From Escherichia coli (GTDB taxonomy: Bacteria; Pseudomonadota; Gammaproteobacteria; Enterobacterales; Enterobacteriaceae): 64,000 nucleotides of DNA. Positions 1 through 64,000 of this stretch are shown here, piece after piece. The stretch lies in assembly GCF_024502345.1 (NCBI RefSeq), contig NZ_JALDNN010000001.1. One strand, given 5' to 3'. The notes under the pieces were generated by a model. That model worked only from the letters and a program-made list of their open reading frames with translations. It did no database searches and had not been told where the DNA came from. Within the stretch, counting starts at the first letter, position 1. The number at the start of each line of letters is the position of its first letter. The position numbers and the translations under genes were made by a program.

Positions 1-281
1 GGCGTGTCTGCGGTTTTTCAACTATTCAGATACATCACTCCCATCACATTCATTCCTCCGCATCATAGGCATATAGGCTATATCACCTTGATATTTTTCT
101 TCTTCAGATAAAAACTGTTATCTATGTATACTTTTAAACCCAATCCGTGTAGAGTCTCTGCATAAGATAGTTTGCAGTTGCCACTTCAGCTTGCGCCATA
201 AACCGCCTGATTTTTGCCGCCACCTGGGTGATGCTGCCAACTTACTGATTTAGTGTATGATGGTGTTTTTGAGGTGCTCCA

Positions 282-557
282 GTGGCTTCTGTTTCTATCA
301 GCTGTCCCTCCTGTTCAGCTACTGACGGGGTGGTGCGTAACGGCAAAAGCACCGCCGGACATCAGCGCTATCTCTGCTCTCACTGCCGTAAAACATGGCA
401 ACTGCAGTTCACTTACACCGCTTCTCAACCCGGTACGCACCAGAAAATCATTGATATGGCCATGAATGGCGTTGGATGCCGGGCAACCGCCCGCATTATG
501 GGCGTTGGCCTCAACACGATTTTCCGCCATTTAAAAAACTCAGGCCGCAGTCGGTAA
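282..557 (+). CDS. insA: IS1 InsA
   Basis: 91-aa [27 protein letters not shown]..., recognised as IS1 InsA. Confidence 0.95.
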
Positions 558-979
558 CCTCGCGCATACAGCCGGGCAGTGACGTCATCGTCTGCGCGGA
601 AATGGACGAACAGTGGGGATACGTCGGGGCTAAATCGCGCCAGCGCTGGCTGTTTTACGCGTATGACAGGCTCCGGAAGACGGTTGTTGCGCACGTATTC
701 GGTGAACGCACTATGGCGACGCTGGGGCGTCTTATGAGCCTGCTGTCACCCTTTGACGTGGTGATATGGATGACGGATGGCTGGCCGCTGTATGAATCCC
801 GCCTGAAGGGAAAGCTGCACGTAATCAGCAAGCGATATACGCAGCGAATTGAGCGGCATAACCTGAATCTGAGGCAGCACCTGGCACGGCTGGGACGGAA
901 GTCGCTGTCGTTCTCAAAATCGGTGGAGCTGCATGACAAAGTCATCGGGCATTATCTGAACATAAAACACTATCAATAA
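476..979 (+). CDS. insB: IS1 InsB (expressed as InsAB' by frameshift)
   Basis: 167-aa ORF overlapping insA in the -1 frame, typical IS1 arrangement. Confidence 0.9.
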
Positions 980-994
980 GTTGGAGTCATTACC

Positions 995-1092
995 TAAGTC
1001 AGGTATAAATATAAGTGACATTGCCCAAGAATTCAAAACCTCGCGGCAAACCATTTTAAGAGCTAAAGCAAAAAATCAGACACCTGATATAT
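995..1092 (+). pseudogene. C-terminal HTH fragment of a recombinase/DNA-binding protein truncated by IS1
   Basis: Open frame running straight out of the IS1 right end: ...[31 protein letters not shown]. Resembles the C-terminal HTH of serine recombinases; no start codon of its own. Confidence 0.3.
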
Positions 1093-1191
1093 AAAAATAA
1101 TCTCGGTGTGAGATTCCTTACGTTTTCCAAGCCCCCCTTCCTAGCCTTAAATGGAAAGATACTTCTAATTATAGAATTTATATATCTTACC

Positions 1192-1359
1192 CTACGGTAG
1201 GGCTGGCCATTCAATATCCGGTGCAGTTGATGTATCAACACGGTTCAGCAACACCCGATACTTTTTCCAGGCTTCCAGCAACAAGGTTTCTTCCTCCGTT
1301 GCGATCTCCAGATCCACAGCATCCTGAAGCGGCGCTATATGCTCACTGGCTACCTGCAT
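1192..1359 (-). CDS. Hypothetical small acidic protein (55 aa), divergent from the CI-like gene
   Basis: [58 protein letters not shown]; below the 60-aa cutoff of the ORF track; sits in the cro position but shows no obvious HTH. Confidence 0.3.
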
Positions 1360-1439
1360 CAGGCTGTTTTTTGTTTCTTCCGCCTACCTGTAATACTGAT
1401 TGCGAGTTGAATGGTTTGATTTGTCATTATCAATTCCTA

Positions 1440-1537
1440 TTGGTATTGCAATGAATGAATAATAGCAATGCGTATTAATCCAAGCAATAGCAAAACGTGT
1501 TTTGACCATCAATACGCAAGCGTATAAATTAAAACTT
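1440..1537. promoter_or_regulatory. Operator/promoter region upstream of the CI-like gene
   Basis: AATAGCAAT at 1461-1469 and AATAGCAA at 1486-1493; palindromes ATTGCAAT (1445-1452) and ATACGC-AA-GCGTAT (1512-1525); TTGACC (1502-1507) followed by an AT-rich -10-like stretch ending ~9 nt before the ATG at 1538, suggesting a leaderless or near-leaderless transcript. Confidence 0.45.
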
Positions 1538-2230
1538 ATGAAAAAAGAAACTCTTGCTGATCGCTTAAACCTAGCGATGGAACAATCTGGAATGTCTCAA
1601 GGCGCTCTTGCAAAGGCGTCTGGCGTAGCTCAACCCACAATCTGGAGACTGACAAGCGGCAACGCTCGCGGCTCAACAAAAATTGTTGAAATAGCTAATG
1701 CATTGGGTGTTCGAACAGAATGGCTCTCATCAGGCATAGGCCCGATGAGAAATGACGGTCAACAATCAGGGAAGCCTGCTGTCAGCCATTCAAAATACTT
1801 CAAGATTGACGTTCTTGATATAGAAGTGAGTGCCGGGCCGGGAGTCATCAACCGTGAGTTTGTAGAAGTTCTACGCTCGGTTGAGTACTCGTTTGACGAT
1901 GCTCGTCACATGTTCGATGGTAGGAAGGCAGAAAATATCCGCATCATTAACGTACGCGGTGACAGCATGTCAGGAACGATCGAACCAGGTGATCTGCTGT
2001 TCGTTGATATCACGGTTAAATCTTTCGACGGTGATGGTATCTATGCGTTTCTGTATGACGACACCGCCCATGTAAAGCGCCTGCAAATGATGAAGGATAA
2101 GCTACTGGTTATCTCTGATAACAAGAGCTACTCACCGTGGGACCCGATCGAGAAAGACGAGATGAACCGGGTATTCATATTCGGTAAGGTTATTGGGAGC
2201 ATGCCGCAGACGTACAGAAAACACGGATAA
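1538..2230 (+). CDS. CI/LexA-type phage repressor (N-terminal XRE HTH, C-terminal S24 autopeptidase)
   Basis: 230 aa from MKKETLADRLNLAMEQSGMSQGALAKASGVAQPTIWRL (HTH) to ...NVRGDSMSGTIEPGDLLFVDI...AHVKRL (S24 Ser in GDSM and Lys in VKRL). The ORF track offers an upstream ATG at 1502, but that lies inside the promoter-like region. Confidence 0.85.
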   Translation: MKKETLADRLNLAMEQSGMSQGALAKASGVAQPTIWRLTSGNARGSTKIVEIANALGVRTEWLSSGIGPMRNDGQQSGKPAVSHSKYFKIDVLDIEVSAGPGVINREFVEVLRSVEYSFDDARHMFDGRKAENIRIINVRGDSMSGTIEPGDLLFVDITVKSFDGDGIYAFLYDDTAHVKRLQMMKDKLLVISDNKSYSPWDPIEKDEMNRVFIFGKVIGSMPQTYRKHG

Positions 2231-2312
2231 TCAGCCGCGTGTTGATGAGGCTTTTGGGTAATACGCTGAAGAAAATACCTTATAAAAAATAACATTACGG
2301 GAAAGGCAAAAA

Positions 2313-2576
2313 ATGAGTAATAAAACACTTGTTAAAAAATCAAATAACTGTGTCGATGCATACGCCGACGCGTTTGGCTACTCTTCGTTTGGTGACGGCT
2401 CTCAGCGCCTAGGTTCAATTTCTTTTTTTCATAATGTAACTGAATGGCCTGTTGATGAAAGTGACGATGTTGAGAACATAAAGTACAACATTGCAACCAT
2501 TAGAATGCCCGAAGAATTGATGCTTAAATTGGCTGACTTCATTCGCGACCAGCATGACAAAGCTAAAACAAACTAA
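2313..2576 (+). CDS. Hypothetical protein (87 aa), prophage cargo gene
   Basis: ORF with GGAAAGG ribosome-binding site 7 nt upstream; AT-rich compared with neighbours; no family recognised. Confidence 0.5.
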   Translation: MSNKTLVKKSNNCVDAYADAFGYSSFGDGSQRLGSISFFHNVTEWPVDESDDVENIKYNIATIRMPEELMLKLADFIRDQHDKAKTN

Positions 2577-2588
2577 TCGTAATTAATT

Positions 2589-3032
2589 ATGAAACACGAT
2601 TATTACGAAGCTCCAAACCTAAATGATAAAATTGCAAAGGCGGCAAAATCATTTTGTTTGCACTCCAGTGCGTCTTCCCAGCTAGCAGGTATATCTGGAA
2701 AAAGATGGGACATGCTACAATCAAGTGGTAGCAGTGGGTCTGGGAGTGATAACATGCCTGAAAAAGTTGCAAAACTGGAGTCCGATGTTGCTCATATCAA
2801 ACGAGACGTTGATGAACTTAAAACAGACGTTAAAGCTATCGACAAAAATATGATAACTATTCTTGCACGTCTGGACTCTATAAAAGAATCCTTAACAAAC
2901 AAGCCATCAAGTGATGCTGTCGATAGAAAGATTTCAGACGCAAAGCTTGCGGTATTGCTTGGTGTTCCAGCAATCATCGCTGCAGGAACAGGACTTTATA
3001 AGCTATCAATGTACTTTTTCTTTAGTGCTTAA
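2589..3032 (+). CDS. XhlA-like coiled-coil protein with C-terminal transmembrane helix
   Basis: C-terminal 92 aa MPEKVAKLESDVAHIKRDVDELKTDVKAIDKNMITILARLDSIKESL...AKLAVLLGVPAIIAAGTGLYKL: heptad-like coiled coil plus one hydrophobic helix, resembling phage hemolysin XhlA. The ATG at 2589 has no ribosome-binding site; the ATG at 2754 has GGGAG 7 nt upstream and may be the true start. Confidence 0.5.
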   Translation: MKHDYYEAPNLNDKIAKAAKSFCLHSSASSQLAGISGKRWDMLQSSGSSGSGSDNMPEKVAKLESDVAHIKRDVDELKTDVKAIDKNMITILARLDSIKESLTNKPSSDAVDRKISDAKLAVLLGVPAIIAAGTGLYKLSMYFFFSA

Positions 3033-3106
3033 GAAAATGCTCGCACCCTTGCATTAGGTAAAGCGATTTTTCATTCCCCATTACCCTCGCTCTTAACCAA
3101 TCATCT

Positions 3107-3136
3107 AAACCCGGCCACCGTGCCGGGTTTTCTTTT
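3107..3136 (+). terminator. Rho-independent terminator after the CI/cargo operon
   Basis: aaaCCCGGC-caccgt-GCCGGGttttctttt: GC stem, 6-nt loop and T-run, just downstream of the 3032 stop. Confidence 0.6.
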
Positions 3137-3261
3137 GCCCTCCCCTCATCACACACCGTTCAAAAAACCACCACGACCTCACTTCAGTTATCGCTATGCG
3201 ATGCAAGTCACAAAATTAATTCTTTTTGCTATCAAACATTTAATATCAAAACACATCAACT

Positions 3262-3308
3262 AATAGCAATAAGTATTGATATCACCAATAGCAATAGCTA
3301 TTATCACC
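3262..3308 (+). promoter_or_regulatory. Second operator set with pL-like promoter
   Basis: AATAGCAAT at 3262-3270; palindrome AATAGC-AATA-GCTATT at 3287-3302; TATCACC direct repeats at 3280-3286 and 3302-3308; TTGATA (3276-3281), 17-nt spacer, TATTAT (3299-3304) on the + strand. Confidence 0.4.
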
Positions 3309-3497
3309 ATATCGCAACAACACAACGATACGGCAACCACCTGATTCACCGTTGCGATGACCGCTTAGATCCGCAGCTTGAATTTCAGCAGGCTTCGGGG
3401 AGTGCGAGGGATGAAACGGACGCGTGAACGTCGGTGTGACCAGCTGAAATCAACTCAACATTTCATACCTTAGTCGCTTCAACGAGGCGGCTTAGTT

Positions 3498-3788
3498 ATG
3501 ACAACCGGCGGCCATCCACCGCCTGAATACGCGCAGAAGTCTTTATATGTTCAGCAGCCCAGCTTACGGGCAGGAGTTTTTATGGTTCATCAACATTACG
3601 GAACGCAGACCGTTAATCGCGGTGCGGTCATGCCAGGAATGCTGGTCAAACGCAAAGATGGTACCTGGACTGCATCAGCTAATTTACGCGGACGACTTTA
3701 TCTGCATCGCGGCATTGAGCGCACTTATACCCGTGACTTGCTCGTGGAAGTTTTTCTCGACGGACGCGGCAACGGTCTGAATCACTAA
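3498..3788 (+). CDS. Hypothetical prophage protein (96 aa)
   Basis: ORF with GAGG about 10 nt upstream; no family recognised; an internal start MVHQHYG at 3582 is also possible. Confidence 0.35.
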   Translation: MTTGGHPPPEYAQKSLYVQQPSLRAGVFMVHQHYGTQTVNRGAVMPGMLVKRKDGTWTASANLRGRLYLHRGIERTYTRDLLVEVFLDGRGNGLNH

Positions 3789-3863
3789 TCCCCTTTCCTG
3801 TTTTCCGAATCAGCCTGGCATTCCGCGGGCGATTTTTTCACAGCCATTTTCAGGAGTTCAGCC

Positions 3864-4148
3864 ATGAACGCTTATTACATTCAGGATCGTCTTGAGGCTC
3901 AGAGCTGGGCGCGTCACTACCAGCAGATCGCCCGTGAAGAGAAAGAGGCAGAACTGGCAGACGACATGGAAAAAGGCCTGCCCCAGCACCTGTTTGAATC
4001 GCTATGCATCGATCATTTGCAACGCCACGGGGCCAGCAAAAAAGCCATTAGGCGCGATCACTTTCATCTACTCCGTTACAAAGCGAGGCTGGGTATTTCC
4101 CGGCCTTTCTGTTATCAGAAATCCACTGAAAGCACAGCGGCTGGCTGA
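3864..4148 (+). CDS. Hypothetical prophage protein (94 aa)
   Basis: [31 protein letters not shown]... with AGGAG 9 nt upstream. Confidence 0.5.
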
Positions 4149-4175
4149 GAAGATAAATAATAAACGGGAGGCGGT

Positions 4176-4367
4176 ATGCACAAAGCATCTCCTGTTGAGT
4201 TAAGAACGAGTATTGAGATGGCACATAGCCTTGCTCAAATTGGAGTCAGGTTTGTGCCAATACCAGTAGAAACAGACGAAGAATTTCATACGTTAGCCAC
4301 ATCCCTTTCACAAAAGCTGGAAATGATGGTGGCGAAAGCAGAAGCAGATGAGAGAGACCAGGTATGA
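4176..4367 (+). CDS. Hypothetical prophage protein (63 aa)
   Basis: ORF MHKASPVELRTSIEMAHSLAQIGVRFVPIPVETDEEF... with GGGAGG 5 nt upstream. Confidence 0.5.
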   Translation: MHKASPVELRTSIEMAHSLAQIGVRFVPIPVETDEEFHTLATSLSQKLEMMVAKAEADERDQV

Positions 4368-4377
4368 CAACCACTGA

Positions 4378-4656
4378 ATGCATTTTTCTGGCAGCGGGCT
4401 TCATATTCTGTGTGCTTATGCTTTCCGTTTCCATGACCTCAGACACACCTGGGCAAGCTGGCTGATTCAGTCAGGCGTCCCATTATCAGTGCTTCAGGAA
4501 ATGGGCGGATGGGAGTCCATAGAAATGGTTCGTAGGTATGCTCACCTTGCGCCTAATCATTTGACAGAGCATGCGAGGAAAATAGACGACATTTTTGGTG
4601 ATAATGTCCCAAATATGTCCCACTCTGGAATTATGGAGGATATAAAGAAGGCGTAA
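4378..4656 (+). pseudogene. Tyrosine integrase, C-terminal fragment only
   Basis: ...[46 protein letters not shown]... carries the integrase catalytic box (HxLRHT, trailing Y) but only ~80 aa remain; ends 16 bp from the 3' end of argU, the expected attachment site. Confidence 0.8.
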
Positions 4657-4671
4657 CTGATTGAATTGTAA

Positions 4672-4748
4672 TGGCGCGCCCTGCAGGATTCGAACCTGCG
4701 GCCCACGACTTAGAAGGTCGTTGCTCTATCCAACTGAGCTAAGGGCGC
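4672..4748 (-). tRNA. argU: tRNA-Arg (anticodon UCU)
   Basis: Reverse complement reads GCGCCCTTAGCTCAGTTGGATAGAGCAACGACCTTCTAAGTCGTGGGCCGCAGGTTCGAATCCTGCAGGGCGCGCCA (77 nt, anticodon TCT, CCA end). Confidence 0.95.
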
Positions 4749-4990
4749 GTTGATACCGCAATGCGGTGTAATCGCGTGAATTATACGGTCAACCCTTGCT
4801 GAGTCAATGGCTTTTGATCTGGTTGCTGAACAAGTGAACGACCGCGTCTGATTTTCTGATTTATTTCGCTATAGCGGCAAACAAACACACACCGCTGCGC
4901 GTCTGAATCAAGAAAACCCGTATTTTCATGTATCAAAGTACAATTTACCGCCCTAACGGAAAATTGTCCGCTCCTATGAGACTGGTAACT

Positions 4991-5623
4991 ATGAAACCAA
5001 CGTCGGTGATCATTATGGATACTCATCCTATCATCAGAATGTCTATTGAAGTTCTGTTGCAAAAAAACAGTGAATTGCAGATTGTCCTGAAAACGGATGA
5101 TTACCGCATAACCATCGATTATCTCCGAACCCGTCCTGTTGATTTAATCATTATGGATATAGACTTGCCCGGAACAGACGGTTTTACCTTCCTGAAAAGG
5201 ATCAAACAAATCCAGAGCACAGTGAAAGTGTTATTTTTATCATCGAAATCAGAATGCTTTTATGCTGGCAGAGCGATACAAGCTGGTGCTAACGGTTTTG
5301 TCAGTAAATGCAATGATCAGAATAATATTTTTCATGCCGTTCAGATGATCCTCTCCGGATACACGTTTTTTCCCAGCGAAACGCTTAACTATATAAAAAG
5401 CAATAAATGTAGTACGAATAGTTCAACGGTCACTGTGCTATCTAATCGTGAAGTGACCATATTACGTTATCTGGTTAGCGGATTATCTAATAAAGAAATT
5501 GCCGATAAGTTATTACTTAGCAATAAAACAGTTAGTGCGCATAAATCTAATATTTATGGCAAGCTAGGTTTGCATTCAATTGTAGAGCTTATCGACTACG
5601 CCAAATTATACGAATTAATATAA
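4991..5623 (+). CDS. fimZ: Fimbrial response regulator FimZ (LuxR-type)
   Basis: 210 aa from MKPTSVIIMDTHPIIRMSIEVLL...; receiver domain plus C-terminal LuxR HTH. The ORF track's upstream start at 4928 is probably an overcall. Confidence 0.9.
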   Translation: MKPTSVIIMDTHPIIRMSIEVLLQKNSELQIVLKTDDYRITIDYLRTRPVDLIIMDIDLPGTDGFTFLKRIKQIQSTVKVLFLSSKSECFYAGRAIQAGANGFVSKCNDQNNIFHAVQMILSGYTFFPSETLNYIKSNKCSTNSSTVTVLSNREVTILRYLVSGLSNKEIADKLLLSNKTVSAHKSNIYGKLGLHSIVELIDYAKLYELI

Positions 5624-5720
5624 TATTAATTATAATTGATCATAAATATCGCATCCGCTTTCGCCGGTGATGCTGCCAACTTACTGATTTAGTGTATGAT
5701 GGTGTTTTTGAGGTGCTCCA

Positions 5721-5996
5721 GTGGCTTCTGTTTCTATCAGCTGTCCCTCCTGTTCAGCTACTGACGGGGTGGTGCGTAACGGCAAAAGCACCGCCGGACA
5801 TCAGCGCTATCTCTGCTCTCACTGCCGTAAAACATGGCAACTGCAGTTCACTTACACCGCTTCTCAACCCGGTACGCACCAGAAAATCATTGATATGGCC
5901 ATGAATGGCGTTGGATGCCGGGCAACCGCCCGCATTATGGGCGTTGGCCTCAACACGATTTTCCGCCATTTAAAAAACTCAGGCCGCAGTCGGTAA
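5721..5996 (+). CDS. insA: IS1 InsA
   Basis: Protein identical to copy 1 InsA. Confidence 0.95.
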
Positions 5997-6418
5997 CCTC
6001 GCGCATACAGCCGGGCAGTGACGTCATCGTCTGCGCGGAAATGGACGAACAGTGGGGATACGTCGGGGCTAAATCGCGCCAGCGCTGGCTGTTTTACGCG
6101 TATGACAGGCTCCGGAAGACGGTTGTTGCGCACGTATTCGGTGAACGCACTATGGCGACGCTGGGGCGTCTTATGAGCCTGCTGTCACCCTTTGACGTGG
6201 TGATATGGATGACGGATGGCTGGCCGCTGTATGAATCCCGCCTGAAGGGAAAGCTGCACGTAATCAGCAAGCGATATACGCAGCGAATTGAGCGGCATAA
6301 CCTGAATCTGAGGCAGCACCTGGCACGGCTGGGACGGAAGTCGCTGTCGTTCTCAAAATCGGTGGAGCTGCATGACAAAGTCATCGGGCATTATCTGAAC
6401 ATAAAACACTATCAATAA
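5915..6418 (+). CDS. insB: IS1 InsB
   Basis: Protein identical to copy 1 InsB. Confidence 0.9.
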
Positions 6419-6600
6419 GTTGGAGTCATTACCCGAAAAATGAAGCTTTCAATCTCAGCGACCTCAGCGACGGTGCGCCTCACCTTCGCAAGAGGTCGCT
6501 TCACGCGATAAATCTGAAACGAAACCTGACAGCGTGCCCCGCTTCTGACAAAATAGGCGCATCCCCTTCGACCTACGTAACAGATGGAATCCTCTCTCTG

Positions 6601-7467
6601 ATGGCAGCAAAGATTATTGACGGTAAAACGATTGCGCAGCAGGTGCGCTCTGAAGTTGCTCAAAAAGTTCAGGCGCGTATTGCAGCCGGACTGCGGGCAC
6701 CAGGACTGGCCGTTGTGCTGGTGGGTAGTAACCCTGCATCGCAAATTTATGTCGCAAGCAAACGCAAGGCTTGTGAAGAAGTCGGGTTCGTCTCCCGCTC
6801 TTATGACCTCCCGGAAACCACCAGCGAAGCGGAGCTGTTGGAGCTTATCGATGCGCTGAATGCCGACAACACCATCGATGGCATTCTGGTTCAACTGCCG
6901 TTACCGGCGGGTATTGATAACGTCAAAGTGCTGGAACGTATTCATCCGGACAAAGACGTGGACGGTTTCCATCCTTATAACGTCGGTCGTCTGTGCCAGC
7001 GCGCGCCGCGTCTGCGTCCCTGCACCCCGCGCGGTATCGTCACGCTGCTTGAGCGTTACAACATTGATACCTTCGGCCTCAACGCCGTGGTGATTGGCGC
7101 ATCGAATATCGTCGGTCGTCCAATGAGCATGGAACTGTTGCTCGCAGGTTGCACCACTACCGTGACTCACCGTTTCACTAAAAATCTGCGTCACCACGTA
7201 GAAAATGCCGATCTGTTGATCGTTGCCGTCGGCAAGCCGGGCTTTATTCCTGGTGACTGGATCAAAGAAGGCGCAATTGTGATTGATGTCGGCATCAACC
7301 GTCTGGAAAATGGCAAAGTTGTGGGCGACGTCGTGTTTGAAGACGCGGCTAAACGCGCCTCATACATTACGCCTGTTCCGGGCGGCGTTGGCCCGATGAC
7401 GGTTGCCACGCTGATTGAAAACACGCTTCAGGCGTGCGTTGAATATCATGATCCACAGGGTGAGTAA
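6601..7467 (+). CDS. folD: Methylenetetrahydrofolate dehydrogenase/cyclohydrolase
   Basis: 288 aa, [23 protein letters not shown]... Confidence 0.95.
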
Positions 7468-7468
7468 C

Positions 7469-7681
7469 ATGGCGACATTTTCTTTAGGTAAACATCCGCA
7501 CGTTGAGCTGTGCGATTTGCTGAAACTGGAAGGCTGGAGCGAAAGCGGCGCGCAGGCGAAAATCGCGATTGCCGAAGGCCAGGTGAAAGTCGACGGTGCG
7601 GTTGAAACGCGCAAACGCTGCAAAATCGTCGCCGGTCAGACAGTGAGTTTTGCAGGTCACAGCGTACAGGTTGTTGCCTGA
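7469..7681 (+). CDS. ybcJ: S4-like RNA-binding protein YbcJ
   Basis: 70 aa, MATFSLGKHPHVELCDLLKLEGW...; start 2 nt after the folD stop. Confidence 0.85.
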   Translation: MATFSLGKHPHVELCDLLKLEGWSESGAQAKIAIAEGQVKVDGAVETRKRCKIVAGQTVSFAGHSVQVVA

Positions 7682-7788
7682 TCCCTTTCCCGGCCTGTAT
7701 CAACAGGCCGGTTCTCTTTTCAGACTTTTGCCCTCTACGCCCCGTTCATCCATGCTGATAGCATCGACATTTTGCCGAAGTGACCATC

Positions 7789-8310
7789 ATGCCAACCGTT
7801 ATTACGCACGCCGCCGTTCCCCTATGCATTGGTTTAGGGTTGGGTTCGAAAGTCATCCCTCCGCGTCTGTTATTTGCCGGAATCATCCTGGCGATGCTGC
7901 CCGACGCCGACGTATTGTCGTTTAAATTTGGCGTTGCTTACGGCAATGTTTTTGGTCATCGCGGGTTTACCCATTCGCTGGTGTTTGCGTTTGTTGTCCC
8001 GCTGTTATGTGTGCTGATTGGACGCCGATGGTTCAGGGCTGGGCTGATTCGCTGCTGGCTGTTTTTAACCGTCTCGTTGCTATCGCACAGCATGCTGGAT
8101 TCGGTAACCACTGGCGGTAAGGGTGTTGGCTGGCTGTGGCCGTGGTCAGATGAACGCTTTTTCGCTCCCTGGCAGGTGATTAAAGTCGCGCCGTTTGCAT
8201 TGTCTCGTTACACCACAGCGTACGGGCATCAGGTGATTATTTCTGAATTGATGTGGGTGTGGTTGCCGGGGATGCTACTGATGGGAATGCTGTGGTGGCG
8301 CAGACGATAA
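7789..8310 (+). CDS. ybcI: Inner-membrane protein YbcI
   Basis: 173 aa from MPTVITHAAVPLCIGLGL...; hydrophobic. Confidence 0.85.
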   Translation: MPTVITHAAVPLCIGLGLGSKVIPPRLLFAGIILAMLPDADVLSFKFGVAYGNVFGHRGFTHSLVFAFVVPLLCVLIGRRWFRAGLIRCWLFLTVSLLSHSMLDSVTTGGKGVGWLWPWSDERFFAPWQVIKVAPFALSRYTTAYGHQVIISELMWVWLPGMLLMGMLWWRRR

Positions 8311-8334
8311 CCGGATGCGAAAACTCGCATCCGG
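8311..8334. terminator. Bidirectional hairpin between convergent ybcI and cysS
   Basis: CCGGATGCGA-aaac-TCGCATCCGG, a perfect 10-bp stem. Confidence 0.5.
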
Positions 8335-8345
8335 CAATAGCGCAA

Positions 8346-9731
8346 TTACTTACGACGCCAGGTGGTCCCTTGCGGGCCATCTTCCAGCACGATCCCCATC
8401 TCGTTAAGACGGTCACGTGCCGCATCTGCCGCCGCCCAGTCTTTCGCTTTACGGGCATCCAGACGCTGTTGAATTAACGCTTCAATCTCAGCCACTTCGC
8501 TGTCGTCTGCCTGCGCGCCGCTTTGCAGGAACGCTTCCGGTTCTTGCTCCAGCAGGCCCAATACAGCGGAAAGTTTACGCAGGTGAGATGCCATTGCATT
8601 CGCCGCTGCCATATCTTCTGCTTTCAGACGGTTCACTTCACGGGCCATATCAAACAGCACGGAATAGGCTTCCGGGGTGTTGAAATCGTCGTCCATCGCT
8701 TCAATAAAGCGCGCTTCAAACGCTTCGCCACCGGCAGGCGCAACGGTTTTATCTGTGCCGCGCAGCGCAGTGTAGAGGCGCTCCAGCGCCGCACGCGCCT
8801 GCTTCAGGTTCTCTTCGCTGTAGTTCAGTTGGCTGCGATAGTGGCCCGACATCAGGAAGTAACGCACGGTTTCCGCGTCGTAGTATTTCAGCACATCGCG
8901 CACGGTAAAGAAGTTACCCAGCGATTTGGACATCTTCTCGCGGTCAACCATCACCATTCCGGAGTGCATCCAGTAGTTAACATACTGACCATCATGGGCA
9001 CAGGTGGACTGCGCGATTTCGTTCTCGTGGTGCGGGAACATCAGGTCTGAACCGCCGCCGTGGATATCAAAGTGGTTACCCAGCTGCTTGCAGTTCATTG
9101 CCGAACATTCAATGTGCCAGCCAGGACGGCCCGCGCCCCACGGAGACGGCCAGCTCGGTTCGCCCTCTTTCGACATCTTCCACAGAACGAAGTCCATCGG
9201 GTTGCGTTTGTCGTCGACCACGTCAACGCGCGCGCCTGCCTGCAGCTGGTCGAGATCCTGACGCGACAGCACACCATAAGTCGGATCGGTCGGGACGTCG
9301 AACATCACGTCGCCGTTGTCAGCCACATAAGCGTGACCTTTGGCGATCAGTTGTTCAGTGAGTTCAATAATTTCTGCGATATGGTGCGTCGCGCGCGGCT
9401 CCATATCCGGGCGCAGAATGTTCAAAGCATCAAAATCTTTGTGCATTTCGGCGATCATGCGATCCACCAGCGCCACAAAGCTTTCGCCATTTTCATTGGC
9501 GCGTTTGATGATTTTGTCGTCGATATCGGTAATGTTGCGCACATACTTCAGTTTATAGCCGAGGAAACGCAGATAGCGCGCAACGACGTCAAAAGCAACA
9601 AAGGTACGCCCGTGACCGATATGACAGAGATCGTAAACGGTGATTCCACACACATACATGCCGACTTCCCCGGCGTGAATAGGCTTAAATTCCTCTTTTT
9701 GGCGTGTCAGAGTATTGAAGATTTTTAGCAT
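8346..9731 (-). CDS. cysS: Cysteinyl-tRNA synthetase
   Basis: 461 aa, [42 protein letters not shown]... (HIGH motif). Confidence 0.95.
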
Positions 9732-9904
9732 CGAAGATTCCGTTTAGACATGTGTGGGTAATTGAGTTGCGTATAATACCCATATTTCCCGCGCGAATCA
9801 GCATACATTGCGTGATGATCCGATCGTGCGGTTATGCTATAACACCACCCTATATATGACCCGAACTGGGTTGAAGCACCAATCAAACGGAACAGGATGC
9901 AAAA

Positions 9905-10399
9905 ATGGTTACTTTCCACACCAATCACGGCGATATTGTCATCAAAACTTTTGACGATAAAGCACCTGAAACAGTTAAAAACTTCCTGGACTACTGCCGC
10001 GAAGGTTTTTACAACAACACCATTTTCCACCGTGTTATCAACGGCTTTATGATTCAGGGCGGCGGTTTTGAACCGGGCATGAAACAAAAAGCCACCAAAG
10101 AACCGATCAAAAACGAAGCCAACAACGGTCTGAAAAATACCCGTGGTACGCTGGCAATGGCCCGTACTCAGGCTCCGCACTCTGCAACTGCACAGTTCTT
10201 CATCAACGTGGTTGATAACGACTTCCTGAACTTCTCTGGCGAAAGCCTGCAAGGTTGGGGCTACTGCGTGTTTGCTGAAGTGGTTGAAGGCATGGACGTG
10301 GTAGACAAAATCAAAGGTGTTGCAACCGGTCGTAGCGGTATGCACCAGGACGTGCCAAAAGAAGACGTTATCATTGAAAGCGTGACCGTTAGCGAGTAA
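9905..10399 (+). CDS. ppiB: Peptidyl-prolyl cis-trans isomerase B
   Basis: 164 aa, [27 protein letters not shown]... Confidence 0.95.
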
Positions 10400-10401
10400 T
10401 C

Positions 10402-11124
10402 GTGGCGACACTCTTTATTGCAGATCTTCATCTCTGCGTGGAAGAACCGGCGATCACCGCCGGTTTTCTGCGTTTTTTAGCGGGGGAAGCTCGCAAGGCC
10501 GACGCGCTGTATATTCTTGGCGATCTGTTTGAAGCGTGGATTGGCGACGACGATCCCAATCCACTCCATCGCCAGATGGCGGCAGCGATCAAAGCGGTGT
10601 CCGATTCCGGCGTTCCCTGTTATTTCATTCATGGCAACCGTGATTTTCTGCTCGGCAAACGCTTTGCCCGTGAAAGTGGCATGACGTTATTGCCGGAAGA
10701 AAAGGTGCTCGAACTTTATGGCCGCCGGGTGTTGATTATGCATGGCGACACGCTGTGCACCGATGACGCGGGTTATCAGGCTTTTCGCGCCAAAGTCCAC
10801 AAACCCTGGCTGCAAACGCTATTCCTCGCCCTGCCGTTGTTTGTGCGCAAACGCATTGCCGCGCGAATGCGAGCGAACAGTAAAGAAGCCAACAGCAGTA
10901 AATCGCTGGCGATCATGGACGTTAACCAAAACGCGGTAGTCAGTGCGATGGAAAAACATCAGGTGCAATGGCTGATCCACGGACATACCCATCTCCCGGC
11001 GGTACATGAACTTATCGCCAACCAGCAACCTGCTTTTCGCGTGGTACTCGGTGCCTGGCATACGGAAGGTTCGATGGTGAAAGTCACGGCGGATGACGTT
11101 GAGCTGATTCATTTTCCGTTTTAA
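10402..11124 (+). CDS. lpxH: UDP-2,3-diacylglucosamine hydrolase
   Basis: 240 aa, [26 protein letters not shown]...; GTG start. Confidence 0.9.
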
Positions 11125-11155
11125 AAAACCCACAACTTTGCTGATTTCACAGCCA

Positions 11156-11171
11156 CGCAACCGTTTTCCTT
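11156..11171. promoter_or_regulatory. PurR box upstream of purEK
   Basis: ACGCAACCGTTTTCCT matches the PUR box consensus closely, about 70 bp upstream of the purE start. Confidence 0.6.
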
Positions 11172-11241
11172 GCTCTCTTTCCGTGCTATTCTCTGTGCCC
11201 TCTAAAGCCGAGAGTTGTGCACCACAGGAGTTTTAAGACGC

Positions 11242-11751
11242 ATGTCTTCCCGCAATAATCCGGCGCGTGTCGCCATCGTGATGGGGTCCAAAAGCGACTG
11301 GGCTACCATGCAGTTCGCCGCCGAAATCTTCGAAATCCTGAATGTCCCGCACCACGTTGAAGTGGTTTCTGCTCACCGCACCCCCGATAAACTGTTCAGC
11401 TTCGCCGAAAGCGCCGAAGAGAACGGTTATCAGGTGATTATTGCGGGCGCAGGTGGCGCAGCGCACCTGCCAGGCATGATTGCCGCCAAAACGCTGGTGC
11501 CGGTGCTGGGCGTGCCAGTACAGAGCGCCGCACTGAGCGGTGTCGATAGCCTCTACTCCATCGTACAAATGCCGCGCGGCATTCCGGTGGGTACGCTGGC
11601 GATTGGTAAAGCTGGCGCGGCAAACGCGGCATTACTGGCAGCACAAATTCTCGCGACTCACGATAAAGAGCTACACCAGCGTCTGAATGTCTGGCGCAAA
11701 GCCCAGACCGACGAAGTGCTGGAAAACCCGGACCCGCGAGGTGCGGCATGA
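11242..11751 (+). CDS. purE: N5-carboxyaminoimidazole ribonucleotide mutase
   Basis: 169 aa from [24 protein letters not shown]... Confidence 0.95.
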
Positions 11752-12815
11752 AACAGGTTTGCGTCCTCGGGAACGGGCAGTTAGGCCGTATGTTGCGCCA
11801 GGCCGGCGAACCGTTAGGCATTGCTGTCTGGCCGGTCGGGCTGGACGCTGAACCGGCGGCGGTGCCTTTTCAACAAAGCGTGATTACCGCTGAGATCGAA
11901 CGCTGGCCGGAAACCGCATTAACCCGCGAGCTGGCGCGCCATCCGGCCTTTGTGAACCGCGATGTGTTCCCGATTATTGCTGACCGTCTGACTCAGAAGC
12001 AGCTTTTCGATAAGCTCCACCTGCCGACTGCACCGTGGCAGTTACTTGCCGAACGCAGCGAGTGGCCTGCGGTGTTTGATCGTTTAGGTGAGCTGGCGAT
12101 TGTTAAGCGTCGCACTGGTGGCTATGACGGACGCGGTCAATGGCGTTTACGCGCCGATGAAACCGAACAGTTACCGGCTGAATGCTACGGCGAATGTATT
12201 GTCGAGCAGGGCATAAACTTCTCTGGTGAAGTGTCGCTGGTTGGTGCGCGCGGCTTTGATGGCAGCACCGTGTTTTATCCGCTGACGCATAACCTGCATC
12301 AGGACGGTATTTTGCGCACCAGCGTCGCTTTTCCGCAGGCCAACGCACAGCAGCAAGCGCAAGCCGAAGAGATGCTTTCGGCGATTATGCAGGAGCTGGG
12401 CTATGTAGGCGTGATGGCAATGGAGTGTTTTGTCACCCCGCAAGGTCTGTTGATCAACGAACTGGCACCGCGTGTGCATAACAGCGGTCACTGGACACAA
12501 AACGGTGCCAGCATCAGCCAGTTTGAGCTACATCTGCGGGCGATTACCGATCTGCCGTTACCGCAACCAGTGGTGAATAATCCGTCGGTGATGATCAATC
12601 TGATTGGTAGCGATGTGAATTATGACTGGCTGAAACTGCCGCTGGTGCATCTGCACTGGTACGACAAAGAAGTCCGTCCGGGCCGTAAAGTGGGGCATCT
12701 GAATTTGACCGACAGCGACACATCGCGTCTGTCCGCGACGCTGGAAGCCTTAATCCCGCTGCTGCCGCCGGAGTATGCCAGCGGCGTGATGTGGGCACAG
12801 AGTAAGTTCAGTTAA
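11748..12815 (+). CDS. purK: N5-carboxyaminoimidazole ribonucleotide synthase
   Basis: 355 aa, ATP-grasp; start overlaps the purE stop. Confidence 0.95.
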
Positions 12816-12824
12816 CCTGGTGCT

Positions 12825-12950
12825 CATTTGATTGCCGGATGCGGCGTGAACGCCTTATCCGGCCTACACCGATCCGGTACCCATTGTAGGCCTGATAAGA
12901 CGCGTCAAGCGTCGCATCAGGCATGGTGCGCCGATTGCCGGATGCTCTCA
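12825..12950. repeat. REP (repetitive extragenic palindromic) cluster
   Basis: GCCGGATGCGGCGTGAACGCCTTATCCGGCCTAC and GCCTGATAAGACGCGTCAAGCGTCGCATCAGGC palindromic units between convergent purK and ybcF. Confidence 0.7.
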
Positions 12951-12953
12951 TCA

Positions 12954-13847
12954 CTACAGCGAAATACAGGTCCCCGCTTCGCCCGCCAGCGTCTCTTCAA
13001 TTCGCGATAACGCCCCAATCCACGCGGGTTTACCACGGCTTCTGACATAACCACTCACCGCCGTTACCTTCGGCCCCATCGAACCATCGGCTTTGGCAAA
13101 TGGCGCTAACTCATCCGGTGTGGTATGGCGAATGGCACGTTGCTGCGGCGTTCCCCAGTTTTCATATACCGCATCAGCATCGGTGAGGATCACCAGTCCA
13201 TCGGCATTAATCTGCTCGGCGAGCAACGCAGCGGCGAGATCTTTATCAATCACTGCTTCACTCCCTGCTCCGTCATCCGTCACAGGCACACCGCCGCCGC
13301 CACTGCAAATTACCACATGCCCCTCTTTGAGCAACAACTCGATGGCTTCGCTGTCGAGAATTTTACGCGGTTGCGGAGACGCCACCACCCGGCGTAAATA
13401 TTTACCATCACGTTTCATCTGCCAGCCGTAAGCCGCTTCCAGTGTCTCTTGTTCTTCTGGCTGATAAACCGGACCGATAAACTTCTCTGGCTGCAAAAAC
13501 GCCGGATCATCAGGCGAAACTTCAATGCGCGTCAGCACCGTCGTGACAGGCGGCATCTGCGGCTGTGCGCTCAAACTCTGCGCCAGCATATAGCCAATCA
13601 TCCCCTGACTTTCCGCTACCAGCACATCCAGCGGATACGGTTCTACCTCTTTCCACGCCAGATTCTGTAATGCCAGCAGCCCCACCTGCGGCCCGTTGCC
13701 GTGAACAATCGCCAGCCGATAAGAACGGGCCAGGCGCGCCAGCGCGGGCACAGCACTGGCAATATTGCGATATTGATTTTCTGCCGTCAGCGCCTCACCG
13801 CGCTGGAGTAAGGCGTTGCCCCCAAGAGCCACAACCAGTGTTTTCAT
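12954..13847 (-). CDS. ybcF: Carbamate kinase-like protein
   Basis: 297 aa, [18 protein letters not shown]... carbamate kinase fold; also named allK as I recall. Confidence 0.85.
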
Positions 13848-14659
13848 GGTTTTCCTTGTAATAATTGTTGGCCAAGCCAGAACCCCAGCAGCGTATCTGC
13901 CCCTGACGTATGCCCCAGCGCCAGCAGCGAATCAATCGCAACAGCGGTACGTTTCGGGCAACTCAGAGCATGAACAAAGTGCAGGAGTGGCGAGGCGAAA
14001 TATCCTTGCGCGGCATAACGTAAATAACTGACGCTCACCGCTGTGGTAACGAGTTGCAGATTGTCGGAACAGGCAAAAAACGGGCGACCGGCGCGCGCAT
14101 CTAAAGCGCCATAATACCAGGCCGCCAGCAGCATTCCGCTCAACGTGTCATCATGACTTGGCGTTAATCCGGGGCCTTTACCCAGCCAGTGCCGCCAGTC
14201 GGTCTTAACGCCATTGAGCGCGGCCTGAAAACAGTGACGAAACTGGCGTAATTCAGCGGGCAGCGGATCGCTTGCCGCCATCGCCAGTGGCCCGAAAAGT
14301 CCGGTTTCCTCCGCGCGTTGCATCCATGCAGCTGCAAGCGGTTGAGGATGCGAAGGCGGCGTAATACGCAGCAAACAATAACGCTGTGGCTGTTTAACCG
14401 TAAAACGCCCGAGGCGAATCCCTTGAGCCACAACCTGTGGTCGTTCATTGCCGCATAATCCACCGCATAACGCATCGAATTGCGCGCGGCGAAGCACCCA
14501 TCCTCCGGGGCCGAAACCACTACCCTGACGATGCAGCGTTAACAGTTCGCCGCTTTCCGTCATCAGGTTAATCGCCCGCCGCCACACTCCCGCTAACCGC
14601 CAGGACTGGCGATAATTCGGTGCGCTACTGCTGGCAAGCAGAGGATGGATGATCGTCAT
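13844..14659 (-). CDS. ylbF: DUF2877 protein YlbF
   Basis: 271 aa from [18 protein letters not shown]...; the longer 302-aa ORF (start 14752) would overlap ylbE. Confidence 0.75.
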
Positions 14660-14669
14660 TGCGCGTTCC

Positions 14670-15929
14670 TCAACCAATCCCCATGCTTTCAGCCAGTGCT
14701 TCCAGCGCCTGTTCAAAACACGCCAGCGGTGCCCGCACAGTGCCTGCGCCAATCTGCCCGATCCCCGCCTCTTTATGGGCGATACCGGTATTGATGAGTG
14801 GCGTAATGCCGGTTTCTACCACGCGACGAATATCCAGCCCCAGGCACGCGCCCTGAAAATCCCAGCCTGGGATCTGCAACTGCATATTGCGTTCAAGGTA
14901 AATTTCCGCCATCTCTTCAGATACCGCCCTGGCCGCTTCCATGCCACCCGCACCGACAAAGCGCGTTACGCCAGGCGCTGCGATCATTGCCGCACCTCCG
15001 ATACCAAAGGTTTCGGTAATCGCGCTATCGCCCATATCCGGGTTCGCCTGCTCCTGCGAGAAGCCGGTGAAAAACAGACCTTGCGGAGTGTTTACAGGCG
15101 CAGTAAACCAGCGTTCACCCAGCCCGCTTCCCCGAATCCCGAACATATTGCCGTTGCGGGTCATAGCCGTAACGATGCTGCCTGCGCGGATCATCGCGCC
15201 AGCATCCATCGCCGCCTTGCAGTAAGCCATCGCAAGGTTGAGGAAGAACTGATCGGTCACGCTGAGGAAATCCATCACTTCCGCGATGTGCTGTTTATCA
15301 TGATCGAGGCGAGCAATTTGTGGGGCCAGCGCACGCATTAACAGTGCTGAGGAAGCAATATTGCGTTGATGGAACTCATCGCCCATGGTAATGCCCTGCG
15401 CCATCATCGCCGTGAGATCGATACCGTGCTCCATGCGCCCCAGCGCCGCGCTTAATACTGGCATTAACACATCGCGCATCCAGCGATGGCGAGTCAGGAC
15501 ATCTTCGTCGTAAGCGCCAAAACGCATCACTTTGCCGATACCTTCGTTGAGGTTGCAGTACGCCCGGTTGCCGTCGGTCACGTTCTCGACCACCAGCATC
15601 GGCATACTGGCAGAAGTAATACCGCCCATTGGCCCGACGGCATTCACATGGTGACAAGGAATGAAGTTCACTTCCCCCTGCTCCAGCATCGCCAGTGCCT
15701 GCGCTTCATCTTTCGCCCAGCCTTCGAACAGACATGCGCCCACGCACGCCCCTTTCATGGGTCCGGTCATCTCCTGCCAGCGCATTGGCGGCCCGGCGTG
15801 AAGCAGTGTTTTGCCCTCGTTTAGTTCGCTGATAAGTGAAGACGCCGGTTGCACATCCAGCCAGTGTGGACGAGCACGACGAATTTGTTCGATAACCGCA
15901 GCATTGGCTTGCGCCACTGATGTAAACAT
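14670..15929 (-). CDS. ylbE: DUF1116 protein YlbE, intact
   Basis: Uninterrupted 419-aa [26 protein letters not shown]... Confidence 0.8.
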
Positions 15930-15938
15930 GGGAACCCC

Positions 15939-17606
15939 TTATTGCAAACGTTCTAATAAACGAGCCAGTTTTTTATTGCCGCCGGCGACTGGCGACCATT
16001 GGTAATGCACAACCGGTTTGCTGGCGCTTTGTAGCTCCAGCGCAAAGCTGCGTAATCCGATGTTAATCACGGCGACGTTTTCCAGTAATGACGGTGTGTG
16101 TTGCTGTGCGGCAGGCGAGAGCGGATGAATTAACGCTGCCGCCAGCAAGGTGGCTTCCAGTAGCGAACTCACGACCGCAATCCCCGCATCTTCCAGCGTG
16201 GCGATTTGCTGCGAGCGGCATTGCGGGTCACGTTCAGTGCCTGTCACCGTGGCAATGGCATACAGTGGTTGATTGTCTGAACGCGCAGCACAGGCTTTTT
16301 GCCAGGCGCTTACCAGCGAGGCGGCAGGATCGGCGGTCGCACCGAAGCCAATCACGACATCAAGCAGCAGCACACGCACTTGCGGTTTAGCGCCGAGATC
16401 GGTAATTAACTGGTTGCGTAAGGTTGGGTCGATCATCGGATGGGGACGCCCGACGGTGTAGAAATCATCGCCGAGGTCAATAATCTGGTGGCCATCGGCG
16501 TCGAGCATCATGCCGTGATGATGGGCATCATCGGCTTCCACGCCAAGGTGTCCGGCAAGTAATCCCGCCGCTTCGGCAGCCAGCGTACCGCCGGTATACA
16601 AACCGCAAATAAATCCGCTGCTGGCAGGCGTTATCGCGTTACGTCGCGCCGTAACGCGTGAAAGCAGGCAAGCCAGGCGTGCGGCCTCATCCAGCGAGGA
16701 GGCAAACCAGACATTCTCGTCGCGGGCCACCGCCGGGGTATAACCTAAAAACAGCGCCACCGTCGGTTTGCCGGTTGCTTTCATGGCATTAACAATTTTC
16801 AGACGCACAGCTTCGGCAGGCGGTTTTGAAACAAATGCCAGCACTTCGCTTTTCTCGTCTGCACTGAGCATTTCCAGCGCCGTCAGCGCACTGATGCCGC
16901 CCACTTCACGGCTGAGGTCGCGCCCGCCAAGGCCAATCGCGTGAGTAATTCCCTCCCCTGCCAGCGCAATCTGTGAGCACAGCTCCTGAATCCCGGTACC
17001 GGAAGCGCCAATGACGCCAATGTTGCCTTCCGGCATCACGTTAGCAAAAGCCAGCGGCGTGGCGGCAATCATCGATGTACCGCAGTCCGGCCCCATCACC
17101 AGCAAGCCTTTTTCCCGCGCGCGGGTTTTGAGTTGGATTTCATCTTCCAGCGTGACGTTATCGGAGAACATCATCACGTTGAGGTTGCGATCCAGCGCCT
17201 GATTCGCCAGCTCCGCCGCATACTCGCCAGCCACTGAAATCAGCGCCAGATTGGCATCGGATAATTTCTGACAGGCACTGTCCCAGCGACGCACCTGCGT
17301 CAACGCCTGGCTGCTGCCTGACCCCTGCGCCAGTTGTTTTAGCGCCTCTTCAAGCTGCTGCATAATCGCCAGCGCGATCCCCGCATCCGCCGCTTCGCTA
17401 CGAATTGCCACGCAAATATCGTTCGGCGTGGCGTTATTAAAATCGTCATGCCAGAAACCTGTGGTATCTAATAACGCTTTATTGGCGGGCGTACCCATCA
17501 TTACGGAAACATCATCAACATTTTCTGATTCGCTGAGTTTTCGTGAAATAATCATTAAACTGACCGAATCCTGAAAACACCCTTTTTTAATAAAGGCGTG
17601 GATCAT
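15939..17606 (-). CDS. fdrA: FdrA (succinyl-CoA synthetase-like CoA-binding protein)
   Basis: 555 aa, MIHAFIKKGCFQDSVSLMIISRKL... Confidence 0.85.
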   Translation of the reverse strand: MIHAFIKKGCFQDSVSLMIISRKLSESENVDDVSVMMGTPANKALLDTTGFWHDDFNNATPNDICVAIRSEAADAGIALAIMQQLEEALKQLAQGSGSSQALTQVRRWDSACQKLSDANLALISVAGEYAAELANQALDRNLNVMMFSDNVTLEDEIQLKTRAREKGLLVMGPDCGTSMIAATPLAFANVMPEGNIGVIGASGTGIQELCSQIALAGEGITHAIGLGGRDLSREVGGISALTALEMLSADEKSEVLAFVSKPPAEAVRLKIVNAMKATGKPTVALFLGYTPAVARDENVWFASSLDEAARLACLLSRVTARRNAITPASSGFICGLYTGGTLAAEAAGLLAGHLGVEADDAHHHGMMLDADGHQIIDLGDDFYTVGRPHPMIDPTLRNQLITDLGAKPQVRVLLLDVVIGFGATADPAASLVSAWQKACAARSDNQPLYAIATVTGTERDPQCRSQQIATLEDAGIAVVSSLLEATLLAAALIHPLSPAAQQHTPSLLENVAVINIGLRSFALELQSASKPVVHYQWSPVAGGNKKLARLLERLQ

Positions 17607-17922
17607 AACAACTCCTTAAAAATTGCACCCATGGCAATTGCACGAGCAGTGTTAATGTGGCGATTACGGTATCGATGACAACGGGTAAATAAGGTGATGA
17701 ATATCACACAGGGATTATTAACAAAAGAATTCAAATAACCGCCATGCTATTACGTGTTATTTTTTAATAAGCGTGGTTGTTTTAAAAACCAGGTTAAAAG
17801 CGAGCGGATTATCAAATAAATTCTAACTATATTTTTTTGCCTGTCTGGATCACATAATCCAGATATTTTCCCTGTATGTTAATTGCAGTCATGCTTCACA
17901 CCGTCGTTAAAAAGGAAGACAG

Positions 17923-18972
17923 ATGAAAATCAGTCGGGAAACACTCCACCAGCTAATTGAGAATAAACTCTGCCAGGCTGGGTTAAAACGTGAGCACGCT
18001 GCAACCGTGGCTGAAGTATTGGTTTACGCCGATGCCAGAGGGATCCACTCTCATGGCGCGGTGCGCGTGGAATACTACGCGGAACGCATTTCAAAAGGCG
18101 GCACCAACCGCGAACCGGAGTTTCGTCTTGAGGAAACCGGGCCGTGCTCGGCAATTTTACATGCCGACAATGCCGCCGGACAGGTCGCGGCGAAAATGGG
18201 TATGGAACATGCCATCAAAACCGCCCAGCAAAATGGCGTTGCGGTGGTCGGTATCAGCCGGATGGGTCACAGCGGCGCAATCTCTTATTTTGTGCAGCAG
18301 GCAGCCCGCGCCGGATTAATTGGCATTTCGATGTGCCAGTCCGATCCAATGGTGGTGCCGTTTGGCGGCGCGGAAATTTACTACGGTACTAACCCCCTGG
18401 CCTTTGCCGCGCCGGGAGAAGGCGACGAGATCCTTACCTTTGATATGGCGACTACCGTACAGGCATGGGGAAAAGTGCTCGACGCCCGCTCGCGTAATAT
18501 GTCTATCCCGGATACCTGGGCGGTCGATAAAAACGGTGCACCAACAACCGATCCGTTCGCGGTACATGCTCTGCTCCCCGCCGCCGGGCCAAAAGGGTAT
18601 GGCCTGATGATGATGATTGACGTCCTCTCAGGCGTCTTACTCGGCTTACCGTTCGGGCGACAGGTTAGTTCGATGTATGACGATTTACACGCAGGGCGTA
18701 ATTTAGGGCAATTACATATAGTTATTAATCCGAACTTTTTCTCCTCCAGCGAATTATTCCGTCAACATCTTAGACAGACCATGCGCGAATTAAATGCCAT
18801 TACCCCCGCGCCCGGTTTTAATCAGGTTTATTATCCCGGACAGGATCAGGATATTAAACAACGTAAAGCCGCCGTCGAAGGCATCGAAATTGTTGATGAT
18901 ATTTACCAGTATTTAATTTCCGACGCGCTTTATAACACGTCATACGAAACGAAAAATCCCTTTGCGCAATAA
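17923..18972 (+). CDS. allD: Ureidoglycolate dehydrogenase
   Basis: 349 aa, MKISRETLHQLIENKLCQAGLKRE... Confidence 0.9.
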   Translation: MKISRETLHQLIENKLCQAGLKREHAATVAEVLVYADARGIHSHGAVRVEYYAERISKGGTNREPEFRLEETGPCSAILHADNAAGQVAAKMGMEHAIKTAQQNGVAVVGISRMGHSGAISYFVQQAARAGLIGISMCQSDPMVVPFGGAEIYYGTNPLAFAAPGEGDEILTFDMATTVQAWGKVLDARSRNMSIPDTWAVDKNGAPTTDPFAVHALLPAAGPKGYGLMMMIDVLSGVLLGLPFGRQVSSMYDDLHAGRNLGQLHIVINPNFFSSSELFRQHLRQTMRELNAITPAPGFNQVYYPGQDQDIKQRKAAVEGIEIVDDIYQYLISDALYNTSYETKNPFAQ

Positions 18973-18993
18973 TTATTGAGACAGGACTTTCTT

Positions 18994-20229
18994 ATGATTA
19001 CACATTTCCGTCAAGCCATAGAAGAAACGCTACCCTGGCTTTCCTCTTTTGGCGCTGACCCAGCGGGTGGGATGACCCGTTTACTTTATTCGCCGGAATG
19101 GCTGGAAACCCAGCAGCAATTTAAAAAAAGAATGGCAGCAAGTGGGCTGGAAACACGTTTCGATGAAGTGGGGAATTTATACGGTCGCCTGAGTGGCACC
19201 GAATATCCACAGGAAGTGGTTCTGAGCGGTTCGCATATCGATACCGTGGTTAACGGCGGTAACCTCGACGGGCAATTCGGCGCGCTGGCGGCGTGGCTGG
19301 CAATTGACTGGTTGAAAACGCAATACGGCGCGCCGTTACGTACGGTCGAAGTGGTGGCGATGGCAGAAGAAGAAGGCAGCCGCTTCCCGTATGTCTTCTG
19401 GGGCAGTAAAAATATCTTTGGGCTGGCGAATCCTGACGACGTGCGGAATATCTATGATGCCAAAGGAAATAGTTTTGTCGATGCGATGAAGGCTTGCGGA
19501 TTTACTCTGCCGAACGCCCCACTAACTCCGCGTCAGGATATTAAAGCCTTTGTTGAACTGCATATTGAACAGGGCTGTGTGCTGGAAAGTAATGGTCAAT
19601 CAATTGGCGTGGTGAATGCAATTGTCGGGCAGCGTCGCTATACGGTGACGCTGAACGGCGAATCAAACCATGCAGGCACCACGCCGATGGGTTATCGTCG
19701 TGATACGGTTTACGCTTTCAGTCGCATTTGCCATCAGTCGATCGAAAAAGCGAAAAATATGGGCGATCCGCTGGTTCTGACCTTTGGCAAAGTAGAGCCG
19801 CGCCCGAATACGGTAAATGTGGTGCCGGGTAAAACCACGTTCACCATTGATTGTCGTCATACCGACGCTGCCGTGCTGCGTGATTTCACCCAACAGTTAG
19901 AAAACGACATGCGGGCGATTTGCGATGAAATGGACATTGGTATTGATATCGATTTATGGATGGACGAAGAACCCGTGCCGATGAATAAGGAGCTGGTCGC
20001 CACCCTGACAGAATTGTGTGAAAGAGAAAAACTGAATTACCGGGTGATGCACAGTGGTGCCGGGCACGACGCGCAAATTTTCGCGCCTCGCGTACCAACC
20101 TGCATGATTTTCATTCCCAGCATCAACGGGATCAGCCATAACCCGGCGGAACGCACCAATATTACCGACCTTGCCGAAGGGGTCAAAACGTTGGCACTCA
20201 TGCTTTATCAACTTGCCTGGCAGAAATAA
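18994..20229 (+). CDS. allC: Allantoate amidohydrolase
   Basis: 411 aa from MITHFRQAIEETLPWLSSFGADPAGGMTR...; M20 peptidase family. Confidence 0.9.
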   Translation: MITHFRQAIEETLPWLSSFGADPAGGMTRLLYSPEWLETQQQFKKRMAASGLETRFDEVGNLYGRLSGTEYPQEVVLSGSHIDTVVNGGNLDGQFGALAAWLAIDWLKTQYGAPLRTVEVVAMAEEEGSRFPYVFWGSKNIFGLANPDDVRNIYDAKGNSFVDAMKACGFTLPNAPLTPRQDIKAFVELHIEQGCVLESNGQSIGVVNAIVGQRRYTVTLNGESNHAGTTPMGYRRDTVYAFSRICHQSIEKAKNMGDPLVLTFGKVEPRPNTVNVVPGKTTFTIDCRHTDAAVLRDFTQQLENDMRAICDEMDIGIDIDLWMDEEPVPMNKELVATLTELCEREKLNYRVMHSGAGHDAQIFAPRVPTCMIFIPSINGISHNPAERTNITDLAEGVKTLALMLYQLAWQK

Positions 20230-20239
20230 GGAGTCATAA

Positions 20240-21025
20240 ATGGGATATTTAAATAACGTCACCGGTTACCGCGATGATTTACTGGCTAACCGTGCGATTG
20301 TTAAACACGGTAATTTCGCACTGTTAACCCCGGATGGTCTGGTAAAAAATATTATTCCGGGCTTTGAAAATTGTGACGCGACAATCCTCTCCACGCCAAA
20401 GCTGGGTGCCTCTTTTGTTGATTATCTGGTCACACTGCATCAAAACGGCGGCAACCAACAGGGCTTCGGTGGCGAAGGCATTGAAACGTTCCTGTATGTG
20501 ATCTCTGGAAATATCACTGCCAAAGCCGAAGGCAAAACATTTGCCTTAAGCGAAGGTGGCTATCTTTATTGCCCGCCAGGCTCCTTAATGACGTTTGTTA
20601 ACGCCCAGGACGAAGACAGCCAAATCTTTTTATATAAGCGCCGCTATGTTCCGGTAGAAGGCCATGCACCGTGGCTGGTTTCTGGCAATGCCAGCGAACT
20701 GGAACGCATTCATTATGAAGGCATGGACGATGTTATTCTGCTGGATTTTCTGCCCAAAGAGTTAGGTTTTGATATGAACATGCATATCCTCTCTTTTGCA
20801 CCAGGTGCCAGCCACGGTTATATCGAAACACATGTTCAGGAACACGGTGCCTATATTCTTTCCGGTCAGGGGGTTTATAACCTCGACAATAACTGGATCC
20901 CGGTGAAAAAAGGCGATTACATCTTTATGGGCGCTTATTCTTTACAGGCTGGTTATGGCGTAGGGCGTGGTGAAGCGTTCAGCTATATTTACTCGAAAGA
21001 TTGTAACCGCGACGTAGAGATTTAA
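20240..21025 (+). CDS. allE: (S)-ureidoglycine aminohydrolase (cupin)
   Basis: 261 aa, MGYLNNVTGYRDDLLANRAIVKHGNF... Confidence 0.85.
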   Translation: MGYLNNVTGYRDDLLANRAIVKHGNFALLTPDGLVKNIIPGFENCDATILSTPKLGASFVDYLVTLHQNGGNQQGFGGEGIETFLYVISGNITAKAEGKTFALSEGGYLYCPPGSLMTFVNAQDEDSQIFLYKRRYVPVEGHAPWLVSGNASELERIHYEGMDDVILLDFLPKELGFDMNMHILSFAPGASHGYIETHVQEHGAYILSGQGVYNLDNNWIPVKKGDYIFMGAYSLQAGYGVGRGEAFSYIYSKDCNRDVEI

Positions 21026-21067
21026 GTCATACCACTCGCCTGATTATTTTTAGCTATGTTGGATTTT

Positions 21068-21094
21068 GCCACGGTTTATACCGTGGCTTTTTTT
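21068..21094 (+). terminator. Rho-independent terminator after allE
   Basis: GCCACGG-tttata-CCGTGGC followed by TTTTTTT. Confidence 0.6.
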
Positions 21095-21110
21095 GTAGTA
21101 AATTCAGGTA

Positions 21111-21135
21111 AAAAAGATGCGAAATAAATCGCATC
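21111..21135 (-). terminator. Rho-independent terminator after glxK
   Basis: On the minus strand GATGCGA-tttatt-TCGCATC followed by TTTTT. Confidence 0.55.
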
Positions 21136-21152
21136 CGCTTTAAAGGTAAGAG

Positions 21153-22298
21153 TCAGTTTTTAATTCCCTGACCTATTTTAATGGCGCAGGCAATATTTCG
21201 CGCGCTGTTGAAGAGATTGGTTTCACCGCTGGCGAGCACTTCGGCTAAAGGTGCCAGACGTGGCAAAATGCTGAATACCGCATCAATGCCGTACTGGTGT
21301 ACCACTTCCACGCCATCACCCAATACGCCAGCAATCCCAATCACCGGTACATTAAACTGCTTCGCCACCGACGCAACGCCCAGCGGCGCTTTACCGCCTG
21401 CCGTTTGCGAGTCAATGCGCCCTTCCCCGGTGATCACCAGTGCTGCCCCCTGCACCGCCTGCTCAAGGTTGACCGCACGCAGTACAATCTCAATGCCCGG
21501 TTTAATATCCGCATTGAGAAATACCGCCGCCGCAATACCCATACCGCCCGCAGCGCCGCCGCCCGCCATCTGGCAGACATTAATTTCAGTTTGCTGTTGT
21601 AAAACACGGGCGTAATTTTGCAGCCCCTGTTCCAGCTCTTCGACCATTTCCGGCGTTGCCCCTTTTTGCGGGCCAAACACCGCCGCCGCGCCGCGTGCCC
21701 CTACCAGCGGGTTATCAACGTCACATGCTACTTCAATATGGCAATTCGCCAGACGCGGATCGCATTCATCCATCTCAATGCTTGCCACGCGCGCTAAATT
21801 ACCGCCGTTAGCCACCAGCACCTGACCGTCGGCATCAAGGAAACGCACACCGAGCGCCTGCGCCATGCCCATACCACCGTCGACCGTCGCACTGCCGCCA
21901 ATGCCGAGAATAATATGGCGAATGCCGTTATCCAGCGCATGACGAATTAACTCCCCCGTACCAAAACTGGAGGCCAGCAACGGATTACGCTTTTCAGGCG
22001 CGACCAGCATCAGGCCACTTGCTGCCGCCATCTCAATCACCGCCGTTTTCCCGTCGCCGGTAAGGCCATAAAAAGCATTCACTTTTTCGCCCATCGGCCC
22101 GCAGACTTCAAGCGTCACGATGTTGCCGCCCGTCGCGGCGACCATCGCATCCACCGTTCCTTCGCCGCCATCCGCTATCGGCAAACAGATATAGTTCGCA
22201 TCGGGAAAGAGGGTCGAAAACCCGGCTTTAATTGCCTGACAACATTTTTCTGCACTTAAGCTCTCTTTAAAAGAGTCTGGCGCAATGACAATCTTCAT
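21153..22298 (-). CDS. glxK: Glycerate 2-kinase
   Basis: 381 aa from [23 protein letters not shown]... Confidence 0.9.
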
Positions 22299-22319
22299 TA
22301 TCAATCCTTTTTCAACAAA

Positions 22320-23627
22320 TTATTCGATACGTTCCCACGGAATAAGGTTATCCATAAGAACAGCCAGTAAAATCCCGACCAATAAGCCGTTACTGAGCAG
22401 AGGACGAAGCGTTAATGGAAGGTCTTGCAGATACACAGGCGGTAATGCCATTAAAAATATGCCGACAAATAACGGCAATGCGAGTCGATAAATATTGCGA
22501 GCGGTAAAGGTTATTTGCTGGCTAAACACCAGCGCGGAAAAGAGTAAAGGCAGATAAGAAACCAGCATGACCGCGCTACTCACGGGTAAAGGGATACTGC
22601 AAAACAGTCGTGTGAGTGCCGGAACCAGCGCCACCAGCAGGCAAATAACGCTGCCATAAATAAACGAACGCCGCGTGTAATCGCCTGTCTGGGTTAATAA
22701 ACCAATGGATGAAACAAACGGTGAAAATGGAATTACCGCCAGCGGTACGGTTATCAGCGTCATAAATCCGGTCGCCACAAAGCTGCGACGATAACGCGTA
22801 TTTCCCGCGCCCTGCTGCGGATAAAAAACATCCGTGCCCCGAATCGCACCGTAGGTATTGCTGATATTCACCAGACCTGTAATCACCGCCGTCAGAATAA
22901 TTCCCGGCGACAAAGCACCGCCACTGCCGAGCGGGAACCACTGCCAGTGCAACTCACCGGAGAGCGAATGCGAAGAAGGAAAGCAAAAGTACCACAACAA
23001 CCAGCCGGTTATCGTACCGACCAGCAGGCCATAACGGGCAAAACGTTGCGGCAGGAAAATAATCATCGCCAGTACCAGGCACATCACCGCCACCGAGAGC
23101 GCGAACGGTGGTAACTGAATTTTAAAATTTGGGTCGGCTATGCCAAACGGCAGCCCGAGCATACCTTTGAAAAAGATAGTGGTCAGCTGTGCGCCCAGCA
23201 TCAACATAAACAAGACCATCACCGACGGCGTAAATAACCGTGCCAGGCGATGGCCTAATCCGCTAAAACCAATCAACATCGTCAGCACGCCGGAGAGCGC
23301 AATCCCCACTGCCAGGCTGGTGGCGATATCGTTGATCGGTGTCCCGCGCGATGCTTCGCCAAGGGTGATAGTTAGGATGGTTCCCCACCACAGGCCCCCC
23401 GGCCCTTCCATAATAGCGCGACGATGGCCACAGAACGCCTGAGCGAAGCAGGCCAGTGCGGTAGCAAGAAAAGCATATTGTGTGAGTGTAAGCAGGCTAC
23501 TTTGCGGCAACTGAAAAGCAGAAAGTAGCGTAGGAGGAACCACAACCGTGTTGCAAAAAATAAAGAAAAACCACTGAAATCCTGATAACAGGCTTTCGCG
23601 GCTGACTGCAAAATTGAACATAAACAC
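22320..23627 (-). CDS. ybbY: Nucleobase (purine) permease family transporter YbbY
   Basis: 435-aa polytopic membrane ORF; start uncertain by a few codons. Confidence 0.8.
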   Translation of the reverse strand: MFMFNFAVSRESLLSGFQWFFFIFCNTVVVPPTLLSAFQLPQSSLLTLTQYAFLATALACFAQAFCGHRRAIMEGPGGLWWGTILTITLGEASRGTPINDIATSLAVGIALSGVLTMLIGFSGLGHRLARLFTPSVMVLFMLMLGAQLTTIFFKGMLGLPFGIADPNFKIQLPPFALSVAVMCLVLAMIIFLPQRFARYGLLVGTITGWLLWYFCFPSSHSLSGELHWQWFPLGSGGALSPGIILTAVITGLVNISNTYGAIRGTDVFYPQQGAGNTRYRRSFVATGFMTLITVPLAVIPFSPFVSSIGLLTQTGDYTRRSFIYGSVICLLVALVPALTRLFCSIPLPVSSAVMLVSYLPLLFSALVFSQQITFTARNIYRLALPLFVGIFLMALPPVYLQDLPLTLRPLLSNGLLVGILLAVLMDNLIPWERIE

Positions 23628-23677
23628 ACCTTAACCGGAGAATGCCCGCCGCAAGGACGGGCATTGCAGGGGCCAGA

Positions 23678-24882
23678 TTACTGCTGATGTTTAAGGATAA
23701 ATTGACCTTTCGGCGCAACAGGGAAGCCCTGTTCGATGTCGTAAATCACATCACCACGTAAGATGGTTTTCGTGATACGCGCGCCAATGGTACGGCCAAC
23801 ATACGGGCTGACTTTGTGGCGATATTCCAGATCGTCATTGGTAAGAACATAGCTGCTATTCGGCTGAATGAAGACGAAGTCGGCATCTTTTCCTGGGGCG
23901 ATACGGCCTTTTTGCTGCAGACCGAAAATATCTGCTGCGTTAGTCGCCATTAATTTGCCGAACATTGGCAGAGACATTCCGCGTTTCTGTACCGCTTCAT
24001 CGAACATCACGTCCATACAGTTTTGCAGACCGGCAATACCGCCCCATGCTTCCATGATGTTGCCGGCTTTCATTTCCGGAGGGCATGGTGAGTGGTCGGA
24101 AACCAGGCAGTCGATTTCACCGTTAAACAGTTTTTCCCACATGCCTTTCTGGTTTTCCAGATCGCGGATCGGCGGTGAACACTTCGCCAGAGTACCAATT
24201 TCTTCGAACTGATCGGTATCCAGTACAAAGTAATGCGGGCAGGATTCACAAGTAACGTCCTGACCTTCCTGACGTGCACGAGTCACTTCCTCAACACCTT
24301 CCGGGCTGCTGATATGGCAAATGTGCAGACGGCAACCGGCAACTTTCGCCAGATACAGCACGCGGCGAATCGCTTCCACTTCGGTAAATACCGGACGCGA
24401 AGCCACATAGTCATGGGCAGTTACGCGACCTTCACGTTTCGCTTCTTCGCCCAGTGCGTCACAGATCAGCGCGTTTTCGCAGTGCACCAGCACCGGCTGC
24501 CCCAGTTCGCCCAGCTTCTGCGCACCTTTGAAGAACTGCCAGTCGTTTACATCACGGAAGTCGTTGTCGATACCGCGATCGCCACAGGTCGCAACGAAGC
24601 ATTTGAAGCCGACAACGCCCACTTCATCCAGCTCATGCAGACGGTCGATGTTGTAAGACACCAGGCCACCGAGTTGTGCCGCATCGATAGTTAGCTTGCC
24701 TTTAGCGGCATCGAACTTCAGTTCAATTGAAGCGCGGTCAACCGTTGCAGGCAGCTGGTTGAGCGGCATTTCGATCATGGTGGTGATACCACCTTTTGCC
24801 GCTGCGCGAGTACCGGTTTCATAACCTTCCCAGTGGCTACGACCCGGTTCAGAAATATGGGTGTGCGCATCAACCATGCCCG
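23678..24882 (-). pseudogene. allB: Allantoinase allB, 3' portion (interrupted by IS903)
   Basis: Encodes allantoinase residues from ...[21 protein letters not shown]... to the C-terminus; the 5' part of the gene lies on the other side of the IS. Confidence 0.85.
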
Positions 24883-25939
24883 GGCTTTGTTGAATAAATC
24901 AGATTTCGGGTAAGTCTCCCCCGTAGCGGGTTGTGTTTTCAGGCAATACGCACGCTTTCAGGCATACCTGCTTTCGTCATTTTGTTCAGCGCTCGTACCA
25001 GGGCCATAGCCTCTGCAACCTGACCATCGTAGTCACGCAGTGTCAGTGAACCCCCGAACAGCTGTTTTACCCGGTACATCGCCGTTTCCGCTATCGAGCG
25101 ACGGTTGTAATCTGTTGTCCATTTCCACCGCGCATTACTCCCGGTCATTCGCTGATTAGCCACTGCACGGTTACGGTCTGCATATTCACCGGGCCAGTAA
25201 CCCGCACCTTTTCGGGGAGGGATAAGCGCGCTGATTTTCTTACGCCGCAGTTCATCGTGACATAGCCGGGTATCGTAAGCGCCATCGGCGGCGGCTGACC
25301 TGATTTTCCGGTGGGTTTGCCGGATTAACCCGGGGAAGGCCTCTGAGTCCGTAACGTTGTTCAGCGACAGGTCAGCGCAGATGATTTCATGTGTTTTACT
25401 GTCAACGGCGAGATGCAGCTTACGCCAGATACGGCGGCGTTCCTGGCCATGCTTTTTGACTTTCCACTCGCCTTCACCGAAGACCTTCAGCCCGGTGGAA
25501 TCAATTACCAGGTGTGCGATTTCACCCCGGGTGGGCGTTTTGAAACTGACATTAACCGACTTTGCCCGCCTGCTGACACAGCTGTAATCCGGGCAGCGTA
25601 GCGGAACGTTCATCAGAGAAAAAATGGAATCAATAAAGCCCTGCGCAGCGCGCAGGGTCAGCCTGAATACGCGTTTAATGACCAGCACAGTCGTGATGGC
25701 AAGGTCAGAATAGCGCTGAGGTCTGCCTCGTGAAGAAGGTGTTGCTGACTCATACCAGGCCTGAATAGCTTCATCATCCAGCCAGAAAGTTATGGAGCCA
25801 CGGTTGATGAGGGCTTTATTGTAGGTGGGCCAGTTGGTGATTTTGAACTTTTGCTTTGCCACGGAACGGTCTGCGTTGTCGGGAAGATACGTGATCTGAT
25901 CCTTCAACTCAGCAAAAGTTCGATTTATTCAACAAAGCC
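24883..25939 (-). mobile_element. IS903-type insertion sequence (IS5 family), 1057 bp
   Basis: Terminal inverted repeats GGCTTTGTTGAATAAATC at 24883-24900 and 25922-25939; direct 9-bp duplication CCATGCCCG at 24874-24882 and 25940-25948; end sequence matches the IS903 ends known from Tn903. Confidence 0.9.
24939..25907 (-). CDS. IS903 transposase
   Basis: 322-aa ORF with DDE transposase features; the true start may be downstream of the first ATG. Confidence 0.85.
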   Translation of the reverse strand: MKDQITYLPDNADRSVAKQKFKITNWPTYNKALINRGSITFWLDDEAIQAWYESATPSSRGRPQRYSDLAITTVLVIKRVFRLTLRAAQGFIDSIFSLMNVPLRCPDYSCVSRRAKSVNVSFKTPTRGEIAHLVIDSTGLKVFGEGEWKVKKHGQERRRIWRKLHLAVDSKTHEIICADLSLNNVTDSEAFPGLIRQTHRKIRSAAADGAYDTRLCHDELRRKKISALIPPRKGAGYWPGEYADRNRAVANQRMTGSNARWKWTTDYNRRSIAETAMYRVKQLFGGSLTLRDYDGQVAEAMALVRALNKMTKAGMPESVRIA

Positions 25940-26105
25940 CCATGCCCGGCGAAACCACCAGACCAGACGCATCCATAACTTCTTTTGCATCGCCCAGATC
26001 CTGACCGATAGCAGCAATTTTCCCGCCTTTAACGGCGATATCTACAACGCGAGCTTCGTTTTCTAAAATAACGGTGCCGTTTTTAATGATTAAATCAAAA
26101 GATAT
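25940..26105 (-). pseudogene. allB: Allantoinase allB, 5' portion; start codon position reads ATA
   Basis: Encodes (I)[53 protein letters not shown]; the codon where Met1 is expected is ATA (plus-strand tat, 26103-26105). Confidence 0.8.
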
Positions 26106-26164
26106 AACAAACTCCTTGTAAAATACAGATTGGTTTTTAACTCAATGTTCAATATCGGGATTAA

Positions 26165-27619
26165 TTAACCTATGGTTTTTTGCTCTCCTGTTTTTTCTGC
26201 TGTTGTACGTTTCTTTAATAAGGCGTAGGCCGCAAAGGCGACGATGACGCCGACAAACCATGAAACACGCGATAACGGTTCCATTAAGGGAATAAACTTA
26301 CCGCCAAGAGATAAAATAACGGCGACCAGAGTTACTGAAAACGCGGTGAGGTTAAAACCGTTATCGTAATATTTATAATCGCCAGGTGCGGTGTACAGTT
26401 CATCAAGATTAATTTGCCCACGCATCACCACAAAATAATGCGCCATCATGACACCAATTACCGGACCAAGCATTCCGCCGATAATATCGAGGAACAGATA
26501 AATACTGTCCTGATTTTCCATTAATTTCCACGGGCAGATCAGCAGGCTGATAATACTGGCAATCAGTACGCCGTTTTTATAAGTCAGTTTCGTCGGTGCA
26601 ATAGCGGCAATCTGATAACCGGCAGGAATAATATTACCGGTGGCGTTAGTGGAGATAGTCGTCATCAGAATAACCAGTACCGCAAAGAACGAGGTGAACA
26701 AGCTGTCCCAACGCTGAACAATATCCAGCACGTTCCAGGTATCAGCGCCGTAATGAATACTGGCTCCGGCAATAATACATACCCCCGCGACCGCAAACAG
26801 AATATAGGCCACAACTAAACCCAGCGTTTGCCCCAGCGCTTGCTCACGAAACGAGTGGGCGTTTTGCGTAAAGTCGGATGCGCTCACCGCCGGTGCCGCC
26901 CAGACCGCAACTACCGCGTTTATCACCACCAGGAACAGGAAGCCACTGTTTTCTGCTTTCTGAATACCGCTCGGAATGTAGTCAAAGATTGGACCGAGCC
27001 CGACCAGCGAAATCGCCCAAATCGCCATACCGCCGAAAACGATATAGATGCACGGGTTAAGAATGGCAGTGAATTTATTTAAAACTTTGCCACCGCCAAA
27101 ACCTATACCAACGTTGACCAGCCAGAAGAGTAAGAAAGTAATTAAGCCCGGTAGAGAAAGCCCTAACAGCGTGAAATCACCACCGAGAGTTAAAAATCCC
27201 GGCCAGATTTTGCCAATCAGAATCAAGCAGGCCAGTGACCCCGCGTAACATTGCAGGCCAAACCACATAATGGCAGCAATACCGCCTCTTAATAATCCGG
27301 GAAACAGTGCGCCACGTACGCCGTAAGAAGCACGCAGGATCATGGCAAACGGTACGCCGTATTTACTGCCCGCAGCGCCGTTTAATACCATTACCGCGGC
27401 AATGAAAAAGGCGCTGAGGATAATTGCCAGCATAATACTAAAGGTAGACAAGCCGAGAATAAAAAAGCCGCCGACCATCACATAATTGGGAACGTTATGA
27501 ACCGAACCCATCCATAAGGTAAAATAGTTAAATGTTTTCCAGGTCCGCTGGCTTTGCGTTTTCGGCAATAGATCTTCGCTATAGCCGCGTTGCTGGAATA
27601 GTTTTCTCTGATGTTCCAT
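26165..27619 (-). CDS. ybbW: NCS1-family allantoin permease
   Basis: 484 aa, MEHQRKLFQQRGYSEDLLPKTQSQRTWKTFNYFTLWMG... Confidence 0.9.
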   Translation of the reverse strand: MEHQRKLFQQRGYSEDLLPKTQSQRTWKTFNYFTLWMGSVHNVPNYVMVGGFFILGLSTFSIMLAIILSAFFIAAVMVLNGAAGSKYGVPFAMILRASYGVRGALFPGLLRGGIAAIMWFGLQCYAGSLACLILIGKIWPGFLTLGGDFTLLGLSLPGLITFLLFWLVNVGIGFGGGKVLNKFTAILNPCIYIVFGGMAIWAISLVGLGPIFDYIPSGIQKAENSGFLFLVVINAVVAVWAAPAVSASDFTQNAHSFREQALGQTLGLVVAYILFAVAGVCIIAGASIHYGADTWNVLDIVQRWDSLFTSFFAVLVILMTTISTNATGNIIPAGYQIAAIAPTKLTYKNGVLIASIISLLICPWKLMENQDSIYLFLDIIGGMLGPVIGVMMAHYFVVMRGQINLDELYTAPGDYKYYDNGFNLTAFSVTLVAVILSLGGKFIPLMEPLSRVSWFVGVIVAFAAYALLKKRTTAEKTGEQKTIG

Positions 27620-27787
27620 AAATCCCTCTTAATTTCACGTATCGAATAACGTTGTTTTAATCTAGCTATGAGGAACAAATAAAATAAAAATATTATTTTT
27701 AATACTGAAGCAACATCTTTGGCTGCTTTCTTTTTTAATATTGCTGGCCGATTCATTTTCTGATATCGGCCATTTTTATTGCGGGTA

Positions 27788-28666
27788 TCAGGCCAGTTTA
27801 TGGTTAGCCATTAATTCCAGCGCCTGCACTAACGCAGAGTGATCCAACTGGCTGCCACCGTTTGCCGCACAGGTATTAAATAACTCCTGGCAGGTCGCAG
27901 TGTTTGGCAGGTTCAGCGCAAGTGCTTTCGCACTTTGCAGTGCCAGGTTGAGATCTTTCTGGTGCAGAGCGATTTTGAAGCCCGGATTAAAGGTGCGTTT
28001 AATCATACGCTCGCCATGAACTTCCAGAATACGTGAGGAAGCAAAGCCGCCCATCAGCGCCTGGCGCACACGTACCGGGTCCGCACCGGCTTTTGAAGCA
28101 AATAGCAGGGCTTCAGAAACCGCTTCAATATTGAGCGCCACAATAATCTGATTTGCCACTTTGCAGGTTTGACCGTCGCCGTTACCGCCCACGAGGGTGA
28201 TATTTTTACCGAGCAGTTCAAACAGCGGTTTAACACGTTCAAATACCGCTTCATCACCGCCAACCATAATCGACAACGTCCCTTCACGCGCACCGATTTC
28301 ACCGCCGGAGACTGGCGCATCGAGATAATCGCCGCCCAGTTCATTCACCTGACGAGCGAAACGCTTAGTTTCAATCGGGGAAATGGAGCTCATATCAACA
28401 ATGGTTTTGCCCTTCAGCGAGGCTTTGGTACAACCATTTTCACCGAACAGAACTTCTTCAACCTGTGGTGTATCTGGCACCATAATAAAAATGATGTCCG
28501 ATGCTTCCGTTACCTGGCGAGCAGTTTCAACACTGACGGCACCCAGTGACAGTAATTCATCAGCAACCGGACCAATGGTTGTGACATGCAGTTGATGACC
28601 GGCACGCGCCAGATTAATGGCCATCGGTGTACCCATAATGCCTAAGCCAATAAATCCCAGTTTCAT
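27788..28666 (-). CDS. glxR: Tartronate semialdehyde reductase
   Basis: 292 aa, MKLGFIGLGIMGTPMAINLARAGH... Confidence 0.9.
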   Translation of the reverse strand: MKLGFIGLGIMGTPMAINLARAGHQLHVTTIGPVADELLSLGAVSVETARQVTEASDIIFIMVPDTPQVEEVLFGENGCTKASLKGKTIVDMSSISPIETKRFARQVNELGGDYLDAPVSGGEIGAREGTLSIMVGGDEAVFERVKPLFELLGKNITLVGGNGDGQTCKVANQIIVALNIEAVSEALLFASKAGADPVRVRQALMGGFASSRILEVHGERMIKRTFNPGFKIALHQKDLNLALQSAKALALNLPNTATCQELFNTCAANGGSQLDHSALVQALELMANHKLA

Positions 28667-28765
28667 AATTAACCTCTTTTAAATTTCGCTTTTCCTGAAT
28701 TCAGACAACACGATCCCCTGCTAACTTAGCGGCCTAAAAAAGCATTGTCTGAATAGCGTTACGTT

Positions 28766-29542
28766 TTAACGGTACGGATCCATCCAGCGTAAACCAGCTT
28801 CCGTGGTGGTTTGGGGTTTATATTCACACCCAACCCAACCGTTGTAGTCAGAGTTTTCAATTACCGTAAAGAGATATTCGTAATTAATTTCTCCGGTTCC
28901 CGGTTCGCCGCGATGCGGATTATCAGCAATTTGCAGGTGACCAATTTTATCGGCCCACTGAGTCATGGTGTTGGTTAATTCACCTTCCATCCGCTGCATG
29001 TGATAAATGTCATACTGAATTTTCAAATTGCAGCAACCAACATCATCAATCAATTTCAGCGCCTGCCGAGTTCCGGTGAGATGGAAACCAGGAATATCAA
29101 AATGGTTAATAGGTTCAATCAGTAATAAAATATCTTCTTTCATCAGCATATTCGCGGCATAACGCAGGTTTTCTACAAGCGTTGCGTGAATCTGTTCACT
29201 GCTGAAACCAGCCGGCGTTTTACCGACCAGACAGTTAATTTTTTTATTCCCCAGCGCACGGGCATAACGAATCGCTGCTGCTACGCCATCCCGAAACTCT
29301 TCTTCACGGCCAGGAATACAGGCAATACCGCGCTCCCCCGCCGCCCAGTCACCCGCCGGTAAATTGTGCAGCGTATGTTCGAGTTTATTACTCGCCAGCA
29401 CCTGTTTTAATTCTTCAATGTCGTAGTCATAAGGAAACATAAATTCAACGCCGCGAAAACCACACTGCGCAGCTTTCTCAAAACGGGCGAGAAAATCATA
29501 TTCTCCAAATAACATCGATAAATTAGCAGAGAAACGTAACAT
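28766..29542 (-). CDS. hyi: Hydroxypyruvate isomerase
   Basis: 258 aa, MLRFSANLSMLFGEYDFLARFEKAAQCGFRGVEF... Confidence 0.9.
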   Translation of the reverse strand: MLRFSANLSMLFGEYDFLARFEKAAQCGFRGVEFMFPYDYDIEELKQVLASNKLEHTLHNLPAGDWAAGERGIACIPGREEEFRDGVAAAIRYARALGNKKINCLVGKTPAGFSSEQIHATLVENLRYAANMLMKEDILLLIEPINHFDIPGFHLTGTRQALKLIDDVGCCNLKIQYDIYHMQRMEGELTNTMTQWADKIGHLQIADNPHRGEPGTGEINYEYLFTVIENSDYNGWVGCEYKPQTTTEAGLRWMDPYR

Positions 29543-29554
29543 TATTTATCTCCC

Positions 29555-31336
29555 TTATTCATAGTGCATGAAGCAGGTTTCAGTCGGTGCGTCCGCTGCG
29601 TTATCGGCGATATCTTCAAATTCCATGACGTTATCCAGTTCGCTGCCCATCGAAATATTGGTCACACGCTCGAGAATAACTTCCACGACTACCGGTACCC
29701 GATATTGCGCCATTAAGGCTTTCGCCTGTTCAAAGGCTGGCGCAATATCTTCCGGTTTGAAGACCCGAATAGCTTTACAACCTAAACCTTCCGCTACTTT
29801 TACGTGGTCGACGCCGTAACCGTTCACTTCGCTGGAGTTAATATTTTCGAACGCGAGCTGTACGCAGTAATCCATATCAAACGCGCGCTGCGACTGGCGA
29901 ATCAGCCCCAGATAAGCGTTGTTGACCAGTACATGGATGTACGGAATGTTGAACTGTGCGCCAACGGCTAATTCTTCAATCAGGAACTGGAAGTCGAAGT
30001 CACCGGAAATCGCCACCACATTGCGTTTCGGATCAGCGGCACAAACCCCCAGCGCCGCCGGAATCGTCCAGCCTAACGGACCAGCCTGACCACAGTTGAT
30101 CCAGTGGCGGTCTTTAAAGACATGCAGCATTTGTGCCGCAGCGATTTGTGACAGGCCAATGGTGGTGACATAACAAACATCGCGACCAAAGGCTTTGTTC
30201 ATCTCTTCATACACGCGCTGCGGTTTCACCGGCACGTTGTCGAAATGGGTTTTGCGCAGCAAAGTGCGTTTGCGCTGCTGGCAGTCGGCGACCCATTCTT
30301 TACGACACGGCAGACGACCCGCTTTTTGCATCTCCTGCGCCACTTCAACCAGCAGTGTCAGCGCCGCTTTAGCATCAGAAACAATGCCGAGATCCGGACA
30401 CAACACGCGGCCAATTTGCGTCGGCTCAATATCGATATGAACGATTTTGCGCCCTTCGGTGTATTTCTCTACCGAACCGGTATGACGGTTAGCAAAACGG
30501 TTACCGATACCAAACACCATGTCGGACGCCAGCAGCGTTGCGTTACCGTAACGATGCGCGGTTTGCAGACCGACCATCCCGGCCATCAGTTCATGATCGT
30601 CCGGGATACAGCCCCAGCCCATCAGTGTTGGGATCACCGGAACGCTGGTCAGTTCAGCAAACTGTTGTAACAGTGCAGCTGCGTCAGCATTGATTACCCC
30701 GCCCCCGGCAACAATCACCGGACGTTCGGCCTGGATTAACATTTCTACAGCTTTTTCGATCTGCATACGGCTGGCAGCAGGTTTGTAGACCGGCAGCGGT
30801 TCGTACATGTCAGGATCAAACTCGATTTCCGCAACCTGAACGTCGAACGGTAAATCCACCAGTACCGGACCCGGACGACCAGAACGCATCAGGTGAAATG
30901 CCTGTTGCAGCACGCGAGGCACCAGCGCCGCTTCACGTACTGTAACCGCCATTTTGCTGACCGGTTTAGCAATTGCTTCAATATCTACGGCCTGAAAATC
31001 TTCTTTATGCAGACGGGCGCGCGGAGCCTGGCCGGTAATGCACAGAATAGGAATGGAATCAGCAGAAGCAGAATAGAGCGCGGTGATCATGTCCGTGCCC
31101 GCAGGACCGGAAGTCCCCAGACATACGCCGATATTCCCTGCCGTTGCGCGGGTATAACCTTCCGCCATGTGCGAAGCACCTTCCACATGACGCGCCAGAA
31201 TGTGACGAATACCGCCATGCTTACGCATCGCTGAGTAGAACGGATTGATTGCAGCTCCCGGAACACCGAAGGCGGTGGTGATACCTTCTTTCTCCAGCAC
31301 ATACATTGCCGCGTCAACGGCTCTCATTTTTGCCAT
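29555..31336 (-). CDS. gcl: Glyoxylate carboligase
   Basis: 593 aa from [34 protein letters not shown]...; the 623-aa ORF in the track is an N-terminal overextension. Confidence 0.9.
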
Positions 31337-31425
31337 TTTATTCCTACCTCTATTAATTGGAAAAATTTTCCAACTTTCAAATTTTGTCAAAAAAACCCGC
31401 TCCGCAGAGCGGGATGCGACAGACA

Positions 31426-32241
31426 TTATGGATGTGCTTTCAGTCCCAACGCCGTGCTGATATCGCGGGCGGTGTCTCTGACCAGCTCACCCTGACTGAC
31501 AAAACGATCTTCTGTCAGTCTTGATGAAGGCCCGGAGATGGAGATAGCGGCAACAACGCTACCGACATCATCGTAAATTGCTGAAGCTATGCAATTCAGA
31601 CCTACAACATGCTCTTCTTTATCTACGGTATAGCCCAGTTCACGCGCTTGTTCCAGGTCCTTCAGCAAGGTGGGCATATCCACAAGCGTAGTTGGCGTAA
31701 ACTGCTGCAAACCGGTTTGCAGAATGATGCTCATCAACTCCTCTTCCGCCAGCGGATAAAGCAACGCCTTGCCCGCACCGGAAGCATGCAGCGGCAGACG
31801 ACTGCCCAGTGGCGCACACATCCTGACCATCGATTTACACTCTAACTGACCAATTAATACCGCTTCATTGCCGTTACGGATCGCGACATTGACCGTTTCG
31901 CCGGAAAGTAACATCAGACGGCGCATAAACGGCCCGGCGACGGAGAGGACATCGCGGTTATGGATGTACGCCGCACCGACGTTAAAGACACCTAATCCTA
32001 TATGCCACCAGCCTAATTGACTGTCCTGATAGACAAAATCCGCTGCCTGTAAAACCTTCAGCAAGCGAAAGGTCGTGGAGAGCGGCAAATCCAGATTGAG
32101 AGAAATATCGCTAACCGACGAACTTCCCCCACTTTTTTCCAGATATTGCAGAATCGCAATTCCCCGCTCTAACGCCTGTGCGCCCTTCTGTGCCACAGGC
32201 TCCGCCTGTCCTGGCCTGCCGCGCCGTCTAACTTCCGTCAT
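31426..32241 (-). CDS. allR: IclR-family allantoin regulon repressor
   Basis: 271 aa, [34 protein letters not shown]... Confidence 0.9.
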
Positions 32242-32318
32242 ACCTACGTTAACTCCGACCTACAAGTGAGCATAAACAATGAACAATTAGTTTATCTTAT
32301 GCAAGTCGGTTGCAGGCG

Positions 32319-32801
32319 TCACGCAAAACAGAGTTCCTGTTCAGGAATACTTTCAACATCACAGTTGTCACTGCCGCCGCGATCGATGGTCAGAAAATCG
32401 GTGACGCGCTGCCAGGCGAAAAGTGGGTGATGCCAGACGTTACGATGGTAATTCACCCCCTGTTCGCCGTTGGTGATAAACGCCCGCAGCGTTGACAGGT
32501 CTGGTTTGTCGTCGCCTAACGCCACGACCACCACAAACACTTCACCTTTCATCGGGATAAAGGCCTGAGTGCCCAGCGGATGACGTTCGAGTTCGTGAAT
32601 GGTCAGCGGCAGATTCGCCGGTTGCGCGCGGTTAATGCTGATAAGCGTACGGTCTTGCTCAAGAATCTCAACCAGCGCCAAATCGTGGTAACGCTCCACC
32701 AGGCCATTGTTAATATGGAAAAAATCCCGTTGCTGCGTTTCGATTACGTCGCCATAAGCACTAAAGGCTTCCTGACTTAACGGTAATACCTGAAGTTTCA
32801 T
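32319..32801 (-). CDS. allA: Ureidoglycolate lyase
   Basis: 160 aa, [34 protein letters not shown]... Confidence 0.9.
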
Positions 32802-33030
32802 CTTTTTGTCCTTGTAACATAATTCCGTTCAACCACCGCCGACCGGTCAGCTTGGTTTCAATAACAAGCAATCTAAAACCTTAAGAGAACAACATCAATA
32901 CAAAAGTTGGAATATTTTTCCAAAACTAGATTTAGTCCACAAATTGAACAGGGTTATCATGTAAAAATACTGATAAATCAGAGGATAAGAAAATCACGCA
33001 ACTTGCGGATTTAAAAGGGGATACCTGAAG

Positions 33031-33957
33031 ATGTTCGATCCAGAAACCTTGCGGACTTTCATTGCGGTTGCTGAAACAGGAAGTTTTTCAAAAGCGGCAG
33101 AACGATTATGTAAAACCACGGCGACGATCAGTTATCGCATTAAACTTCTGGAAGAGAATACCGGAGTAGCGCTGTTTTTCCGCACGACTCGCAGCGTGAC
33201 GTTGACAGCGGCTGGCGAGCATCTACTTTCCCAGGCCAGAGACTGGCTGAGCTGGCTGGAAAGTATGCCAAGCGAGCTGCAACAGGTGAATGATGGCGTG
33301 GAACGCCAGGTGAATATTGTCATCAACAACCTGCTCTACAACCCCCAGGCCGTCGCCCAGTTGCTGGCGTGGCTGAATGAACGTTACCCCTTTACCCAGT
33401 TTCATATCTCCCGACAAATCTATATGGGCGTCTGGGATTCGCTATTATACGAAGGTTTTTCACTGGCTATCGGCGTCACGGGAACCGAGGCGCTGGCAAA
33501 TACCTTTAGTCTTGATCCCTTAGGATCGGTGCAATGGCGCTTTGTCATGGCGGCGGATCATCCGCTGGCGAACGTTGAAGAGCCGCTAACAGAAGCGCAG
33601 TTGCGGCGCTTTCCGGCGGTCAATATTGAAGACAGCGCCCGCACCTTAACCAAACGCGTCGCCTGGCGATTGCCAGGGCAAAAAGAGATTATTGTTCCTG
33701 ATATGGAAACGAAAATCGCCGCCCATCTTGCGGGCGTTGGCATTGGTTTTTTGCCAAAATCGCTTTGCCAGTCAATGATCGATAATCAACAACTGGTTAG
33801 CCGGGTAATCCCAACGATGCGCCCTCCTTCGCCATTGAGTCTGGCATGGCGCAAATTTGGCAGCGGCAAAGCGGTAGAAGATATTGTGACCTTGTTTACC
33901 CAGCGCAGGCCGGAAATCAGCGGATTTTTAGAAATTTTCGGCAACCCACGCAGTTAA
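33031..33957 (+). CDS. allS: LysR-family activator of allDCE
   Basis: 308 aa, [26 protein letters not shown]... Confidence 0.9.
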
Positions 33958-34010
33958 AAATCAAGTTTCCTTGCGCGTTGGCGCGTAAAATAGCGCGCAA
34001 GCTGATTTGA

Positions 34011-35120
<1,110 letters not shown>

Positions 35121-35199
35121 TGAGGGACGTATTTGTATTAGTCGCGACTTGATCTGACACATGGCCTTGAAAGGTTGAGAGTTACCGGTTTTGATATGA

Positions 35200-35580
35200 G
35201 TGTCGAATCCTTATCCAAAACAAGAGGTAACTCTCATGCTTCATACTGCCAATCCCGTCATCAAACACAAAGCCGGTTTGCTCAATCTGGCTGAAGAACT
35301 CAGCAACGTATCAAAAGCCTGTAAAATCATGGGCGTTTCGCGTGATACGTTTTATCGTTACCGCGAACTGGTCGCTGAAGGCGGTGTGGATGCGCAGATT
35401 AATCGTAGTCGCCGCGCTCCTAACCTTAAGAACCGTACCGATGAGGCAACTGAACAGGCTGTTGTTGATTACGCCGTCGCTTTCCCGACACATGGTCAGC
35501 ACCGGGCCAGCAACGAGCTGCGTAAACAGGGGGGTTTTTATCTCCGACAGTGGTGTCCGTTCTGTCTGGTTACTCCATAA
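35200..35580 (+). pseudogene. ybbD: IS481-family-like transposase, N-terminal fragment
   Basis: 126-aa ORF with HTH ...KACKIMGVSRDTFYRYRELVAEGGVDAQINRSRRAPNLKNRTDEATEQAVVDYAVAFPTHGQHRASNELRKQG...; the DDE catalytic domain is missing. Confidence 0.6.
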
Positions 35581-35620
35581 CCTTGAGAATCTCAAAAGAC
35601 GATACTGAACAAATTTTATC

Positions 35621-35756
35621 AGGTGACGTTCCGTAAAAAGTTGTATGGAGTTCTCGATGCAGTCGGCGCGACTATCAGTACCCCCGCTGAACCCTGGACT
35701 ATCGGGCCGCCGTACTGGGGCATGTCACCCTGGCGTGCCGCTGGTTTTCCGCTAAT
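35621..35756 (-). pseudogene. ylbH: Orphan Rhs N-terminal fragment
   Basis: Reads [26 protein letters not shown]..., about 80% nucleotide identity to the first ~95 nt of the rhs gene at 40806, but with ATT where that gene has ATG. Confidence 0.7.
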
Positions 35757-36122
35757 GGTTTATTTCCTCTTTCTTTCCCGGCAAGAATTTATTTTAATCC
35801 GGAAGGATTATTTATTTTCAGATAGGGACTCACATTAAACACGTAACATTTTAATTAATGCATGGCTGAATATGTATTACACAATGTCAGATATCGTAAA
35901 AGACCAGTGCAATTCTATGTAAACTCTCTGACTGTTCATTTTATTTGTTGTTTCAGGGTCGGAACTCACCCTCAATAAACAACTGAATACGAGTAGATAT
36001 TCATCGTCTGAGCTATATGGCTTTACACAATAGCCGACATGTCTTTTCTCAGTCAGGAATTTTACTTTTCCTCACTACGAAGTTGACGACTTCGATATGG
36101 GATAGACTCTTAATTCAAGCAA

Positions 36123-36584
36123 TTACTCTGCACAAGCATCAGGCAATCCAGCTCCAATATTTGTTATAAAATAATGCGTAACATTAATTTCACCAACAAA
36201 AAAAAGGTTTACACCATCCCCTTGCCCTGGTATCTTACCATATTTACACCACACTTTTTTTGTATCTGGATCATTCTTTGATACGATTTTCGCCACTTGT
36301 TCCCTGGCCCTCACTGTCAATGTTTTCTTAAACCTACCCCCATCATCATTTGTTAGGGAAAAATAAGAAAAAAAATAATCATCTTCTACATTTGTGTATA
36401 TTGATATATCCACCGCTACGTGCGGAAAAAAATCTGGGAGCCATGTAAAAACTCCATCATTTTCTGGTATTGCCATATAGTTTATGTAATGTTTACTTAC
36501 AAGAGATTCATCTTTGTATAAATAAAGATAAGTAATTACGCATAAAACAACAATGATTATAATAGCAAAAATAAATATTATCAT
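36123..36584 (-). CDS. Putative Rhs immunity protein (N-terminal transmembrane helix)
   Basis: AT-rich ORF just downstream of the rhs stop; MIIFIFAIIIIVVLCVITYLYLY...; the longer version starting at 36614 would overlap rhs by 20 nt. Confidence 0.6.
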   Translation of the reverse strand: MIIFIFAIIIIVVLCVITYLYLYKDESLVSKHYINYMAIPENDGVFTWLPDFFPHVAVDISIYTNVEDDYFFSYFSLTNDDGGRFKKTLTVRAREQVAKIVSKNDPDTKKVWCKYGKIPGQGDGVNLFFVGEINVTHYFITNIGAGLPDACAE

Positions 36585-36594
36585 CTTTGATAGA

Positions 36595-39500
36595 TTACTT
36601 GAGATAGCCAGCATCTTGTAAAGCCTTTATCGTTTTTTTATGCTCTGGATTAATATAATCACTACATCTATCTGAGCAATCTGTTGTTGATGGACATGTC
36701 AACCCATGGTCATTTACAGCCAAGTCTTTTTTATTATCTTCAATCATTTCAGAATGGGATAGCTTTACTTTTCTGCCGTACATACCGAACAGATTTAACC
36801 CGTAATCTCTAATCTCTTTTTCATAACCCAGCCCTTTCGCCGATCGGCTAACACCAGCGTCATTTAATTTAGACACTCGACAAAATGCCATACAATGAAA
36901 AAATTGATCAGTCCCACCTAAATTTAATCTCTTCATATCTTCATAAGTATCAGATAATATATCCCATGCTCTTTGATGGTTTAGTTGATCTTTTCTTCTT
37001 ATTAGCGCTACATCTGCGGGACTTAACCCTAATGGATCAATACCATTCACCGGATTCAGCGGATACGCATACAGACTCCATCCCCCCTCCAGCCCTATCG
37101 GGTCCTGAGTGATATACCGCCCCTGCAACGGATCGTAGTACCGGTTCCGGTTGTAGTACAGCCCCGACTCCTTATCATACTGCTGCCCCGGCAGCCGGTA
37201 CGGCTGGTGCAGGTGATGCGGGTTCTCCTCATTAAGCTGGTTGCCCCATTCATCATATTCCGCGCTCCACGCCGTATTGCCGTCTTCACTGATAAGCGCC
37301 AGCGGCAGGCCCCGGTGGTCACAGTGATAAAGATGTATTTTTCGCTCAGGCAAATAAACCGGCTCTATCTGTGCCGCCAGCCGCTCCACCGTCAGCCCGC
37401 ACTGCGCAAGCCACTGGCGGCTTTCACTGCTCACGCAGTTTGCCCGGATTTCCCCCTCCAGCCTGTCCAGCAGCCCCACCAGTTCAGCCGGGAACACCAC
37501 ACCGTGACCGTCTTCGCTCCCTTCCTGCTGTAACTTCTCCGCCAGGCTGCGGCACTGCGCTTTCTCCCGTTCACCGTTGTCTGTTTCGATGCGGATGAGC
37601 GGCGCGAAGCTCCCCGGCAGGTAGACCGTCTGGATTCGCGTGGTATCTGTCTGTACCGTCGTCAGGCGGTCTCCGTCCCAGCCGTACCATGTCATCTCCG
37701 GTTTACGCGACAGCGACATCCACCCCGTCAGGTCACGCTCCCGCCGCCATACCCGTTTCGCCATTCGCCGTCCCAGCGGGTCGTAGAGGTAGCGGCTCTC
37801 GACCAGTGGCTCGCCATGCTGTATCCGCGTGTGGAACACCAGGCGGTGCTGGCTGTCGTAGTGGTAGTGGTGGGTCCGCTCGTCGTCCGTCCGTATCACA
37901 CCCGTCGGGATGCGGTCCGTCTTCTCCGTCAGTCTGCCGTATTCATCATAGTGGTAAACATAGTGCGCATCCTCTGCGATGCGGTTATCCGGCCACGCCG
38001 TGAGCGTGCTGTCCGGGTGTAGCTCCGGGTCCGGCAGGCGGTTTCCCGCCGGGTCGGTGGCATACGGGATGCGGATGTCCAGGTCCGGTGCGAGGGTGCG
38101 CACGCTCTCCAGCCTGCCCGTGGCACTGTAGCCGTATTCCCGCGTCTGTCGCGGACCGCTGATGCGCACCAGGTCGCCGTTGTCATTCCACCCGTAGTCA
38201 CGGTCATACACCAGGCTGTTCAGGTGCTGGCTCTGTAACTGGCCTGCGGGGGTGTATGTGCTGGTCAGTTCATATGCGGCATTACTGCCTGCCATGCTGC
38301 CAAAGCTGCGCACCGTCTCCCGGTGCAGGCGGTCGCGCGTGTACTCCAGCAGCGGCGTGTCGCCGAGCTTCATGCCCGCCAGATAACCGCTGCCATACGT
38401 CAGCCACTCCACCGGCGGCAGGCTGTCCGGCGTGACGCGGTTTGCCAGCCCCTGTTCGTTGTAGGCGTGCGTTGTCTCATGCTGCCACAGCAGTTCCCCC
38501 GTCTCCGGGTTCTCCACCGTCTGGCGTTCGCCGGTCAGGCGGCCTTTATCGTCATAGCCGTAGTGGACCGACACGCGGTGGCCTTCACTGGTATGGCTGA
38601 GGGTGGTTAACCACCCGTGCTCATCATACTGCCACTGCTCTGCCGGGTCGCCGTTCACCGTCCGGTGCGTGATGCGGTCCGACGCATCGTAGTGCCAGAG
38701 GGTGATAAGCCCCTCATCCTCACTCTGCGTGAGTTTTCCGGTCAGGTCATAATGATAACGTTGCGTCCGCCCGTCAAAGCCGCCCTGCTGTACCAGCCGG
38801 TCCAGCGCATCGTAGCTGAAGTCGCTGTGACTGCCGTTCTCGTTAGTCAGACTGATGACACGTCCGGCAGCATCGTACTCCATACTGCGCGTCAGCCCGC
38901 CCTGCGTGGTGCTGACCGCCTTTCCCCACGCATCGTACTGTGTCTCGCTCCGGTTGCCGTCCGGGGTGATAACGGCAGTCAGGTCGCCTGCGGCGTTGTA
39001 CTCATACTGCGTTTCACGGCCCTGTGCGTCTTTCACCGAGGTTAACCGGCCACGGTTGTCATAGTGGCGGTAAAGGCTGATACCTTCCTCGCGGTGAACC
39101 GCCGTCATCTGGCCGAAGCGGTCGTATTCATAGCGGGTCTGGTAGCCCGAGCAGTCAGTGAACGCCAGCAACTGCCCGTAGCGGCTCCACGTCATCTGCC
39201 GGGTGCTGCCCGTCGCATCCGTTGTCGTCGCCGGTAACTCACTGTGCGCGTCATCGTAGCGGTAGCGTACTGTCTCCCCGCTGCGCGATGTCTCCGATAC
39301 CAGCCTGCCCGGTTCATCATATTCCCGGCGGCTCTCCAGCCCGTCCGGGTACACCACCGCCGTCAGCTGGTTCCCGTCGTTATAGTAAAATTTCGTCTCC
39401 CGCCCGTCCGGTGTGGTGATGTCCGTGATATCGCCGGACACCACATTCAGACCGTACTCTGTCCGCCGTCCCGCCGCGTCCGTCTGCGCCGTGAGCCTTC

Positions 39501-40806
39501 CTGCCGCGTCATACCCGCTGCGCGTGACGCTGCCGTCCGCCAGTTCTTTTTTCACCACCCGTTTCAGCCCGGCCCCGCCTTCTGTATGCAGCACCTCACG
39601 CCGGTTCAGGCTGTCGGTGACGGTGATGCGGTCCTGCTCATAAAGATAGCGGTAGCTTAACCCTGCCGGGTTCAGTTGCTCCACCACCCGCCCCGTATCG
39701 TCGTAGCGGTAGCGCATCTCCGGCCTGCCTGCATAACGGTGCCCCACCATCCGGCCCCGGTATTTATCATCGTAAGTAAAGTGGCGCATCTGCGTACCGC
39801 TGCGGTCATACACCGCCGCCAGCTCACCGCGTGGCGTCCAGTCGTAGCACACCAGTGGCGCGGCAGGTAAATTTTCCGGGTATTCCGGGTCGTGCATCAG
39901 CCACACCGCCGAAAGACGGATACCGCTGTCAGCGCCGTATTCCGTACCGGGCAGTGTGTCGGGGAAGGAAGGAGCTGAGAGAGGGCGGGGACTGTCAGGG
40001 GAAGATAACGAAGCGGTGTGCGGTTTACGGGCCTCTTCCGCCCGCTGTGCCTGTGTGGTCAGTACCAGACGGAACTCCCGCCCGGCACCGTCCGTCACGC
40101 CGGTGATTTCCCCGGCCAGGTCACCGGCGGCCTCACGCCGGTACGCCAGCGTCCGCCCGAAGCGGTCCGCCATCCCGGTAAGCACCCGGTACGGCGGCAG
40201 CGGCGCTGGCAGTAAGTCCTCAGCACCCGGCACCCGCTCAGACCACCCCAGTATCCACCACGGCCCCTGTGCGCTGTTGGTCGCCAGGTAAAGATGCGGG
40301 CTTAACCGGATATCCGGTGGCAGCGACGCCCACAGCCGTGCCAGCGTGTGGCCGTCCGGCTGCGCTGCCTTACCGCCACGCACCAGCCACATTGACTCAC
40401 TGCGGCTGTACACCGCCTCCCCCGGCAGCAGCGGCTCAAAGTGAATGCTCCGCCCGCCGTTGTCGTTGAGTATCAGTGCATCATCGCGTATCTGTAAGCG
40501 GATATCAGAAGGCGCTTTCCAGCCGGGGCCGAAAACGCCCACCGGTGCAGGCGTCTTCGTCCGGTAGCTGCTGTAGGTGCGGGAGAGAATGAACGGCAGC
40601 GGGCCGGGCAGCGCAAGGTCCGTCTCGCCGGGCTGTACTTTTGCACCGAGCAGCGGGTTCACCGGGTTGCCCGAGGTCATCCCGCCCGGACACACCGAGC
40701 ACGCCACGCCAGTTGGCGCGCCAATTCTTACACCTGCCGAACCCTGGACAATGGGACCGCCATACTGAGTCATATCTCCCTGACGCGCCGCTGGTTTTCC
40801 GCTCAT
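36595..40806 (-). CDS. rhsD: Rhs-family polymorphic toxin (YD-repeat protein)
   Basis: 1403 aa; N-terminus [25 protein letters not shown]; many YD repeats; DPxGL motif ([12 protein letters not shown]) followed by a 141-aa AT-rich C-terminal tip (about 36598-37020). Locus equated to rhsD by position. Confidence 0.9.
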
Positions 40807-41234
40807 ATAAAGTGCCCTTTTAGTTATTGTTCATATCCCTGTGTTAGCAACAAAAAAAATAAAATGACACACAAGACCAGCTAATGTATTTATATATTTT
40901 TCACATAAACTTATTTGTTCTCAATCAACAACAACTGTTATTACAGGTCACTTTCAATATTTTATTAAACTAAAATTTTTAGCACAGATGAATTCATCAT
41001 CAACAAATTCACTATATGGATAATATCCATTCAACGCATATGATTTATGATTTTATTAGTCTGAGTTATTTTTGTAGGGCTATATTTAAAATTATTAAAC
41101 TCCACCGATTCAGATTAATATCGCAATAGAAAGATAGGAAATCACCAATTCAATAACATCATCAATGAAACATATTGTAGAATTAATTTAAACAAGGCGT
41201 TCCATTCAACCAGAACGCCCCTTATTTACTCTCA

Positions 41235-43649
41235 TCACCCCGCAAACTGCCTGAACAGCGCCTTACCCTTAACCAGTCGCGCACCCAGCCAGCCGCCGAA
41301 AAGCGACAGCAGCAGCGCACCGCTGCACGGCAGAACAATCCACAATCGCCAGTCTGGCTCCCACGGGAAATCAAACACTTTCGCCTGCAACACTGCCAGT
41401 GCCGTTTCCGCACCAATTGCGGCCACCAGGCCGGAAACAAACCCAAGCATGACGAACTCACACCACAATGTCGTGCGCAGCAGTTTTTTCCCCGCACCGA
41501 GTGTGCGCCATACCACCAGCTCCTGATGACGCTGGCGCATTCCCACCTGCACCTGTGCCAGCAACAGCAACATACCGCAGGCGGTGACCAGCACCACCAT
41601 CACCTCCAGCGCCCGACTTACCTGCTCCAGCACCTGACCGACCTGTTTTAAAATCGCGCCAATATCTAACAGGCTAATGGTCGGGAACTGGCGGTTGAGT
41701 TGCGTCAACATGCCGTTGCCATTCTCCCAGCGGAAACTGGTAAGCCAGCTCTGCGGTTGCCCGTCTAATGCCCCTTCCGGGAAAATAAAATAGAAATTAG
41801 GCCGCAGACTTTCCCAGTCCACTTTGCGCAGGCTGGTCACTTTAGCGCGGAACTCCTGGGTATCGCCCATAAAAGTCACGGTATCACCGAGGGCAACGTT
41901 TAAGCGTTTCGCCAGCCCCTCTTCCATCGACACTTCATCGGCTTTTGGCGGCCAGTTACCGGCGACAATCGGATTATGATCGGGCCGCGTATTTTGCCAG
42001 GTAAGATTGAGTTCGCGATTAAGCGCCTCATCTTCATTACCTTCTGTCGGCTTATCGTTAATCGCCGTCAGCCGCGCCCGCACTACCGGATAAAATGATT
42101 CCGGGACTATATGATGTTCCGCGAGGAACGCTTTTAGCGGTGCTACCTGTTCTGTGGCGATGTTAATTAAAAAGTAGTTCGGGCTTTCTGGCGGTAGCTG
42201 CTGCTGCCAGCGGTCGAGCAGATCGCCACGCAATACCAGCAACAGCGCCAGCAGCATAAAGGAGAGCGAAAATGCCGAAAGCTGGCTTAACGTTGACCAC
42301 GGCTGACGTAACAGGCGGCTAACCGCCAGGCGCAAAGGTAGCGATTTCAGCGTCATGCGGCGAAGTACATTCAGCTGCATCCAGCCCAGCACACCGCACA
42401 GCAAAGCCAGTACTACCGCGCCCGCCAGCACCGCCCAAAGCAGCATGCTGCCACCCATTAATCCGGCGAGCAGCAGCACAACCACCACACTGACAATCGG
42501 CAGATAAAACTTCAGCGGCCAGACGTTCGCTACCACATCATTATGTAATACGCGTAAAGGCTGCGTTGCCAGCAACAAGCGGTATGGTCGTAGCCCCACC
42601 AGCAGCGAGATGACCGTCATGGTGCCAAGCGCCCACAGCCACGGCCAGAGGCTGGCTGGCGGTAGTGCAGCAGGCAGAACGGGCTTGAGCAGCACCATCA
42701 ACACGTTTTCGAACAACAGGCCTATGGCCCCACCGGTAACGGCTGAAAGCGTCAGCACCATCAACCACTGACCGACGATTAGCTTACGCAGTTGCGCTCG
42801 CCCTGCCCCCAGCGTTTTGAGGATCGCCACCAGATCGTAGCGACTGCGACAGTAATGATTCATCGCTACCGCCACCGCTGCCACTGCCAGCAGCAAGGTC
42901 AGAAGCGCCGAAAGCAGCAGGAACTGTTGCGAGCGTTCCATCGATCGCCCCAGCGCGCCTTCGTCCTGTTCCAGACCGTACCAGCGTTGTTCGGGTTTAA
43001 GCTGAGGTAACAACCATTTCTCATAGCCGTCGAGCTGGTTCTCGTTGCCGCCGAATTTATAACGCCAGGTGACCCGACTCCCCGGCTGCACGGCTCCGGT
43101 TTTATCGACATCCGCCAGATTCATCATCAGACGCGGAGCCATCTGGAAGGGGTTAAAACCGGAATCCGGTTCCTGAATCACTTCTCCGGCAATCCGCAAG
43201 GTGGCATCGCCCACGTCAATGGTGTCGCCCGTTTTCAGGTTAAGCAGTGCCATCAGGCGTGGGGCCAGCAATACGCTGCCCGCCTGCGGTTTCAGGCCAG
43301 GGGGATTAGTTTGCAGATCGCCATACATCGGGTAGATATCATCCACCGCTTTGACGTTCGCCAGCTGCGGTGTGTCGCCTGCAAAGGTCATTGTGGCGAA
43401 AGTCAGCTGCTTGCCGACTTTCAGGCCGCGCTTTTGCGCTTCCTCCAGCCACGCTTGCGGCACTTCGCGTGAACTGCGCAACGCCCGATCGCCCGCCATA
43501 AACTCACGGCTTTGCTGGCTTAAGCCCTTCTCCATGCGATCGCTGATATTGCCCAGCGCCAGCACGCAGGCCACCGCCAGGCTTAGCGCCAGCCAGACAA
43601 TTAATAGCGACGGCGAACGCCATTCGCGCCAGAACCAACGTGCAATCAT
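41235..43649 (-). CDS. ybbP: ABC transporter permease (FtsX-like, two-domain)
   Basis: 804 aa, MIARWFWREWRSPSLLIVWLALSLAVACVLAL... Confidence 0.9.
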   Translation of the reverse strand: MIARWFWREWRSPSLLIVWLALSLAVACVLALGNISDRMEKGLSQQSREFMAGDRALRSSREVPQAWLEEAQKRGLKVGKQLTFATMTFAGDTPQLANVKAVDDIYPMYGDLQTNPPGLKPQAGSVLLAPRLMALLNLKTGDTIDVGDATLRIAGEVIQEPDSGFNPFQMAPRLMMNLADVDKTGAVQPGSRVTWRYKFGGNENQLDGYEKWLLPQLKPEQRWYGLEQDEGALGRSMERSQQFLLLSALLTLLLAVAAVAVAMNHYCRSRYDLVAILKTLGAGRAQLRKLIVGQWLMVLTLSAVTGGAIGLLFENVLMVLLKPVLPAALPPASLWPWLWALGTMTVISLLVGLRPYRLLLATQPLRVLHNDVVANVWPLKFYLPIVSVVVVLLLAGLMGGSMLLWAVLAGAVVLALLCGVLGWMQLNVLRRMTLKSLPLRLAVSRLLRQPWSTLSQLSAFSLSFMLLALLLVLRGDLLDRWQQQLPPESPNYFLINIATEQVAPLKAFLAEHHIVPESFYPVVRARLTAINDKPTEGNEDEALNRELNLTWQNTRPDHNPIVAGNWPPKADEVSMEEGLAKRLNVALGDTVTFMGDTQEFRAKVTSLRKVDWESLRPNFYFIFPEGALDGQPQSWLTSFRWENGNGMLTQLNRQFPTISLLDIGAILKQVGQVLEQVSRALEVMVVLVTACGMLLLLAQVQVGMRQRHQELVVWRTLGAGKKLLRTTLWCEFVMLGFVSGLVAAIGAETALAVLQAKVFDFPWEPDWRLWIVLPCSGALLLSLFGGWLGARLVKGKALFRQFAG

Positions 43650-44332
43650 GCTTCCTCCTGCAACTGCCCGTTCACCAGCCGTAAGCAGCGGTCGCAGCGT
43701 GCCGCCAGTTGCAGGTCGTGGGTCACCATAATCAACGTGGTGCCATGTTCACGGTTGAGGGAAAACAGCAGGTCGGCAATTTTATCGCCCGTCTGGCGGT
43801 CAAGGTTGCCGGTGGGTTCGTCGGCAAACAGCACATCAGGTCGACCATTAAAGGCTCGTGCCAGCGCCACTCGTTGCTGTTCACCGCCGGAAAGCTGTGC
43901 CGGAAGATGATCCAGACGTTTACCCAGCCCTAACTGTTCGAGCAACGCTTTCGCCCCGTTACGACTTTCCGCGCTACTCTCACCGCGCAGCAGAGCCGGA
44001 AGCTCGACGTTTTCCAGCGCGTTAAGGGTAGGAATTAACATAAATGACTGAAAAACAAAGCCGACGTGCTTCGCGCGCAACTTTGCCCGCGCTTCTTCGT
44101 CCATATTATGTAGCGGTTGTCCCACCAGACTCACTTCGCCACTGCTGCCGTCATCAAGCCCGGCGAGGATCGCCAGCAAGGTTGACTTACCCGATCCCGA
44201 CTCGCCCACCAGTGCGATGGTCTCGCCACGTTTGACAACCAGCTCAACTCCGGTGAGGATGGAGAGTTCATGCTCCCCCTGACCGACGGACTTCTTAAGA
44301 TGATGAACTTCAACAATGTTTTCCGCTGGCAT
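43646..44332 (-). CDS. ybbA: ABC transporter ATP-binding protein
   Basis: 228 aa with Walker A (GESGSGKST) and signature LSGGEQQR. Confidence 0.9.
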   Translation of the reverse strand: MPAENIVEVHHLKKSVGQGEHELSILTGVELVVKRGETIALVGESGSGKSTLLAILAGLDDGSSGEVSLVGQPLHNMDEEARAKLRAKHVGFVFQSFMLIPTLNALENVELPALLRGESSAESRNGAKALLEQLGLGKRLDHLPAQLSGGEQQRVALARAFNGRPDVLFADEPTGNLDRQTGDKIADLLFSLNREHGTTLIMVTHDLQLAARCDRCLRLVNGQLQEEA

Positions 44333-44926
44333 TTGCCCTTCCTGTTCCTGGTCCTGTTAACCTTCCGTGCCGCCGCAGCGGACACGTTATTGATTCTGGG
44401 TGATAGCCTGAGCGCCGGGTATCGAATGTCTGCCAGCGCGGCCTGGCCTGCCTTGTTGAATGATAAGTGGCAGAGTAAAACGTCGGTAGTTAATGCCAGC
44501 ATCAGCGGCGACACCTCGCAACAAGGACTGGCGCGCCTTCCGGCTCTGCTGAAACAGCATCAGCCGCGCTGGGTGCTGGTTGAACTGGGCGGCAATGACG
44601 GTTTGCGTGGTTTTCAGCCACAGCAAACCGAGCAAACGCTGCGCCAGATTTTGCAGGATGTCAAAGCCGCCAACGCTGAACCATTGTTAATGCAAATACG
44701 TCTGCCTGCAAACTATGGTCGCCGTTATAATGAAGCCTTTAGCGCCATTTACCCCAAACTCGCCAAAGAGTTTGATGTTCCGCTGCTGCCCTTTTTTATG
44801 GAAGAGGTCTACCTCAAGCCACAATGGATGCAGGATGACGGTATTCATCCCAACCGCGACGCCCAGCCGTTTATTGCCGACTGGATGGCGAAGCAGTTGC
44901 AGCCTTTAGTAAATCATGACTCATAA
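44300..44926 (+). CDS. tesA: Acyl-CoA thioesterase I / lysophospholipase L1
   Basis: 208 aa from MMNFNNVFRWHLPFLFLVLLTFRAAAADTLLILGDSLSAGY (signal peptide plus SGNH GDSL motif). Confidence 0.9.
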   Translation: MMNFNNVFRWHLPFLFLVLLTFRAAAADTLLILGDSLSAGYRMSASAAWPALLNDKWQSKTSVVNASISGDTSQQGLARLPALLKQHQPRWVLVELGGNDGLRGFQPQQTEQTLRQILQDVKAANAEPLLMQIRLPANYGRRYNEAFSAIYPKLAKEFDVPLLPFFMEEVYLKPQWMQDDGIHPNRDAQPFIADWMAKQLQPLVNHDS

Positions 44927-45725
44927 AGCAACGGAGATCCTGACAGGTAAAGTTATGCAAAAATCGGTCTTAATTACCGGATGTTCCAGTGGAATTGGCC
45001 TGGAAAGCGCGCTCGAATTAAAACGCCAGGGTTTTCATGTGCTGGCAGGTTGCCGAAAACCGGATGATGTTGAGCGTATGAACAACATGGGATTTACCGG
45101 CGTGTTGATCGATCTGGATTCACCAGAAAGTGTTGATCGCGCAGCAGACGAGGTGATCGCCCTGACCGATAATTGTCTGTATGGGATCTTTAACAATGCC
45201 GGATTCGGCATGTATGGCCCCCTTTCCACCATCAGCCGTGCGCAGATGGAACAGCAGTTTTCCGCCAACTTTTTCGGCGCACACCAGCTCACCATGCGCC
45301 TGTTACCCGCGATGTTACCGCACGGTGAAGGGCGTATTGTGATGACATCATCGGTGATGGGATTAATCTCCACGCCGGGTCGTGGCGCTTACGCGGCCAG
45401 TAAATATGCGCTGGAGGCGTGGTCAGACGCGCTGCGCATGGAGCTACGCCACAGCGGAATTAAAGTCAGCCTGATCGAACCCGGTCCCATTCGTACTCGC
45501 TTCACCGACAACGTCAACCAGACGCAAAGTGATAAACCAGTCGAAAATCCCGGCATCGCCGCCCGCTTTACGTTGGGACCGGAAGCGGTGGTCGACAAAG
45601 TGCGCCATGCTTTTATTAGCGAGAAGCCGAAGATGCGCTATCCGGTAACGCTGGTGACCTGGGCAGTAATGGTGCTCAAGCGCCTGCTGCCTGGGCGCGT
45701 GATGGACAAAATATTGCAGGGGTGA
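44916..45725 (+). CDS. ybbO: Short-chain dehydrogenase/reductase
   Basis: 269 aa with TGCSSGIG Rossmann motif and YAASK active-site motif. Confidence 0.85.
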   Translation: MTHKATEILTGKVMQKSVLITGCSSGIGLESALELKRQGFHVLAGCRKPDDVERMNNMGFTGVLIDLDSPESVDRAADEVIALTDNCLYGIFNNAGFGMYGPLSTISRAQMEQQFSANFFGAHQLTMRLLPAMLPHGEGRIVMTSSVMGLISTPGRGAYAASKYALEAWSDALRMELRHSGIKVSLIEPGPIRTRFTDNVNQTQSDKPVENPGIAARFTLGPEAVVDKVRHAFISEKPKMRYPVTLVTWAVMVLKRLLPGRVMDKILQG

Positions 45726-45743
45726 GTTGAAGCGCGCGCTTAA

Positions 45744-46640
<897 letters not shown>

Positions 46641-46671
46641 TATTCCGTTGTTCGGCACATGAACCACAACG

Positions 46672-46696
46672 CCGGATGCGATGCTGCGCATCCGGC
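46672..46696. terminator. Hairpin between convergent ybbN and fetB
   Basis: GCCGGATGCG-atgct-GCGCATCCGGC palindrome. Confidence 0.45.
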
Positions 46697-46702
46697 ATCG
46701 CA

Positions 46703-47482
46703 TCATTTCTTCTTCAATTGCGTCACCACCAACTGGTGGCGCGAATTATAAAACTTACGATAGGTTAAATAGCAGGCAATAATGGTCGACAAGCTGGCGG
46801 TTGAGAGCAGCATAAAGGTCACCATAATCTGATATTTAATCGCCTTCACCGGATCAATCCCGGCAAATATCAGCCCGGACATCATTCCTGGTAAACTCAC
46901 TAAGCCAACCGTTTTTGCTGAATCGACCGTCGGAATTAAAGCCGCGCGAATACTGTCGCGAATCAATATCGCTGAAGCCTGCTTCGGCGTCGCGCCAAGA
47001 CTCAGTTTCTCCTGAATCTGTTGCTGTTCGCTAATGACCCGTTGCCCTAAATTGTTGTAACACAACCCCACCGCTACCATGGCGTTACCGGCAATCATCC
47101 CGGCGATAGGGATCACCTGCATCGGGATAAATTCAATCGACCCTGAGAGAATCAGCACCGCCAGGGTAATTCCCGCCCCGACCGTAATGGCAATAAACGA
47201 TGAGATAAAAGCTTTAGCAATATATTTACTGCGTTTTTGCGCGTTCCACGCCGCATTAAAGCAGATAAATAACACCATCAATAATGTCAGGCTGGCATCA
47301 TCCACGCTGAAAATATACTTCAGCACATAGCCGACAATAATCAGCTGAATTATCGCGCGCCCGACGCTCCAGAAAATATCTTTCTCCAGCGCCAGTTTTT
47401 CTTTATGGCTAATTAAGATTGCCACCACCACCAGCATTAATGCCAGTGCCAATGATTCGTTAGTAATATTATGCGAGTTCAT
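46703..47482 (-). CDS. fetB: Iron export ABC permease
   Basis: 259 aa from MNSHNITNESLALALMLVVVAIL... Confidence 0.85.
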   Translation of the reverse strand: MNSHNITNESLALALMLVVVAILISHKEKLALEKDIFWSVGRAIIQLIIVGYVLKYIFSVDDASLTLLMVLFICFNAAWNAQKRSKYIAKAFISSFIAITVGAGITLAVLILSGSIEFIPMQVIPIAGMIAGNAMVAVGLCYNNLGQRVISEQQQIQEKLSLGATPKQASAILIRDSIRAALIPTVDSAKTVGLVSLPGMMSGLIFAGIDPVKAIKYQIMVTFMLLSTASLSTIIACYLTYRKFYNSRHQLVVTQLKKK

Positions 47483-48146
47483 AGCGTGCTTCCTGCATTT
47501 CTCCGGCATGCGGTTGCAGTGTAATCACTTTATCCGCATGATTAATTTCGTCTTTATCGTGTGTCACCCACAGCACGGCAATATTTTGCTCGCGCACATA
47601 ACGATGGATCATCTCATTAACGTTATGTTTATTACTTTCATCCAGCGCACTGGTGATTTCATCCAGCAATAAAACCTTCGGCATAAATTGCAGGTTACGA
47701 ATCAGTGAGATGCGTTGTTTTTCACCACCAGATAGCTCGGCGATATTTTTCGTCAAAATGCTGTCCGGCAAGGCGAAGCGTTCGAGAAAATCGAGAAAAA
47801 TGGCTGGGTCAGGCTGCCGGTTACGGATCTGCCAGGGAAAGATCAGATTATCGTATACCGTATCGCCAAACAGCGTCGGTGTCTGGGCGCAGTAAGAGAC
47901 TTGTTGGCGGTAGATTTCTGGCTTTAGTGTGCTGACATCCTCACCTTCAAACAGTAACGTTCCGCTGGTTGGGCTGATCAATGAAGCAACTATTTTTAGC
48001 AGCGTACTTTTGCCACAACCAGAAGGACCGGTAATTAACTTAAATTCGCCAGCACGCAGCGAAAAATTGATGTTATTAAGAATCTTCGCATCACCCGCCA
48101 GATATCCTACGTTTTGTAGCTGAAGCAAAGGACTATTTTCCTGCAT
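47469..48146 (-). CDS. fetA: Iron export ABC ATP-binding protein
   Basis: 225 aa with Walker A (GPSGCGKST) and signature LSGGEKQR. Confidence 0.85.
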   Translation of the reverse strand: MQENSPLLQLQNVGYLAGDAKILNNINFSLRAGEFKLITGPSGCGKSTLLKIVASLISPTSGTLLFEGEDVSTLKPEIYRQQVSYCAQTPTLFGDTVYDNLIFPWQIRNRQPDPAIFLDFLERFALPDSILTKNIAELSGGEKQRISLIRNLQFMPKVLLLDEITSALDESNKHNVNEMIHRYVREQNIAVLWVTHDKDEINHADKVITLQPHAGEMQEARYELA

Positions 48147-48291
48147 CGCTGTTCCCTTTTTCTGATTTTTACTAAAAACAGTTTATCCTTCGCAGGAATA
48201 AGGGGGAACTCTCTTTCAGTAATCAGGTATAATTTGTTTAATCAAGCAGCAATTTTGCTGATTATGGACGGTACAACAGGAGGTTTTTCCG

Positions 48292-49209
48292 ATGCTTATC
48301 TTTATCCCGATTCTCATTTTTGTCGCGCTGGTCATTGTCGGCGCGGGCGTCAAAATCGTGCCGCAGGGCTATCAATGGACGGTAGAACGTTTTGGTCGCT
48401 ATACCAAAACGTTACAGCCGGGGCTCAGTCTGGTGGTGCCGTTTATGGATCGCATTGGTCGCAAGATCAATATGATGGAGCAAGTGCTCGATATCCCTTC
48501 CCAGGAAGTTATCTCGAAAGATAACGCCAACGTTACCATCGACGCAGTCTGTTTTATTCAGGTGATTGACGCGCCACGCGCTGCCTATGAAGTCAGCAAT
48601 CTGGAGCTGGCGATCATCAACCTGACCATGACTAACATCCGTACCGTGTTGGGTTCAATGGAACTTGACGAAATGCTCTCTCAGCGCGACAGCATCAACT
48701 CACGCCTGCTGCGTATTGTCGATGAAGCCACCAACCCGTGGGGGATTAAAGTCACCCGTATTGAAATTCGCGACGTGCGCCCACCGGCAGAGCTTATCTC
48801 TTCAATGAACGCGCAGATGAAAGCGGAACGTACCAAACGCGCTTACATTCTTGAAGCGGAAGGGATCCGTCAGGCGGAAATCCTCAAAGCCGAAGGTGAA
48901 AAACAGTCGCAAATCCTGAAAGCGGAAGGCGAACGTCAGTCGGCGTTTTTACAGGCTGAAGCGCGTGAACGTTCCGCCGAAGCAGAAGCCCGCGCCACCA
49001 AAATGGTGTCTGAAGCTATCGCCTCCGGTGATATTCAGGCGGTGAACTACTTCGTAGCGCAGAAATACACCGAAGCGTTACAGCAGATCGGTTCCTCCAG
49101 TAACAGCAAAGTAGTGATGATGCCATTAGAGGCCAGCAGCCTGATGGGGTCGATTGCCGGGATTGCCGAGCTGGTGAAAGACAGCGCCAACAAACGGACT
49201 CAGCCATGA
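48292..49209 (+). CDS. qmcA: SPFH/band-7 (stomatin-like) protein
   Basis: 305 aa, [37 protein letters not shown]... Confidence 0.9.
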
Positions 49210-49664
49210 TGGAGTTAATGGTCGTTCATCCACATATTTTCTGGCTCAGTCTCGGCGGTTTGCTGCTGGCAGCCGAGATGCTGGGCGGAAATGGTTATTT
49301 GTTGTGGAGCGGCGTGGCAGCGGTGATTACCGGCCTGGTGGTCTGGCTGGTGCCGCTGGGTTGGGAGTGGCAAGGGGTAATGTTTGCCATCCTGACGCTG
49401 CTCGCCGCCTGGCTGTGGTGGAAATGGTTGTCGCGGCGGGTGCGCGAACAAAAGCACAGCGATAGTCATTTAAACCAGCGCGGGCAGCAGCTGATTGGCC
49501 GACGTTTTGTGCTGGAATCTCCGCTGGTCAACGGGCGCGGTCATATGCGCGTCGGTGACAGTTCATGGCCTGTCAGCGCCAGCGAGGATCTCGGTGCAGG
49601 TACGCATGTTGAAGTCATTGCGATAGAAGGGATAACCCTACATATCCGAGCCGTCTCGTCTTAA
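49206..49664 (+). CDS. ybbJ: NfeD-like inner-membrane protein
   Basis: 152 aa; overlaps the qmcA stop, the usual SPFH/NfeD pairing. Confidence 0.85.
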
Positions 49665-50072
49665 TCACCCTGCCCGATGATGACAGCAGCCGGAGAGATT
49701 TTCGATAATCGGGCAGTCGGCGCTGTCATCGCCAGGGCAGGCATTCGCCAGTGCCAGCAGCTGGTCGCGCATGGATTGCAGCTCCTCAATGTGTCGTTCG
49801 ATCTCCGCCACCTTCTCCAGCGTGCGCCGTTTGACGTCGGCGCTGTGCCGCTGCGGGTCGTTAAACAGATTCACCAGCTCGCCGCTCTCTTCCAGGTTAA
49901 AGCCCACCTGCCGTGCCTGGCGCAGTAAGGTCAGTTCGTTGAGATGCTGCTGCGTGTAGGTGCGATAACCGTTTTCGCTGCGCATCGGCGGCGTCACCAG
50001 CCCCTTCTCTTCATAGAAGCGAATGGCTTTGCTAGTCAGGCCGGTAATTTTTGCTACATCGCTGATGTTCAT
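49665..50072 (-). CDS. cueR: MerR-family Cu(I)-responsive regulator
   Basis: 135 aa, [29 protein letters not shown]... with C-terminal Cys motif. Confidence 0.95.
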
Positions 50073-50196
50073 CGTTCGCGCAACGCCTCCTGTGCTTTGT
50101 TAAAGGGTTTCAACAGATATTCAAGCACGTTTTTTTGCCAGTGCGAATATCGACCGCCACCACAATAATACAGGAAGTACTGCGCACAGAGAGATG

Positions 50197-51489
50197 TTAT
50201 ACGGTTTTATTGCGCTTCATGACCATTGCCACAATAAGGCTGAGTAAGAGTGAGCCAATAATCCATATCAACGCACGGCTACCCTGGGACCACAGACTGT
50301 AGATAAAGCCAACGATCACCAACAACATCACCAACGTACCAACGATAAGAATCGGCAACGAGGCGTGAATATCATGACGCAGGCGGATCGCCACCACAAA
50401 CACCGCCAGGTAGCAAATCAAAAAGGTGGCGCTGGCAACGCTGGCGAGTGAGCCTAAATTCAGTGCCGCCGTCATCAGCATAATCAACACCACGACAATG
50501 ATGTTGCCCCAGGTACTCTGCCGCCACAGGGATTTATTCATTAGCTTCGGCAGTTCGCGTTCGCTGCCCATGTTGTCCATGATGTTAAACACGGCGAACA
50601 GGTTCGCGTTAATGGCTGAAGCCGTCGCCAGTAAAGCGCCGATGACGACGATCACATAACCCACATGTCCGAGCAGCGGAGAAGCAGCCTGCGCTACGGC
50701 GGTATCGGCATATTTTTCTAACTCTAATGCCGATACATCGCTAAGCAAAACCAGTGCCAGCGAGATATAAAGCAACGTGGTAACGCCAATCGCCACCAGA
50801 AACGCCCGCGGCATAATGACCTGCGGATCTTTCACTTTATCCGCCGCGTTCGCCATCATGCCAAAGCCCGCATAGGCAAGGAAGGTTATCCCGATACAGG
50901 AGAAGAACGCACCGGAGCTGGGGGGCGCAGAGACGGAAATATGCGCCGGTTGCAGCGACCAGACACCGGCAATAATCAGCAATAACAGGATCATCATTTT
51001 AATGCCGACGAGGATCACTTCCAGCCGCCCTACCGCATGGTTGCTTAAGGAGTTGAAAAGCGTCATCACCGCAATGATCCCCAACGCGTAGAGCAAAATA
51101 AGGTGCTCCTCCTGGCTGCCTTCATGCAAAAACTGCACGGCATAAGCGCCAAAAGCACGGGCGACCATGGCGATGCTCACCGCCAGCGTCAACAGGTACA
51201 GTAACGAGAGCGCCAGCGAAAAGACGCCGTTGCCTAATCCGCGACGAAAGAAGTCGATAATGCCGCCATTGCTGGGATAGCTCGCCCCCAGGCGCGCATA
51301 GGCATAACCGGAAAACATCGCCACAATACCGCCAAAAGCAAAGGCGACCCAGGTCGAGGCTTCCATTAGCAATGCAGCCTGCCCCAGCAGCGCGAAGATC
51401 CCCGCCCCCACCATTGCCCCAATGCCGATGGAAACGACGTTCCATAGACCGAGAGGTTTGTTACCGTTATTACCTTCCGTGTTCATCAT
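50197..51489 (-). CDS. ybaT: APC-family amino acid transporter
   Basis: 430-aa polytopic membrane ORF. Confidence 0.85.
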   Translation of the reverse strand: MMNTEGNNGNKPLGLWNVVSIGIGAMVGAGIFALLGQAALLMEASTWVAFAFGGIVAMFSGYAYARLGASYPSNGGIIDFFRRGLGNGVFSLALSLLYLLTLAVSIAMVARAFGAYAVQFLHEGSQEEHLILLYALGIIAVMTLFNSLSNHAVGRLEVILVGIKMMILLLLIIAGVWSLQPAHISVSAPPSSGAFFSCIGITFLAYAGFGMMANAADKVKDPQVIMPRAFLVAIGVTTLLYISLALVLLSDVSALELEKYADTAVAQAASPLLGHVGYVIVVIGALLATASAINANLFAVFNIMDNMGSERELPKLMNKSLWRQSTWGNIIVVVLIMLMTAALNLGSLASVASATFLICYLAVFVVAIRLRHDIHASLPILIVGTLVMLLVIVGFIYSLWSQGSRALIWIIGSLLLSLIVAMVMKRNKTV

Positions 51490-51491
51490 GA

Positions 51492-52424
51492 TCAGCCCTT
51501 AAACACGTTATAGCCGAGTTGCTTAGCGACCGATGCCACCATTTTTTGACCGCGAACACTGTTGCCTTCTTCGTCCAGCGGTGGTGAGAACGCGGCAATT
51601 CCCATCACGCCAGGGACGACCGCCAGAATACCGCCACCTACACCGCTTTTGCCCGGTAAACCAACGCGATACGCCCAATCACCGGAGCGACCATACAGCC
51701 CTTCCATCATCATTTCGGCCAGAATGTACGGCACGTTGTCGGCCTGAAGAACGCGTTTATGCGTCAACGGATTCACACCACCCGCCGCCAGCGTCGCGCC
51801 AAGCGTTGCCAGTTCAACAGTATTGATGAGCGTAGAGCACTGACGGGTGTACACGTCACAGGCTTCCATTGCATCACAATAGAGATATCCGGCGGAGTAC
51901 AGCAGCCAGGCAATGGCCCGGTTATGGAAGTTGGTTGTTTGTTCCGACTGGTTGACTTCGTCAGAGAGCGCTACCTGCTCACCAGCCAGTTGCTGTTGGA
52001 TATGTAAAATTCGCTGCCAGCGTTGTTCGGCGTTTTCAGCGTTAATCAGGCTGGTGGTGGCAATAGCGCCAGCATTTACCAGTGGCGACAGCGGTTTGCC
52101 ACCATGCAACTCTAAGGCGATAACTGAGTTAAAGGGCAATCCGGTCGGGTCAGCGCCAATTTTGTCCTGTACCGCCTGCGGGCCGACATCTTCTAACGCG
52201 AGGGCTAACGTACAGACTTTCGAGATGGATTCCAGCGCAAAGCGGTAATCACTGTCACCCGCACTATAGATGTTGCCATCGCTGGTCACGATAGCCACTG
52301 CTGCCAGTTGACCAGGTACATTCGCCAGAAAGGGAATGTAATCGGCATTTTGTCCGCCGTTAAGTGAGTGAAATTGGGTGTGAGCCTGATCCACTGCCTG
52401 CTGTAATTTGTTTGCATCTAACAT
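51492..52424 (-). CDS. glsA: Glutaminase 1
   Basis: 310 aa, MLDANKLQQAVDQAHTQFHSLNGGQNADYIPFLANV... Confidence 0.9.
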   Translation of the reverse strand: MLDANKLQQAVDQAHTQFHSLNGGQNADYIPFLANVPGQLAAVAIVTSDGNIYSAGDSDYRFALESISKVCTLALALEDVGPQAVQDKIGADPTGLPFNSVIALELHGGKPLSPLVNAGAIATTSLINAENAEQRWQRILHIQQQLAGEQVALSDEVNQSEQTTNFHNRAIAWLLYSAGYLYCDAMEACDVYTRQCSTLINTVELATLGATLAAGGVNPLTHKRVLQADNVPYILAEMMMEGLYGRSGDWAYRVGLPGKSGVGGGILAVVPGVMGIAAFSPPLDEEGNSVRGQKMVASVAKQLGYNVFKG

Positions 52425-52615
52425 CTTTTGTTAACTCCTTTTTATAGATGCGGGAGGTAATTCCTCACCCCGGTGCCGATTTTCAGGCATCCTGATTTAA
52501 CTTAGCACCCGCAACTTAACTACAGGAAAACAAAGAGATAAATGTCTAATCCTGATGCAAATTGAGCCAATTTTTTAATCTTTACGGACTTTTACCCACC
52601 TGGTTTATTAATTTC

Positions 52616-52645
52616 TTGACCTTCCCCTTGCTGGAAGGTTTAACC
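52616..52645 (+). promoter_or_regulatory. copA promoter with CueR operator dyad
   Basis: TTGACC then the dyad CCTTCC-cttgct-GGAAGG inside the long spacer typical of MerR-type promoters, ~45 bp upstream of the copA start. Confidence 0.7.
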
Positions 52646-52685
52646 TTTATCACAGCCAGTCAAAACTGTCTTAAAGGAGTGTTTT

Positions 52686-55190
52686 ATGTCACAAACTATC
52701 GACCTGACCCTGGACGGCCTGTCCTGCGGTCACTGCGTTAAACGCGTGAAAGAAAGTCTCGAACAGCGCCCGGATGTGGAACAAGCGGATGTGTCTATCA
52801 CTGAAGCGCACGTTACCGGGACTGCCAGTGCAGAACAGCTGATCGAAACCATCAAACAAGCGGGTTATGACGCATCTGTAAGCCACCCAAAGGCTAAACC
52901 GCTGGCGGAGTCATCAATCCCGTCGGAAGCACTGACAGCGGTTTCTGAGGCGCTTCCGGCAGCGACCGCCGATGACGATGACAGCCAGCAGTTGCTGCTG
53001 AGCGGCATGAGCTGCGCCAGCTGTGTCACCCGCGTACAAAATGCGCTGCAAAGCGTACCGGGCGTCACTCAGGCACGGGTAAACCTGGCGGAGCGTACTG
53101 CGCTGGTGATGGGCAGTGCCTCCCCACAAGATTTAGTGCAGGCGGTGGAAAAAGCGGGCTACGGCGCGGAAGCGATTGAAGATGACGCTAAACGCCGCGA
53201 GCGCCAGCAAGAAACCGCCGTTGCTACGATGAAGCGCTTCCGCTGGCAGGCAATTGTCGCACTGGCGGTGGGTATCCCGGTGATGGTCTGGGGGATGATT
53301 GGCGATAACATGATGGTCACCGCTGACAACCGCAGCCTGTGGTTAGTTATCGGCCTGATAACCCTGGCGGTGATGGTTTTCGCCGGCGGGCATTTTTACC
53401 GCAGCGCATGGAAAAGCCTGCTGAACGGTGCGGCGACGATGGATACGCTGGTGGCGCTGGGAACGGGTGTGGCGTGGCTCTATTCGATGAGCGTCAACCT
53501 GTGGCCGCAGTGGTTCCCGATGGAAGCGCGGCATCTTTACTATGAAGCCAGTGCGATGATTATCGGTCTGATTAATCTCGGCCATATGCTGGAAGCGCGC
53601 GCACGTCAGCGTTCTTCTAAGGCGCTGGAGAAATTACTCGATTTAACCCCACCGACGGCGCGAGTGGTCACCGCAGAGGGTGAAAAAAGCGTGCCGCTGG
53701 CGGAAGTTCAGCCAGGGATGTTACTGCGCCTGACGACCGGCGATCGCGTGCCGGTAGATGGCGAGATTACCCAGGGCGAAGCATGGCTGGATGAAGCGAT
53801 GCTGACGGGCGAACCAATCCCACAGCAAAAAGGCGAAGGCGAAAGCGTCCATGCCGGGACAGTGGTACAGGACGGTAGCGTGCTATTTCGCGCCAGTGCG
53901 GTTGGCAGCCATACCACGCTGTCACGGATCATTCGCATGGTGCGCCAGGCCCAGAGCAGCAAGCCAGAAATCGGTCAGCTGGCGGATAAAATCTCAGCCG
54001 TATTTGTGCCGGTAGTAGTGGTTATTGCGCTTGTCAGTGCGGCAATCTGGTATTTCTTTGGTCCGGCACCGCAGATTGTCTATACCCTGGTGATTGCCAC
54101 CACGGTGCTGATTATTGCCTGCCCGTGTGCGCTGGGGCTGGCGACGCCGATGTCGATTATTTCCGGCGTCGGGCGGGCGGCTGAGTTTGGCGTGCTGGTG
54201 CGGGACGCTGACGCGCTGCAACGCGCCAGTACACTCGATACCGTCGTGTTCGATAAAACCGGGACGCTGACCGAAGGGAAGCCGCAGGTTGTCGCAGTAA
54301 AAACGTTTGCTGATGTTGACGAAGCGCAGGCATTGCGTCTGGCGGCGGCACTGGAGCAAGGTTCCAGCCATCCGCTGGCACGGGCGATCCTTGATAAAGC
54401 AGGCGATATGCAGCTGCCGCAGGTCAACGGTTTCCGCACATTGCGCGGGCTGGGCGTGAGCGGTGAAGCAGAAGGTCATGCGTTATTGCTGGGTAATCAG
54501 GCGTTGTTAAATGACCAGCAAGTCGATACTAAAGCGATTGAAGCCGATATTTCAGCTCAGGCATCGCAAGGAGCAACGCCTGTGCTGCTGGCGATTGACG
54601 GGAAAGCAGTAGCCCTGCTGGCTGTACGCGATCCGTTGCGTAGTGATAGCGTGGCGGCGCTGCAACGCCTGCATAAAGCGGGATATCGTCTGGTGATGTT
54701 GACCGGGGATAACCCAACCACCGCCAATGCGATCGCCAAAGAAGCAGGGATTGATGAGGTGATAGCCGGCGTGCTGCCGGACGGTAAAGCCGAAGCGATC
54801 AAACGTCTGCAAAGTGAAGGACGTCAGGTGGCAATGGTGGGCGACGGCATTAACGACGCGCCAGCGCTGGCCCAGGCGGATGTCGGTATTGCGATGGGTG
54901 GCGGCAGTGATGTTGCCATTGAAACCGCGGCGATTACCCTGATGCGCCATAGCCTGATGGGTGTTGCGGATGCGCTCGCGATTTCCCGCGCAACGCTGCG
55001 CAACATGAAGCAGAACCTGCTCGGCGCGTTTATCTACAACAGTATCGGTATTCCGGTCGCCGCCGGTATTTTGTGGCCGTTTACTGGAACACTGCTTAAC
55101 CCGGTAGTTGCCGGAGCGGCAATGGCGCTCTCGTCGATTACCGTAGTGAGTAACGCCAACCGGTTGCTGCGGTTTAAACCGAAGGAATAA
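52686..55190 (+). CDS. copA: Cu(I)-exporting P-type ATPase
   Basis: 834 aa; two N-terminal CxxC metal-binding motifs (GLSCGHC, GMSCASC), CPC, DKTGT. Confidence 0.95.
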
Positions 55191-55247
55191 GTATGTCATT
55201 GCGGATGCGCTGCTTTAGGGTGGCGCATCCGTTATAGGGAAATTATT

Positions 55248-55589
55248 CTACGCGACCTTTTTTGCACGCTCTTCACGGCGTGCCAAATATTCAGCCACTG
55301 TTTCAATCCGTCCCAATTCTTCCTGGGTACGCATGTTGTTTTCAACTTCCCAAAGATCAACTGCCGCCTGGAGGTTTAGCCAAAAATCGACTGTGGTATC
55401 AAAAACTTTCGCCAGACGGAATGCCATCTCAGTGGTGAGTTTACGATTGTTATTGATCAGTGCACTGACGCTATTACGATGAACATGCAGCAACTCTGCT
55501 AATTCATTGATTTTCAAATCGAGCGGTTCCAGATATTCATAGAGAAGAATATCTCCGGGTGTCGTCGGTTTTCTTGTTGCCTGTTTCAT
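55248..55589 (-). CDS. ybaQ: HigA-like XRE-family HTH protein (putative antitoxin)
   Basis: 113 aa, MKQATRKPTTPGDILLYEYLEPLDLKINELAELLHVHRNSVSALINNNRKLT... Confidence 0.85.
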   Translation of the reverse strand: MKQATRKPTTPGDILLYEYLEPLDLKINELAELLHVHRNSVSALINNNRKLTTEMAFRLAKVFDTTVDFWLNLQAAVDLWEVENNMRTQEELGRIETVAEYLARREERAKKVA

Positions 55590-55624
55590 AGTTTTACCTT
55601 TCTCGTCAATACGACAGCTATGTT

Positions 55625-55927
55625 TTAGTAGTTGTGTGGGTCTAAAAACAATTCTTCGGCCTTGCCATTAACCCATTTAAATATCAGTCGGTACTGTTTA
55701 TTCACTCTAATGGAGGAATATTCCTGTAATTTCCCGGACAACTCTTCGTATCGGTTCCCCGGAGGGGAGCGTAAATCCCGATGAGAAGTGGCAGCATTAA
55801 TGATGTCCAACTTTCGTGATAACGAGGTATGGATTTCAGCAGGGATCTTTCGATGTGGCGTTGAATGGACAAAAAAATCAGCCAGCCAGGCATCACGAAA
55901 ACTCCTTATATTATTCTTTTGAGCCAT
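55625..55927 (-). CDS. HigB-like RelE/ParE-superfamily toxin candidate
   Basis: 100-aa ORF 35 bp upstream of and co-directional with ybaQ (toxin-first order as in higBA); basic, ...YRLIFKWVNGKAEELFLDPHNY. Confidence 0.55.
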   Translation of the reverse strand: MAQKNNIRSFRDAWLADFFVHSTPHRKIPAEIHTSLSRKLDIINAATSHRDLRSPPGNRYEELSGKLQEYSSIRVNKQYRLIFKWVNGKAEELFLDPHNY

Positions 55928-56059
55928 TCCATTCTCATCTCCTTGTCCATTGTTTAATTATTGTAATGCACACAAGCACTGTGCACAAGTGCGACAATCA
56001 ACTCCATTTGCGCCATCCCTCCCCGCGCGCTAGCATGATATTTCACAAAGGGAGGTCGT

Positions 56060-56854
56060 ATGGATCTGTTGTACCGGGTAAAAACGCTTTGGGCCGCGCT
56101 GCGCGGTAATCATTACACCTGGCCTGCCATCGATATCACCCTTCCCGGCAATCGCCATTTTCATCTGATTGGCAGTATTCATATGGGTAGCCACGATATG
56201 GCTCCCCTGCCCACCCGTTTGCTCAAAAAGCTCAAAAACGCCGATGCGCTGATCGTCGAGGCTGATGTTTCCACCAGCGATACGCCTTTTGCTAATTTGC
56301 CTGCCTGCGAGGCGCTGGAAGAGCGCATTAGCGAGGAGCAACTCCAAAACCTGCAGCATATTAGCCAGGAGATGGGCATTTCTCCCTCACTCTTTTCTAC
56401 CCAACCGCTGTGGCAAATCGCGATGGTTCTTCAGGCGACGCAGGCGCAAAAACTGGGGCTGCGGGCAGAATACGGTATCGATTACCAGCTATTGCAGGCG
56501 GCGAAGCAACAACATAAACCCGTGATTGAACTGGAAGGGGCTGAAAACCAGATTGCCATGTTGCTCCAGCTCCCTGACAAAGGACTGGCGCTGCTGGACG
56601 ATACGCTGACCCACTGGCATACCAACGCACGGTTGCTGCAACAAATGATGAGCTGGTGGCTGAATGCACCTCCGCAAAATAATGATATAACGCTGCCCAA
56701 TACGTTCAGTCAGTCGCTGTACGATGTGCTGATGCATCAGCGAAATCTCGCCTGGCGGGATAAACTGTATGCTATGCAGCCAGGGCACTATGTGGTCGCG
56801 GTCGGTGCACTACACCTGTATGGAGAAGGGAATTTGCCGCAAATGTTGCGCTAA
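56060..56854 (+). CDS. ybaP: TraB-family protein
   Basis: 264 aa, MDLLYRVKTLWAALRGNHYTWPAIDITLPGNRHFHLIGSIHMG... Confidence 0.85.
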   Translation: MDLLYRVKTLWAALRGNHYTWPAIDITLPGNRHFHLIGSIHMGSHDMAPLPTRLLKKLKNADALIVEADVSTSDTPFANLPACEALEERISEEQLQNLQHISQEMGISPSLFSTQPLWQIAMVLQATQAQKLGLRAEYGIDYQLLQAAKQQHKPVIELEGAENQIAMLLQLPDKGLALLDDTLTHWHTNARLLQQMMSWWLNAPPQNNDITLPNTFSQSLYDVLMHQRNLAWRDKLYAMQPGHYVVAVGALHLYGEGNLPQMLR

Positions 56855-57042
56855 AAAAATGGCCAATATCGCTATTGGCCCGTCAAAGAGGAATTTCATT
56901 TTTTTATTATTATGCCGTCACTTTAAGCGACGGTGTAACTCGATTGTCGCTCAATCTCACCATCCTGCCAATACTCTTAGGCAAGATGACTCTTTTTTTT
57001 GGACCGCCATCAGGCGTATGCTTGCTTCGTTTTTTTGTTTAA

Positions 57043-57537
<495 letters not shown>

Positions 57538-57542
57538 GCATT

Positions 57543-57570
57543 GTGCCGGATGCAAATATCCGGCACTTTC
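57543..57570 (+). terminator. Hairpin after ybaK
   Basis: GTGCCGGA-tgcaaata-TCCGGCAC followed by TTT. Confidence 0.5.
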
Positions 57571-57573
57571 GGA

Positions 57574-59226
57574 TTACTGCCAGCTCACCTCACCTTTCGG
57601 TTCATAAACACTCACATCCAGCGGTGAGTTTTTCTGGATATACGCTTTCAGCACTTCGGCATCAATAAAGCCGGTATTCACATAGCCCGGTTTGTTATCA
57701 AGGCGCGGATAGCCATCACCGCCGGTGGCATTGAAGTTTAATGTCGCCATACGATAAGTTTTCGCCGGATCGACCGGTTCGCCTTTGATTTTCAGGTCGT
57801 TGAGTTTGCCGTCTTTCGCCACAAAGCTAACGTTGGCAAATTGCGGGTAGGCACCTGAATCTGGCTTCATTTGTGCGACGGCTGACAGGTAATCAATCAC
57901 CTCTTTACCGGTCATGTCGGCATACACCACCACATTGCCGAATGGCTGCACTTTCAGCACGTTTTTATAGCTGATATCGCCTGCTTCGATAGAATCACGA
58001 ATTCCGCCTCCGCTCATCACCGCAAAGTCGGCACCAGTGCGATCCATTTGGGCTGCCAGAATCAACCGCCCCATATTGGTCTGTACAAAACGCACTTTGT
58101 CACGATCGCCTTCCAGACGACCATTGGTTTCGCCTATTTTCACTTCCAGCTGCGCTTTGCCTTTGTTCTGGAACGGCGATAACAGCGAGATCATTTGCTG
58201 GTTTTCAGCGATTTCAGGGGTGTACAGCACGCGCTCGCTTTTCCCGTCTTCCCAGGTCACTTTCTTCTTCAGGTTCACCGGAATCAGCTGGTAGTTAACC
58301 ATTTTCATTTCGCCATTACGAAACTCAAAATCAGCCCGTCCCACGTATTTGCCCCACTCATGCGCCTGCACAATCCAGATGCCGTTTTGTTGATCTGGTT
58401 TGCATGGCGTACCCGGCACGTAATCGACCTGTTTTTTGTTTTCTGCCGCCATGCAGACCGGATCTTGCGAGTGACCACCGACGATCATCGCCAGCGATCC
58501 GGCAGGCAGCGCGCGCGCCATCTCCACATCGCCCGCTGCGTTAGAGCCGTGCTCACCATTATCGTAATGCCCCATATGGGTCGCCGCGATAATAATGTCT
58601 GGCTTTTCTGTCTGTTGCAGCTCCTGAATCACCAGCTTCGCTTCATCGGCGGGCTTACGAAATTCGATATCAGTGAAGTATTCCGGGTTACCAATTTTTG
58701 CTGTGTCATCGGTTGTCAGCCCAATAACGGCAATTTTCAGATCCTGACGCTTAAACAGCGCCCACGGTTTAAACAGGCGCTCGCCAGTACTTTTCTGGTA
58801 GATATTCGCGGAAAGCAACGGGAACTTGGCCCACTTTTCCTGCTGGCGTAATACGGTGAGCGGATTATCAAATTCATGATTACCGATCGCCATCGCGTCA
58901 TAGCCCACCAGATTCATACCGCGAAAATCAGGTTCGGCATCCTGTAAGTCAGACTCGGGCACGCCAGTGTTAATGTCGCCACCGGAAAGTAGCAGCACGC
59001 TACCGCCTTCAGCCGCAACCTCTTTGCGGATACCATCCACCAGCGTTTTTTGCGCCGCCAGACCATATTCGCCATATTCATTGCGCCAAAAATGCCCATG
59101 ATGATCATTGGTATGCAGAACTGTAATTTTGTAGGTTTTATCCTGCTCATACGCCAGAGCAGTTTCACTCGCCAGTGTAAATGTGGTTAACAGCGCTAAC
59201 GCCACGCCCCGCTGCAATAATTTCAT
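57574..59226 (-). CDS. ushA: UDP-sugar hydrolase / 5'-nucleotidase
   Basis: 550 aa with signal peptide; MKLLQRGVALALLTTFTLASETALAYEQDKTYKITVLHTNDHHGHF... Confidence 0.95.
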   Translation of the reverse strand: MKLLQRGVALALLTTFTLASETALAYEQDKTYKITVLHTNDHHGHFWRNEYGEYGLAAQKTLVDGIRKEVAAEGGSVLLLSGGDINTGVPESDLQDAEPDFRGMNLVGYDAMAIGNHEFDNPLTVLRQQEKWAKFPLLSANIYQKSTGERLFKPWALFKRQDLKIAVIGLTTDDTAKIGNPEYFTDIEFRKPADEAKLVIQELQQTEKPDIIIAATHMGHYDNGEHGSNAAGDVEMARALPAGSLAMIVGGHSQDPVCMAAENKKQVDYVPGTPCKPDQQNGIWIVQAHEWGKYVGRADFEFRNGEMKMVNYQLIPVNLKKKVTWEDGKSERVLYTPEIAENQQMISLLSPFQNKGKAQLEVKIGETNGRLEGDRDKVRFVQTNMGRLILAAQMDRTGADFAVMSGGGIRDSIEAGDISYKNVLKVQPFGNVVVYADMTGKEVIDYLSAVAQMKPDSGAYPQFANVSFVAKDGKLNDLKIKGEPVDPAKTYRMATLNFNATGGDGYPRLDNKPGYVNTGFIDAEVLKAYIQKNSPLDVSVYEPKGEVSWQ

Positions 59227-59443
59227 ACTTCTCTCCCTGACCTGATTTCAACGTGTTGAAAAATAGTATGACGCGACATCATAGACAAGTCTGCGTCCGG
59301 TGAAGATAAATCTGCATCCAGATTAGAAATTCTGTATTCGGCGTTGAGACTTCCTTCAGACGACGCATACAGGTATGTTAGTCGGGTAATAATCACAAAT
59401 AAGATCATTCTTTACATCGCAACCCTGAAAAAGTGACTTTCCT

Positions 59444-60664
59444 ATGGCAATGAGTGAACAACCCCAGCCTGTGGCGGGCGCGGCTGCGTCAACGACCAAG
59501 GCCCGAACATCGTTTGGTATTTTAGGTGCTATCAGCCTCTCACATCTGCTGAACGACATGATCCAATCGCTGATTCTGGCGATTTATCCGCTGCTTCAGT
59601 CAGAATTTTCTCTGACATTTATGCAGATTGGCATGATAACCCTCACCTTCCAGCTCGCCTCTTCGCTACTGCAACCAGTGGTCGGCTACTGGACCGATAA
59701 ATATCCGATGCCGTGGTCGTTGCCAATTGGCATGTGCTTTACCTTAAGTGGTCTGGTGCTGCTTGCGCTGGCGGGCAGTTTTGGCGCAGTTCTGCTGGCG
59801 GCGGCGCTGGTCGGTACCGGTTCATCGGTCTTTCATCCGGAATCTTCTCGCGTAGCCCGTATGGCTTCCGGCGGGCGGCATGGCCTGGCGCAATCTATCT
59901 TTCAGGTCGGCGGCAACTTTGGCAGTTCCCTGGGACCCTTGCTGGCGGCGGTGATTATCGCGCCTTATGGCAAAGGCAACGTTGCCTGGTTTGTGCTTGC
60001 GGCACTGCTGGCGATCGTGGTGTTGGCGCAAATTAGCCGTTGGTACTCGGCACAGCACCGAATGAATAAAGGAAAACCCAAAGCGACGATAATCAATCCA
60101 CTGCCGCGCAACAAAGTGGTACTGGCAGTCAGCATTCTGTTAATCCTCATTTTCTCGAAATATTTCTATATGGCGAGCATCAGCAGCTATTACACCTTTT
60201 ATCTGATGCAAAAATTCGGATTATCTATCCAGAATGCCCAGCTTCATCTGTTTGCCTTCCTGTTTGCCGTTGCGGCAGGTACGGTGATCGGCGGGCCTGT
60301 AGGGGATAAAATTGGACGGAAATATGTGATTTGGGGCTCTATCCTCGGCGTTGCGCCGTTTACGCTGATTTTACCCTACGCCAGCCTGCACTGGACGGGG
60401 GTTTTAACGGTGATTATTGGATTTATCCTCGCTTCGGCATTCTCTGCCATTCTGGTCTACGCTCAGGAGCTACTTCCGGGACGTATCGGTATGGTTTCTG
60501 GACTCTTTTTCGGTTTTGCTTTTGGCATGGGAGGTCTGGGAGCGGCAGTTCTGGGGCTTATCGCCGATCACACCAGCATCGAGTTAGTCTATAAAATCTG
60601 TGCTTTCCTGCCACTATTGGGGATGTTGACCATATTCCTGCCTGATAACCGGCATAAAGACTGA
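59444..60664 (+). CDS. fsr: Fosmidomycin-resistance MFS transporter
   Basis: 406-aa 12-TM MFS protein. Confidence 0.9.
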   Translation: MAMSEQPQPVAGAAASTTKARTSFGILGAISLSHLLNDMIQSLILAIYPLLQSEFSLTFMQIGMITLTFQLASSLLQPVVGYWTDKYPMPWSLPIGMCFTLSGLVLLALAGSFGAVLLAAALVGTGSSVFHPESSRVARMASGGRHGLAQSIFQVGGNFGSSLGPLLAAVIIAPYGKGNVAWFVLAALLAIVVLAQISRWYSAQHRMNKGKPKATIINPLPRNKVVLAVSILLILIFSKYFYMASISSYYTFYLMQKFGLSIQNAQLHLFAFLFAVAAGTVIGGPVGDKIGRKYVIWGSILGVAPFTLILPYASLHWTGVLTVIIGFILASAFSAILVYAQELLPGRIGMVSGLFFGFAFGMGGLGAAVLGLIADHTSIELVYKICAFLPLLGMLTIFLPDNRHKD

Positions 60665-60901
60665 TTTCATTGCAGCCAAAGGCAAACTTTGGCTGCATCG
60701 TTTTACAGTCGCCATAAGCCTTTCCTCTGTTAAACCGCCTTCTGTTTTCCGATCCGTGCTTTTTTTGCAGCTAATTCCATTTTTCTGCAAAATTCAATAA
60801 TTATTCATGAACATCATCAATGAAATTGTCATAAACTATTACCTGTAATTTTGGCTTTCCCGGCCAAAAATGGACAATAACCACCAGGAAAAGGAGACGG
60901 A

Positions 60902-62578
60902 ATGCATCACGCCACCCCGCTTATCACCACCATTGTTGGCGGCCTTGTGCTCGCCTTTATCCTCGGCATGCTGGCCAATAAACTACGTATTTCTCCTCTG
61001 GTGGGATATCTGTTAGCGGGTGTGCTGGCAGGACCATTCACTCCGGGCTTTGTTGCCGATACCAAGCTTGCGCCGGAACTGGCTGAACTGGGCGTTATTT
61101 TGCTGATGTTCGGCGTCGGTTTGCATTTTTCGCTCAAGGATTTGATGGCGGTAAAGTCCATCGCCATTCCCGGCGCGATCGCCCAGATAGCCGTGGCGAC
61201 GCTGCTGGGTATGGCGCTCTCCGCCGTGCTGGGCTGGTCGTTAATGACCGGTATCGTGTTCGGCTTATGTCTTTCCACCGCCAGTACCGTGGTGTTACTG
61301 CGCGCACTTGAAGAACGGCAATTAATAGACAGTCAGCGTGGGCAAATCGCCATCGGTTGGTTGATTGTGGAAGACCTGGTGATGGTTCTGACGCTGGTGT
61401 TGCTGCCCGCAGTGGCAGGAATGATGGAACAGGGCGATGTGGGCTTTGCCACTCTTGCAGTCGATATGGGGATCACCATCGGCAAGGTGATCGCATTTAT
61501 CGCCATTATGATGCTGGTAGGTCGCCGTCTGGTGCCGTGGATTATGGCACGCAGCGCGGCAACCGGTTCTCGCGAGCTATTTACCCTGTCGGTGCTGGCG
61601 CTGGCGTTAGGGATTGCCTTTGGTGCGGTGGAGTTGTTTGACGTCTCCTTCGCACTTGGCGCGTTCTTTGCCGGGATGGTACTGAACGAGTCTGAACTGA
61701 GTCACCGTGCCGCCCACGATACGCTGCCATTGCGCGACGCGTTTGCGGTGCTGTTTTTTGTCTCCGTCGGGATGTTGTTTGATCCGTTAATTCTGATTCA
61801 GCAACCGCTGGCAGTGCTGGCGACGCTGGCAATTATTCTGTTTGGTAAATCGGTCGCGGCCCTGTTCCTTGTCCGTCTGTTTGGTCACTCCCAACGTACG
61901 GCATTAACCATCGCCGCCAGCCTGGCGCAGATTGGTGAGTTCGCGTTTATCCTGGCGGGACTGGGAATGGCATTGAATTTACTGCCGCAGGCCGGACAAA
62001 ACCTGGTACTGGCAGGGGCGATCCTGTCGATTATGCTCAACCCGGTACTGTTCGCACTACTGGAGAAATATCTGGCGAAGACCGAAACGCTGGAAGAGCA
62101 GACGCTGGAAGAGGCAATCGAAGAAGAGAAACAGATCCCAGTGGATATTTGCAACCATGCGCTATTGGTGGGTTACGGTCGTGTAGGCAGCCTGCTGGGG
62201 GAGAAATTGCTCGCCTCTGATATTCCGCTGGTGGTGATTGAGACGTCACGAACCCGTGTTGATGAGCTGCGAGAGCGTGGGGTCCGCGCTGTATTGGGCA
62301 ATGCAGCGAACGAAGAAATTATGCAACTGGCGCATCTGGAATGTGCAAAATGGCTGATCCTGACGATCCCCAACGGTTATGAAGCGGGTGAGATTGTGGC
62401 GTCTGCCCGCGCGAAAAACCCGGATATTGAGATTATCGCCCGCGCCCATTATGACGATGAAGTGACGTATATCACCGAACGTGGCGCGAATCAGGTAGTG
62501 ATGGGTGAACGTGAAATTGCCCGTACTATGCTGGAACTGCTGGAAACGCCACCGGCGGGTGAAGTGGTGACGGGGTAA
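60902..62578 (+). CDS. ybaL: CPA2-family cation:proton antiporter with C-terminal RCK/TrkA-N domain
   Basis: 558 aa; membrane domain plus NAD-binding motif LLVGYGRVG. Confidence 0.9.
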   Translation: MHHATPLITTIVGGLVLAFILGMLANKLRISPLVGYLLAGVLAGPFTPGFVADTKLAPELAELGVILLMFGVGLHFSLKDLMAVKSIAIPGAIAQIAVATLLGMALSAVLGWSLMTGIVFGLCLSTASTVVLLRALEERQLIDSQRGQIAIGWLIVEDLVMVLTLVLLPAVAGMMEQGDVGFATLAVDMGITIGKVIAFIAIMMLVGRRLVPWIMARSAATGSRELFTLSVLALALGIAFGAVELFDVSFALGAFFAGMVLNESELSHRAAHDTLPLRDAFAVLFFVSVGMLFDPLILIQQPLAVLATLAIILFGKSVAALFLVRLFGHSQRTALTIAASLAQIGEFAFILAGLGMALNLLPQAGQNLVLAGAILSIMLNPVLFALLEKYLAKTETLEEQTLEEAIEEEKQIPVDICNHALLVGYGRVGSLLGEKLLASDIPLVVIETSRTRVDELRERGVRAVLGNAANEEIMQLAHLECAKWLILTIPNGYEAGEIVASARAKNPDIEIIARAHYDDEVTYITERGANQVVMGEREIARTMLELLETPPAGEVVTG

Positions 62579-62584
62579 ACGGTG

Positions 62585-62705
62585 GTTGCCGGATGTAAAA
62601 TATGAAAAATATGTAGGCATGATAAGACGCGCCAGCGTCGCATCAGGCATCGAGAGCCAAATGCCAGATGCGGCGTGAACGCCTTATCTGGCCTACGAAC
62701 CGACG
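62585..62705. repeat. REP element cluster
   Basis: GATAAGACGCGCCAGCGTCGCATCAGGC and GCCAGATGCGGCGTGAACGCCTTATCTGGCCTAC units between convergent ybaL and gsk. Confidence 0.7.
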
Positions 62706-62710
62706 ATAAC

Positions 62711-64000
62711 TTAACGATCCCAGTAAGACTCTTCCAGGCTGTCTTCACGCTCCGGCAAGCCGCGCGTTAAACGAGGTGAATGCTGGTTCAGTACCTGATA
62801 GCTCACACGGTTAGCATATTTACACACCTGCGCTAACGATGAATAAGTTAACCAGGTGAATTTATGTTTGCTGGAGTTTGGTACGTTGCTACGATGGTAG
62901 CTGTTGGCGGTAATGTCATGCAGCAACGCTGCCAATGCGCCATCCCCCGCTCCATTAGTGTTCATGATTTTTTCCGGCCCGCCCATGTACGGCGCAATGT
63001 GCGAATAGACACGCAGCGGATTCTGGCAATCCTTGTGGCGCATGGCGCGGCTAAACTCATACTGGTTGAATTCCGCTATAGCGCCCGGCAGCAGCGGATG
63101 CTGGGTTTTACGTTTCGCTTCGTCTTCGGTAAAGCCCGCCATATACAAGCCGATTGGCCCGGCGGTGCACAGCACCAGATCTACCCAGTCCAGCGCCTTG
63201 TCAGATGCCAACAACGGATCGCTTTCTCCGGTCAACGCTTCGGCTTCATCTTCGTTCATCGCAAGGATAGAGACGTGATCTTTGAGGAATTGCTGCCACC
63301 ACTGCGGATTCTCGGCAATGACAAACTTGGTGCCCAGCGTCAGCACCACCGGTACGTTATATTTCTTCGCGTACTCAATGGCTTTCATGGTTGCTTCCGG
63401 CATGGGTTCACCCGGTTTGCAACGCACCAGATAAGAGGTGAGAACCAGTGCCGAGGCTCCGGCAATCACATCTTCCGGAATGCTTTCAGCCCGCAGCTGG
63501 TTCATGTGGCCTGGACTGATAGCAAAGGTACGTTCCCCGGACTCGCCAATCAGCGTAAAGCAACGACCAATCGGGCCATCCACGCCTTGTAGATAGTTAA
63601 GATCGGTACGGCTGGAAGTGTTACACAGGTAACGATAGGCATAACTGCCAATTTCAATATTGCTGCACATGACGCCCAGCAGCACCGAACGGTCGTCCGC
63701 GAGCACCGAGTAGTTGTGCATGGTGTTACCAATGGTGCCACCCGCAAACTGATGGGTAATCAGGTTTTTCTGTTTTAGCTCCTGATAAAGCGCTTCGGCT
63801 ACGTCATCCTCAATCACCAGTGAATGCCCGGCGCTTAATCCATAACGCTCAATGAATTCATCATCCACTTTCGCTTCAATATCGACCAGCGTCTGGTCAA
63901 TACCTACGACCCAGGCGGCGCTGGTTTCGTTTTCTGGCTGGAATTGCTGAAGCAGCGGATCGCGTGCATTTACAGGGAAGTAATGTTTGGATTTACGTTT
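62711..64000 (-). CDS. gsk: Inosine-guanosine kinase (5' end lies beyond the window)
   Basis: Frame stays open to the window edge; translation ...KRKSKHYFPVNARDPLLQQFQPENETSAAWVVGIDQTLVDIEAK...; only the first few codons are missing. Confidence 0.9.
   Translation of the reverse strand, partial: KRKSKHYFPVNARDPLLQQFQPENETSAAWVVGIDQTLVDIEAKVDDEFIERYGLSAGHSLVIEDDVAEALYQELKQKNLITHQFAGGTIGNTMHNYSVLADDRSVLLGVMCSNIEIGSYAYRYLCNTSSRTDLNYLQGVDGPIGRCFTLIGESGERTFAISPGHMNQLRAESIPEDVIAGASALVLTSYLVRCKPGEPMPEATMKAIEYAKKYNVPVVLTLGTKFVIAENPQWWQQFLKDHVSILAMNEDEAEALTGESDPLLASDKALDWVDLVLCTAGPIGLYMAGFTEDEAKRKTQHPLLPGAIAEFNQYEFSRAMRHKDCQNPLRVYSHIAPYMGGPEKIMNTNGAGDGALAALLHDITANSYHRSNVPNSSKHKFTWLTYSSLAQVCKYANRVSYQVLNQHSPRLTRGLPEREDSLEESYWDR

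Follow-up and report, generated by a model that had tools for sequence, protein, structure and literature searches.

The stretch of DNA analysed here, referred to below as the window, is 64,000 nucleotides long and belongs to an Escherichia coli chromosome. The spacer under study (40807-41234, minus strand) covers 428 bp with a GC content of 0.28 and represents the upstream, non-coding end of an RhsD island. It is bordered by an RhsD-type rhs ORF of 1403 aa (36595-40806, minus strand, ATG at 40806-40804) and by ybbP (41235-43649, minus strand), which encodes an FtsX-type ABC permease of 804 aa with FtsX domains and ends with the stop codon TGA at 41237-41235. Of the 5426 complete E. coli genomes, 4869 match a 641-bp query around the spacer, with an identity of 90-100% (at least 95% in all matching records except 42), and in the RefSeq annotation of these matches the spacer is flanked by RHS element core protein/rhsD and ybbP. 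The gene order, tesA / ybbA-ybbP / rhsD ... ylbG / mnmH(selU) / allS, is the one found at minute 11 of the K-12 map.

The rhs ORF displays the features of Rhs elements, namely repeats, a core domain, a GC-rich core, an AT-rich tip and a small gene following it, with Pfam matches to RHS_repeat (E-value 1.9e-70), DUF6531 (1.7e-18) and RHS (2.8e-16). The GC content of its core is 0.58-0.70 and drops to 0.28-0.40 below position 37100. This fall from about 0.6 at the 3' end of the ORF (window 36100-37100) continues through an ORF of 163 aa (36123-36614), which overlaps the end and stop codon of the rhs ORF and has no Pfam match; the AT-rich 3' tip and the 163-aa ORF are the usual variable toxin tip of Rhs proteins and its putative immunity gene. 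In the near-identical genomes of E. coli strains E2863 (spacer match of 100%) and UTAK-10, RefSeq marks rhs and ybbP alike as pseudogenes with frameshifts, unlike the copies in the window, whose ORFs of 1403 and 804 aa are intact.

An earlier note made from the letters of this DNA had described the region of about 430 bp upstream of rhs as far more AT-rich than its neighbours, with long A/T tracts, and this description is borne out by the base composition. The GC content of the spacer is 0.280, compared with 0.633 in the adjacent 428 bp on the rhsD side, 0.598 in the 428 bp on the ybbP side and 0.52 in the whole window. In sliding windows its composition is far from the average, the spacer being the lowest-GC stretch of 428 bp in the 64 kb: 0.013% of all positions are equally low and every one of them overlaps the spacer, within which the GC content reaches a minimum of 0.24 in 200-bp windows. 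Nine runs of at least 8 nt consist of A and T only, the longest one of 19 nt, and one A8 run and three T5 runs are also present. Outside the Rhs island, the sole other 428-bp stretch with a GC content below 0.35 is found at 5200-5720 (minimum of 0.33), within or beside an ORF of 231 aa (4928-5623, plus strand).

The distribution of the spacer among E. coli genomes is that of a strain-variable element. It is present as a single copy in 2866-2868 of the 5426 complete genomes (at least 80% coverage), nearly always at 95-100% identity, and in the remaining genomes only the ybbP part of the 641-bp query is matched. Two genomes lacking rhsD were inspected at the corresponding junction. In E. coli AF6 the junction is empty, the convergent mnmH and ybbP being separated by 58 bp (3952-4009 of the extracted locus), and in E. 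coli U90 the same junction carries a dinQ-like type I toxin module with REP-like repeats (3293-4003), the module being flanked on both sides by copies of the hairpin AAAAAAACCGACATGACAGTCGGTTTTTTT (3354-3387 and 3837-3858). Pairwise alignment indicates that homology among the three alleles ends 2-10 nt past the ybbP stop codon (window 41225-41233) and that, at the other island border, the shared sequence reaches approximately 35127, just after the mnmH stop codon. Read from these alignments, E. coli has three alleles at the mnmH(selU)/ybbP junction, which is occupied by the RhsD island (window 35128-41232), by an empty spacer or by the dinQ-like module. In a further strain, an IS1 element takes the place of rhsD, yet the last 42 bp of the island, containing the hairpin end, are kept.

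Neither flanking direct repeats, terminal repeats nor a target duplication was seen at the island borders. A repeat search comparing the spacer with the rest of the island recovered only a duplicate of the 5' end of rhs, which ends exactly at the ATG. The duplicate (35660-35756, minus strand) repeats the first 97 nt of the ORF with 79% identity to 40710-40806 and has ATT at the position of the ATG; it corresponds to the ylbI pseudogene of K-12, and the DNA upstream of it is AT-rich and not homologous to the rhsD spacer. Exact scans of 100,044 species-representative genomes gave no match either to the pattern of the hairpin described below with its U-tract (free loop) or to a 29-mer across the leader/ATG junction. 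The spacer had no match in the phage collection, and its matches in the plasmid collection were restricted to chromosome-sized or evidently contaminant records. On these results, the distribution of the spacer is limited to a subset of E. coli. One 19-kb plasmid record of Klebsiella oxytoca (NZ_CP069916.1) contains a ybbP-rhsD spacer of K-12 type with 98.8% identity, which is most likely an E. coli contamination or a misassembled contig.

At the ybbP end of the spacer, a terminator-like hairpin with its tail (41184-41221, minus strand) starts 13 nt past the ybbP TGA. Its arms, GGCGTTC (41196-41202) and GAACGCC (41213-41219), are perfectly complementary over 7 bp, and G-U pairing extends the stem to 41194-41221, followed by the tail UUGUUUAAAUU down to 41184. 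The earlier note had placed the hairpin formed by these arms at 41196-41221; the arms stand as described, and the end at 41221 includes two additional C that pair only by G-U. As minus-strand RNA, the hairpin has 10 bp when G-U pairs are counted and a tail beginning UUGUUU, and its A-rich 5' stretch pairs with the U-rich tail; the folding energy is -16.1 kcal/mol (z = -3.1), none of 200 shuffled sequences folding as well. A terminator scan also flags it at 41221-41194 on the minus strand. The element thus has the structure of an intrinsic terminator, with a stable GC-rich stem-loop, a U-rich tract and a stop codon upstream on the same strand. In the plus-strand RNA, a 7-bp stem (-10.2 kcal/mol, z = -2.75) is followed by CCUUAUUUACU, which makes the hairpin bidirectional in shape. 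The stem and the loop are invariant across eight alleles compared, one of which has a U-to-A change in the tail. The claim that the hairpin is positioned to terminate ybbP on the minus strand consequently holds as far as position is concerned, and on these geometrical grounds a role as the ybbP terminator is plausible.

No 3' end at the hairpin, either under a ybbP label or at K-12 positions 52284x-52289x, is listed by PMC7815308 (Term-seq tables) or PMC6131387 (SMRT-Cappable-seq tables), a weak negative given that ybbP is weakly expressed (logCPM of 4.9). The hairpin is absent from the rhsD-less alleles, and no terminator-like hairpin follows ybbP in the empty-site allele of strain AF6. Because the alleles share sequence only up to 41225-41233, the hairpin at 41194-41221 is the outermost piece of the RhsD island of about 6.1 kb, and belongs to the island and not to the conserved ybbP locus. 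Another terminator-like hairpin, GCAGCGGTGCGCTGCTGC followed by TGTCGCTTTT, is located within the coding sequence of ybbP, at its 3' end (41309-41326, minus strand), and is also present in the rhsD-less allele of strain U90; it is probably a chance match in coding sequence.

On the rhsD side of the hairpin, a predicted sigma-70 promoter of rhsD, TTAATA-17-TGTAAT (40940-40968, minus strand), was located from the sequence proposed by Shimada et al. (PMC3946193, Table 3). It occurs once in the window as an exact match (40968-40940), compared with 0.01 occurrence expected by chance, and is invariant in the eight alleles. From this predicted promoter, the rhsD transcript would start near 40933 with a 5' UTR of about 127 nt. 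A second sense promoter-like site, TTGAGA-17-AAAAAT (40896-40924, minus strand), is proposed from its consensus match of 9/12. Reading of the sequence also reveals a Shine-Dalgarno-like AAGGG (40815-40819, minus strand) 8 nt before the rhsD ATG, and the ribosome-binding region of rhsD is invariant in the eight alleles. The word leader, which the earlier note applied to the whole of the roughly 430 bp, is loose: only the last ~85-130 nt are likely to be 5' UTR, the remainder being promoter and upstream DNA. The sense leader RNA contains more G than C, and so does not resemble a classic C-rich Rho loading site.

Promoter-like motifs are dense in the spacer, with 4.4 hexamers resembling -10 elements per 100 bp compared with 0.74 in the window (a six-fold difference) and relaxed -35/-10 pairs four times denser. 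Nevertheless, the 19 such hexamers observed compare with 21.2 +/- 4.6 in composition-matched shuffles, a strict promoter scan found 2 sites against 1.3 expected, and the relaxed pairs, like the matches to the H-NS motif TCGATAAATT, were equal to or below the numbers in the shuffles. The density of promoter-like sites that defines promoter islands hence follows from base composition, and it provides no independent evidence of function. Motif density was accordingly rejected as such evidence, the counts of both -10-like hexamers and TCGATAAATT not exceeding those of the shuffles.

Among the eight alleles, variation affects 13 of about 430 alignment columns of the spacer and 6 columns of the neighbouring 106 nt of ybbP. 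A poly-T tract (40852-40859, minus strand), located 46 nt upstream of the rhsD ATG, is T8 in the window and ranges from T7 to T9 in natural isolates, and a change from T9 to T10 has been recorded in a laboratory-evolved line (PMC11541549). An A5 tract (40976-40980, minus strand, mapped by alignment with K-12) lies 8 nt upstream of the predicted -35 hexamer. A 1-bp deletion in this tract, at K-12 position 523086, was fixed in four parallel lines selected for motility; once rebuilt, it left growth rate and front migration, the traits read in that study in place of rhsD expression, without a detected change, and the authors concluded that it is neutral (PMC5441876). Both homopolymer tracts (40852-40859 and 40976-40980) are slippage hot spots. 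Two further ideas, that the tracts might be contingency switches tuning rhsD promoter strength or H-NS nucleation and that the edge hairpin might have travelled with the island as a portable insulator working in both directions, are mentioned jointly as a speculation with a slim chance of being correct.

Pairwise alignment shows that the spacer is 99% identical to positions 522831-523260 of E. coli K-12 MG1655, from which it differs by 3 substitutions and 2 single-base indels (one 1-nt indel, and T8 instead of T9 in the poly-T tract). All functional data on the spacer come from K-12 and are applied to the strain of the window through this identity. In Table 1 of Panyukov and Ozoline (2013, PMC3661553), the orthologous DNA is listed as 522099_304, ybbP(+)/rhsD(+), one of the 78 promoter islands of MG1655. 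On the basis of the old K-12 coordinates of ybbP (519640-522054) and of the spacer alignment, this ybbP/rhsD island converts to approximately 40888-41190 of the window, its 304 bp beginning directly after the hairpin tail. It is flagged as foreign DNA by four predictors and carries the H-NS mark 'A', meaning that each of the ChIP studies compared (Grainger, Kahramanoglou and Oshima) found it bound, and the paper reports that promoter islands form open complexes and yield short abortive RNAs (PMC3661553). As for H-NS ChIP at this locus, a check proposed in the earlier note, binding is documented for the K-12 orthologue. Shimada et al. (PMC3946193, Table 3) also place a SELEX site of the RpoD holoenzyme in the ybbP>rhsD spacer, with an HNS mark and the proposed promoter given above.

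The transcriptome of Srinivasan et al. (PMC4288151, sheet 'hs-wt'), in which a negative logFC denotes lower expression in the wild type than in the delta-hns delta-stpA mutant, presents an abrupt change at this position. The logFC is -0.06 for ybbA and -0.93 for ybbP (about 1.9-fold), and it reaches -7.15 for rhsD (P = 7.7e-88), an increase of approximately 142-fold in the double mutant. Further along the K-12 island, the genes that come after rhsD, listed by b-number as b0498/b0499/b0500/b0502, follow the same pattern (ybbC -8.44, ylbH -8.29, b0500 -10.2 and ylbG -4.95), and selU, beyond the other island border, has a logFC of +1.05. The jumps from ybbP to rhsD and from ylbG to selU imply that derepression begins within the spacer and ends at the other border of the island. 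Together with the island distribution, the ChIP results and the SELEX mark, these data support the earlier claim of a horizontally acquired promoter region silenced by H-NS.

Rho termination has also been mapped next to the spacer by Adams et al. (PMC7815308, supplementary file 2), with a region at K-12 523279(+), 19 nt into rhsD (Rho score of 5.35, P = 1.8e-6), which transfers to approximately 40788 of the window. Read counts upstream and downstream of this region, in windows of 800 nt, were 445 and 7 in untreated cells; with bicyclomycin they were 558 and 47. The inhibitor leaves about 92% of the read drop across the spacer in place, which is more in line with an intrinsic terminator, or with plain promoter silence, than with Rho alone. 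As to the start of the rhs transcript, mapping of which had been the other proposed check, the supplement of Kim et al. (PMC3415461) lists wild-type starts for ybbA and ybbP and none for b0497 (rhsD). This is consistent with silence, and the promoter itself stays a prediction.

Taken together, these observations lead to the interpretation of the spacer as the upstream regulatory end of the RhsD island inserted between mnmH/selU and ybbP, acting through four steps, to which as a whole we assign a probability of roughly 85%. The GC-rich stem-loop with its U-rich tail at the island edge would, judging by its geometry, most likely end the ybbA-ybbP transcript and insulate rhsD from it. The next ~300 bp, with 24-27% GC, would bind the RNA polymerase holoenzyme and be coated by H-NS/StpA, and this coat would keep the rhsD promoter or promoters, with candidates at 40968-40940 and 40924-40896, silent in laboratory conditions; such silencing is established in K-12 by ChIP, SELEX and the delta-hns delta-stpA transcriptome, and transferred on 99% identity. 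Rho would stop part of the transcripts that escape, close to where the rhsD ORF begins, as shown in K-12 at a resolution of about 800 nt, and those that pass would carry a leader of ~85-130 nt with the putative AAGGG ribosome-binding site ahead of the ATG. Since H-NS covers other AT-rich parts of the island too, derepression need not depend on the spacer only.

Other explanations were weighed against this model. The most serious of them concerns the hairpin, which might be a non-working intrinsic terminator, either a remnant of the donor context carried at the edge of the island or a stem whose only function is to protect a processed 3' end, transcription of ybbP being ended mainly by Rho and H-NS in the downstream AT-rich DNA. 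The lack of a recorded Term-seq or SMRT-Cappable-seq end at K-12 52284x-52289x would agree with this, as would the interrupted U-tract (UUGUUUAAAUU), the loop of 6-10 nt and the fact that 3 of 10 inner pairs are G-U. Moreover, ybbP functions without the hairpin in the ~47% of genomes that lack the island, its empty-site allele having no terminator-like hairpin at all, and a Rho-dependent drop is found about 400 nt downstream. On the other hand, the hairpin has canonical geometry (a distance of 13 nt from the stop, a perfect GC-rich stem of 7 bp, an A-tract partner, z of -3.1), U occupies 5 of the first 6 tail positions, and this GC-rich palindrome stands alone in DNA of 28% GC while being invariant in the eight alleles. 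Furthermore, the weak expression of ybbP (logCPM of 4.9) makes the absent Term-seq peak weigh little, and more than 90% of the read drop remains with bicyclomycin (47/558). The explanation as a whole is consequently possible, if doubtful. A smaller probability is given to the view that rhsD is silenced mainly by premature Rho termination of an untranslated leader, in an attenuation-type manner, instead of by H-NS-blocked initiation. The Rho termination region at rhsD +19 (score of 5.35, PMC7815308) and the open complexes and short abortive RNAs that PMC3661553 reports for promoter islands speak in its favour. However, bicyclomycin restores only 47/558 reads (~8%) compared with the ~142-fold effect of H-NS/StpA loss, the 800-nt windows imply that the upstream reads may be mostly ybbP mRNA, and the sense leader has more G than C. 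As H-NS and Rho are known to cooperate, Rho is better seen as a contributor than as an alternative, and its dominance is unlikely.

Two simpler readings of the low GC content have hardly any probability. According to one of them, an unannotated small gene, for a small protein or for an sRNA, is hidden in the spacer and accounts for its composition. Six ORFs of 21-37 aa are indeed located wholly within the spacer, which is well conserved in E. coli, with ~3% variable columns compared with ~6% in the adjacent 3' end of ybbP. Nonetheless, the longest of the ORFs wholly contained in the spacer has 37 aa, and none of the six is preceded by a visible ribosome-binding site; the Rfam 15 scan of 40000-42000 (E of at most 1) gave no family in the spacer, the only match being isrB inside rhsD at chance level (21.4 bits for a gathering score of 35, E of 0.53). 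In addition, the spacer is without annotation in every genome listed among its matches, no transcription start or 3' end is recorded for it in the tables of PMC3415461, PMC7815308 and PMC6131387, and the lack of homologues outside E. coli leaves no basis for assessing coding conservation. The other reading takes the low GC content as ordinary intergenic composition without specific meaning, E. coli spacers being generally more AT-rich than genes and those upstream of K-12 rhsA, rhsB and rhsC having a GC content of 0.35-0.37. Yet 0.28 sustained over 428 bp is the most extreme value in the 64-kb window and well under that of the other rhs spacers, the length is about twice theirs, and the low GC content coincides in K-12 with documented H-NS binding and a sharp derepression boundary.

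The four-step silencing model can be compared with systems already described. The closest one is the K-12 promoter island 522099_304 itself, which is the same DNA by orthology, with the flanking genes, the hairpin and the predicted promoter alike and five small differences. The sequence-testable features of H-NS-silenced promoter islands, composition and island association, are both found in the spacer. With xenogeneic silencing by H-NS/StpA, aided by Rho, the spacer shares its AT-rich DNA at the border of a strain-variable island and, via the K-12 data, H-NS binding, a derepression of more than 100-fold upon loss of hns and stpA and a Rho component. It departs from it in that the silenced rhs gene is GC-rich (core of 0.58-0.70), so that AT-rich nucleation DNA is limited to the upstream spacer and the 3' tip/immunity region and does not extend over the whole gene. 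The hairpin resembles bidirectional intrinsic terminators by its GC-rich stem, U-rich tail, A-rich 5' stretch and place just after the stop codon, and differs from them by its interrupted U-tract, its loop of 6-10 nt and its being island-borne instead of gene-borne. The spacers of K-12 rhsA, rhsB and rhsC are likewise AT-rich, non-coding and situated directly before a GC-rich rhs ORF, but have no homology to the rhsD spacer except for a chance-level match of 17 nt; those of rhsA and rhsC are 93% identical to each other, and the rhsD spacer, at about twice their length, is markedly richer in AT.

Through its K-12 orthologue, the spacer is already known as a promoter island and a textbook H-NS target, and nothing about it is new in kind. 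Small additions are made by the present analysis: the hairpin is island-borne and only a few nucleotides from the insertion breakpoint, the mnmH/ybbP junction presents three alleles, the spacer is found in about half of E. coli genomes and in none of the other species representatives, and its poly-T tract is polymorphic from T7 to T9. With little import beyond annotation, the ybbP-rhsD spacer illustrates clearly how E. coli silences a polymorphic-toxin gene of horizontal origin.

Follow-up and report, generated by a model that had tools for sequence, protein, structure and literature searches.

The window, a 64-kb stretch of Escherichia coli DNA, carries between copA and ybaP a chromosomal two-gene unit, very probably an intact HigB/HigA-class operon that encodes a type II toxin-antitoxin system. 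This is higB-1/ybaQ, in which YbaQ would both repress transcription of the operon and neutralise the toxin. The pair is real and intact, yet it has already been annotated and described and is therefore not new. The gene-essentiality study of Rousset et al., in which this pair was described, later appeared in Nat Microbiol in 2021. What is added here is an explicit operator and its conservation in five genomic contexts, the predicted fold of the toxin, its D-P-H-x-Y C-terminus, and its relatives on phage-plasmids.

The preliminary description of this DNA, which was made from the letters alone, had pointed to a basic open reading frame (ORF) of 100 amino acids that lies 35 bp upstream of ybaQ and in the same direction, in the inverted, toxin-first order typical of higBA modules, and between copA and ybaP. 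The coordinates of the two genes and of their neighbours bear this out in full (Table 1). The ORF starts with ATG, ends at its C-terminus in ...YRLIFKWVNGKAEELFLDPHNY, and has a computed pI of 9.75, while YbaQ is mildly acidic with a computed pI of 5.72. The gene order on the E. coli chromosome is ushA-ybaK-ybaP-[ORF]-ybaQ-copA-glsA, and the E. coli sequence NZ_LR536431.1 matches this region of the window at 100% identity over 901 bp. The toxin sequence is identical to RefSeq protein WP_000057540.1. It had also been proposed to check whether reference genomes annotate the upstream ORF, and indeed RefSeq names it ‘type II toxin-antitoxin system RelE/ParE family toxin’, while RefSeq/PGAP annotates the neighbouring gene as ‘ybaQ: HigA family addiction module antitoxin’.

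Table 1. Coordinates of the genes and sequence elements at the higB-1/ybaQ locus in the window.
Feature	Position	Strand	Description
higB-1	55625..55927	minus	intact toxin gene of the HigB/GraT family, 100 aa; coordinates include the stop codon
ybaQ	55248..55589	minus	predicted HigA-family HTH antitoxin and repressor, 113 aa
toxin/antitoxin spacer	55590..55624	minus	35 bp, with the ybaQ ribosome-binding site AAAGG
ybaP	56060-56854	plus	flanks higB-1/ybaQ
copA	52686-55190	plus	flanks higB-1/ybaQ, convergent with ybaQ
T7 homopolymer run	55871..55877	minus	toxin codons 17-19; intact in the window
candidate YbaQ operator	55968..55992	minus	GCAC-TTGT-GCAC-A-GTGC-TTGT-GTGC, 25 bp; four half-sites arranged symmetrically around the central base
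putative sigma-70 promoter of higB-1/ybaQ	55960..55988	minus	read from the sequence
ybaQ/copA stem-loop	55203..55230	minus	RNA fold -16.2 kcal/mol, z-score -4.3; without a T-run

Previously documented work on other E. coli strains has addressed the same pair. According to Rousset et al. (bioRxiv 10.1101/2020.05.25.114553), higB-1 occurs in phylogroups B2 and F and is missing from most others, including K-12, and phylogroup D has lost both higB-1 and ybaQ. The same authors found ybaQ to be essential only in B2/F strains with an intact higB-1; in strain CFT073, where higB-1 is truncated, ybaQ is non-essential, and CRISPRi knockdown of ybaQ in strain S88 led to a strong induction of higB-1. In genetic terms, the restriction of ybaQ essentiality to strains with an intact toxin is equivalent to the growth-arrest and rescue test suggested in the preliminary description. 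The K-12 YbaQ protein had earlier been classed as a solitary antitoxin by RASTA-Bacteria. The literature that we searched yielded no direct over-expression and rescue test of higB-1/ybaQ. The locus is a clean case of a core-genome antitoxin whose essentiality hinges on a strain-variable toxin, which is relevant for the reading of essentiality screens and for the engineering of B2/F strains: ybaQ cannot be deleted in B2/F strains, but its deletion is possible in Nissle 1917 and CFT073, both of which have a broken toxin.

Family assignment, predicted fold and active site

The view that the ORF encodes a HigB-like toxin, previously based on the gene order and on the C-terminal region of the ORF, is upheld by a Pfam search, in which toxin residues 9-98 matched model positions 2-91 of the 91 positions of PF05015 (HigB-like_toxin) with an E-value of 3.3e-32. 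PHROG 3066 (‘toxin of TA system’) matched the toxin with an E-value of 3e-32. The scores for the RelE/StbE and YoeB models of NCBIfam remained below the respective cut-offs, as expected for a member of the HigB branch. The nearest solved structure by sequence is GraT (6F8S_B; E 4e-15, 44% identity), and the sequence identity to HigB of Proteus vulgaris amounts to 26-29%.

An AlphaFold2 model of the toxin, built on an alignment of 41 sequences, reached a mean pLDDT of 92.2 and a pTM of 0.85. Its predicted secondary structure consists of helices at residues 13-21, 30-45 and 49-53, followed by strands at residues 71-74, 79-86 and 89-97, which is the arrangement of N-terminal helices on an antiparallel sheet that characterises the RelE-type microbial RNase fold. 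When the model was compared with the PDB using Foldseek, the top 14 hits were all chains of P. vulgaris HigB (TM 0.80-0.89, rmsd 1.4-1.9 A, 91-94 aligned columns, probability 1.00), followed by GraT and then by RelE3, YoeB and YafQ; ParE2 appeared with E-values of 0.1-0.5 and a TM of about 0.4. The preliminary description had judged that the C-terminal region of the ORF fits the RelE/ParE fold and had named a lack of RelE-fold conservation in structure-based comparison as a result that would refute its proposal. The predicted fold turned out to be conserved, the best match being P. vulgaris HigB (TM 0.82-0.89), with GraT also among the matches.

P. vulgaris HigB has four critical residues, namely His54, Asp90, Tyr91 and His92 (PMC5027501). 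Alignment showed that two of these four are kept in the window toxin: D90 corresponds to D96 and H92 to H98; HigB R73 is likewise kept, as R80. Both H98 and R80 are invariant among the 41 homologues. At the position of HigB H54 the toxin has a glutamate (E61), as does GraT (E54), which is toxic, and at the position of Y91 it has a proline (P97). A nearly invariant tyrosine (Y100) is located two residues after the histidine, which gives a C-terminal D-P-H-x-Y motif. The clade of the toxin thus has the HigB active site in a conserved form of its own, and the chemistry of the toxin may differ in detail from that of HigB, given the substituted equivalents of H54 and Y91. Of the six residues with which GraT contacts GraA, four (A45, A46, P55 and P56) are the same in the toxin. 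By analogy with its closest characterised relatives, the toxin is most probably an RNase of the RelE superfamily, nearest to GraT and P. vulgaris HigB, that would cleave ribosome-bound mRNA.

The assignment of the HTH protein YbaQ as the partner also held, as it belongs to the HigA antitoxin family by its match to TIGR02607 (‘HigA family addiction module antitoxin’; 105.3 bits versus a cut-off of 47.7, E 1.1e-30). The protein contains an HTH_3 domain, its sequence is identical to that of the crystal structure PDB 2EBY, and its relatives in the PDB include GraA (E 3e-10), HigA of Pseudomonas aeruginosa and P. vulgaris, and VapI. The C-terminus of YbaQ, RAKKVA, has been catalogued as a ClpXP C-motif-2 and employed as a degradation tag, and a KKVA or KKAA terminus is kept among YbaQ homologues. 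Such a degron fits a labile antitoxin; no in vivo half-life of YbaQ was found in the literature searched.

Conserved modules, candidate operator and proposed mechanism

Pairs of a homologous toxin and an antitoxin resembling YbaQ (72-82% identity) occur in five contexts that are unrelated to one another, namely the E. coli locus itself, a Salmonella enterica prophage (locus L003), Citrobacter koseri (L006), Kosakonia (L008) and the phage-plasmid D6 (L012). The pairs of C. koseri and Kosakonia occupy chromosomal sites other than that of E. coli. In S. enterica (L003, positions 5001-5700), a toxin with 81% identity to that of the window and its YbaQ-like partner are located within a P22-like prophage with genes for an integrase and NinX. 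Next to this Salmonella pair, a Tad2-like (anti-Thoeris) protein and a RecA-dependent nuclease are encoded. Close homologues of the toxin, in the identity range of 79-81%, are also borne by plasmids of ~75-95 kb from Salmonella and E. coli. The preliminary description had placed the module away from any mobile element. This applies to the locus in the window, which is chromosomal, but not to the toxin family as a whole, which is mobile, as evidenced by the phage-plasmid, plasmid and prophage copies of 79-81% identity.

Across genera, synonymous differences between the modules are saturated (pS 0.68-1.0), while the non-synonymous differences amount to 0.09-0.18 per site. This combination indicates that both genes are under purifying selection, a conclusion that is qualitative only, because the saturation of synonymous sites precludes a quantification of dN/dS across genera. 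Since this constraint is accompanied by the end-to-end match to PF05015 and the identity to a RefSeq protein, the ORF is not a chance reading frame.

Despite the synonymous saturation, a common operator is shared by all five contexts. In each of them, the toxin ATG is preceded at a distance of 63-72 bp by the pattern GCAC-N4-GCAC-N-GTGC-N4-GTGC, and a TAnnnT hexamer, positioned as a -10 element, begins 3 nt past the operator in 5 out of 5 cases. Within the 64-kb window the operator pattern occurs only once, as compared to 0.02 matches expected by chance. A generic inverted-repeat finder missed it because the arms of the operator are interrupted; it was recovered with a custom scan. Our derivation of the candidate operator from the comparison of five loci is independent of the YbaQ motif defined by ChIP-exo (Gao et al. 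2018). The higB-1 promoter has been reported to bear the YbaQ motif (Rousset et al., bioRxiv 10.1101/2020.05.25.114553). The putative promoter combines a -35-like TTGTGC (55988-55983), located within the operator, with a 17-nt spacer and the -10 hexamer TACAAT (55965-55960); a consensus scan proposed the overlapping alternative TGCACA-17-AATAAT (55985-55957). Since the candidate operator overlaps the -35-like hexamer and the promoter spacer, its occupation should block RNA polymerase. This pseudo-palindrome overlapping the operon promoter, considered together with the derepression upon ybaQ knockdown known from the literature, points to autoregulation by YbaQ, the exact operator being assigned by homology. 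At the other end of the operon, the stem-loop that separates ybaQ from the convergent copA gene may represent a shared terminator at which the operon ends, although a terminator scan did not call it.

In the mechanism that we propose, one promoter would drive expression of the toxin and then of the antitoxin, and an HTH-XRE dimer of YbaQ would bind the four-half-site operator over the -35 region and the spacer, thereby keeping the operon repressed. As judged from homologous systems, YbaQ would also bind the toxin directly and neutralise it, and by analogy with GraTA it may do so by sterically blocking the binding of the toxin to the ribosome rather than through occlusion of the toxin's active site. 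Turnover of YbaQ by ClpXP through the RAKKVA terminus would make neutralisation dependent on continuous synthesis. A drop in the level of YbaQ would then derepress the operon, and free toxin would arrest growth, presumably by cleaving ribosome-bound mRNA as its homologue HigB does.

Distribution in E. coli and alternative readings

Of 5,426 complete E. coli genomes, 1,266 carry the toxin sequence (23%; intact and frameshifted alleles counted together), in each case as a single copy on the chromosome. The ybaQ gene was found in 4,833 of the 5,426 genomes. Accordingly, ~66% of E. coli genomes, K-12 included, have an orphan ybaQ, and ~11% have neither gene. The window carries the less common of the toxin alleles: 175 genomes have a toxin that is at least 99% identical to it and 1,090 genomes one that is 95-99% identical, and it differs by ~2% from the common B2 allele. 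Of the earlier proposal that the module is chromosomally fixed, the single chromosomal site stands, but the module is not fixed in the species, being present in 23% of the genomes and frameshifted in Nissle 1917. The module thus resides at one chromosomal site, yet its presence varies within the species and it undergoes repeated loss.

In Nissle 1917, alignment to the window showed that a 1-bp deletion that shortens T7 to T6 at the run listed in Table 1 frameshifts the toxin gene (L010, positions 601-902), and RefSeq flags this allele as ‘frameshifted’. Matches of 302 bp in other genomes, for example in ATCC 25922 and NC101, probably reflect the same 1-bp deletion, and the T7 run is a slippage-prone path to toxin inactivation. 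In K-12-type and O157-type strains, ~405 bp comprising the operator, the toxin gene and the spacer (window positions 55593-55998) are replaced by ~72 bp (L002, positions 1603-1675). The K-12 state is therefore not a simple deletion of the toxin, as unrelated-looking sequence of ~72 bp stands in place of the ~405 bp. This segment showed no significant similarity in blastn-short searches against the module of the window or against the Salmonella, Citrobacter and Kosakonia cassettes. By eye, the K-12 sequence AGAC-TTGT-TTAA-T-GTGT-TTGT-ATGA matches the operator in both TTGT spacers and lacks the GCAC/GTGC half-sites, a resemblance that is too weak to claim; if this were a true operator remnant, the orphan ybaQ of K-12 may have lost its autorepression. 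In the K-12-type arrangement, REP/BIME-like repeats (GCCGGATAAGGCGTTTACGCCGCATCCGGC units) also account for ~258 bp of the interval from ybaQ to copA (L002, positions 2021-2335). The corresponding region of the window (55191-55247) has no such repeats, and a single hairpin separates the two genes. In E. coli HS-02 (L011, positions 1532-2192), the slot of the toxin is occupied by a divergent ‘hypothetical protein’ of 78 amino acids (89% identity over 145 bp), and ybaQ runs past its normal stop to give a protein of 123 amino acids, which may reflect either a separate allele or a misassembly.

A further possibility is that the pair works as a toxin-antitoxin system with its main role in conflicts between mobile elements, either through abortive infection or phage exclusion, or through YbaQ acting as an anti-addiction factor against the 79-81% identical modules of D6-like phage-plasmids and prophages. 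We regard this as rather doubtful; it would add to the toxin-antitoxin model, with which it is compatible, rather than exclude it. The distribution of close homologues is suggestive in this respect, as they are found in a P22-like Salmonella prophage beside anti-defence and recombination genes, on the phage-plasmid D6, and on the Salmonella and E. coli plasmids of ~75-95 kb; furthermore, the antitoxin of D6 is 75% identical to YbaQ and the D6 operator is the same, and roughly two out of three E. coli genomes keep an orphan ybaQ. Against this, a search of the PADLOC defence models with the toxin and YbaQ returned no match for either protein, and the chromosomal toxin-antitoxin systems of Pseudomonas putida, graTA among them, are reported to confer no clear fitness benefit (PMC7280312 and its preprint). 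The more specific idea that orphan YbaQ is retained as an anti-addiction or immunity factor, which would cross-neutralise the 79-81% identical toxins of D6-like phage-plasmids, plasmids and P22-like prophages and cross-repress their shared operator, is in our judgement unlikely. If it were true, an intact chromosomal pair would likewise hinder the stable carriage of D6-like or prophage elements.

The repeated losses also raise the question of whether the toxin of the window strain is itself a decaying or attenuated remnant, with YbaQ being merely a transcription factor, as it presumably is in K-12. The toxin is absent from ~77% of complete genomes, frameshifted in Nissle 1917 and truncated in CFT073, and two of the catalytic positions of HigB are substituted in it. 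However, the ORF in the window is full length and identical to a RefSeq protein, and the substitutions recur throughout the clade, on which purifying selection acts strongly (pN 0.09-0.18); GraT is toxic despite having Glu at the H54 position. Moreover, ybaQ is needed for viability in strains with intact alleles (Rousset et al.). A remnant is for these reasons very improbable, and an intact higB-1/ybaQ operon remains the preferred reading. Lastly, a ParE-like gyrase poison instead of an mRNA endonuclease, to which the generic RefSeq name ‘RelE/ParE family’ and a weak Pfam ParE_like match (E 0.035, 20 residues) might point, was rejected on the profile and fold rankings as hardly credible, since the full-length profile match is to HigB-like_toxin, HigB and GraT lead the structural neighbours, ahead of the RelE, YoeB and YafQ RNases, with ParE2 at E-values of 0.1-0.5, and the C-terminal His that matches the active-site His92 of HigB/GraT is invariant.

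Comparison with known systems

The higB-1/ybaQ pair described by Rousset et al. has the same locus, genes and gene order as the pair in the window, and nothing essential differs between them.

Among characterised systems, GraT/GraA of P. putida (PDB 6F8S and 6F8H; PMC6393540) resembles the window pair in its toxin-first order, in its HigA-type HTH antitoxin GraA, in the Glu at the position of HigB H54, and in the active-site His at the C-terminus of the toxin. The block RDLRSPPGNR...SIRVN.Q.RL.F is common to GraT and the window toxin. GraA represses via a palindromic operator centred on TAACGTTA (PMC6393540), while the half-sites of the candidate YbaQ operator are GCAC/GTGC. The two systems also differ at the termini of their proteins. 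GraT ends in DYH where the clade of the window toxin has DPHxY, and YbaQ, as compared to GraA, is extended at its C-terminus by ~25 amino acids that include the ClpXP degron. In GraT, disorder extends over the first 22 residues, which serve as a derepressor, whereas the N-terminus of the window toxin is predicted to be ordered (pLDDT 82-95). The toxicity of GraT is conditional, in that it is cold-dependent and requires the disordered N-terminus, and by analogy the toxicity of the window toxin may likewise depend on conditions.

HigB/HigA from the P. vulgaris plasmid Rts1 (PDB 4MCT, 4PX8 and 4YPB; PMC5027501) provides the best structural match of the toxin and belongs to the same Pfam family. 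It shares with the window pair the inverted gene order as well as the conserved C-terminal D and H residues and the equivalent of R73, and as P. vulgaris HigB is a ribosome-dependent mRNase, it serves as the mechanistic model for the window toxin. The differences are that HigBA is plasmid-borne whereas the window pair is chromosomal, and that H54 and Y91 of HigB are replaced by E61 and P97.

The orf70/orf71 module of phage-plasmid D6 (NC_050154.1; L012, positions 2501-3628) has a toxin with 79% and an antitoxin with 75% identity to their counterparts in the window, and it shares the gene order and the operator. Unlike the window pair it is located on a P1-like circular plasmid prophage, amid tail and baseplate genes, where it presumably stabilises the plasmid, and a second small HTH regulator gene (orf72) is located directly downstream of orf71.
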